Positions 1-64,000 of a stretch of DNA of 64,000 bases are shown one piece after another. The stretch's first letter is position 1. Every line of letters begins with the position of its first letter. Source of the stretch: Balanoglossus misakiensis (taxonomy: Eukaryota; Animalia; Hemichordata); the NCBI GenBank assembly GCA_040954595.2, contig CM082583.2, positions 11,235,656-11,299,655 on the forward strand, given 5' to 3'. Below the pieces are notes generated by a model. The model was given only the letters and a program-made list of their open reading frames with translations. It was not told where the DNA came from and did no database searches. Made by a program: the position numbers and the translations under genes.

Positions 1-3000
1 GCGAGTGCTATCATAATTACCAATCTGGGATTACCTGCAGATCTGCCCACATGTGGTAACAGGTACCAGCTATTTTTCAATCTCTACGCCGCATAAGAAA
101 AATGTCATCTATAATATACGCAAATTGTGTCTTAGAGTTTCGGGCGTGTCAGCTAATAGTACATGTATGCAGGGCAGTGGGTCGTAGTTTACACTTCAAC
201 AATGCAATTTTGATTCATTAGAAACGCATCACTCCATTTTCGTGATATCGAACTTGTTCGGTGATTGTCCCGCACCAAAGAACCTGTTCAATTAAGATAG
301 CAATCATGAGTTCAATAGTTGTATCAATTTTTTATGCATCATCTGGCAGCTTCGTTTGATTGTCGAGATGAGACTTTGAGGCGCCATGTGTGGGTTGCAG
401 TTTAATCGACACGCGAGTTAAGAGAAAAACACCTGAAATGTGTGTGTTGAAGACCATGTGTAATACATGTAGCTTTGTGTGGTGTTTTGTTCAGTTTAGG
501 TATCCAGTATAAATAGGCAGGTCATCCTGTGATATTTGCAATAGGTGTATTGATATCTGCAAACTATATTGAACGGCGCTTGCTAAATGTTTAACCAGTG
601 TTACAAACAATAAACCTTTGACATTAGGGTAACTGAATTCTGCCTGTGACCTTACCATAGTCAATACAAATTAACGGTAAAATCTACTAAAACCACATCA
701 AAATACGATTATCCACCAGCTATGAATCTAGTCATACTTGTATTTCCTTTGATATGTGAGAGTGCTTTGAACTATAGGAAACCATGTACCGGTATAATGC
801 TTTAGGGTGCACAGATAGTGTACAGCTTTTAAAAAGTTTTACGTCAAAAATCCATACATTTGTCTTCCACCCCCAGAAGAAAAAGGAAGCTGTTTTTTTA
901 TCAGCTGTCTGTCACTGGTACATTTTCACCTTAAGGTTTCCGTCACAGTTTCCGTGAATGAGAAGTGATATTATGACAAGTCAGTATGTTGTTCCCGGCT
1001 TAATGTTGAGGTAACATGTACTGACAATGACACACATGTGAGACGTTTAGAAGTCAACTGTGTTGGTGAGAAAATTCTATGTTCGCCTCGTGAAATGAAA
1101 TAAAAGATATGGTGTTGACTTTATGATCACAAATCCAACATGCAATATCAGAGGACTGAGGTCATGTTTCCTCATGTATTTTCACATTTCACAATTCTAA
1201 CTGCGTGTTTTATTTTCCATCACACAGAGCCCACATGGCCATTAAGGGAAGTGGTGACAACCCTACGCGTGTGTAAATTTCCTTATCTATGCAACAGTTT
1301 GTTTTGCGCCACAGCAGTAATAAAAAAGAAATCCCAATAAAGCTCAGGTTTATTGGCTTCCGTGTCTCCATTTGCATATTTATTGGAACTAACCTGGATA
1401 TCTTTGTACACTGAAGCTTCACAGGTTATTGCGGTTGGGGCATTATACTGTACAAATTTGTCCTGAATTTTCAAGATTTATCAATGATATCATAAGAGAT
1501 TGGTCAATTTAAATCCGAACATCTGTGAATACCTGTACACTTTATATACAACTAGTTGGTTGATATTTCATTTATGCAAAATTCCCAGCCAGATACAACA
1601 GCAAAATAATTGGGGGAAATACCACGTAGATACCGAGATTTAAAGTCAGCAGTGACAGTGCCGTGTACCTAGGCCAATTTGTGAAAATGGTTTGTGGCGA
1701 GTGGAGAATGAAATTACAGGTAGCATAAGAAGGGGTATTCGCCCCTCAGGGTTGCATACTGTTACCCAGTCATCGGCAAAACTCACGCCTCATTTTCAAC
1801 TGTTCAATACATTGAAGGACAAAACTTTAGAATACATTTCCTTTGGCTAAATGCAAGCGGACTGCACGTCGACTCAATTATCTCTCACATGGAACGACTG
1901 TGATGAGAACGTGCTTGTCAGGACAAATTGTACAATTCTGTAAGTCCTTGGATGGTTATATATAGCCACAGTTCTCGTCAATTTACATGGTTTAGAATTA
2001 GCCTTATTTGTTCATGAGTTGGAAGGGGGATACAATTTTCAATTATTGTACCGGTTCAATCGAATCTTCACTGTGCAGGCAAATGTAAGATGTCCACAAA
2101 CGTAATTGAAAATTGATAGAATAAACAAAGCCTTTGTTTAAAAAAACTGATTGGCAATCTGTTACTCTGTCATTCGTTCCATTAAAAACAATCTAATTGC
2201 CATAGATCTGAGGAAAGCATTTTTCCCAGGGCGGCGGATTTCGAGAAATGAAATATTCGAAGTGCACCAGTTGGAGACAAACACATAAACGCCCAGGGGA
2301 ATAAACTGTAAATTCAACGCATTAGTGCAGCAAATAATTTCTACACTGTCCTGGTTACAATGACAGCATGGCGCACCGGTATATGTATTTATATGACGTC
2401 ATCGTATGGGAGCTAATGGGAAACCATCATTGTGTTTCAATAACGTTATGCTTATGCAAGGCACGCCCTCTCCATTAATGTATAAAAAGGGCGGACAGAT
2501 ACACATGTATATAGCAATTGCATTGGACTCCAATATGCTAAGAGAGATCTAAAACCTGCAATATAGGTCTGTAAATGGGTCGTTTACATTTCTTATATTA
2601 AACATACATGTACTTCCATGAGTTCCAATGATTATAGAGGTTGATAGAAAGTGGATCGATCACCCTTTCGCAGCAAAAGCGCACACGTTGGCATTTTTCG
2701 ATGAAATGCTGCAACCCCCTTGAGTAAAATTGTTTGCTCATGAACAATTCATGCATGATCGAGTTTCAATTGAAGTTGTGGATAGCTATGTACCATTAAT
2801 GTCATTTTCTTGTCAACGTTCCCCTTGGAACTCAACTGAAGAGGCTTGTTACTGCAGAAGGACATTCAAATCGGATCTAATATCCGATATGCATATCGAC
2901 TTCATGTAAATATTTTATGTCAGTGAGAAGCATACAAGTTTTTTTAGTCAATTACAAGTGTTAAAACAGCCACAGTGACACTTTGACCCCTTTGATATGT

Positions 3001-5114
3001 CTGGCGACCTTTATCTACATCAATTTAGCAATTTCCAGTAAAATCGCAAACAAGCACAGGGTCCCTAATTTAGGACTTGAGTGGAATTGGTCAAAGTTAT
3101 GGTATAACAGAATAACAGTTAACTATACAGAAGGATAACTGACACACAAAAGTTATGTATGACTTACTTAGAAATGATGAAAACTTGTAAATGAAATAAA
3201 AGCATGTACTGTGGCTTTCTGTTTGTATATTATGAATAATATGAGGAATGTGACCTTTTCTGGAATATAATCAAACTGTGCAAACATATATGAAATGTAT
3301 ACAACAATGATCTATGAACTGATAATAGATCATAGTAATTGTAAAACAACCTTTGTTCAGAAGTGACAGTGATAGAAAATAAAATTAGGCCGTACATCCC
3401 AAAATGACAGGGCAAGAAATTAATTTAAATTTACCAACAGTATGAAACGTGTGTCATGGTTGAATGGGTCGTCGGTAGGGGGAGTAGAGTTTTTGCACCT
3501 TCATTTGTATTCAGGCGGTGGGAATTTCCACGCTTGAATGACCGTTTCAAATCCTGTGCCAATGTTAAGAAGTGGTCGTTTACATCCAAAAGCAGTGGCC
3601 CAAGAGCAAGTGATAAGCTGAACTCTATAGAGATTGGAAAAAGATAATATGGAACCATGAGACTAGGCTAGATCCAACTACATTTGTTTGAATATCATTA
3701 CAAAGTTTTACGGTTGCATCGCTTGATTTCAAGCAGTGCCAGGCGGCAATAACAAACAACAATGTCGTTGAGAGTGAGGCTACTTTTGGTATGGACAACA
3801 CGCACAGGGAATTGATTTATCGGTTGGAGATTCTTGTCATCAAGGGTCAAACCCCTTCGGTGACTTTGCTTAAACTTATCTAGATGCAGCGAACCTGAAA
3901 TTCATCGCACGGACAACTTTGATGGGATTCTTATATGACTTGGCCTCAGGCTCGATGTCAATGGTGCACCATCTGCATCTTTATGGAATAAACGGTTATG
4001 TTCCCCAGTGGTCTTACATCGAATTCAATACACACTGGATTTGAATAAGATCTGCATACAAGGGGAAAACTTGGTAGGATAAATGTGAGGAGTGTCACAA
4101 GTTGAGAAATTGTAGATCTGTTGATCACTTTTAAATGACAGAGAATCCCCAAGACAATACCCAAAAACCAATTTTCTTGGCAATGTTGTTTGTTCAATGA
4201 AGTCAATTAGATGATTGCCACAGGTCACACCTATGAAGGTCAATGACACTATGAAAAGTGCATGGCGATGCCCACTGTGTGTGTTATTTTTTGTTTTTCG
4301 CAATGGGTGTATTTTATATGCGCCTTCGACAATACAAGACTTGCCCGTGACCAAGCAACAGAGATAAAATTCCCCCCCCCCCAAAGACGTGAACTTAATG
4401 ATCATGGTGTATAAGTATCTGGCAGTTGTCTGTTGCGATTTAATGGATGCATATAGACAGAAATTACACTAGCGGCCTTGAAACACACATTTAATATTAC
4501 TAGGTAACCTGGAGGTGATAGTATTATTCTGAAGACAGTTGTGTGCCCTCTGTGGCTGAAATTTCAAAAACAAAACAACACTGGGTGTGGACAATTGGGG
4601 GCGCTCATCAACTATAAGCAGTTTTATGCAGTGTCATTCTCAACATAAAAAAAATACAGAGACTGAGTGACAGACATACAATGACAGTCCTGCGGTGAAG
4701 TCCTTGACTATCCAGCTTTAGAAAACATTTAAATATGATGCATGGGTGTGATAAAAAAAAATCATGCTGACTTTCAAGGCTGTTGCAGTTACTGACCCAT
4801 TGTGATACATCAAATATTTATATTTTACATTGAATTATGAAAAAAGTGTATTTCTGTATTTTAAAACAACTTGTAACATTAATGAAGTTTATATAAATTT
4901 AACACATTACAGTGCATGTTCAAAAATGCACATATCATTCTAAGTTTTATAAACTCAGGTTTCTATATATTGTGAACATCAAGTACAATTAAAGATGACT
5001 AAGTTATTTTAAAGAAACAGACAAAGAGTAACTCTTAATTACTGCATATTGCAATTAATTCCTGCTCTGTATTCAGTTAATATCACATGCACAATCCAAG
5101 ATCTGACTGTGCTT

Positions 5115-5210
5115 CTAGAAAAAGTGACCCTCCCCCAAGTAGGTTTGTAAAAAGTGACCCTCCCCTGATTCCCCTGGCCCACCCCCTCGTAATTACTGAA
5201 GGCTCCCTTA
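5115..5210 (-). mobile_element. Probable solitary terminus of a non-autonomous DNA transposon (PIF/Harbinger-like)
   Basis: The minus strand reads TAA-GGGAGCCTTCAGTAATTACG...GGGGAGGGTCACTTTTT, with the 17-bp subterminal unit repeated twice (5119, 5149). No partner end found. Confidence 0.45.
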
Positions 5211-6406
5211 CTGTTGAAAACAACTTCCCTATCCGATCGTGTGATAAATTCGTACCCACATATAAGTAATCATGATACAATTTACCGAACTCAATGCTTT
5301 CTGAGTAAAAACAACACTCTAAAATCAGACTGTCGACACAGAGATCTGATCGGACGACACGTTGAACGCCAAAATGAACACTATAGCTCTCAAATCACAG
5401 CAAAAGAAGGCGACACAAAAGCCCGAGTAAGCGTGTTGCGCTGACCTGCGTTAACAGATCCCGTGAGGAGTACGGTGCCCAGAGTGCAACACACCCCTGA
5501 ACTCCTGTGGCCTCTTTTGCACACAATAATACAACGGTTCTCAACAGACAACAATCCTCGACTTAAACTTCACCACTGCGTCGGTCAAGACCCTGGCGAA
5601 TATTCGAAAGAGGCTCCTAAAACCAAAGATGCTCTAGCAATCATGCAGATGCCACCAATTGTGACGGAAACCCGAACGGTCCACATCTGCATCTGAAACC
5701 CCACGCCAGCCTCTCACATCACAAAGAGCACTGTCTCTCAATAGGGTGGTCGCGTCGGAACTCGCCAGAAAGCACGCATCTTGACGAAGATATTGGCCCA
5801 TATCGAACTGCTAAGATAACAGCCTGTCCCGGGTCACATATCTCGACCCGGGGCTGGCTATCTGGTACGGATAAAATAGGAATAATCAGGAAAAATTGCA
5901 CAGAGCCGAAACTTGCGGTTCCTTCTTCAACAGACCGACGCTAATTTACTTCAAACAGGGTAAACAGGCTAATCACGTGCCCGAGAACTCACTTCAGATT
6001 GGTGTATCACTCGCCAAGGGCGAGATGGGGAAACCCCTCCATCAGCCCAGCAACGGTCATCATGGGCATGGCAACACCACGTACCACCACGCAAGTGAAG
6101 CCATACAAATACACCAAGCCAAATAATAAATCACACAGAATGGCAATTACATAACAATATAGTTACTGCATACTTTGAATGGCAACGTGACAAAACTAAC
6201 CACTTTTCAATAAATACATATGATGAAATATTGTGCAGTTAACTCTATTTAAAAGTTGATAAACGTATTAAATGATTAAATTGACACACGCATGTTAAAA
6301 CTTACATTTGTCAGACTCGTCAACCAGCAGCCATTCTTAAACTCAAACCAGTTCGATAGATCAAGTCAGCAATACACTTGCGGTTGGGTCAACAGATCCC
6401 CGGCAG

Positions 6407-7339
6407 TTAAGTCGAAGAAGACGCAAGACCCAGCATGATTCGGATACCCTTACGAATTTGTTGACTTGTGAAGGCGTAGATGACGGGATTGATGCAGGAG
6501 TTGGAGACAGCCAACAAGACAGTAGCTTCGTAATACCAAGATTGAAAGTCGACGGGTAAGCCGTTGTTGGCAAAGACAAACAGCCACTGGTTTGGCGTCC
6601 AGCAGATGAAGAACGCAGAGGTAACGATGCAGAGCATCTGAATGAGTTTGCGACGAGGATTGCCAACGTTTTGCTCGGCGGGGACGACTTCTACTCTCAC
6701 CTGCTTAAACATCGACACGTAAGCATACACCATGAACAACATTGGCAGCAAATAGGTCAGGAGAAATATTGCGTTGCCAGTAACTTTCATGTACGTGTAA
6801 CTTGGCCACACCATATAGCACCAATCTCCCACCACGGTGTATACAACTGGAGCGAATATGTTAGCGATGACGGCCAGTACCCAGGCCAACATGATGGCGA
6901 CTAGAGCAACGCGTTTTGTGAACTTGGCTTGGTACAGGAACGGATACACGATAGCGCAGTACCTGTCGACTGTGATACCAACCAGCAGGAAAACTGAAGC
7001 AATCACTGTTATCCAGAAAAAGACGTCAGAAAGGACAAACTTGCAATAGAGGGAGCGAACAACCCCAGGTGGGATAGGATACCTTGTGACAACTATCTTG
7101 ACGATGGTGCACAAAGATGCCAACAAGTCGGCAAAGGCTAAGGTGGCGATAAAGCAGTTCGGCGTTGTACGCAGGAACTTGACCAGCGGTATGACGGCAC
7201 AGATGATGGAGTTGCCAATGAGACCCACTATGCCGACTATTATCTGAGTTACGTCGGTGAATGTCAGGAAATTCGGACTGTGGCGGAAATGTACCATGAT
7301 CTGCGTGGAATTTGTAGAATTTCCAAAGTCTGACTCCAT
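6407..7339 (-). CDS. Intronless class A (rhodopsin-like) GPCR, galanin/allatostatin-A/somatostatin receptor-like orphan, 310 aa
   Basis: Seven hydrophobic segments, with GNxxI in TM1, LAFAD in TM2, DRY after TM3, CWTP in TM6 and NPVIY in TM7. N-terminal N-glycosylation sites (NST NST). The ligand cannot be assigned from sequence. Confidence 0.93.
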   Translation of the reverse strand: MESDFGNSTNSTQIMVHFRHSPNFLTFTDVTQIIVGIVGLIGNSIICAVIPLVKFLRTTPNCFIATLAFADLLASLCTIVKIVVTRYPIPPGVVRSLYCKFVLSDVFFWITVIASVFLLVGITVDRYCAIVYPFLYQAKFTKRVALVAIMLAWVLAVIANIFAPVVYTVVGDWCYMVWPSYTYMKVTGNAIFLLTYLLPMLFMVYAYVSMFKQVRVEVVPAEQNVGNPRRKLIQMLCIVTSAFFICWTPNQWLFVFANNGLPVDFQSWYYEATVLLAVSNSCINPVIYAFTSQQIRKGIRIMLGLASSST

Positions 7340-7633
7340 TCTTCAGAAATCTCTAAAAACACAGGTATAGTTATCTTCCAGGAGTCGTCTCACACCTTCT
7401 AAGTGTTTCTCATAAATGCTCATGCATTCTTTAAGCTGAGAGGAGTGGTTCACTGATTTACCTGCAAGGTTCGATATAAAACACCAAGGCTATACACGTC
7501 ATGTGACACCATACATTCAGCATAGCCATTCCGAGTAGAGTCTGTATTTCAATAGCAATCTGACTCATATCAAATGTACTCTCATGGTTTATGTCCGACA
7601 GCAATGATTTCATCTCAGTAAAATAATGCTACA

Positions 7634-7647
7634 GTTGCCTAGACAAC
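7634..7647. promoter_or_regulatory. RFX X-box-like motif upstream of the GPCR
   Basis: GTTGCCTAGACAAC is a close match to the 14-bp X-box, about 300 bp 5' of the GPCR ATG. Confidence 0.45.
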
Positions 7648-8821
7648 GGCATATGTATAACGTCAGTTTTTTCACTTGTAGATGCTTGATTTAATGTACA
7701 ACGTTGAATTGTTCTTAGGCTTTTTTAGCTCCTGGCAAATGTAACTATACACCTACATAGTATCATTTAAGCTTAAGTTAAAACACAAGAGATACCGAAA
7801 CAAAACAGAGGAAAATATTAAGAAGATTTAACGAAGTCAAAAACCAAAGTTTGGGGTTCACGCGAGCTTTGCATGATGTGAAGTAAAGGTCCATGTTTCG
7901 GCTTCCCTTGTGTAGCCCAAAGGGTAGAGACGAAAACGGGTCATTCTCTTTATCATTTATTGCGCAGTGCAAAGTTTACTTCATTTGGGAAGACCATATA
8001 AGGAAACAACCATCAAAACTGTTATAGGCGATCCAGAGGAGAAACCTACCGTTAACTTTGCAGCAAAGCAAGTGCAGTTCGTATGTACATTTATCACCGA
8101 ATAGGTTAAATAACTGGGTTCCTGGCCTAAATATACATAAAACAGGGCGAATGGTTGCGACAGCCAAGTCGCAATTATGATCATGGCCAACACCGGTGAC
8201 CGTGGCCCAAACATTAAAAGCATGATCTGGGTTTAGATGACTCTAAATGGTTATGTGAATTGTTTCATGAGCTTTCCAGAGTACATGGGAATTTTCGATT
8301 GTACAATATTAAATTCTAACCACCTTTTCGGTGAGGTTTGAGCAGGAGTTGCCAAACAAAATGTCTGCAACATACTGTGGTCACACTCAGTCAAACCTGA
8401 CCAACTAAATGCAGGAACATATCTTTCATGCATTAGAGCGTCACCTCGGCATTACAAAGTACAGGGCAGAAGTAAATTTTGTACAAGTAATTGACACATA
8501 TTCCATGACCAGCATCTTACCCGTACAATAAAATCACCTACATCAAACAGATGAAGGCGGACCCGTCAAGACGGACCATTTCTGCATAGTATTACTCAGA
8601 ACCGACTAGTAGCCTTGCATGTGATCAGGCTGGCCTTTGCAGAATCACCAGGCTACCAGCAACGTTTCTGTCGACCTCTCCCCTACATTCATTCCATCCG
8701 GAGTAAGTGATGATTGGCGCATAATTATATTCACATATATGCTGGTCTTTATTCCTAATCTGGAATTTAAAGCGCTGTACCCGACAGGGAAGCCTAGTCT
8801 TGACCCGGCTGCCGTCCAGAC

Positions 8822-11800
8822 ATGTGCATGCGACCTCCCGGCCGTGGCCGCACCTCAGCTGGTGCTGGCAAAGCTGGTGTACTCTGTTCGTTTCTGTCGT
8901 GGCTATCAGTTGCCGTGATACTGTATTTGGTCGGGATATACTCCAAAGACAGCGCGACAGCGGTTAGGGAAGAACGGTCCGTCACACTTTCCAACTATAC
9001 AGGTAGGCTGGAGTATCTCTAACAATCACAATGTCATCTCTCTTGCAATCGGCTGTATTGATATGTCCCGTGTTCATTATGAATTCGCCACAAAGGAATG
9101 TACCACCAAATCCAATCTGATTAAAATCATCTGATTTTAATCAGATTGCACCAAATCTCTCCATGACACTCCTATACATAACTAAGTTAACAAAGAATAT
9201 GGTCTCTCTTTGCTCCAGGCTTTTTCCATGTGAACCTATACCGAATTTATTTTATCACTGTTTCGTTAATTTTGGGCATGTTTACTGTAAATTTTCTCCG
9301 TATTTTGCTCGGGATGACTTTAGATAGTGTGATTGTGAGAGCAATATTGCCTCAAATTTGATATTCATGCAGCCGCCACTCCCTAAGCATTCAATATACA
9401 GAGAATTTGAAAAATAAGATTGTTTTTCTCATTTTCCTTAAAACTTAAAGAAATGGTACAAACCGGAAATGCAATTTTTGCGACCAGTAAAAGTCACCTT
9501 TATGACGGTCGTGTGCGAACAAAACAACAAAATCCTGAAGCATTTTTGCCGCAAATGAAATGTAAACAGTTTTTTCTATAAATAATTTGTGAATCGCTAG
9601 TCACACATGAGTTCACCAGAACTACCTGTAGCTATTTTCAGAGTAATTGAAATTATTAAGTGAATTTTGTGTTTCATTGTGATATTTAAGCGGTGGCATA
9701 TTATTAGGCCATCTGATATGGTCGACCTTGTATTTAGCATCACAAGTAATCTCTATGTCTTTTTTACTTTAGCGTTAATTCATATTACAAACAAACAAAC
9801 TTCATTTCTTTGCCATTTTATCCACTTGTTTACATCAGCAGATGACTTCTTGCATATTACCAATTTTTCGGCGGCAAAACCAGTCGAAGAGGAGTGTGAG
9901 GGGGCGATATCACATTTCCCACCAGGATTATTTAGCGCAGAACAGCTCAAACAAGGCGCCTTCATTGTGCCTCTGTTCGTTGCTGCATACATGATAGTGG
10001 CACTGACCATTATCTGTGACGAATACTTCGTTCCCAGCATGGCTTGTATATGTGAAAGTAGGTGGAAACCAAAGTATAGATGTGAACTGGATGTGTTTTT
10101 ATTATTTTGAAAGCGAGATAATGTTATGTCAATATAAATTCTTGTATATAGTTCAGCAGCTGCAATCAAAGTTGGTAGCAGTCCAAATTTCTAAGGATTC
10201 CTGTTGGTTGATATTCACATGTTCACTTAATCAGTGTATTTATCAGGGAAGTAGTAAAGCCAATAAAAGTGTGACATTTTCAATAAAAAGGTACTAGTAT
10301 CACCAACTGTCACTACCGTACAGCAGAAGTTGGCTGACCTCACCAAATGTAATTACTTCTGTTTAGGTTTAGGTTTAGCACCGGACGTGGCAGGAGCTAC
10401 ATTTATGGCCATTGGAAGTTCGGCTCCAGAATTCTTTACTGCTATCATAGGTAAATATGTCTTCAGGTATTTTTTGTCATAGAAAACGTATAATCTGCGG
10501 AAAGGACCTTTAAACTGTGTCAATACTGGTTAAACTTACGTTCGGAATAAATTCCCGTTTCAGGTATTGTTATGACAGAAAGTGATATTAGCCTTGGGAC
10601 TATTCTGGGATCGATTGCGTTTAATATTTTGTTCATTCTTGGCATTCTTGGGATAGTTTTTGGTGTGGTAAGTAATCTAATTATGATTTGTTTAAGTTTA
10701 GACTCCTAGTCGTATTTCACATCACTACAACTACTTCGGGGGACTCTGTTTAACTGGATTTGTTTTCAGAGAGTTATTGTGAGTGGTGTTTGAGATTTCG
10801 ATTTAATAGTAAAACCATTCAAGAAATTGATTTTTGAATTCATTTTCCGTTGACAGTCATCCAAGGTGTACTGGTGGCCGTTGCTTCGAGATTTAGTTTG
10901 TTACGTTATCAGTGTCATAGCATTGACGCTCGTTATAATGGATGGAAAAGTTTACTGGTGAGAAAGTCTTACATTACATATTCGTTAGTACAAAGAAATT
11001 TGCCCAGCGTTACATTTGCATATTCCGAGTCGCATATCCGGAATCTGATTAGAATAATAATGGCCGACAGGCAGGTGTAGATACAGGCTGACAGATGGAC
11101 AGACAGATACATGGACAAAGGGATAGGCGGACAAACATACAACAAATTTAGATAATTTAGGAAAGACAGGCAGCGTTTGCGCCCTTACAAATTGAATGTA
11201 TTTTGAGTTGTGCGCATTTGAAATGCTGGTTTGTCGGAATTAATAGGAAATTTTGTTATAACCACTTTCTCAGGTATGAGTCATTGATTCTAATATCAAT
11301 GTATGCACTGTACGTTCTCGTGATGTATTTCAACGAGAAACTGCGAGAATCTGCTGAAAGTGCTGTGAATGGGTTTTGGAAGAACAGAGAGGCGGAGAAT
11401 GGCGACGAGTTGCGTTCCTTGAACAACAAAGAAAATCACAATGAAATCAAAGGCGTCGTGAAGATTGACAATACACAGTACACAGAGAACGGTGCCAATG
11501 GCTTGGTTATTCTAGAACTAGGTAACATCATTCTGTACGATATCTGCTATACTTCTATCAAAAAGTTAACAACCTTAAATTTTAGCTGTTATCTTTTATT
11601 TTGACAATTGTCAAATATCAATCTCATGATCTTGTTTAGCACACTCTTAATTTGACACGTGCAAGATGTCTATCTCCAGATTCTTTAACAAATGTAAATC
11701 AAGAACAAGAACAACTGCCGAAAGACGACTCCGAAAATTGTTGTGAGCTTCGCCTCCCAGAAGGAATTATGGCACGAATTGGGTGGCTTCTTACATTACC

Positions 11801-12802
11801 GATCACGATAGTATTTTTACTGACCATTCCGGACTGCAAGAAGAAGAAGTGCCGAAAGTTTTACATGGTTACTATGGTGATTGCGGCGATTTGGTTGGGT
11901 GCATTGTCTTATGTACTGATCTGGATGATGACGGAAATGGGTAAGTTTTTATCATAGATGTGAAATGCCAAGGTTTGTGATCTATGATGGTTCTTTCGCT
12001 GACCTCTGCGACAAGCAGTCTATACGCCTATTTGAGAGCCTCCAAATTGACGAAATGTAATGGAATACCGACATTTGCCTCCCAAAAATATGAAATCCGA
12101 TTGAATAGTCCAAGGCCATGGGGCTTTTACGCTAGTTTTCAAACACGGCTAGCTGTTACTAATCTGTCTCAATTTCTTTTATATTCCTCAGGATTTACTT
12201 TTGGAATACCCGATTCCGTGATGGCACTCATCTTTCTTGGCGCTGGAAGCAGCGTTCCTGATCTGGTGGCTAGTTATCTTGTTGCAAAAGAAGGTAAATG
12301 TTGTTCGTCCGATTTCAATTAGTGGCTGTGGATGTGATACTACGTGTATGGTCAACAAAATGCCTTTCTTAATGTTGGGAGAGTTAGGTTTTTGTGCAAC
12401 ATTAGATTTCTGAGCCGGAGTGACTGACACAGGACTGGTGTTGCTGCAAGTATAAAATGACCCAAGCTAACTCGTTTCTGTTTTTCAGGGCATTGGAACA
12501 TGGCGATAGCGAACTGCCTGGGTAGTAACATATTTGAGGTCCTTCTATGCCTGTCGTTGCCGTGGCTCTTCGCCGCTCTCACTGTGTCCGAGCTGTGCGT
12601 GGACTTTCTGGCGACCGGAATGTCCTTCGTGGCCGTCATGCTCATCCTGGTGGTCATTATCTCCGTGGTGGCCATCATCTGCAACGGTTGGATACTCGAC
12701 CGTAAGCTCGGCGTCTTCAACCTCCTCATGTACATTGTGTTCATGGTGGGAACGCTGCTGTTTGGCACGTTCGTGTCGCCGAACATCTTTCCTGGCTGTT
12801 GA
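8822..12802 (+). CDS. K+-dependent Na+/Ca2+ exchanger (SLC24/NCKX family), about 9 coding exons
   Basis: Exons at about 8822-9002, 9839/9842-10057, 10367-10450, 10564-10667, 10857-10957, 11274-~11521, 11680-11940, 12192-12293 and 12489-12802, with GT-AG boundaries. Alpha-1 repeat (CDEYFVPS...[17 protein letters not shown]), PLLRD, TIPDC and alpha-2 repeat ([20 protein letters not shown]...GSNIF). Confidence 0.93.
9113..9148. repeat. Perfect 17-bp inverted repeat with a 2-nt spacer, in NCKX intron 1
   Basis: CAATCTGATTAAAATCA-TC-TGATTTTAATCAGATTG. Confidence 0.9.
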
Positions 12803-13799
12803 TGGATCGGACAGAATAAGCAAATTGCACAACCCACCGCGTTAACGCCTTGTGGCCGGGCAACTGTCGCCTGGACTTTGCGAGTGAACAGAAATTGCTG
12901 CAGCTGATTTACATCAGAATTGTTGCCGGGTAATTAGTAGAGTGCTCGTCGCGTAAAGTTTACATGAAATGTCAGAAGATAAAATTCATTACATGTATCT
13001 GTAACTTTTGGTTATTGCTTTGGTATTATTGATATTTTTGCCAGCCCTGAGCTACGGTTTCTTGTTTTCGAAATCGAATGCTCGAGGCCCGAGGCCACCT
13101 GTAGATGTACATGTAATGTTATTGGTTGCTAATTGAATTTCTGGCTTCTGGCTGTCATTACTCCTTTTTACATATACAATACACAGGATGTGTTGACAAG
13201 CAGCAAATTGGGCATTTAGGCCTGGTATGTTGGAAAGCCTGGTTTGGGAAGTAATTAGCATATGGGGAGCGGATTAGCATGGCAAGGGAGCAGAACAAGA
13301 AACTGCATGCTGAACATAAATACCGAGAGAGAGAAAAAAAGGTTCAGTTTAGGCTTGAATCATCCCAATTTACCACTACGGTTAAAACCTGTCCATAGTG
13401 GCCGGCCAACAGTATAAGAAGAAATTTGAAATAGAAATTGTAAAGAAGACACTGTAAAGAATTAGACTTATGTCACGACAAAATAAAAAACCTGACACGG
13501 ACATTGTATCCGGCTATCTCTGCCGTGTTCGCGCTGGAAATGCCCTCACAAAGCCTAAAAGTTATTTTGGGGATCTGATTTGCAAGTACATGCATCTATC
13601 GCCGAACCAGCACATTTCTAACACAGTGACATCAAGATCAGCATTCACACACGACAGAACTGTGACTAAGACAATTAACTGTAACTCAATTTCAATAACC
13701 GGTAGATTATTTATCATTCGCATGTATTATTTATAAACAGTCCCTAAGTGACAACATCTTCCTTAGACGTTATCCTAACAGTGAAACGGCCATTTATAT

Positions 13800-16700
13800 C
13801 TATAATTTCACTTTTCTGTTGATAATCTTCTGGTAGAGGTTTTCGTCTAGAGGCACATATGTTTTGCTGTCTGTATCCATGAATAATAGTGGCTCCGTGA
13901 TAGATTTGGGGTCAAATCCTTCTTTTATAAGCTCTGTCTTGGTGTGTTTGTACGTACTGGTCGTGGCCATTTCTTCTTGGACTCTAAGAAACCGTGGGCA
14001 TGCGTAGTTTGGGAGACAGGAAGTGACGTGGTTGAATAATTCCTTGTTGTCAAGGGTTGCGTTTTCCCTGAGAGTTATGGCGGCCATTCCTGCCCGTCCA
14101 TCATTATTTCCTAAAATAGAACACAGGGCTTATTACTGATCGGTCCACACGTATGTTTTAATTATTAATTCAAAATAAGCTTAAGACAAGACGCGGCAGA
14201 ATATCCAACTGAAAGTCATGGGACGGCGTCACCAACCTGTAACTTCAACGCCATATACATTTGCTTCGAAGACTGCTGGGAAATCTCCGAGGACGTGGGA
14301 AACTTCAGTTGTGGCCACATTTTCGCCTTTCCATCTGTGAAAACAAAGAGGATATTTCATGTGAAAAGATAGACCTTCCCTGGAAGGGTAATGCACACTG
14401 TGGATATGTTGTCCTGCTTTAATATCACGCATGCCAAAAGCTCAAAGAACATGTGCCAACCGGCCCATATGTGTCACAGCGCGCACATTTACACGCACGT
14501 GTGTCCTAGCGACTACTATTACCACTATACAAAGAAACTAAAAGTAACATTCACACTATCCCTTTATGGCACAGTGTTTTGAGACTTTGAAAACCCAACC
14601 CAGCCCAGATTCGCGTTCTGTTTATTGGTATACACAAGAAAGTACGACATGCCTGAATGTATCACCGACTCGGTCGTTGAAATACAAGTAGTAATCTTTG
14701 CTCAGAGTAATGATATCCCCCGAGTTGAAGTACCGGTCGCCTTCTTTGAAGACGTTCATCAGAATCTTCTTTTGTGTGTGTTCTTTCTTCCCGGCGTAAC
14801 CATCAAATATGGCAGTCGTGTCAATACGAACGATCAGCAACCCTGGTTGGCCTGAGGTTGAAATATGGGAATCCATGAGTTGATAGGCGATACTGCTAAC
14901 TGAAAAGTTGACGCCGCCAAAAAAGGTTATTTCCCGTGGGCAATACAACTTGAACCTTTTCGATACTATGGTTTGTCGATATTGACTGTGTCCTGTGGTA
15001 AAATGAACCTCAGTATTAAATGGAACTGTGTCCCTTTGTGTATTTTGAACTCGAGTTTCATATTAAGCTCTCTCATATTAGTGACGTCATTCTTACCCAT
15101 GGGAACTTTAATGCATCTGCCTTTCCCGTCTCTGATTGGTTCAGCAGTCTCATAATCGCATTCAATCAGATCGAACGGTCTGGCCAGCTGTAATTCAAGA
15201 CAGGGAGAATAATGTATTCAGTCAACTTCTGTTTTTAAAAAAGGACGATGACATGAAGGGTACCAAAAGTTGACGAAATTGCATCTCATTAAAGGCAATA
15301 CCTTGTTTGTCTACATGTCTCCCTTACAACTCGGTGAACTTACTTTAATAATTGGCGAAACGCGTCCAACGGCACCAACTTTCCCGTAACAGTTCCTGAA
15401 AAACATGTTTCCCTCCGTGGCGCCGTAGAACTCTCCTATGACCGGTATGTTGAAGCGTTCTTTGAAGGCTGTCCATACATCCGGGCGGAGACCGTTCCCC
15501 ACAGCCATGCGCACGTTGTGTCGATTCTCGTCGGGATGCTGCGCAATATGGAAGATGAAGTCATAATCGCATCGGAGATAACTGGTGCATCAAAAGTCTT
15601 GGCACATAACCGGAAAAGGCTCAGAATATCCTTATCTACCAGGGGTTAGGAGATCTTGTTAACACACGTCTACAATTGGTTTTAAGTAATCAACACTGAC
15701 CAATGGGCATTACCTGTGGCGTTGCTAGGAGATAACGACACACTTCGCCGATGTACATCACCACGGTGGCGTTGAACTTGCAGCAGTCTTCCCAGAAATG
15801 ACTGGCCGAAAATTTCGTTCGGAGAGCCACCGTTGCACCTGAAGGAATGAAAAGAAAACACCTCAGAAGATTTATATTCTCTGCAACAGAAAAGGGGCTA
15901 GAAAAAAGAAACCTTGTGTGGTGGCATTGATTTCCAACGTAAAATGCAAACTGTCAAATCCTTACCTCGTTGAAGAGAGCTTATAAAACAAACCAGGAAG
16001 GCCGAGCTGTGATACAAAGGGAGTGACGTGTACATGACGTCATCAGAAGTGATGTTGAAAAGGTCCAGGATGTGCAGAGATATATTCAGACGTTTATAAG
16101 TTATTCTAGCTGGTTTGGGAAGGCCTGTGGATATAATTAATGTTGTTTCAAGTCAGTTATGCTTACATCCTTACTGTGTCCCATTTCTACTTCATATGAT
16201 TCTACACTTAATCAGTTGATTGATTGGTCGATTGATTGATTGATTTTTCTGTTAAGATGAGAAAGGGTAAGCTTCCAATCACACAGTTCCAACTATAAAT
16301 TACCTGTTGTGCCAGACGTGAAGATATATACGCATGTGTCTCCAAAGGCAACGTCTTTTCGTAAATCGCGCGGTATGGCCTCGTCCGACTGATTCTTCAC
16401 CTCCTCATCTATCCAGCGCAGCGAATTGTGAGGCTTTGTTGTTGGTGGCGCTCCTTCCACCCATACCTTCACACCTCTGCTATCAAGCTCAGCCAACAGG
16501 TCTTTCACTCCGTCAAGCAACTCTGGTGCTAAGAATAAAACGCAAATTTGATATCGTTAATATGCTGAGTTTCAGACACTAAACTCGGTCCGTGTTTGCC
16601 CGGCGACCCACATTTTTTATTCTCAATTCTGAGAGAGAGTAGTCTAAACCTGTTGTCTTTTATTTTCGAGATGCATACTCGTTGAAATATTTTGGGAAAA

Positions 16701-18225
16701 CTGCAAACGAATAAAATGTGTGCAAAAATACCACTAAAATGGCCGCTGTTTTAAAGTAGTGGTTTTTATGCTACCCAGAGGTTTTCTTTGGTTTCAAAAA
16801 GACTCCTCCTGATAACCTGTTTCCCAATGCGCATATCAACATGTGATAGACTTCAAAACTTACGTAACTAAGCATTCAACTTACCTTTGCCAACAATAAC
16901 AGCCTTCGCTTCACTCACTGTTATCACGGTTACTAGAAGAAGACGGTTAGGAAACTCTATTGTTCGGAAGGTGTGAACGAGGTGTTAGCTAGGAGAGTAC
17001 ATGTCCGAACCGCTATGTGGGGTTGTATTGGGGAACGTGTTAATTTTTGAACCCCTTCATCTGCCCTTTTTCGTCAGAGTACAGCGCCACTTTTTTTTTG
17101 TACGAGTTCCATATAGGCTTATGGAGTGCACGGTCATAGTCTGTTGGGCTTGCGACACTCTACCATTGTTTCTTGGGTGGTTAACTAAAAGTCCGGACTC
17201 AAATAGCGTCGAATTTTGAACCCTCAGAATTCAACCCTGATGGTCGCATTTCTGTTTTTTTTAATATATTTAGATATTTTACACCTTTTTGTATTGCATG
17301 GGCTATTTCGTTTATTCCAATTGGAATATTTCGTTGAGATTGCATACCCATTTCGATACAGTCGTTAACATTATCGATATAGCCTTTGGCGGCCATCTTG
17401 TTTGTTTTGGTTCGCATCGAATCTCTAGGGCACAGTCAAGACAAAGAATGTATGGCTTCATCATGTCCTTGAAAGTTCAAAATTGTCATAAATGTGCTGT
17501 GACTTTATAAATTATCCACTCTCTGTTCTGTTTTCCTCAAATCTGGTGGTATACATACTGTGCGTGCAAGCAATTCCGTAAACATGAGTATGGTTTGCTT
17601 TGGATTGTAGGGGTAATGACGTCATTTTGACCGAGCGGTCAGTTATTCTGTCTGTTTATTCGTATGGCCAGGCTCGTTAGCACCTGATATCTTTCGTTTA
17701 CACTAAGTGTTTACCGAGGCGAGCATCTAACAATGGAGAAAAAATAGTTTCCTAACCGTCTTCTTCTAGTAACCGTGCTGTTATGCAATGAAGAAGGGAC
17801 TTCGACCGCAAGTGGTAGTTCAAGAAAGCGCATTTTATCCCAAGCTTGGCAAATCCAAGCCACGTCCAAATGAAAGCGGGCTCATTTTGCATGAACATTG
17901 CTATCGTGTCGCCACATTTCAGACCACTTGTCTCGCAGATGAAACGAGCAAACTTGTTCGACAGGTGGTCGACGTCTGCGAATGTTAGCGTCTCGTCTCG
18001 GAACAGCAGAAACGGTTTGTTTGTAAACTTCGGGTTATTCCGAATCGATAAGAATACATCCACGATGGTGTGCTCTCTGCGAACTCGGCCTCGGATCCCC
18101 CTGAGAGCTCGAACGCCGAGCGCAATTTCTGGGATGTCTCGGTGGAAGTAGGGATAGCTATATATTGCATAGCATAGCGCGGCCAAAAGCCCGGCTAATA
18201 CAGCGACCACGATCTCTAGTATCAT
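13800..18225 (-). CDS. SLC27A2: Very-long-chain acyl-CoA synthetase / fatty acid transport protein (SLC27 family, SLC27A2/6-like); exon 1 is interrupted by a MITE
   Basis: N-terminal TM segment, AMP-binding motif YIFTSGTTG|LPK split across an intron, EFYGATEG, and FATP signature YFNSGD...[11 protein letters not shown]|[12 protein letters not shown]-terminus KVKL. Exon 1 reads LLHCIT|[11 protein letters not shown] once the 16925-17777 insertion and one TSD copy are removed. Paralogue assignment is approximate. Confidence 0.93.
16925..17777. mobile_element. Non-autonomous DNA transposon (MITE), 853 bp, with perfect 32-bp TIRs and a 7-bp TSD (CTGTTAT)
   Basis: CACGGTTACTAGAAGAAGACGGTTAGGAAACT at 16925-16956 and its exact reverse complement at 17746-17777. 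CTGTTAT is duplicated at 16918-16924 and 17778-17784. No transposase ORF inside. Confidence 0.95.
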
Positions 18226-20538
18226 TATGGCGTTTAACCGCGGGCTAAGTCTGGTCTTGTCAACGGAGAGCGTTGGTTTGCTTTTTTATGGTAGCTCAGC
18301 CAGGTGATACCTGGGCTCTGTAACCTTTAACCCGAGGTACGTTAGTTTGTTGACCCAAAGACAGAAGAAAAAAACAGTAGTGGTAGACCGTAACGATGGT
18401 GACGCGTGTCCCATGAAAGTGTCATCTCTAGTAACCTCTTTGTAAAGACACACAATTAACAAAAATATATTTAAAGGGGGAAAATTTGCATCTATAATAA
18501 CACAAGTGGCAAAGGGGTGGCACTGGCCTATAGAAGGCGTGGCCATATGTTATCTATAACATGTATATTTCGGTCACGGGTATGAGAAAACACTGATAAG
18601 AACTACAGTTGCTGTACACCGCAAACGTGAAATAAACATACATACACCTATAGACATATAGTCTTGGACAAAATACTAGTATGTAGCTGATTTGGACAAA
18701 CAGGCGCAAAGATTACACTGTAATCAGCTTCAAGGGTTAAACCTTAAAGAGTAGGGGAAAATGCAACACACTCTGGGTACTGACTCAGGCTAAAGAAAAA
18801 CAGTTTAATTTCCTTAAAGGTAATCAGATGATGAAGAACTTATCAAACATTACAATTGGCAATCCTTAAGAAAATATGGTTTACCACATAATTTTTTAGC
18901 TACATGTATACAGTAGATAGGTGTTACCAGCACAAGACGCCTGTTTCTTTTTTACACAATGAATAGAATAAAACAATATACACAGGGAACTTTTTTCTTG
19001 TGTCTCCACTAAAACTGACCTACAGATTTTCTTCTTGTTTTGTTTTTGGTGGAAACAAAATGTAAATATTCACAATGCAACCTGCAAAACACATGAATAA
19101 GTGACTATTTGTTTTCAAATTTTCTCTGGGTCTTCCGACAACATATTGCAAAAATACCGTGGGCCCACAGAGACACACATAAATATATAGTGCATGGTTC
19201 CCATATGAAAGACCAGATCACTACATCACCCATACATGTCTCACTTCCTGCAACTAAATTCAAACACATGACTTCAAGTTCTATATCCCTGTCTGGCTGA
19301 GAGGAAACAAAAATCTGAAAAAAGTGCCAAAGTAAATGCAAACCAGGTGCCAGGAGATTTTTGTTTTCTTAAACATCATCATTATAAAACTGGACGAGAT
19401 ATACATTCCCTAAAGTTTTGTGAAATATCATACATCATTAAATTGAGTATTTACTATAATTACACCACTGTTTCTACTTCTTAAAAGTACTAGTGCCATT
19501 CCAAACACATACTATATTCACTAAAGGGGGAAACAATATACACTGTAAACATTATTTTAGCAGATTATGAAATCATATCTGATTAATTAATAACCCTGTC
19601 ATTCTCTTTTATTCCAGTTTCAGTTTTTTTTTTCTGCAAACAGTGCTAAAATATCCACCAGAAAGTAATATCACTGGTTAGAATTAAAATTTCAACTTAC
19701 AATTAATGGTATCACTGCGCTGCTACAAAACGATGACTTCATCTGTGATTTGGTCAACATTACTAATAAAACACATCAAGACTGTCAAGGGAGTTTTGGG
19801 GAGGTTACTGCTAAATACAATTTATGACATAGGTATTGGTGGGTCCAAGACGTTTACTTCAATAGTTTGGTGTCAGTGTAAAAAGTTTACAAAAATACCC
19901 TGAAAATCTGAAGTACACATTGTGTAACTGTAAGTGAATACAGTAGATACTGTACCAGTGAGATAGGTACCCAAGACATGTCTCCTACATTCTGGATTTC
20001 TTACCATCTCTAGAAGTGGGCGCTGGGTAACATGACTTTGACAATATTAACCATTTTTTAAATAAACTCTCCCCTTCATTTCATTGACCAAAGTAGCAAA
20101 TCCAAGATATTGGCAGTCTCAATGCAGAAGCTCAATTATGTGTATTACAAATCTACTTATTTGAAGTCCACCCTACAGTGTAACGCAAAGGGTATTATCT
20201 TTGGAAAGCGATAGTCAGAAACATATTGAGGCATTGCACTATTAAGATATACATTTATCATACAAAGAAGATTTACAGTAACAATGATGACCACTAGAAA
20301 CCCCACTCCTTTTTCCTCTTTGACTTGATCACCCCAGCTTTTTTTGTATTTCAAATATGTGACAAATAATTTAATCCCAAAATTTGATTTACACTATGAA
20401 ACAAATTTGTTAAAATATGCTATCTCAGGCAAAAGCTTTTCCTTCCCCCATGCCGTGGAGTGGTCAAATATTATAAAATATTCTAAAAAAAAAATTCCGA
20501 GTAGGTATGTTCAGTCTTGTGCAAGTCTAGTAAATGGC

Positions 20539-25713
<5,175 letters not shown>

Positions 25714-25990
25714 ACTGAGTCTTGTTTGAATATTAGTACGCACGCAAACAGTCCGTTTCCAGCGCCAGTCTGCTTTCGAACGACCTTACCCAGTGAAAGT
25801 CTGTGTTATGTATCGTGCGTGTGAAGCTCTTACGTCATGCAGTTTCTATGCGCAGAAATAAAATAGCAGACAAAGAAGACAACCGAATAGGAGTCAGCCT
25901 TCACGGCAACGATCGTATGCAATAGATTTTGTGCAAACAAAGCGCGTACGTCCTGCCTCCGATCACCTTCGACGTTTTTTTCTGCCTAGG
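25714..25990. promoter_or_regulatory. Probable bidirectional promoter between CLPX and POLR3G/GL
   Basis: The genes are head-to-head and the segment is CpG-rich. It has an ATF/CRE-like TTACGTCA (~25829), with an ETS CCGGAAGT (~25558) and a YY1-like CGCCATCTT (~26013) just outside. Candidate non-coding POLR3G exon donor AG|GTACGA at ~25989. Confidence 0.55.
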
Positions 25991-26468
25991 TACGACTTAC
26001 ACAACAGCGAATCGCCATCTTGAAATGGAGTTTCCCCACAACAAAGGTCACAGGGTGTCACCTCTTTCCGTAGAAGACCTGCGAACAAAACCACAAATAC
26101 AAAGGAAAATCCAGTATTGAGTTTGTTTCAGTAAAATTATTAATATCACCTCAAAAATGCTGTTTTCAAAGTTAATTGTTTAGAAATACTGGATACATTT
26201 TTACCTGGTGAATGATGCGCACAAACTTTGTTGAACGAGGATTTCCGTGCTGCTGCACCCGCATGATAAATAGAATCATCCGTGATGAATATTCACTATG
26301 TTCACGCTCGATGTCCGTGTCGTGAAAATGACGACATAGGGTCAATTTCGTGTACCATATCAAAGCATGCTAGCACCAAAACAACAGTACAGTACATGCA
26401 CCATGAAAATTTGTTTGTATTGGTACTTTTAGAGAAAGGCCTTGCATTAGCCAAAAGCCTGTGATCAC

Positions 26469-28247
26469 ATGGCTGGACGTGGTCGTGGCAGGGGGCGCGG
26501 GGCATTAGCTGTAGCAGCAGAAACCCTCGGCATTGGAAGAGGAGATTTACCCCCACCAACGCTAGAGCCCCCTCCACTTTTTCCTGTGAGTGGTGCTACA
26601 AACTACTGATTTGTTATCTACAGGGCGACCCAGAGGACACAAAACTATAGACCAGACTTTGGTGACCGGTCACGGTGACATAAAGTTGACCGATCAGTGA
26701 ACTTCCTGCAAAATATAATTCACCACCACACCATATCCGAGAGTCAAAGATATACATTTGATTTTCATTCTGTTGCATAGCAACGTGATCAGAACTCTGG
26801 ACTCTTTTCCTAATAATGCTTTCCTTTTTCCCATATACAGCCCCTTGAGTTCAAACCTGTACCCTTGTTGATGGGTGAAGAGTACGATTACATGCTGGCA
26901 TTGAAACAGGAATTCAGAGGAACAATCAGAGAGTCACCATACTTTATCAAACCAGCTAACCGAAGGAATGGTGAGATACATATTTTGGCACCTTGACATA
27001 CTGAATGCTGGGTATATTAGTGCGATGTAGGCATTAAAGCAATAAACTATAGCTGATGCACAGGAAAACAATAGTGAAAAGGTTTTCAATGGTTACAGCT
27101 ACTTTCTCTTTAATAATTTAACTGCAGATATTGATAGATATTCTGACAAATACCAGACCAATGGCGTTCAAGATAACACAATTGGGTTCTGTCCTGACTG
27201 GAGAATGATGCCTCAAGAGCTGAAGATCAGATCCCAAAGACCTGTCAAATCAAGTAAGTTCCAAACTTTTCCATACAGCAGTATCTTTCTGGGCAACTTC
27301 ACTGATCTAGTCACATGTAGTAAATCCTGTGATTAACACAATAATAATGTGTTTCTCTGTTTTGTCTAGGAGCAGGGAACAAACCAAACTTGTCAGCACG
27401 AGGCTCAAAGCAATCCAAAACAATATCTGATGAAGTTATCAAGAAAAAACTAGAGGTGGGTGAGCAGATGAAAGTTTATATAATGTAATGATGGAAACAT
27501 CCAACTTCCAGTGATCCAAGTCAGTGCCAATGTACCCTTCAACATATTTTTCTTCAGCAACCTATGAGTATTAAGTTAAAGGCCCATGGGCTACCTTTTT
27601 ACGCATTTCTCATTTTCAAGCAAAATGTCAGTCTTTTAAACCAAACTACCATTTTAGCAATCTAATCTGTGCCAGTGATGGTATATCCACATTCAAATTT
27701 AAATTCTAAGGTCAATAGGAACAGCGCCCTCAGCATTACATGTGAGCATGGCTTTCTTTTATACGGTGTACATATGTTCCTGCCATCTCATGACTTGTTC
27801 TTTCACTGTCCACCTTTTTTATTTGGATCACTGAATCTACGAAACTAAAACAGCTCAGCTGACAATTTCTTCTCTGTAATGTGAATAGAATTTGGAGCAG
27901 AAAGAATCAACAAAAGAGAGTGGTGGAGGAGACAAGGTTGGAGAGGAGGAGGAGGAGGAAGAGGATCAAGAAGTTGAAGATGACTATTACGATGAAGAGG
28001 ATCTTGAAGAGGTGATATACACCTTAGATCACTTAGTACTTGCCACATTGTATGATCACACATTGTTAGTATATTAGGGACATTAGCTGTAATTTGTGCT
28101 ATTTCATCACTGCAGTGCATGGCTGAGACAATGACCACTTTTTCATAATCTCCACAGGGTACTGACTACAACATGACATACTTTGATAATGGTGAAGATT
28201 TTGGACTGGATGAAGATGACAACTTAGACGATGGTCCAGTCTATTAA
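26469..28247 (+). CDS. POLR3GL: RNA polymerase III subunit RPC7/RPC32 (POLR3G/POLR3GL)
   Basis: Missed by the ORF track. Spliced translation MAGRGRGRGRG...PPPLFP|PLEFKPVPL...YMLALKQEFR...SPYFI...|DIDRYSDKYQ...PDWRMMPQEL, then an acidic tail ending GTDYNMTYFDNGEDFGLDEDDNLDDGPVY*. AATAAA at ~28355. Confidence 0.93.
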
Positions 28248-28920
28248 TTGTTAGAAAGCTGCCTCAAAAGTAACATACATGTGCAACAGTCTTTTGGCAT
28301 TTATATGCAAACCATGATGTATGTTGTTTTATTCAGTGACTCACTTCAAGGTTTAATAAATACTTTTTTTTGTCAAAGAAATAATGTCTTGTTTGACCTT
28401 GTGTATGTGGAAAGTTGATCTCTCTAGTGCTTTAGCAAGAAGTTGTCACTAATGAAAAATCGCCATCACATCTACTTCGCATTGAGATTTTTTTGTCACT
28501 GTCCCAGTATTTTCTTCCTTGCTTTATAGAAAATGAATCGGAATTCACATATGACCTGGCCCATCACCCTTTCAACTTTTACAGGCAACATTTTTACCAG
28601 ATTAAACCCAGCTATGGTCCAAGACTTAAGGGTCCAGTTGGTTTTGTGCAACTGTTATTCTGGAATCTTCATTAAAAAAGACAACACAAGTTGTGCATGT
28701 ACATCAAAGTTTCATTGATTTTATTTGCAAGAACTGTTGCAACGTGTGGCATGATTACATTTTTTTCTGATTTGGCATTTTGCACATGAATGTGCTCATG
28801 CAAAACAACTTGAAAAAGATTTTTTTGCATGTTATATTTGCACTTTGTCCATGTTATGTTCAAGGCAAGTACTGTCTATATAATACAGTGACAAGAGTTG
28901 TTGTTTTTAGGGGGAGTTGT

Positions 28921-30970
<2,050 letters not shown>

Positions 30971-31102
30971 TTTCGGTTATTTGGTTATAAAGGCGGGGAA
31001 ATCGGTGCAAAAATTGAGAATTTGCAAAGCACAAATGCTCACTATCGGACTGGTTTGTGTCGCTAGTGAGATTCGAATGACGATTGTCCGTTACAAACCG
31101 GG

Positions 31103-31155
31103 TATTTATAGCTGATCGCACGACGTTGCCATGATGGGATCTCGCCATTGTGGTC
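31103..31155 (-). promoter_or_regulatory. TATA box and adjacent conserved elements of alpha-tubulin copy 1
   Basis: TATAAATA on the minus strand at 31103-31110, followed by GTTGCCATG and CGCCATTGTG. The same arrangement occurs at copy 2. Confidence 0.65.
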
Positions 31156-32193
31156 ATGGGTGTGTCGGGTTACAGTGGATTGAGGGACTGTGGTCGGGTA
31201 CAACAATATTTATGCCAGATGGGGACAACACCAAATTGGGTATTAATACCGAACATGTGAAATAATGGTTTCTCTAGAACACTAGTTTACCAACAAAACA
31301 TATATACTTTTGACCCCCAAAGTCTGATGAATTACACGGGCTAATGTCGTGGGCCAGTCTTACCCCATGTCCAAATGAAATTGTTAATGTCCACGGTTGG
31401 CGGAAATTTCCTAACTGCGAAGTCTGAGTCATGCACATACAGTCAGGTTTGAACCAGTTTGGGCTTGCAAACACAGGCTAACAGCGACGCCCCCAGGGCC
31501 TGGGCAGAATAAACAGGGGGAGGGGGTTGCAAACATTTTTTTTCATGTAGGCGTTTAGGATAGGTTCACTAAATATTATGTGCAAGTACAGTATGTAGGG
31601 TTTGTGCAAGGCCATTTTCAATCTGATAAAATATGGGTAATGACCCAATTTTAAACCCATGCCAACTTTCAACTTGGATTTTACCCATAAACAACAAACA
31701 ATATCTTTACGGTCACCTATGCAAATTTAGCTACAGTTACCATGGCAAATTGCGATCTACCCAATCACAGATTTTCAGTGGGTGGTATACGGGAAAAAAG
31801 AGCGCCACCATATGTTCTTTAGAACACTCAAATACACCATTTCACCGTATTTAAATTGGAGGTGACTGTTTACCTCTCCCTCCTTATTTGAATGGTTCTT
31901 TGACAAAAAAGACATAACACAAGTTATACTTCATATATTTAGAGACTTTATTTTTTAGTACTGCTCTAATGTGTGACTTTATTACAATTTTTTCTTCTAA
32001 TTTTGCATTTTGCACAGGAATGTGCTCATGCAAAACATCTACATGTTCAAGATTTTTACATGTAATATTTGCACTTTGTCAATGTTATGTTCAAGTCTGG
32101 TAGAGTCTATATACAGAAAGGAGCATTAAGCAGATTTATTGTGTTGGATGCATTTGGTTTGTTGATGTTGTTTTTTTATTTGGGGGCAGGGAT

Positions 32194-34225
<2,032 letters not shown>

Positions 34226-34348
34226 TTTCGGTTATGAAGGCGGGGGATGCGGTGCAAAATTAGAGAATTCGCAAAGCACAAATGCTCACAATCGGACTGA
34301 ATTGGGTCGCTAGTGAGATTCGAATGATGATGGTTCGTTACAAACGAG

Positions 34349-34400
34349 TATATATAGGCAGCCGTTGCTATAGTTATGGATTGCGCCATTGTGATTATGG
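34349..34400 (-). promoter_or_regulatory. TATA box and adjacent conserved elements of alpha-tubulin copy 2
   Basis: TATATATA at 34349-34356, GTTGCTATAG at 34364 and CGCCATTGTG, all positionally homologous to copy 1. Confidence 0.65.
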
Positions 34401-37400
34401 GTGTGTTGCGCACAACAACGTTTCCGCTTGAAATCAACAACACCTTTTGATCACTAATATCAAACATGTGAAAATATGTATTTTTATTAAACAACAATTT
34501 ACGTACAAGTCGTGTATATTTTGACCCCCAAAATTCTAACGAATGACACCGGCTGAAATCATGGGATTGCCCTTGGGTGAATGTAATCGCCTGCGTCCAC
34601 AGAAACCAAACACTGCGAAGTCAGGTTTGAGCTTGTCATACGTCATCATATTAAAGATATATTAGGTTGCTATATAGCAACGCATAACAACATCATTTGT
34701 TTATTTGCGTAGGTCAAGGTTTGGACCTGATGAAAACAGTTTGTGGTGCACTTGACAAAAGTCACTGGGAGAAAATTGGCAAGGAGGCATATTGGAATAC
34801 AGACTGGGCGTTTTCTTTCCTTCAGGGGTTGACGATATTGCAGTTTAATATCATGGTTTTCTTTGCGCGTTTTATTTGAGCAGTTGATCAGAGGTGTAGA
34901 TAAGGGGTTAGAGCTGGTAGCCGACGACAGAAACAATAAGCTAGCTACTCTTGCATTCACACTCCCTCCCGACTTCGTCCCAACTCCATCATTTCTCGCT
35001 TCCTCGATTTTCAGAGATTGTTTATTCGATTTACCTTTCCAAAAGTCGGCAAGTATTCTAGGGTACATTAGAATGTCGGCAAAATAGACCCAGTCGCAAA
35101 ATGTTTGCGTGTACTCGAGCTCAACTTATTGATCTATCTATATTCAGGAATGAAACATCAAGACAGCGCTCAGTAGCCAAGTAGTTCAAGTTGCTGTCAA
35201 TAAAGCCTATGTGTGGGATGGTTACCACATCCAATATTTCAGGCCAATTGATCTGTTATTTGTACATGCTGAAGATGCATAGCTGGACAATCTTCACTTT
35301 GTTTGGAGTCCAAGTTGATTGTTGCTTCTACAGGCCTGAGTAACTATGTACCGTTGCCAACGTGTAAATCAATACAGCTTTGGCGCAGCTTAGGCCTACT
35401 GGCCCAGGCCGAAGCGTACAAATACAAACATGGCCAGTCTCCACGATTTTTGCTGTAATGCTGATGAGCCTAACCGTACCATTGCAGAACAACCTGATAG
35501 ACACCTGTTGCCATTCAAAATATATCCAACAAGTATGATAAACATTATCTTATAAATCTGTACAATACTTCACACTAGTTCTATTTAGGCCTAGGCACCT
35601 AATTTTCTACTTCTCTGTACTACATGTTGAAACCTATTTTGAATCATTAATCGCCCCAGGGCGTTGGCCGCAATAGGTTTTGCATCAGTAGCCTCTCAAC
35701 AACTGTTCAGTATTATGTCACGGTGCTCAAACAACCTATGACGTGAAGTCGGAACAGGACAAACACTTTGTTTTTTTACAAAATCGACGAAAATGCAATC
35801 TTGAACTGTCAAAAAAAACTTTCCCATGCTGCTATCTACAAAATCACCCTGAATTATTGGCTCAAAGTTGCGACCGCGTGCATTGATTGACGGAAGAGGG
35901 TGCCGAAGGATTGAAGCGCAACTTAGAATAGGCTTTCTATCGACTATTTCCGTTGGCCCTCGCATCTTCTAAGTCTATGGCCCCCAGATATAATCTTGTG
36001 AATTATCGTATGCGAAAGTTGTATAGAAATGGTCTGAAGAGGGCGCTATTCAAATGGCCATAATTGAATCCTCCTAAAAAAAGACGAAATATTGGCAATA
36101 TATTAAAACGAAAAAGGTTTTCAAAATATAAGAGAAAACAGAAAAGAGGAAAAAATACCGAAACACCAACAGATAAGTTAATCTTCTTTTTTATTTTGAC
36201 TTTTCGTTTTAATCACGTCTGTTCTCAAGAAAGAATTCATGTTTCATATACTTCATAGGTTTACTCATATTTATATATACACTCAGATACTCTTCTGGTG
36301 TCTGAATTTCCCACCCCCAAAACTCTGTCAGCCAGGAGGCAAAAATATTACCAGCTGAGTTAGAGATAAAAAGAAGCTTCACTGAGGAAGCCTACACAAT
36401 ACATGTATTAACAATTCAACGGTCAAAGTTCATATAACACGACAGATCCAGTGGGTCAAAGGGCTATATTAAGAGATACAGTACAGGTGACAAAAACTTA
36501 CATAATTTTGCACTGAAATACATTTGTGAGTTCTAAAATTCCAAATGCTAAAACACGCTTTCTCTTCTAGAAAAATTGATAAATACACTTCAGATATATT
36601 GCATCACTGGAAAAGTTTTCCACCCCTTGTCACTATCCTTTACTGAAAAATGAGATGGATATATTTTTTTAAACTTTTGAAGGTTTGTCTACAGAAGCTC
36701 TGAGCTAAACTGAACCACAGATCAATTTTATGACCACCACAAATATGAAAGGGGAATTTTAAAACAATGAGTGTACTGATTCACATTAACAACATTCTAT
36801 GTTTTTTTCAGCCCGAATGCAAGGTATGGTAATTTCCAGCTACCAGCATGAACATAGTGTAAATTATCAAACTTGATATAAATAAAGCCACCTGTAGTTA
36901 TGCAAATCAACATTAGATTTGCATGTCAAAAGCCTTTATAAATACATGTTTTCACTCATATGAAAAAATGAGTGAAAACATGTATGATTCTTTTTATTAT
37001 GTGAGATGAAATTATATTAGTTTTATGAATGGTAAAAGGCTTGCATTGAAAGAACAAAATGACTCTTTCGGTGCTGGACTTGATGTTTTCAACAGCACAC
37101 ATTGGATATTGACCAATTTACTTAAGTTACTAAATGCACCATCTTGGAATGTTCAACACACCAGCTTTGATATGGAGATGATTTTTAGTCTGCTCTGTGT
37201 ACAGATGATGCAAGAGGTTGACACGCTCATGGACAGGAGAGACAGCAAAGACTACCAGCTCTCATGCTGCCACGTCACGTGGTTATTTACATCCCATTGT
37301 AAGCTTTTTATAGAAGCATGTATGTTCAGCTCATGCTCTTAGCTCAGGCACAGAATCAGATCACAGTTTTTTGCAGAGAAGCAACGCTCTGGCTGGTTCG

Positions 37401-38755
37401 AGTTTATTTTACATTTTCCTCCAATTTTACTGTAGGCAGGGTTTTATGAAAGCTACATGCAACATGAAAATCACCCACCCACCCATGCAAGGAAGCTTTC
37501 AAAATACAATTCATACAAATCAACAATAAAGAAGGTCGGGTAATTTCATTTCACATTTACTTACGCATGAAATACACCCTGTCTTTGGCACATGATAAAA
37601 ATGCGACTTTGTCCCCCATGTTTTAACCAAAAATGCCCTATCCCTTAAAGCCCTAAGCTCCATCCCCAAGGTAAAATTGTAAGCACATCATTGTAACTAC
37701 AATTCCATTATACACCTCAGCCCTGACACAAAATCTCAAGACGAAGCAAATCCATTGAGTACGAGAGGATGACATATATATCAAGTTCTTCTTCTGCAAG
37801 GTTAGAATATTACACGGAATATGATTTAGGTTACTCATGATTTGTACATTTCCAAGTGTTACAAGTATCTTCAATAAAATATGGAACTGACAAAAATTAC
37901 ACAGACATTTAACAGGAGCAAATATAACAGATAGAGTTCTTACAGCCCAATCCACCAATGCTTACTGATTCAGGAATAGACTGTGTCTATAACAGAAAAT
38001 GAGGTAAGTGGGTCTACTTGTTTTCAGTGATCATAACCCAGCCCCACATTAAAAGTTAAAATATTGCAGATTTGGTTTCCATTTATTCTGGCAGTTGTCA
38101 GAGGCAGAAGAACCTTCTAAAGACTGGGTGTGTTTCAAGATGATAATGATAAAGTCAAAAGTTTATTCTATCAGAATGTGATGCATGCATTTACAAATAT
38201 TCAGTGCCATGATACACCTATCTGTCGAGTGTCGATCCAACCCTCCCAGTCACTGTATCCCTAAAGGTTGGCACAATCCAAAGAACACTCTATTTTATAA
38301 TTATTTAAGACAATCGCAAAATATATTTGTGTTGACCATTGGATACTTGACAGTAAAAGAACCCAAAGCATGGCCTTTAAAAGTTATAGTTTATCTTACA
38401 TAATTTATATAGAGGTGTATTTTATTAAAAACCATATAAGTTGATCACTGTATTTCTCTTAGTGAAAATCTTGCAGTGTAATTTTTTTTTTAAATAGCAC
38501 CGGTAATTTCCCAGGGGGTGCCTGTCCTGATACTGCAACTGGACACAAATCCACACAAGTTGGGCACCAGACATTCTGCAAACGCATGCATGTACACTCG
38601 GATTTCAAAAGACATATCTTGATTGGGCCAGTTTGACACCAGAACCCCTGGAAAACACTATCTTTCAAATGTGATGGTAGAGATTTCTTCACAGAAGAAA
38701 TCGGTCACGTTTTTCTGAAGGAGTACGAGGAACAGAGAGCCTCCTCTGGTTTCCT

Positions 38756-40895
38756 TCACGGTTGGATGGCACCGGTGACTTTATCTTTGAACACCCAATA
38801 GAAAAGCGGCGTGAGCACTCCCACTACGAACATAATAATCACCATGGTCCACCATTTTAATCCGCAATTAGCACCATCTAATTTATGTTTCGGGGGCGAA
38901 AGCGGCTGGATATACCTCGCCGACAGAATCGACGTCACCTCAGACAGCGAACCTTTCTCAGTCCTGGTCGATTTACGTATCTTTTCCAAGTCTTTGTCCA
39001 TGTTGTGTAAAAACTCCCTGGCCTCACTGTTCTCTTGGAGAGAGTCACGTATACTGATCGTCCTGACTTCAAACACGGTATCCTCGTCGTCCTCATCCAC
39101 GTACGTAGAGGGCGCTGCAACAGGCGCTTCAGCATTCGGTCTCCTCCTCTCCTCTTCTTCGATTTCTGTAAGTAGACCATACCTTTTCACTGGTACTTTG
39201 ATTGATTTCAACCTGTGAAAGTCCTGTTCCGTTATCAAGCTGTTGATTCGCTTCAGTTCTGCTACCTGTTGATAAAATAAATGAATAAATAAATAAATAA
39301 ACTATAAGCAAAATAACAATCGCAGAAGAGCCCTGAAATCAACGCCTGCTGTTTTATAATAATATTTTGCAAACACAGACATAATATGATCCACCACATA
39401 AACCACTACCATGGTAGCCATGGCGACAATTACGTAGTGACAGTGTCGATTCCAAATCATGAGCATGAGTGTTGAGCAATTCTGTGACAAGTGTTGATCA
39501 CAGCAAGCTTTGCCCCAATTGTCACAATGTAAAAATAGAACAGGAGGAAAATGTGTGGCAAAATCATTTGGATCATATTAAAATGACTTGACCAAACATG
39601 AGATATACGCCATACCACCAAAAGCTCAGGTGATATTTATATCACAATCCTTATCATATGGAGAACCATATGATAAAACAAGTTGAAAATTAATGGTCAG
39701 AGCTGATCTTTCTCCCTGTGTGTGTACTTTTCCTTGAGGACTTTGCCCTTCTGCAACCTTTGACCCTACAAAAAAAGATTAGGAACAAACAACCCAGGTC
39801 CATTTCTTATACACAAAATGATTTATATAATCATAGCTCCCCCACAAAATTATGTAATACATCAGTACCCCTCTCATCCCTCAAAAACTACACTTTAATT
39901 TTATTATAGCAACTTCTTACACTAATAAACACTGTCAACTTTATTTCAAAATATTTGGTTAATCATAGACAGTAGATAGAAGTGAGATTGTCTATGGTTG
40001 AATCAGTTCTTGTATGCACTGCTACGGAATTTATACCACATTCGACATTTTTTTTAAATCAATCGGTGTCAACAAAATGCGTAGCAGCTGGTGAGTGCAA
40101 TAACAAGTTATTTCAGATTGAACTCTTCATTGACGTCACGTACGTGCACACAATCGGCAACCGGGAGCTGACCTAACCATGTACCATATTGGCTGACACT
40201 GTGTGATGACAAACCGGCGTATGCAAATAGCCTCTGTGTCAACGTCACCACTTTCTGCACCCGTCAGATGTACAACTGGTTTACGTGACATTTATCATAA
40301 TATCAAATGACAGTTATTTTCCTTCAACTGATAAACGTACATGGGTATAATTTATTAAACGATACCTGAACAATTTTGTACTGACAAATCTGAAGATTGC
40401 GATGAGTCTGCTCATTCAGAAAAGTGTTGTAAGTCGACTCTGACGGTTTCATGGAGTCTGACAACTTGATCGATTCGGCGACTAGTAGAAGACGATCTGT
40501 CGATCGCTCGGCAGGCCTAATTAAAATCATTCCACGTAAAGTATACGTACAATTATGACTAGTTAGTACTACACCCTTACCGGTACTCCGTATTGTAGAG
40601 CGAATCCCTGCAACGTGTCTCCGTTGACGACAGTTCTTTCGATGTACAGCGGTTTTTGTTCCTCCTCCTGCAGAGCTTGGGTCCTCTTACGTCGCAAGTC
40701 CTTGCCCCTTGGTCGGATCTCGGACATCTCAACAGACTTGTCCACGGTCTCGTCTTCTTCAACATCGGCATCTCCGAATATATACACCCGTGCATTTTGA
40801 ACGTTCTGAATCTGTCCTGAGCTTGGTAAATAGTTGTTCCTATCTCGGTGACTTTGTCGGCCATGGCCATATTGGACGGCGACACTGCCACTCAT
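38756..40895 (-). CDS. LYSMD3: LysM and putative peptidoglycan-binding domain-containing protein 3/4
   Basis: Two exons, 40581-40895 and 38756-39265. LysM domain GDTLQGFALQYGVP|VAELKRINSLITEQDF...KVP, acidic linker, FL..MDKDL, GANCGLKWW and a C-terminal TM helix. Confidence 0.92.
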
Positions 40896-41354
40896 ACTAC
40901 GCTCTCACACACAAAGTAAAGCGGTTTCTTGAAGTGGGCCGACAATCTCACATTTGTCAAGACATTTGAGGACAACTTGGTGATGAAAACTCGACGGTTA
41001 CTTTGAAAGAAGCAAGATTATAAGACGATCAAGTCAAGACAGTTTTACCTCGAACTTCTACGGTGAATATGCATGAGAGGTTAGCTAGCTCTGAGCCAGC
41101 TTCCGGTTATTCATACGCATGCGTCCATCAACTTGAGTTACGAATCCCACTCGGTTGTTTGAGGGCGTACAGCTATTAGGTACTTGTCACGTAAATCAGA
41201 GGAAGTAGGCTAGTCTAATGTATACCCAACCACACAGTTCAAAGACAGCTGATGTAGAATTTTAGTTTATTGAATTTATACAATCTTGTATATATTTATA
41301 TATCTCATGGTCTGTTACATGTGTGGATAAAATAATTAATATAGCAAATATGAG

Positions 41355-41458
41355 CGCTCTCTCCCTCCCTCCCTCCCTCCCTCCCTCCCTCCCCTACTTC
41401 ATCCTCTCTCATACGAGCGCCCCCCCCTCTCTCTCTCCCTCTCTCTCACACACACACC
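41355..41458. repeat. Compound (CT)n/(CCCT)n/(CA)n microsatellite in the ALP copy A 3' UTR
   Basis: ctctctccctccct..., ctctctctc and cacacaca lie just past the stop codon. Confidence 0.8.
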
Positions 41459-41460
41459 AT

Positions 41461-44521
<3,061 letters not shown>

Positions 44522-45047
44522 CTGAAATCATAAAATATGATCATTTTAATAGTGCGAAAGTGGTCGATAAACAATTGTATGCACAATCGATTGCTTTCCC
44601 GCAGGAAGAATAGAATGTCATTTTAAGTGATCGATCTTAAAACCAGATACAGCGTTTTAACAGAACACAACAACGCTCAGGAATAAATTGATAAACGCCA
44701 TCTGTTCCGCCATTCTGGACTGAATGTCCCTTTGTGAGTTTCTACACGTAGTTTCAATTTGAGCAATTTTTATCCGCATATACCCGCATGTAAATATTTC
44801 AATTTAGAGGCACGTGCTGTTATATTTAAATCTGCAGATGTTCCTAGGGATAGAATTAAAATATAACGTATCGTACTTCACAAGGCAACTTCTGTTGTTG
44901 GATTTTAGAGAAAACTGAGAGATATCTTGAGATCTTGGATAAACGTAGTACCTAAACCCATTCCAGTAAAAGGCAGTAATGTCATAATTATGCGCCATGG
45001 CAACTATTTTCAACTGACATTTTAAAAAGTCATTCATTTCGCTCTAC

Positions 45048-46754
45048 CTTCTTCATCGAGTATTACATTTGACAGATGGACAACCCTTCGATTCTGTACC
45101 TTTCCTCACGGGATTGGGACAAATTTATTTCAATATTGTGATACGATGACAGCATTTTGAAAATTCTAGCGTTACAAGGCAACGTCTTTTTGTCATCCTT
45201 GGTCGGTCGCAATTTTATGAGTAAACATTTCATGATTTACTACATCGCTAAATCGAGAGTCAACGAAGTGTCTGCCCTTCGGAGTATAAACGTCGCGACC
45301 CCGATTGTCCACTACCGGCGCTGCCGCTCACTGTTGGCGACGTGACGTGAATTTTTCGTGCCCGTGTCCGTCAGATCGTGTTCGGCGATACTCGGTGCCG
45401 CGGATCCGAGCCGCACAAAAGGGTCTTAATTGCACATGACAATTCAGTGGCGACACCTATGCCTTTCTAAATATAGAGTGGGAGGTCCATAATGAAGAGT
45501 TATGAAACCAGCAGATTCCGCGGCACATCCGTAATAGCCCATCGACGCTCATGATAATGCGATGCGGCATATGACTTCCATCGGCCCCTCTCGCGCAAAA
45601 GCCAGATCGCGTACCAAACCCCGTGACTTGGACTATATACGGGTACTTCATATAAATTACATGACTGTAATTTATATGAAGGTTATCGCTAAGTAACACT
45701 TGGAACTCTGCCATGCGTTGCAAATATCCAATTTAAGTTGTTACATGGGAACCGAATGTCCAGTTTCGTAATAGCGTCCCCCAGACATACTTATTACTCT
45801 CAATTAGCATGATTAGTGGCGGTGACGAAGAGCTTGATGAAAATGAGCCCCATTCTCCTCCTTCCAGCGTGGTTGCCCGTTCTGGCGGTCCAAGGTTTAA
45901 TAGATTAAATGGGACCCAAATAACAGATCGATCTCTGAAAAGACTCTAGTGGCGAGAACGAGATAAAATCGCGATAAGGGGGGAGTAAAGTGGTTTCGAG
46001 CAGTGAAGAATCGCCGGGCGCAAGGGCGCTTTGGCGTAAATAAGGTTCCACTGTGAGCGGAGTTTTCACGGTCTACTTCTGTTTCCAAAATGCCGTTTCA
46101 CATAGGTCGAATCTCGGAGCTTTTGTCTTACACCTAGGTGCAAAATAAACGCCAGACATGTCAGAAAAGATACTCTGCGTCGCTTTCTGTTTTCACCAAT
46201 TAATAAGATTGGGTGGCCTAGAAATATGACGGCTAATTCCAATTCATGATTCACTTGGAACTACGATTTTGATCGAAACTTGGATTTGGGTCATATAAAG
46301 CGCCATGTTCTCTCGTGGGATGGGAAGCGTATGTTTACGTTTTAGACGTGCCATACATGGATGTGGGTGCCATGCCAAGAATGTCAGAGTGACACATGAA
46401 TTGGTCGGCCCGGCGTGTGCGAACAATATCATTCTCTCCTAAAAGGTGAAACGCTGCCACCGTACTTTAACCGGTGTTCATATACCGTATCCCCCTGCCG
46501 GGCTATTCAGCGCTTGAAGCAAACAAACAAGCCCGTCAAAATATCTCAGCGGGTCGGAGTTCAGCCAATGTTATCGAGAGACGCTCGGTTGTTGTTTTGA
46601 ACATTTATGCTGTAGACCCAGCCACTTACCGTTAGCCCAAAAGACCTCACCAACGCGAAAATTGAAACCGCAACTATTAAAACTTGAATTAAAAGTTAAC
46701 GCGCAAACAATTTATGGTGGTATATCGTTTACAGTTGCAGCATGCGCACCGCAT
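45048..46754 (-). CDS. Candidate 5' exons of alkaline phosphatase copy A (46630-46754 and 45048-45093); needs a 1-nt insertion in a T4 run
   Basis: Signal-like LIQVLIVAVSIFALVRSFGLT ends at a strong ACG|GTAAGT donor in phase 0. A 46-nt exon (NRRVVHLSNVILDEE) then restores phase 1 for the next exon. The ATG at 46754 is one base out of frame and the mini-exon acceptor is weak. Confidence 0.4.
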
Positions 46755-48882
46755 TTAAAATTAATGATGGCGAGGCGAGTATTTTTGCTAGTGAGCCACG
46801 CCAACTGGATAGTGTGTGCGGTCGTGTGGTAGGGCCTACTTACGTTGAGATAGCAAGTCTGGAAATCCCAGGAGGAGCAAGTACAGGCATAACGATTTGT
46901 TCATTTTCCGGCCAACGTTTGGGGTTTGTGAACAAGCCAAGCCAAACAGTCATGCGTCGTTTTACGTTCTGTCCATGATTGAGCCGAGGTTGGGACGAGC
47001 GTGTGCCTGTGCCAGTTTACGTTGTAATTGCCATTATGGTGACGGACGCACAGCTACATCACGTTGTCATGGCTGTCAGCTGCTGCTGCTCTTTAAGTCC
47101 GCGACTGCTGTATCGACCTCGGGTTTTTATCCGGCCCGTGATGGCGTGTGTGTAAATTGAGCTTGCATTCAGATCCGGTGTAAGGGAAAAGTGCTTGAAT
47201 GAATATTCATGGGAGGTGTCAGCCTGAGCGCTCAGGGAAGAACGAGTGTGCTGATTGGACCAACCCGGTTGCCTCCTCCAGATGTTGAGATTCTCTTCTT
47301 TCGTCTTTCTGCTCTCGTCTGAGTTGAAACATAAAATGTCAAGAAGAGCGCTCAATGTGTTTCCGACAGAGAACAATGAGCACGTTACTGGTGGCAACCG
47401 TTTCCATCGTAACAGGCAATTTGCCTGTGAGCCATGTTTATTTTTTCCGCGGACCGAACAATGACAGTACAGAGAAAAATCATGGGTAATGATATGTCAA
47501 CGACAGCCAAGTACCGCTTAATGTAAACCCAGTTATTGAAAATTAGTCATCGCACGTTTGCAATTAAATTTTCAATTTCCACCAGGAGGGGACAGTAATC
47601 GATTCAACACGAGGAAAAGCAAATACAATTATGGACAAACCTTCCTCATATTTTCCTGTTTACTTAAAATTTGCCTGCACATTAAAACTCATCGCTGTAG
47701 CAACCATTGGTGGAATAGGCAATTTCCCCCGTTCGCCGTTGGCATGACGTGTAGCAGGCTTCTAAAGGGTTACGTGAGACGAGGCGGCACCCTGCAGAGT
47801 AATTAGCACTGCCCTTTGTTCTGCTAATTGACTGTTCCGATTTATGTACAACAGAGAAAATTATCGCAAGTTAGATAATGTGGAATGTCCTTTGATTTAT
47901 AATTTATCAAGGAATAAACGTTTGACATTGTCGACTTCCTAGTCCGTGAAAAAACAAAAGCGAAAATTAAGACTTAGCTTTAAAAAGGTGGCACTTTTCG
48001 TTGAGCCGTTGTAATCTTACTCTTAGTCTGACGGGCTGGGTCTTTTCGAGTGTTATAAAGTAGGAGAATAATGAAAATACTTGAACAGGATTGTACCGGT
48101 AAAAGCACTTGTACTTATAATATGAGAATACATTAAACGAGGTGATAAGCCCCCCCCCCCCTCCTCCCTCCTCCCTACCGTATATACTTCTTTAAAGGCT
48201 CTAATTTCAGTCTCCGGCCTTTTTTCTTAGTGATTGACGTCAGAAAACACGCCCACTTGAACAGAAAGAAGTGTTTCCGGGTGACGAGGGTCAGGGGGAA
48301 AACGGAGGTAACTACGGTTGTTTTTGGTCATAGATTGCACCACAAGGTCACCACACTCGTGACCTCGCGTTGAAAGATCTTTACAGTAAACGAAAGTGAA
48401 CAATGGTCGATGTTTGGGGAATGTAACTCATGTTCCACAACACATTCTATTCGGTGTCAACTTTCACGAGACCACTTTGTTCAGAATTGAGGTAGCAAGC
48501 CGTGTTACTCCCGGAATTGTTAATTACTGCATATTTCCAGTTTTAATACCACAGTCTCTTGCAAGATTGTGTGGGGGCTATTCTTTTCTCGTCTGTCGTC
48601 AATGAGAATGTTTCAGTGAGCAAAATGAATCTATCAAAAGAAACTAAAATAGTGTTTCAACCATTAGCGATGGTGCCTCAAACGTTATAGTTACATGCCT
48701 ATAAAATTAAAAGTTCATGGGTGACGGCCACTTTGGATTCAAACAATGTCTACGACAACGTCCAAAATTTCTTAAACTCCAAAGAAGGATTATTACTGCT
48801 TGAACATGGTATGACTTAAGCAGCAGACGGTTTCAATGATCGAGAAGTAGCTATAAACTTTCAAAGAAGGAGTAATTGGAAA

Positions 48883-51800
48883 TCAGTTTGCCCTCACATA
48901 ACCAAGTGTCAAGAAGGTCAAGACCATGAAAACGCCGAAGTCACGTGACACACTGGATGCCGCCCCGAGGGCAGGGTCGGTAGTGTCCTCTTGGGGTTCG
49001 GTGGCAGTCGGCAAGCAATGCGGCTCGGCCGAGTTTTGCAGGCAAGCGGCGTAGAGGATCACGTGGGCTATGTAATGCTGTTCGTGAACACCGTGAAACA
49101 GGTGCGCCATCGGGCCATCCGCGAAAATTGCCACGTCTTCGCCACCGTGAGTCTCGGAGGATAACGGTACCACAGATTGTTGAATGTAAGATTCAGCCTC
49201 TGGATAAAGTAAACAAAATTATACATTTAAAATCAGAGGCGACATAACCGATGTAGAAGTCAATTTAGTCTGTTTCGACTCCTGGTATAAATGTTTACCT
49301 GTGTTGACACTGGTAAGGTCAGGCCTGGCTCCCGTTGTTGTATAACTCCTTTGTACCTCCGCACCACCTGGACCGTTTGCATAGAGGATTGATGTGTACG
49401 GTAGCCCATCAGCACCGTTTCCAGAGTCATATTTTCCTTTAAAAAAACACCACAAGAGCAACAAAGATAAGTTGAATTGGACGAAGACTGTGAGACAAAA
49501 TCCTTCGTTTTCCCGGCCAGCAGTTTTTAACGAGGAACACACGATTATTGCTTTCATTTTTGCATACACATACATTACTTTTGTCACTAAATCACTTACC
49601 TAATATTGGATTTCCTCGGCTTGGATATCCGCCCAACGTGTTGGTATGGCTGTGGTCGGCGGTGACAAGAGTCAGCGTGTCTTCTGAACTGGTCATTTCG
49701 AGCGCTTTCCCCAAGGCGTCGTCCATGGCGATGGTGTCAAACAGAGCTCGATGCGCATTGGAAGCATGATGGGCGTGGTCTATTCTACCACCTGGAAATG
49801 TTGACATGACAGACCAAAAGTGGAACAGAATGTTTGATGTTTGCACTTAACGAAAAATAATGTACTCGGTTTTGGAAACCAAATTAAACCATACTTCTAA
49901 CTACTGCAGATTTTGATTTGAGTTGGCCAAAATACGTGTATTTGTTCGTTTATCACGATATCTACGATAGACAATTTCCGCTATTTCACAATCTAACCGC
50001 TTTGCCTGTGAGTCTTTACCTTCGACAAGCAACAGAAACCCGTTCTCATTTTTCTGCAGAATTCTTATCGCCTTTTCGACCATTTCTTCCAAGCTTGGCT
50101 CCCCGGCGGTGTCATTGACTCTGTCAACTTCGTACTTCATGTGGCTATACTCGAATAGTCCTAGTCCAAAGGAATATAGAAACTATTAGTTGCAAATATC
50201 ATGTACGTCATTTTCGGAGTATATATGTAAATTAAAGGTGCTTGTATCCCTTTAATTCCTTATTTGCATACCGAGTAAATACTCCGTGTTGTCCGGATCA
50301 ACGTCGTCGAATTGCTGTTGGTTCCACACGTAAAACGAGGTCTCGTTGTCCGGGTGGAGTGCCAACCACTCGTCAATCAAGTCTCTCCCATCGGTCCGGT
50401 AACCCGCAACGCCGTACTCTGGGTCTGACTTTGTCATCGGTATAAAACTGCGCCGACCTCCGCCCATGACAACCTTCGGAGTAAATCAGAATATTTTAAT
50501 TTCTGGAAACTGTTTTGAACACCCCGTCTCGAGACAAAAAGTATGTAATTCCCAGTCGGTCTAATATTTTCGGTGAATACTAGTACTCATCCGACACCGG
50601 CGCGGCATAATTCAAATGCAATGCATTTATACCAGTGCGTGATCCCAAAACAAGGAGAATGCTACCTTGATATCTTGTCCCAGCTCAATCAGTTGTGAGG
50701 CAATGTCTTTGCAACCGTAGGGGCGCTGGTCGACCGGGATGTCGGCGTTGCTTTCCCAGTTTCTGTTTGGTGAGTGCGCGTAGCCACAGGCTGGTGTAGC
50801 GTGGGTAATTCTCGCTGTGGAAATGATACCAGTCGACTTTCCTGGAAGAAACGACACAGTGAACCAATGGGATAATTAGGATTTTTTTTTTAAATTAATA
50901 ACATTAATATTTCTTTGGGTGTGGTTTAAATGGGTAACACTATGTTACTTGCCTTCATTTTGAGCAATCTTCAAAATTGAGTCGATGGTCGAATTCAACG
51001 CCGACTGGCAGTCGCCATAGAATGCGCCATCATGGACACCAATCACGCCTGCCTTTGTTTTTACTCCACTCAGAAACGCAGTTGCCGTTCCAGCTGAGTC
51101 GGCTACCTGCTGGTCAGTGTTGTAAGTCTGTAACGACAAAATGTTTCCACGGAAACCCGTGATATGAACTTTTCTTAAATTGGTACAAATTAAAAGTCTG
51201 ATAACATTTCACGAATCTAAGAATAATCACAATTCATTCCACCCACAAACTGTGATAAGCCCAATGGGCATTACATAAGAACTTGGAGGCGGTACATCAC
51301 TGGTCCAAGAATGTACCAAATATGTGCTGTGCACGCACCTTAGCAAGCGCGACATGTGGCAACGCATCCATGTTCAACACCGTTTCCTCGCCCGTATTTC
51401 CAGCCACCTGGCCCTTCAGGATACGTGCTGACGTCACGGTGGGCACGCCCATGCCATCTCCCAGGAAGAACACCACGTTCTTGGCGGCGTTCGTATTCAG
51501 CGCCTGCAGTTTGATGGCGTTTTGTAGCGTTTCCTGGGCCTGGCGATTCCACTCCTCCGGAGCTGTACGAAAACAGAAAGAACAGTCACGGAAAAGGAGG
51601 GACGTTTTGGCGCTTGTTGCGTGACCGGCTGCAAATGAGACCGCCGAATGTCCCTACTCGAGTTACGTCACCTGTGGCTACGAACCAACGTCACGAATGT
51701 TTGCACAAAAGTCCAACAAGCGGTACTTTCTCGTCTGCCTGTTTACTCCAGACTTTCGGCCTTAACAGTCAAAGTCTAAACGGCATTTAAATCAAGCGAA

Positions 51801-52262
51801 CAGACAAAAAGGACGGGCAGCCCCTTTCGCGCATTGTTTTTCCTCTGAAAGCACCGCCCAATCTTACTTCTTCTTCCCCTTCAACTTGCATAAGTATTTG
51901 CACATCGGTTTTATGATACAATTTTTGTTTTACGTGTATCAACATGTAGACACACAACTTGTGGCGAGAACAGTAAATGTGGGATAATCTTTTTTCTCCA
52001 GAAAAATCTTCAAAAATCATGGAAAGCAATTGTGACGGTCGCCGTGGCTTCGAAAACAGAATCTCCAATTTGTTTTGCCTCTTGAGCTCGTTGGATAACG
52101 ACCCGGAATGGCGTCTCAAATAAAAGGAACGGCGGGATCTCGGTGCGTGTAATCTGTAATATTTAGTACATTATTACTATTTTGTAGAAGTATTGTCAAG
52201 AAGCACTAACCTTGCCCTAAACTGCTGCAGATGAAAGAGACGAGGAGGACAATACGATGCAT
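48883..52262 (-). CDS. ALPL: Alkaline phosphatase, copy B (GPI-anchored type)
   Basis: Signal exon 52211-52262 ([17 protein letters not shown], phase 1), [32 protein letters not shown]|[15 protein letters not shown] and ETHGGEDV. C-terminal GPI-type signal. Intron positions match copy A. Confidence 0.96.
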
Positions 52263-55200
52263 TTCGTGTGACGATGTTGGTACAATCGCGTATATCTGTC
52301 GTGTGAATTATTTCGGTGAGGTGCGACTTCTTAATGATATGAACAGATTGCACTTTGATCTCGCGTTACTTAAGATGGGACACTCGTATCTTTTTGCCGG
52401 TTGCCATGGGCCTTTATAGGACAACACATTCTGTTTTGAACGAAACCGCTGTGAACGTACAACCAGGGGCTTGCAACTAGTTGAAAATATACAATTTAGC
52501 AAGCCATGGAGCGCTTGACGACTGGGGCAATTACCATGGGGAAGGGTTGAGAATGGGGTAAAAATGGAAGGTCGAGTAATGTGTTTATAGTTTCGCTCGG
52601 GTTCTTCTTTCAAAAATCATAAAAATTACCGGGTCGGCCCTTTTATATATCAAACACAATTTGTCCAGACAGACAGACAGACAGAAATCGTTATAACAAT
52701 AACTCCTGGACCATTGTTAGAACACGGGAATTAATTATACCGTCTCCTGATTTTGGCCCCGTCATCGCACGCACACTGGGAAGGGAATCCGTATGGAAGG
52801 TGATCACAGCACAATGTAATCAACGTCTTCGCCTCTATTCATACGCAAATAACTCTATCTTACCACACCTATATTATGACAAGTCGTACTGAACTGTCAG
52901 TACAGTAAGAATCGTGCGTGCACGCTGTAATCATGGAGAGGTACGTACATGCTCCATGCTGTAATTGGTAATCGTTCGATTATCGTGAGTCAATTTCACA
53001 ATTAGACGACATGTCTGGATGTGTGGTTTGTTCCCGATGGTGGTAAGCCAGTTGTGATAGGGACCGTGAAGTAATTCTACGCGAGCCGATGCTTCTTGTG
53101 TGAATACTGTGTGGTTGAGAGAGAGAGAGAGCAAGAAAAGAGTCGAACAAATTGAGCAAATTTTTCTACTGGTCAGGAGGAGCTGTTTTTGTTGCGCTTT
53201 TAAATATATAACGATATCCACATTCCACTAGAGTTGTAAAATTCTGCAATCTCGCCACAAGCAACGATTTCCATCGAATCGTCGCTGCATAGTCACCTGG
53301 TCTAGTAAAACGGTGAGTTGGCTTTTCCTTGGTTTGAACTTTGAACTCTTGAATGGGGAGAACATGGACCGTACATAATAGTTTGTGGGGTGACCATGGT
53401 TCATATTTTATTATTCGACTGGCATCTTTTTAATACAATTACGACGGTGGGGTGGGGGTGAGGGGGGGGGGGGCTCTTCGCAAAGTCGACTGACTATGCT
53501 AGCAGCGACCATACTTGCAGGGCAGCCTATGCCTAAACATACATATGCGTTATATAAGGGGGATTACAGGCAGTATGTTTTCTTGTCCAAACGATATTCT
53601 CAGTCACAAATGCCCTCTACAAAGTTCTTGCTGTTTCTCACACGTGCGTACAGATAACCGTAGACACCTCAGTTTTCGTTGAATAATTCAAGATAATCCC
53701 TGTCACAGTACCTCCATGATGTAGGGACTGTGTCCGTATGTTCAACTCACTGTTGTTTCAGGTGCAAAAATACCGATGTTCTCGGGATTAATGTGTTGTA
53801 GTTTTTTTGTTTCATGAGGTCAGTGCCTTGCTGTAGACAAAGAGGCAATTAGGCCTATTTAACACTATTGAAATCAAAAAGGTCTACGTATACGCAAATG
53901 CTCGCTGGGCGCTGTACAAACACAGGATCCACCCACTATTCACTGAAAGACATAAAATAATTGTATTTCTGTAGAGGTTCTATTCATTGCATTTACAACT
54001 TCATTGACCGGTCTGTGTGCGCTCTGATGCAGTGCACGTATACAGCGAGTTTCGACAAAGCCTCTTGTACCCATTACTGCATAGACGGTGGGTCGGTCCG
54101 GTTCGGTCACAAAATGTACCATCACACCTTCCTTGGCGAAATCTGACAACAGGGCGATTAGTGTGACATGGAAAAGACATCGCATTTCAAGTATTTGTGA
54201 CGTCATTGCTGTCTTTTTAAGTGGCCTGTTTGGAAATTCTAAACCGCTTTACTGGATGAACTCAGAGGCGACAAAACGCCCAGACAAAGCGCGATATGAT
54301 AAACGGTAACAATGATGGGTGTAAACCTTGCAGCGTCTACCTATTATGGGCAGTGTCTTCATTCAAAAAATAGGTCTTGACATTCAACCATGTTCGAGAA
54401 CTACTCTACCACGAATCTCCAGCCTACGAGAACTCAGTGATTATTAGCAAGGGATTGTGTCAAGGTTAGCAGGTAATTTGTCACTGACTATATTTATCAC
54501 ATGTTTGGATGGAAAACGCGTTTAGCAATTACAGTTTCGATTTCCTTCCGCTGTAACAGGTGTTTTCGCCTCCAACTGGATTTCCATTATAACAATCACG
54601 CTCTATTAACACCGTTGGCATGGTCACACACCAGACATCTGATTTCCTCTTGTGTCGGTATAAACACGATATTGGGGGCACGTCGGTTGCGGCGATACAA
54701 GTGGTATCTCTTCTCCGTGCCTGGTGGGTGATCATAGCAACGGTTCAACAAGTTGGGATCAGACTTATGCAATTCAAATGTAGTGATATTTTGACAAGTA
54801 TTTGCGCTGTGGTTCTGAGCTTCACAGGTGTTCTGTCAGTGCAGTGACCCTTTGACCTCTCAAAATACAATGAGGCCTCAACACCATAAACGTCTTTCGT
54901 GGAATGGTCTGGTGAAGCCCAAACAAAGAGTTTCTGTCGATCCTCAAAAGCGAAAGTCTTCTTCCGAACTCAAGATTAACGGAATGCTCTAATCTGTTTG
55001 TTTTGTGTCAGAGTAAGAAGATTACAGCCTACCCATGAAGCGCGGGTAGTAAACATGCCTATTTAAAGTATGTGGTGCATCCTGGGATAGCTTTATATGA
55101 CCGACGACCAGTTTCCGCCGAACTCCAACTGTACCTGGCCCAGTCGTGCAAAGCAGGTGGCCTCTGCGCTGTCACTGATAACATCAACGCCTGGGTAAGT

Positions 55201-56002
55201 AGAATACTGGGAAAATCTCGCGTTTTCAAACAATAATAATCGTACGATTCTGGAATGTTTTGTACCCATTTTGGTGTCTCCTATAGCAGAACGGTCATTG
55301 TGTGTTTGGGCGTCTCGCGAAACTGTATAATATTAAAATACATGCGTGTAGGCCTAGGCCCTACATGTATAGATTTCCTTGTTAGTGTTCAGACTTAACG
55401 CAAAGAACATCCGTATTTACCGTGAGTTGAGTAATGTCAAGTTATCTGTTCAAATCCATTGTTAACATTCTACCAATTACAGTGGTGATGGTTTTCATAT
55501 TGCATAAATATTACACGATCGTTTCCTTCCCTGGCGTGGAAATAAGCACATGTTTTTAAGTTACCAGCAGCTTTGTATTAAGTGTGAAGAGCTAAATCTG
55601 TAACAGACCGCATACAAACAGTGGTGTAGCATTTCCCGAGTAACGGGTCACGTCGACATTATTCCAAAACGACGCGTGTCATATTACGCTACCGTGGCGT
55701 GTTTTTGTATCCAGCATTAAAAATATTTGACTGCTTGTCCATATTCCCGTTGCCTCCAGAGGAAAGGTACCTCGTGTGTTGCCCGGGAACACCTTAAACG
55801 GTTGAAGCACGGTCTCTAAAGGCGTCATTGACCGCGAACTTGTCTATAATTATCCCTCTTGTCTTCCCTCTCCAGGAAAGTGACTTGACTCCAACTCGCA
55901 AAAGATGAAAACAATTTGAAGCCGTGATGTTGTAATCAGGTGCAGAGGTTACGTGCTTGCTTATTCGGATAAGTTCTTCACCAAGTGGTCCTTCGCAACA
56001 AC

Positions 56003-59000
56003 ATGGCGACACGACTCAGAAAGATCATCGTGGCCCTTCTCGTCTGTTCGGTGGTGAATTTCATCATCATGGTGAATGTCATCCTGAGAAGCGGCCAGAT
56101 TGGAAATTTGTCGCAACAGGGTCAGTTTATCTACAAGCGGACAACCAGGAGTGCGCAGGCCATGCAGACTACCACCGCGACTCCCACCTACGAGCAGGCG
56201 TGGCATTTGGCGAAGAATCTGACAGCGATTCTTCGGGAAAACCCGAACTTCTTCGCCATAGAACCAGAATTGGCTTGCAGCAGCATTGCTGGAGAAACAC
56301 AGACATTGCTGATCGTCGTCGCGTCCAAGCCGGAAAGCGTTGAAGCCAGGACCACCATCAGGGAAACTTGGGCCAAAGATGTCGGGAAAGACGGTGGCTT
56401 GGTCTTGTTCCTGCTTGGCAGGAGCAGAAACCCCGATGCGCAGGAGGCGGTCGTGAAGGAAAACGCACAGAATCGTGACCTCCTTCAGGTCGACCTCAGG
56501 GACAAAGCGTCAAGTTCAACGCAGAAGCTTGTGTCGTTGATGTACTGGGTGCGCCACAACTGCGCCGGTGCCATGTATGTCCTCAAAGTCGACGAGAAGA
56601 CGCTTGTTCTCCCTGGCAACTTGGCAGAGTTCCTTGAAGTCGCTCCAAAGACCGGTTTTGCGGGCGGTAGGCCTCTTCTAGACACTCATCCCGTGCGAAA
56701 CAAACAAAGCGTCTGGTATATCCCCGAATCCGTGTGGCCCGATTCCAGGTACCCTCCGTACTTAGAAGGATCCGCGTTTTTGCTATCCATGGACGTAATA
56801 TTGCGGGCGTCGGATTCATTTCAGAAACTTGTTTTCTTTCCATTCGAAGACGTTTATCTCGGCGTCATTCTGGAAGCGCTGGAATTAAACCTAACGCCCG
56901 TGAACAATTTCGACATCCATGGAACTTACAGAAGGATATGCCAAGTAAAGTCGTTGCTTTTGTCGACCAAATTCGAGCCGAGGCAAATGAGGAGATATTG
57001 GAAATCACTGAAGGCAGATCTTGAGACAAAGTGTGACACTCGGGACCCGTATTTGGAAAAACTTCAAGTCCAGCAGAACAACGGTGAACTGAAAGGCAGA
57101 ATTTTCAACGATTTCTCCTATCAATTCATCGTCAACCCGAGAAGCCGATGTGTTCCGGATTTTCCCGATGAAGAAGACATACGAGATGTTTTTCTTCTGA
57201 TAATAACGCCGTCTCGTCCGCAGAACTTGAAACAGAGAGATGTGATCCGAAATACGCGCGGAACAAGAAAGTTCATGCTTGGACAAAAAATAGTTCAACT
57301 ATTTCTCATCGGGAAGACGTTTAATAAGAAAACAGATGCCGCAGTTGCCGAAGAGAGTCTGAAACACGACGATGTTGTGATCGTTGACATGCACGACAAT
57401 TACAACAACATGACTCTGAAAACCGCAATGATGTTCAAGTGGGCCTCCGTTAACTGTCCAAATGCGAAGTACGTCATGAAATCAGACGATGACGTCTTCG
57501 TTCATTTGCATAATCTCGTCATCACCCTGGTAGATCAGTCCAGGTCTCGACTCGTTCTCGCTTACGTGCACAGAAAGACCTGGCCATTGAGGGACAGAAA
57601 GTATAAGTGGTATGTCAGCGAAGAAGAATGGCCTCTCGAGGAACCCTACCCTCCCTACCCAAATGGTCCAGCCTACGTCATGTCGTATGACGTAGCCACT
57701 GACGTGTACATGTCATCGTATACGACAGAATTATTTCGGTTTGAAGATGTTTACGTTGGAATAAATCTGCAGAAATTAGGCATTTATTCTACTCATAATA
57801 AGGGCTTTGACAGCTTTGGCAAACGCAGGACCATCTGTGAGCTGAAAGAATCACTAGCATCTCACTACGTCCCCGAGGATCTGATGTACAAATTTTGGCG
57901 ACAAACTGAGGAATGGGGCGAATTTGTACCGTGTAAGCAAGATGACGTCACACCCACGTACCGGAACATTAACGGAATTATTATCGATAACGGAAAAGCG
58001 ATTGGCCTGAAAAACATCACAAGTTCAGAGAAATCGAATAATTTACTCATAAACCACAAAGAAAAATGTTCTGAACGCACGAACCATCCGTATTTGCTAA
58101 TATGTGTTTTCAGTCAGCTGGCCAACACAAAATTGCGGGCAGCGATACGTGAGACGTGGGGTATGCACAATCAAGAAGTTCTCGGTGTTAGGGTAGAAAC
58201 CTTATTTTTTGTAGGCGTGGACATCAACAATGTCGAAACCCAAGTGGCCATAAAGAATGAGGATGAAATATATGGCGACATTATCCAAAGTAATTTCATC
58301 GAATCTTACGAGCACGAGGTCCTGAAAACGTTGACTATGTTACACTGGACATCTCGGTTTTGCGCAGGCGCGGGTTTTCTTGTCAAAGTGGACGATGACG
58401 CCTTCTTAAACGTCAGAAATATGATTGGATTTCTTAAAGCTTGGCCGACAGACGAGTTATATTTGGGGAATGTCAGGTTAAACGCCGCTGCAGACAGAAG
58501 CGAGACTTCAAAATGGTACACGCCTGTTGAAGTCTGGGATCGAACGACATACCCGCCATACGTAGGCAATGCCTACGTGCTTTCCTTGAGTGTGGTTCAG
58601 ATGGCCGTAAGAGCCACTTTTGAGATGCCAGTTTTCAAATGGGAAGATGTTTATATCGGAATACTTCTTGAGAAGCTGGGAGTTCATCCGTATCCACACA
58701 TACACTTCGATCTGACTGGCGCCTATCGTTCCAATTGCGCGTTGCAGTCTTCCATGGTTTCTAGTCATTTCTCGGCAGAAATGACCAGAAAATATTGGAA
58801 AATCTTGCAAAGTGGTGCAACTGACGGCGACGACTGTCAAATCTCGTCCCTGGGCAAACTTAAGCCTAACTTCGGAGACGGAGAAGTGGTTTTAAGTTCG
58901 GAACAGTGTTCGACGGACGATGCCGACGCGAATTCCCCGTTCCTCGTTATGTTGGTCTTTACACCACCCGATCAACTCGAAAACAGAAACGCGGCTCGTC

Positions 59001-62000
59001 TGACGTGGGCTCGCAGAAACACCGTTCTCGGAAAGCATGTAGAAGTCAGGTTTGTCGTAGGCAAGTCGAGCGACAAGGGAATACGAACGATTATTGAAAA
59101 CGAGGCTAAAATCCACCCCGACATCATCATCTCAGAGGCGACTGAAAGCGTTGACAATTCTACTTTAAAACAAATATCCGCGCTACACTGGGTTCATTCT
59201 ATATGCCCATTCACAAAATTCGTCATGATCGTCCCTCCGGAAAGTTTCGTCAACATCGATAACGTTGTCACCTATTTACTTCACGCCCCGCAAACCCATC
59301 ACATGACGTGTCACCTGAAGCGAAATACTAAGCCAATCAGAAGCGTGGACAGTCAATGGTATGTTTCCAAGGATGACTGGCCGCTCGACTATTTCCCTCC
59401 GCACTGCAATGACAAAACCGCCTCAATAATGTCAATGGACGTCGTGAAAGAAATCCTGTATCACTCTCACAACCAGAAGCTAGTCAAGTTCCCCGATGTA
59501 CACATCGGCATGATCTTACAGACGCATCTCAAAAATGTCAGACTCTCCCACAACACGGCATTTGACATCAAAGGAACGGCACACCGTCTGCAAGATGGCG
59601 GAGCTGACGACATCTGTGGCTTGGACAGCGTCATGGTAACCAACGATTTCACCGGCCAGCTCATGCAGTATGTCGTTAAACAGATTTTAGAAGGCAACTT
59701 CGCAAAGTGTTCGGCGCAGCGACGAAAGGAAATTTCCGACACCAACTCGGAGATGAAGAGTAACCGAGAGAAATCTAGAAATATTCAGTATGAATTGATG
59801 GCGAAATTTGCCAACGAAACAGCGGTCAATAAACATGACATTCCCCTGATTATTGACCACCCTGAGAGGTGCCGACGTCATCGAAAGGGTGTCTTCCTGT
59901 TGATCATTGTGAGGACAGAACCTGGCCACAAATCCTATCGGAACGCCATCAGAGCCACGTGGTCCAAAGAGAGTAGCGTCGAGGGAGTGGTCGTTGAGCA
60001 CATCTTTCTTGTCGGGCGGCCAAAAGATCCAAAACTGCAGGAAGAAATCTGGACCGAAGACGAAATGAATGAAGATATCGTGCAAGGGGACTTTGTCGAC
60101 GTGTTCGCCAACCAGACCGTCAAAACGTTGATGGCTCTGCAGTGGGCATCGCAGCGTTGTCCGGACGTCAAATACGCCATGATAACCCAGTCGATTACCT
60201 TCGTTCACGTGTCAAACCTGATTCTCTATTTGAAAACCTCGTTTGCTCAAGAAAATGACCTGGTCGTGGGGCACATCCTTAAAGACTCAAAACCGGTGAG
60301 AAACGCGAAGAGCATGTTCTACGTTCCCGTTGAGGTTTACCCAGAAGAGACGTATCCTCCATACCCCGAGGGCAGGGGATACCTTATGTCTGGGGATGTT
60401 GTGCATAAGACCTACGTCACATCACAGTACACCGCCTTATTTCCATGGGAAGATGTGTACGTCGGCATGCTGCTCCGGAAACTGTCGATAACTCCGCGGG
60501 CGCACTCGGACTTCATCAGCGAATCGTTAAAAGAAGTCCCGGACGTCTGCTACATGAGAAATGCCTTCACCTGGAACGTGGTCGGGCCGGAGGCGATAGG
60601 CGCATCGTACCAAAAATTACAACACAGTCAAAACATCTCATGTTTCGAAGAAGACCAGATCAAACCGGACCTGTATGATTTCAAGGTAACAAGTGAACAG
60701 GTGTGCAAAAGACAGTCAGGCAACGTGAATTTGTTGATTGCTGTGGTCACGTCGCCGTACAATTTTGGTCGTCGACGAGCAATCCGCGAGACGTGGGGCA
60801 TGCACTACGAAAACCTGACAGATTTCGACGTGACAACCGTTTTCATGCTCGGAATGACACGTGATGCAGAAACGAGCTTTATGCTCCAAGAAGAGAGCGC
60901 CTACTACCGCGACATCGTTCAAATCAACTTCGTTGACAGTTATCGAAATTTGACGCTGAAAACAGTTATGCTGTTGAAATGGGTGGCGACCTATTGTCCC
61001 AATACCAATTTTGTCATGAAAGTCGATGATGATGTGTTCGTGAACATAAGGAACGTGGCGACCGCACTCCGCGAAGCGCCAACTACAGGATACTCATGGG
61101 GTCGCACTTTCTTCTATCAATGGCCAGTGCGAGATCCGAAACATAAAAATTACACCCCTCGCGACTTGTGGCCGGACAGGTTCTTCCCGCCGTACAACTC
61201 TGGACCTTGCTATGTGATGTCCGCTGACGTTGTCAAAGATGCATATAAAGCTTCATTCGGCGCCAAGCGATTTCTCAATGAAGACGTCTTCATGGGGATT
61301 CTTCAGCAAAATGTCGGCGTTAATCCGCAGCGGGATGTTCGCTTCGATATCGGTGGAGACGCTCGGGATTTGTGCGCTCTACGCCAAATCATAGCAACTC
61401 ACAAAGTGATGGCGAGAGACATGTACAAGTTCTGGTACTGGTTAGATGCTCACAAGGACGTTAATTGCACCGAGGATAATTTGCCGGATAGACACTTTGG
61501 TCTTTATTACCAAAATCAGACGAGTTGGCAAGAGAAAAAATATGCATTTCATATGGCCAATCAACAGTTTTGCTCTAAATCTCTCACTTCGCTTGTCGGT
61601 AAAGCGAAAAAGTCTATTTTGGTCATGGTTAGCAGTCAGACCGGCAACTTTGAAGCAAGGGCTGCGATTAGAGATACGTGGGGCCGTTTCCACGACAGCG
61701 ATAACGCCATAATGTCTACGCTCTTCTTCGTCGGAGAAACCGCCAACCACACAGAACAGGTCCTCCTCCGGAAAGAGTCCAGTTTCCATGGCGATATCGT
61801 TCAAACAAATGTTCCTGGTTACCACCACTATGCCACTTTCAAAACAATCGCCTCGTTTCTGTGGTTAGACGACTACTGCGGTGACTTCGACTTTGTCATC
61901 AAGACTGACGACGGCACTTTCTTAAACTCGCAGATGTTTTTGCGCTACTTCAAGACGAAGGCGCCGCCAACGAGTAACTTCGTGGCGGGGAGCGTTATCG

Positions 62001-62365
62001 CGGCTTCCAGACCAGTCCGTGACGCCCGCAGTCCGTATTACACGCCAGAGGAAGTCTGGCCGCGGGAACAGTTTCCACTCTACGTGGAAACACCAACGTA
62101 CATTCTTTCGATGGATGTGGCGAAAAGGCTGAACTCGGTGGCCAGGACAACGCAGCCCACAATCTGGGAAGATGTTTTCGTTGGACTGTTGCTTCAGAAA
62201 CTCAACATATGGAAGCCGGTGGCAGTCACTGGACTCGATTTCAAAGGCACGAAACGCGTCACCTGTGAATACAGCTCATCGCTCGCAACGGCGTTTTTCA
62301 CTCCAAATCAAATGCGCACTTTCTGGCAGGAATTTAACGCGGATACCGTCTGCTCCGATCTATAA
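56003..62365 (+). CDS. Type II membrane protein with seven tandem GT31 (beta-1,3-galactosyl/GlcNAc-transferase, Galactosyl_T) domains; 2,120 aa in a single coding exon
   Basis: ATG at 56003, TM anchor IIVALLVCSVVNFIIMVNVIL, then seven repeats of the motif series R.aIReTW / F..G / E...D / K.DDD.F / YPPY..G.aY..S / EDVy.G. Candidate upstream non-coding exon donor GG|GTAAGT at ~55195. Confidence 0.93.
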   Translation: MATRLRKIIVALLVCSVVNFIIMVNVILRSGQIGNLSQQGQFIYKRTTRSAQAMQTTTATPTYEQAWHLAKNLTAILRENPNFFAIEPELACSSIAGETQTLLIVVASKPESVEARTTIRETWAKDVGKDGGLVLFLLGRSRNPDAQEAVVKENAQNRDLLQVDLRDKASSSTQKLVSLMYWVRHNCAGAMYVLKVDEKTLVLPGNLAEFLEVAPKTGFAGGRPLLDTHPVRNKQSVWYIPESVWPDSRYPPYLEGSAFLLSMDVILRASDSFQKLVFFPFEDVYLGVILEALELNLTPVNNFDIHGTYRRICQVKSLLLSTKFEPRQMRRYWKSLKADLETKCDTRDPYLEKLQVQQNNGELKGRIFNDFSYQFIVNPRSRCVPDFPDEEDIRDVFLLIITPSRPQNLKQRDVIRNTRGTRKFMLGQKIVQLFLIGKTFNKKTDAAVAEESLKHDDVVIVDMHDNYNNMTLKTAMMFKWASVNCPNAKYVMKSDDDVFVHLHNLVITLVDQSRSRLVLAYVHRKTWPLRDRKYKWYVSEEEWPLEEPYPPYPNGPAYVMSYDVATDVYMSSYTTELFRFEDVYVGINLQKLGIYSTHNKGFDSFGKRRTICELKESLASHYVPEDLMYKFWRQTEEWGEFVPCKQDDVTPTYRNINGIIIDNGKAIGLKNITSSEKSNNLLINHKEKCSERTNHPYLLICVFSQLANTKLRAAIRETWGMHNQEVLGVRVETLFFVGVDINNVETQVAIKNEDEIYGDIIQSNFIESYEHEVLKTLTMLHWTSRFCAGAGFLVKVDDDAFLNVRNMIGFLKAWPTDELYLGNVRLNAAADRSETSKWYTPVEVWDRTTYPPYVGNAYVLSLSVVQMAVRATFEMPVFKWEDVYIGILLEKLGVHPYPHIHFDLTGAYRSNCALQSSMVSSHFSAEMTRKYWKILQSGATDGDDCQISSLGKLKPNFGDGEVVLSSEQCSTDDADANSPFLVMLVFTPPDQLENRNAARLTWARRNTVLGKHVEVRFVVGKSSDKGIRTIIENEAKIHPDIIISEATESVDNSTLKQISALHWVHSICPFTKFVMIVPPESFVNIDNVVTYLLHAPQTHHMTCHLKRNTKPIRSVDSQWYVSKDDWPLDYFPPHCNDKTASIMSMDVVKEILYHSHNQKLVKFPDVHIGMILQTHLKNVRLSHNTAFDIKGTAHRLQDGGADDICGLDSVMVTNDFTGQLMQYVVKQILEGNFAKCSAQRRKEISDTNSEMKSNREKSRNIQYELMAKFANETAVNKHDIPLIIDHPERCRRHRKGVFLLIIVRTEPGHKSYRNAIRATWSKESSVEGVVVEHIFLVGRPKDPKLQEEIWTEDEMNEDIVQGDFVDVFANQTVKTLMALQWASQRCPDVKYAMITQSITFVHVSNLILYLKTSFAQENDLVVGHILKDSKPVRNAKSMFYVPVEVYPEETYPPYPEGRGYLMSGDVVHKTYVTSQYTALFPWEDVYVGMLLRKLSITPRAHSDFISESLKEVPDVCYMRNAFTWNVVGPEAIGASYQKLQHSQNISCFEEDQIKPDLYDFKVTSEQVCKRQSGNVNLLIAVVTSPYNFGRRRAIRETWGMHYENLTDFDVTTVFMLGMTRDAETSFMLQEESAYYRDIVQINFVDSYRNLTLKTVMLLKWVATYCPNTNFVMKVDDDVFVNIRNVATALREAPTTGYSWGRTFFYQWPVRDPKHKNYTPRDLWPDRFFPPYNSGPCYVMSADVVKDAYKASFGAKRFLNEDVFMGILQQNVGVNPQRDVRFDIGGDARDLCALRQIIATHKVMARDMYKFWYWLDAHKDVNCTEDNLPDRHFGLYYQNQTSWQEKKYAFHMANQQFCSKSLTSLVGKAKKSILVMVSSQTGNFEARAAIRDTWGRFHDSDNAIMSTLFFVGETANHTEQVLLRKESSFHGDIVQTNVPGYHHYATFKTIASFLWLDDYCGDFDFVIKTDDGTFLNSQMFLRYFKTKAPPTSNFVAGSVIAASRPVRDARSPYYTPEEVWPREQFPLYVETPTYILSMDVAKRLNSVARTTQPTIWEDVFVGLLLQKLNIWKPVAVTGLDFKGTKRVTCEYSSSLATAFFTPNQMRTFWQEFNADTVCSDL

Positions 62366-63081
62366 AATCTGGTGAATGCCATGCAAAGTCAGTTAACTTT
62401 GTTTTATTAATTCGTATTTTGCCCATAGGTAAAGTCCAAATCATGGTGTTGGCTATAAAGATTCAACAAAAATAAATTACCAGTTTTTTTCCCACAAGGA
62501 AATAAAAAATATCACGCACTTAGTATTCCGAAAGGGGGACATATCCGCTCCATGTTTCAACAGACAAAGTAGTATAGTTCACGTGTAAACGGATTATCGT
62601 TATGTTTTATGGAGTGATACTTTCAAATTCAAGTGTGCTAAGACTACCTTTGTCAATCTACGAATGTGCAATTTTAATAAATAAATCTTCACAATTTTAA
62701 CATTGAGTTCATTCCCTGACGAACACGTACCCCTGACATGAAACTTTTCATCAGCGGTAGCTCCCGTTGATGCAGTTGCAGTAATTCTGAAGCTTGTTAG
62801 GGCCTAAACCCAAAGCGACAACCACCATATTGCTTTTTTGAGGCCAAAAATGATGACGTCACTCATCATTTGAGTTACAATCGTTCTCATATTTGAATAC
62901 ATCATCTCCATATCTACAACATAACTTCTCAGGGTGAGTTCTTTTTAGAGAATTTAATATTTGTTTGGGGAAAACATGATTGACCATGGTTGGGAGAGTA
63001 GTGCAGTGGAAGTGTGCTCGAACGACCCTTGACCTGCTTTGACCTCTGGAGTTCATAAATAACAAACAACTGCACTTCAAT

Positions 63082-63972
63082 ATGGCTTCTCAGACAACAA
63101 ATCGACTTCTGCAGGTAACGTTATTTTTATTCTGTGTGACGTAGAGTTCTTTTAAGAATTTGTCGTCGATAAATACAGTTACCACTTGCACTTTTGGCTG
63201 TGGCTCTTACGATAGCATGAACGACCTATTCTATTGGCATTTTTCGAACGGCATAAAATTTGAAACGATCATCTGATCATGGACGTCCATGATCTGATGA
63301 ACCGTTGGCTATCGTTCCTTGAGTTCAATTTATGTGTGTTAATGTTCCCTTTTCAGGTAGCAAGGCAACATGTTCCTTTGATCAAATTCCGTGGAGGTAA
63401 AAGGCCCCCACAGTATACAGGTAATGGAATGATACTGTTTTGTTTAAACTGCTCACATAAATATATCTGCATTTGACAAACAGGGCTGATGAATTTTCTC
63501 TAACTAGCTGGGGGAACATTCCAAGCACTGTCTGGTTTGTTGAATATTTCTGGATACCATGAACAGTATTCCTTGTTTTAACTTGACCAAGCTTACTTCT
63601 TGTTTTGCACAGTATAAAGATGTTGATAGAGTATTTTCTTCCCGCCAGCCCCTCAAAGGATAACAGTGCCACAGCAAATCAGGGTACCTGCACAGGCAAC
63701 CTCGTTTGTTGTCAAAGGAACAAGTATGCGGGGTAGTGGTATAGATCACAGACAGTTACCAGATAAATACAGACAGAAACCTTTGACAGCTGAAGACATT
63801 GAAGCTATTGAGGTATGATATAAAACATTTTACCTGGTTTATGTTCTCCAAATAGACAGCCTTTTGTATATTTGTTTGCTTGTCTTATTCCTTGCACAAG
63901 TAGTGCTAATACATCCTTAATTAACTCATACCTCACGCTTTTCTTTTACAGATGGGAGGAAATATGCCATAA
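63082..63972 (+). CDS. MRPS36: Alpha-ketoglutarate dehydrogenase component 4 (KGD4/MRPS36)
   Basis: Exons 63082-63114, 63357-63420, ~63650-63812 and 63952-63972 give MASQTTNRLLQ|VARQHVPLIKF...LPDKYRQKPLTAEDIEAIE|MGGNMP*. This matches the family's HxPLIKF and LPxxYRxxPxxxEEIExIxxGG motifs. Confidence 0.88.
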
Positions 63973-64000
63973 TGCGGAGACCAGCAACACCATCACCTAC

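Follow-up and report, generated by a model that had tools for sequence, protein, structure and literature searches.

GT31 glycosyltransferases such as B3GalT5 (PDB 8zwp; PMC11969544) and B3GNT2 (PDB 6wmm, 7jhk; PMC7948508) carry one catalytic domain per chain. Nine human glycosyltransferases have two GT-A domains, and B3GLCT is the sole one with two GT31 domains (PMC13597200). Its chain holds two GT-A domains that arose by internal duplication, one live and one dead, and acceptor binding needs the dead one (PMC13597200); the premise of our initial annotation, one catalytic domain per GT31 chain, therefore needs a qualifier. Inactive glycosyltransferase domains also stabilize or fold active ones in CHSY-CHPF and EXT1-EXT2 (PMC13389171) and in C1GALT1-Cosmc (PMC7185993, PMC8022947). 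In these systems, as in the protein described here, two live sites stand among several dead ones, but their dead partner forms a chain of its own; the dead GT31 domains of CHPF, for example, stabilize CHSY (PMC13389171). As GT-A enzymes can function without the DxD motif or the C-terminal His (GT14, GT6; PMC7185993), DxD loss alone is no proof of a dead domain. Tandem norcoclaurine synthase fusions likewise hold two to five catalytic repeats in one open reading frame (ORF; PMC5171800). A literature search, with subscription journals largely outside its reach, returned no report of a seven-domain GT31 architecture. The dead-plus-live principle is already known.

Seven GT31 domains in one open reading frame

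We analyzed a window of 64 000 nucleotides from Balanoglossus misakiensis (GCA_040954595.2, contig CM082583.2, positions 11 235 656 to 11 299 655, forward strand), which contains no N. An uninterrupted, stop-free ORF in this window encodes a protein of 2120 amino acids (P0001, Table 1), and the probability of a frame of 6363 bases remaining open by chance is ~1e-56. Its start codon, an ATG at 56003, lies in a good context, and the sequence scan placed the end of a pyrimidine-rich, 3′ splice-site-like sequence near 55875, upstream of the coding exon. Hydropathy and profile matches agreed with the initial annotation in recognizing a single membrane anchor followed by seven divergent GT31 domains (D1–D7) at the coordinates first proposed. 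All seven matched PF01762 (111–162 bits each, cut-off 23); the Fringe profile produced just a weak overlap on D3. Linkers between domains span 20–53 amino acids, and pairwise identities among the domains are 24–35%. A collapsed repeat is excluded by this divergence and by the DNA self-comparison of the array, in which the longest match was 91 bp at 69%.

Table 1. Features of the array gene, with positions in the window; percentages are amino-acid identities to the P. flava orthologue P0002
Feature	Positions	Strand	Character	Basis
5′ untranslated portion of coding exon	55876..56002	+		sequence scan; splicing inferred
ORF P0001	56003..62365	+	predicted type II membrane protein, seven GT31 domains	ORF and profile matches
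Predicted type II signal anchor	56024..56086	+	residues 8–28, sole hydrophobic stretch	hydropathy
D1 (C92–C344)	56276..57034	+	DEK, EDV, Thr at C-His site; putative pseudo-domain, weakly constrained	alignment; 63%
D2 (C383–C644)	57149..57934	+	DDD 495–497, EDV, His621; canonical, highest conservation	alignment; 85%
D3 (C689–C945)	58067..58837	+	DDD 797–799, EDV, Ser921 at C-His site; one-residue deletion in G-loop; doubtful, likely decaying	alignment; 64%
D4 (C969–C1236)	58907..59710	+	PPE, PDV, Asn at C-His site; most degenerate putative pseudo-domain	alignment; 60%
D4–D5 linker	59711..59869	+	low-confidence long-helix prediction (pLDDT <50 over much)	structure model
D5 (C1290–C1547)	59870..60643	+	QSI, EDV, Asn at C-His site; without metal site, strongly conserved	alignment; 75%
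D6 (C1568–C1822)	60704..61468	+	DDD 1675–1677, EDV, His1800; canonical	alignment; 80%
D7 (C1857–C2117)	61571..62353	+	DDG, EDV, Ala at C-His site; non-canonical yet conserved	alignment; 70%
AATAAA polyadenylation-like signals (62471, 62501, 62676)	62471..62681	+	three copies	sequence scan

P0001 shares its fold, motifs, and type II anchor with B3GalT5 and B3GNT2, and has the features of the CAZy GT31 BGR branch, namely PF01762 domains above the cut-off, a predicted N-terminal type II anchor with a stem (hydropathy), and the GT-A fold (D1–D4 model). It differs from both enzymes in having seven domains, five of them non-canonical. B3GLCT belongs to the Fringe branch, resides in the ER, and combines two PF02434 domains, the dead one truncated and without a working xED; P0001 instead has seven full-length PF01762-type domains, two of them canonical. 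CHSY draws its live domains from two families (GT31, GT7), and the CHSY/CHPF layout of GT31, a cystatin-like linker, and GT7 was not seen in P0001, which matched PF01762 and Fringe alone. Norcoclaurine synthase repeats raise activity in proportion to copy number (PMC5171800), whereas those of P0001 are strongly diverged and mostly disabled.

Structure prediction modeled all seven domains as full GT-A folds. The fold search, which covered D1–D4, gave 8zwp as the best match (Foldseek TM 0.93 to the target), and the D2 model superimposed on this B3GalT5 structure with a Z of 35.7 and an rmsd of 1.6 Å over 263 residues; models of D5–D7 had the same order of secondary-structure elements as D1–D4. 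The pTM of the D1–D4 model (0.67) compares with 0.30–0.43 for unlinked domains and 0.67–0.72 for three packed ones by a crude sum made without the error matrix, and about three of these four domains are predicted to pack together. The D4–D7 model, built from an input alignment of 10 rows, reached the level of unlinked domains (pTM 0.39). A complex prediction for D6 with D5 scored 0.00, in a run that left the alignment unused and did not fold the controls, and weighs neither for nor against packing.

In B3GalT5, B3GNT2, D2, and D6, the C-terminal metal-binding His stands nine residues past the last-strand Cys. Read in this register, the site is occupied in D1–D7 by T/H/S/N/N/H/A. The alignment bore out the earlier DxD readings (DEK/DDD/DDD/PPE/QSI/DDD/DDG) and the presence of EDV in every domain but D4 (PDV). 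The claim that both metal elements occur together in domains 2, 3, and 6 stands for D2 and D6 and falls for D3, where the His had been read one residue off: Ser921 occupies the site and His922 follows it. The third active domain once proposed for P0001 is therefore not supported. A pairwise HMMER alignment to B3GalT5 does pair His922 with H285, at the cost of a Cys shift and a gap. His stands at +9 without a gap in 12 of 16 D3-position domains; in the closest two orthologues from P. flava, Ser-Gln is found at the site. Given Ser921 and the G-loop deletion in D3, the metal-binding elements survive jointly only in D2 and D6, which combine DxD, the xED base, and the His at Cys+9 and, like B3GalT5 and B3GNT2, hold the uracil-pocket Asp and Lys. 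D5 also retains this Asp and Lys as well as the catalytic base. The alignment makes catalysis by D3 doubtful and suggests a domain that is likely decaying, with a conservation pattern resembling that of D1 and D4.

Conservation and probable history of the array

The complete seven-slot layout recurs in three P. flava paralogues (P0002, P0003, and P0004, with 69, 62, and 44% identity to P0001) and in one Saccoglossus gene (P0220/P0005); a further Saccoglossus model, P0221 (XP_002742263.1), has six of the seven slots. Five RefSeq models with the array (P. flava XP_070542326.1, XP_070541732.1, and XP_070547541.1; S. kowalevskii XP_006822772 and XP_002742263.1) are collinear with P0001 and annotated just as "uncharacterised". 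A second acorn-worm family has four domains in the order dead-dead-live-dead, and its members end at the position of the D4–D5 linker. In the searched library, P0001 had the longest array of GT31 domains, and none of the best 150 profile matches had more than seven GT31 domains. Of 70 pattern matches to related DNA in metagenomes, 0 were confirmed.

D3, D5, and D6 cluster by position across species (SH-aLRT 96–99), and this clustering dates the array before the roughly 373-Ma split of the acorn worms. On these sequence comparisons, we regard the array as a real, old, and position-conserved architecture. The quick and FastTree trees supported no particular deep branching order among the seven positions. 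A single clade of all 22 array domains without P0010, a free single-domain Saccoglossus protein of B3GALT type, was rejected (p-AU 0.003) for a group chosen after earlier trees.

Among arrays, canonical sites were found in 7/7 domains at D6, 6/14 at D2, and 11/16 at D3, and in none at D1 (0/13), D4 (0/15), D5 (0/7), or D7 (0/7; together 0/42). These rows, paralogues of four species, are not independent; Strigamia P0051 and Diadema P0009, whose repeats overlap or are nearly identical, were excluded as apparent fusions of gene models. The order dead-live-live-dead-dead-live-dead, as first read in P0001, is found in P0004 and, at its six positions, in P0221; it does not hold for D3 of P0001, and the state of D2 and D3 switches between lineages and paralogues. 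This order is likely ancestral for the paralogue type of P0001. An arrangement in three fixed dead-plus-live pairs (D1-D2, D3-D4, D5-D6) was ruled out by the non-canonical D3 and by arrays in which D2 is dead.

We infer that copying of a B3GALT-like domain in stem enteropneusts gave rise to a four-domain and a seven-domain unit, that these units may then have duplicated into paralogues each keeping one to three canonical sites, and that later loss of the D3 His would have left the P0001 lineage with two.

Constraint was judged by amino-acid identity per domain against the stem and linkers. Relative to P0002, D1, D3, and D4 (63, 64, and 60%) do not significantly exceed the stem and linkers (57%; p 0.16, 0.09, and 0.38), and D5 is almost as conserved as D6 (Table 1). 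Relative to P0004, all domains exceed the stem and linkers (26%), including D5 (48%, p 1e-7), D7 (44%, p 1.5e-5), D1 (36%), and D4 (35%; both p ~0.02). The dead domains thus appear to be still under constraint, which for D1, D3, and D4 is just at linker level against the nearest orthologue; a specific role for these three is correspondingly tentative.

Predicted catalytic and proposed helper domains

We give a little better than an even chance to P0001 being a Golgi GT31 chain in which D2 and D6 are catalytic, likely with galactose or GalNAc as the transferred sugar, while D1, D4, D5, D7, and probably D3 serve as folded helpers. The helper domains would pack on the working domains and hold the acceptor, a role suggested by the precedents of B3GLCT and CHPF as well as by the retained xED and acceptor-loop residues. 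D5 and D7, in which the catalytic base is retained, could nonetheless still be active. Golgi residence is likely from the type II anchor and family knowledge. In B3GNT2, K149 acts on UDP-GlcNAc (PMC7948508). The corresponding site has Pro in D2 and Val in D6, and Lys in the B3GNT rows of fish and tunicates. This Lys is no strict marker, being absent from the B3GNT-like rows of echinoderms as well. In trees, neither D2 nor D6 is placed in the B3GNT group, so that both marks of this subgroup, the Lys and a grouping with B3GNT2/3/4, were looked for and not found. D2 clusters with P0010, which the supplement of PMC8022947 places under B3GALT1/2/5/8/B3GALNT1. From the absent Lys and this clustering, D2 and D6 likely transfer β-1,3-linked galactose or GalNAc. 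As to the product, a guess would be glycans of the mucin type in the mucus feeding apparatus.

An alternative, which we consider unlikely and which takes up the assembly line or processive polymerase suggested in our initial annotation, is that P0001 is a true assembly line in which some non-canonical domains (D5, D7, D3, and perhaps D1) are catalytic through basic side chains or water, adding different sugars in order or a repeating polymer. In one such version, also improbable, a single Golgi chain would add different β-1,3-linked sugars in order through D2, D6, and at least one re-wired domain (D5, D7, D3) that works without the usual metal ligands, the others would act as lectin-like clamps, and paralogues would re-program the product by D2/D3 switching. 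The xED base is kept in 7/7 D5, 16/16 D3, and 5/7 D7 domains, but was lost from D1 in P0003 and from D7 in Saccoglossus type B. At D5, Lys or Arg is frequent at the first DxD site (5/7) and occurs at the C-His site in 3/7, and DxD-less GT14 and bacterial GT6 enzymes have basic residues, as GT13, GT6, and GT64 use water in place of the C-terminal His (PMC7185993). By this analogy the label "dead" may be wrong for D5, whose conservation is near that of D6 (75% vs 80%), and for D3, which retains DxD and the base. However, D5 of P0001 reads QSI and Asn, neither of which supplies a basic residue, and its replacements vary among orthologues (QSI, QSN, KSN, RVT, RSD, KAY), unlike one new mechanism; nor was a metal-independent GT31 enzyme found described in the literature examined.

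We give equally little credence to a dosage fusion gone to seed, in which tandem active copies mostly decayed and were kept folded and in frame merely to carry the active ones. Catalytic domains have been repeated in tandem independently in Mya (3), Mytilus (2), and Polykrikos (5 domains), and in norcoclaurine synthase (PMC5171800). The live member among D2/D3 differs between paralogues, D1, D3, and D4 are at linker level against P0002, and the D2 relative P0010 exists as a free single domain, all of which fits decay. Against it, no domain follows the terminal D7 or the D4 that closes the four-domain proteins, and a single stop codon could remove either, but both acorn-worm families still have them; D5 and D7 lie well above linker identity, and five echinoderm groups separately retain a dead-plus-live pair (sea cucumber, starfish, urchin, crinoid, and brittle-star rows).

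That the array is no unit at all (mis-assembly, read-through across separate genes, pseudogene, or polyprotein cleaved to single enzymes) is very improbable: some relatives are annotated piecemeal (P0008, P0107 with P0060, P0221) and one furin-like RCRR lies at 1289, but a single frame runs through 6363 bases without an internal anchor or recent DNA repeats, collinear full-length proteins occur in assemblies of two other species, and the RCRR, which spans a conserved Cys, is RCTR in P0004.

Repeated Galactosyl_T architectures are absent from the published classification of GT31, a gap that the array exposes. Activity of D5 or D7, if it were shown, would make them GT31 enzymes that do without metal, a type not found described in the literature examined. 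The acorn-worm lineage has retained four- and seven-domain GT31 chains for >370 million years, and for each slot live and dead states can be set side by side among paralogues, within one chain and one exon. This array family offers a natural series on the purpose of inactive glycosyltransferase domains, the question raised by Cosmc, CHPF, and EXT.

The array reading frame and its residue states

The initial annotation's membrane anchor and seven GT31 domains (D1–D7) were borne out in the 2120-aa array protein: hydropathy gave a single hydrophobic stretch (residues 8–28), and PF01762 matched seven times, at 111–162 bits for each domain scored alone. The domains share 24–35% pairwise identity, self-comparison of the array DNA detected no recent DNA repeat between their coding parts, and no further GT31 matches occurred in the window upstream of 55000. 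Because a sequence scan found AATAAA signals beyond the stop codon and a splice-acceptor-like site ~127 bases upstream of the ATG, the coding part looks like a single exon. The small spliced gene at 63081–64000, starting ~700 bases past the array stop, had no Pfam match; an exon near 63357–63419 may resemble MRPS36/KGD4.

Predicted genes of the window
Feature	Coordinates	Strand	Basis
Array ORF	56003–62365	+	Sequence scan; 2120 aa, stop-free and N-free
Tandem tubulin ORFs (equal length, near-equal Pfam scores)	28921–30087, 32194–33360	-	Pfam
Rhodopsin-family GPCR ORF	6407–7342	-	Pfam
AMP-binding enzyme exon	17752–18285	-	Pfam
Alkaline phosphatase exon	42892–43386	-	Pfam
Small spliced gene	63081–64000	+	

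In B3GNT2, D247 (last residue of the DxD) and H376 bind the metal, D333 acts as the base, and the GlcNAc of the donor is contacted by K149 (PMC7948508); the B3GalT5 counterparts are D158, H285, and D243 (PMC11969544). The C-terminal His sits nine residues past a conserved Cys (+9) in B3GNT2, B3GalT5, D2, and D6. In this register, the DxD/C-His states from D1 to D7 are DEK/T, DDD/H, DDD/S, PPE/N, QSI/N, DDD/H, and DDG/A. On this reading, D2 and D6 are canonical and D3 doubtful; no metal site is left in D1, D4, D5, or D7. The proposed loss in these four domains held, as did retention in D2 and D6, but not in D3, whose "SHF" had been read one residue late: Ser921 occupies the site, and His922 the next, variable position. 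Among D3-position domains, +9 is His in 12/16 and Ser in 3/16 (this protein and its Ptychodera flava relatives P0002 and P0003, all with a shortened G-loop, the latter two with Gln at +10); the last (1/16) has Thr, its domain position being uncertain. A pairwise HMMER alignment matches His922 to B3GalT5 H285 with a shifted Cys and a gap; we did not accept it because the gap-free comparison with the protein's own orthologues outweighs it. Since GT14 and bacterial GT6 enzymes function without a DxD, and several families without the C-terminal His (PMC7185993), D3, D5, and D7 cannot be called dead on sequence alone. Below, "live" and "dead" applied to array domains refer to residues only.

Relatives, age, and the live/dead pattern

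A word-indexed search (E 1e-20) returned six matches: three P. flava proteins (2123–2159 aa; 69, 62, and 44% identity), two Saccoglossus proteins, and an unrelated multidomain protein (coverage 9%). On these matches, the window probably comes from an enteropneust. In an unindexed profile search of 1.84 billion representatives, three seven-domain proteins ranked highest, followed by a four-domain set, among the best 150 of 4556 matches at E 1e-30. Seven-domain relatives thus exist in P. flava and Saccoglossus, among the hemichordates where the initial annotation proposed to look for orthologues. Type A comprises this protein, P0002–P0004 (P. flava), and Saccoglossus P0221, whose gene model has no D5 and is missing one half of D6; type B comprises Saccoglossus P0220/P0005, with fragments P0008 (P. 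flava) and P0055 (Glandiceps). Thirty proteins were examined by name; P. flava, Saccoglossus, and Glandiceps account for seven four-domain GT31 proteins.

Domains grouped by position across species in a quickly built 98-row tree (SH-aLRT: D3 98, 14 rows; D5 99, 7; D6 96, 7; D1 92, 13), so that the arrays predate the Harrimaniid–Ptychoderid split, placed at 373 Ma (PMC4729200). D1 and D3 of the enteropneust four-domain family (P0049, P0050, P0052, P0053, P0054, P0006, P0215) match D1 and D3 of the seven-domain arrays. Two Glandiceps talaboti proteins, P0107 (anchor and live D2) and P0060 (modelled as two dead domains followed by the first part of D5), have adjacent accession numbers and a contig of equal size, and are perhaps one split array without D1. 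The P. flava fragment P0069 contains the end of D5, D6, D7, and then a C-terminal hydrophobic stretch, differing from other arrays.

Counting as canonical any domain that has D-x-D, the base Asp, and a +9 His, the tally per slot was 0/13 (D1), 6/14 (D2), 11/16 (D3), 0/15 (D4), 0/7 (D5), 7/7 (D6), and 0/7 (D7), the rows being paralogues from four species and not independent. Four slots are thus always non-canonical and one always canonical, with D2 and D3 switching. The dead-live-live-dead-dead-live-dead order put forward for a conservation test recurs in P0004 and, where domains are present, in P0221; it fails in type B (dead-dead-live-dead-dead-live-dead), and D3 of this protein is doubtful. 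Four-domain proteins read dead-dead-live-dead, one with DDE in D3.

GT31 tandems had more than one origin. An echinoderm protein (anchor, dead, and live domain) occurs in Holothuria, Patiria, Lytechinus, Antedon, Anneissia, and Amphiura; its live domain groups beside B3GNTs, so the protein seems of separate origin. These sea cucumber, starfish, urchin, crinoid, and brittle star proteins are P0203, P0068, P0072, P0063, P0074, and P0014; the Holothuria cluster includes 12 Logan members, whose contigs measure 2.5–3.0 kb. Independent tandems are Mya arenaria P0059 (three similar domains), Mytilus P0064 (two canonical), dinoflagellate Polykrikos P0070 (five), and P0056 (three). The Mya cluster comprises 12 near-identical members on three chromosome-sized contigs, with Ser at the C-His site.

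Constraint, predicted structure, and putative function

Identity to P0002 was 85% (D2), 80% (D6), 75% (D5), 70% (D7), 64% (D3), 63% (D1), and 60% (D4), against 57% (154/272) for stem and linkers; to P0004 it was 60% (D2), 58% (D6), 48% (D3), 48% (D5), 44% (D7), 36% (D1), and 35% (D4), against 26% (69/267). By amino-acid identity relative to linkers, which are not a neutral baseline, D5 and D7 appear clearly held by selection; at the nearer distance (P0002), D1, D3, and D4 were indistinguishable from linkers. D3 identity was significantly lower than that of D2 (p 7e-8) and D6 (p 1e-4).

AlphaFold2 gave pLDDT 83.4 and pTM 0.67 for D1–D4 (15-row alignment), and pLDDT 76.9 and pTM 0.39 for D4–D7 (10-row alignment). 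Rough pTM sums for four domains are 0.30–0.43 if unlinked, 0.48–0.57 as two rigid pairs, and 0.67–0.72 with three packed; pTM therefore hints at packing in D1–D4 but not in D4–D7, no contacts being visible. The closest structural match was B3GalT5, with B3GNT2 second. D2 clusters with single-domain Saccoglossus P0010 (support 98), placed by a GT31 survey under B3GALT1/2/5/8/B3GALNT1 (PMC8022947 supplement 1); neither D2 nor D6 has Lys at the K149 site, and both are placed away from the B3GNT group, making Gal or GalNAc the better guess for their donor.

We somewhat favour a two-site beta-1,3-glycosyltransferase in which the remaining domains would serve as built-in helpers. A multi-step assembly line is unlikely, and a decayed dosage fusion equally so; an artefact is very improbable. 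Helper domains have precedents: B3GLCT requires a dead N-terminal GT31 domain for acceptor binding (PMC13597200), and dead domains in CHPF stabilise CHSY and are present in EXT1/EXT2 too (PMC13389171). The GT31 survey's section on architectures gives X/GalT and Fringe/X alone (PMC8022947 section 7); no GalT array is among the nine sequences behind its 18 Saccoglossus rows, and three array accessions are absent as protein ids from its table, which gives XM numbers. A literature search found no paper on these arrays, most subscription papers being outside its coverage. Expansions of mucin and sialic-acid genes associated with mucus feeding in hemichordates (PMC4729200 section 8) supply a setting, with no link to the array gene. 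The array is real and old, and its architecture has apparently gone undescribed. The dead-plus-live principle is already known; the array's scale, fixed slots, and D2/D3 switching are new.
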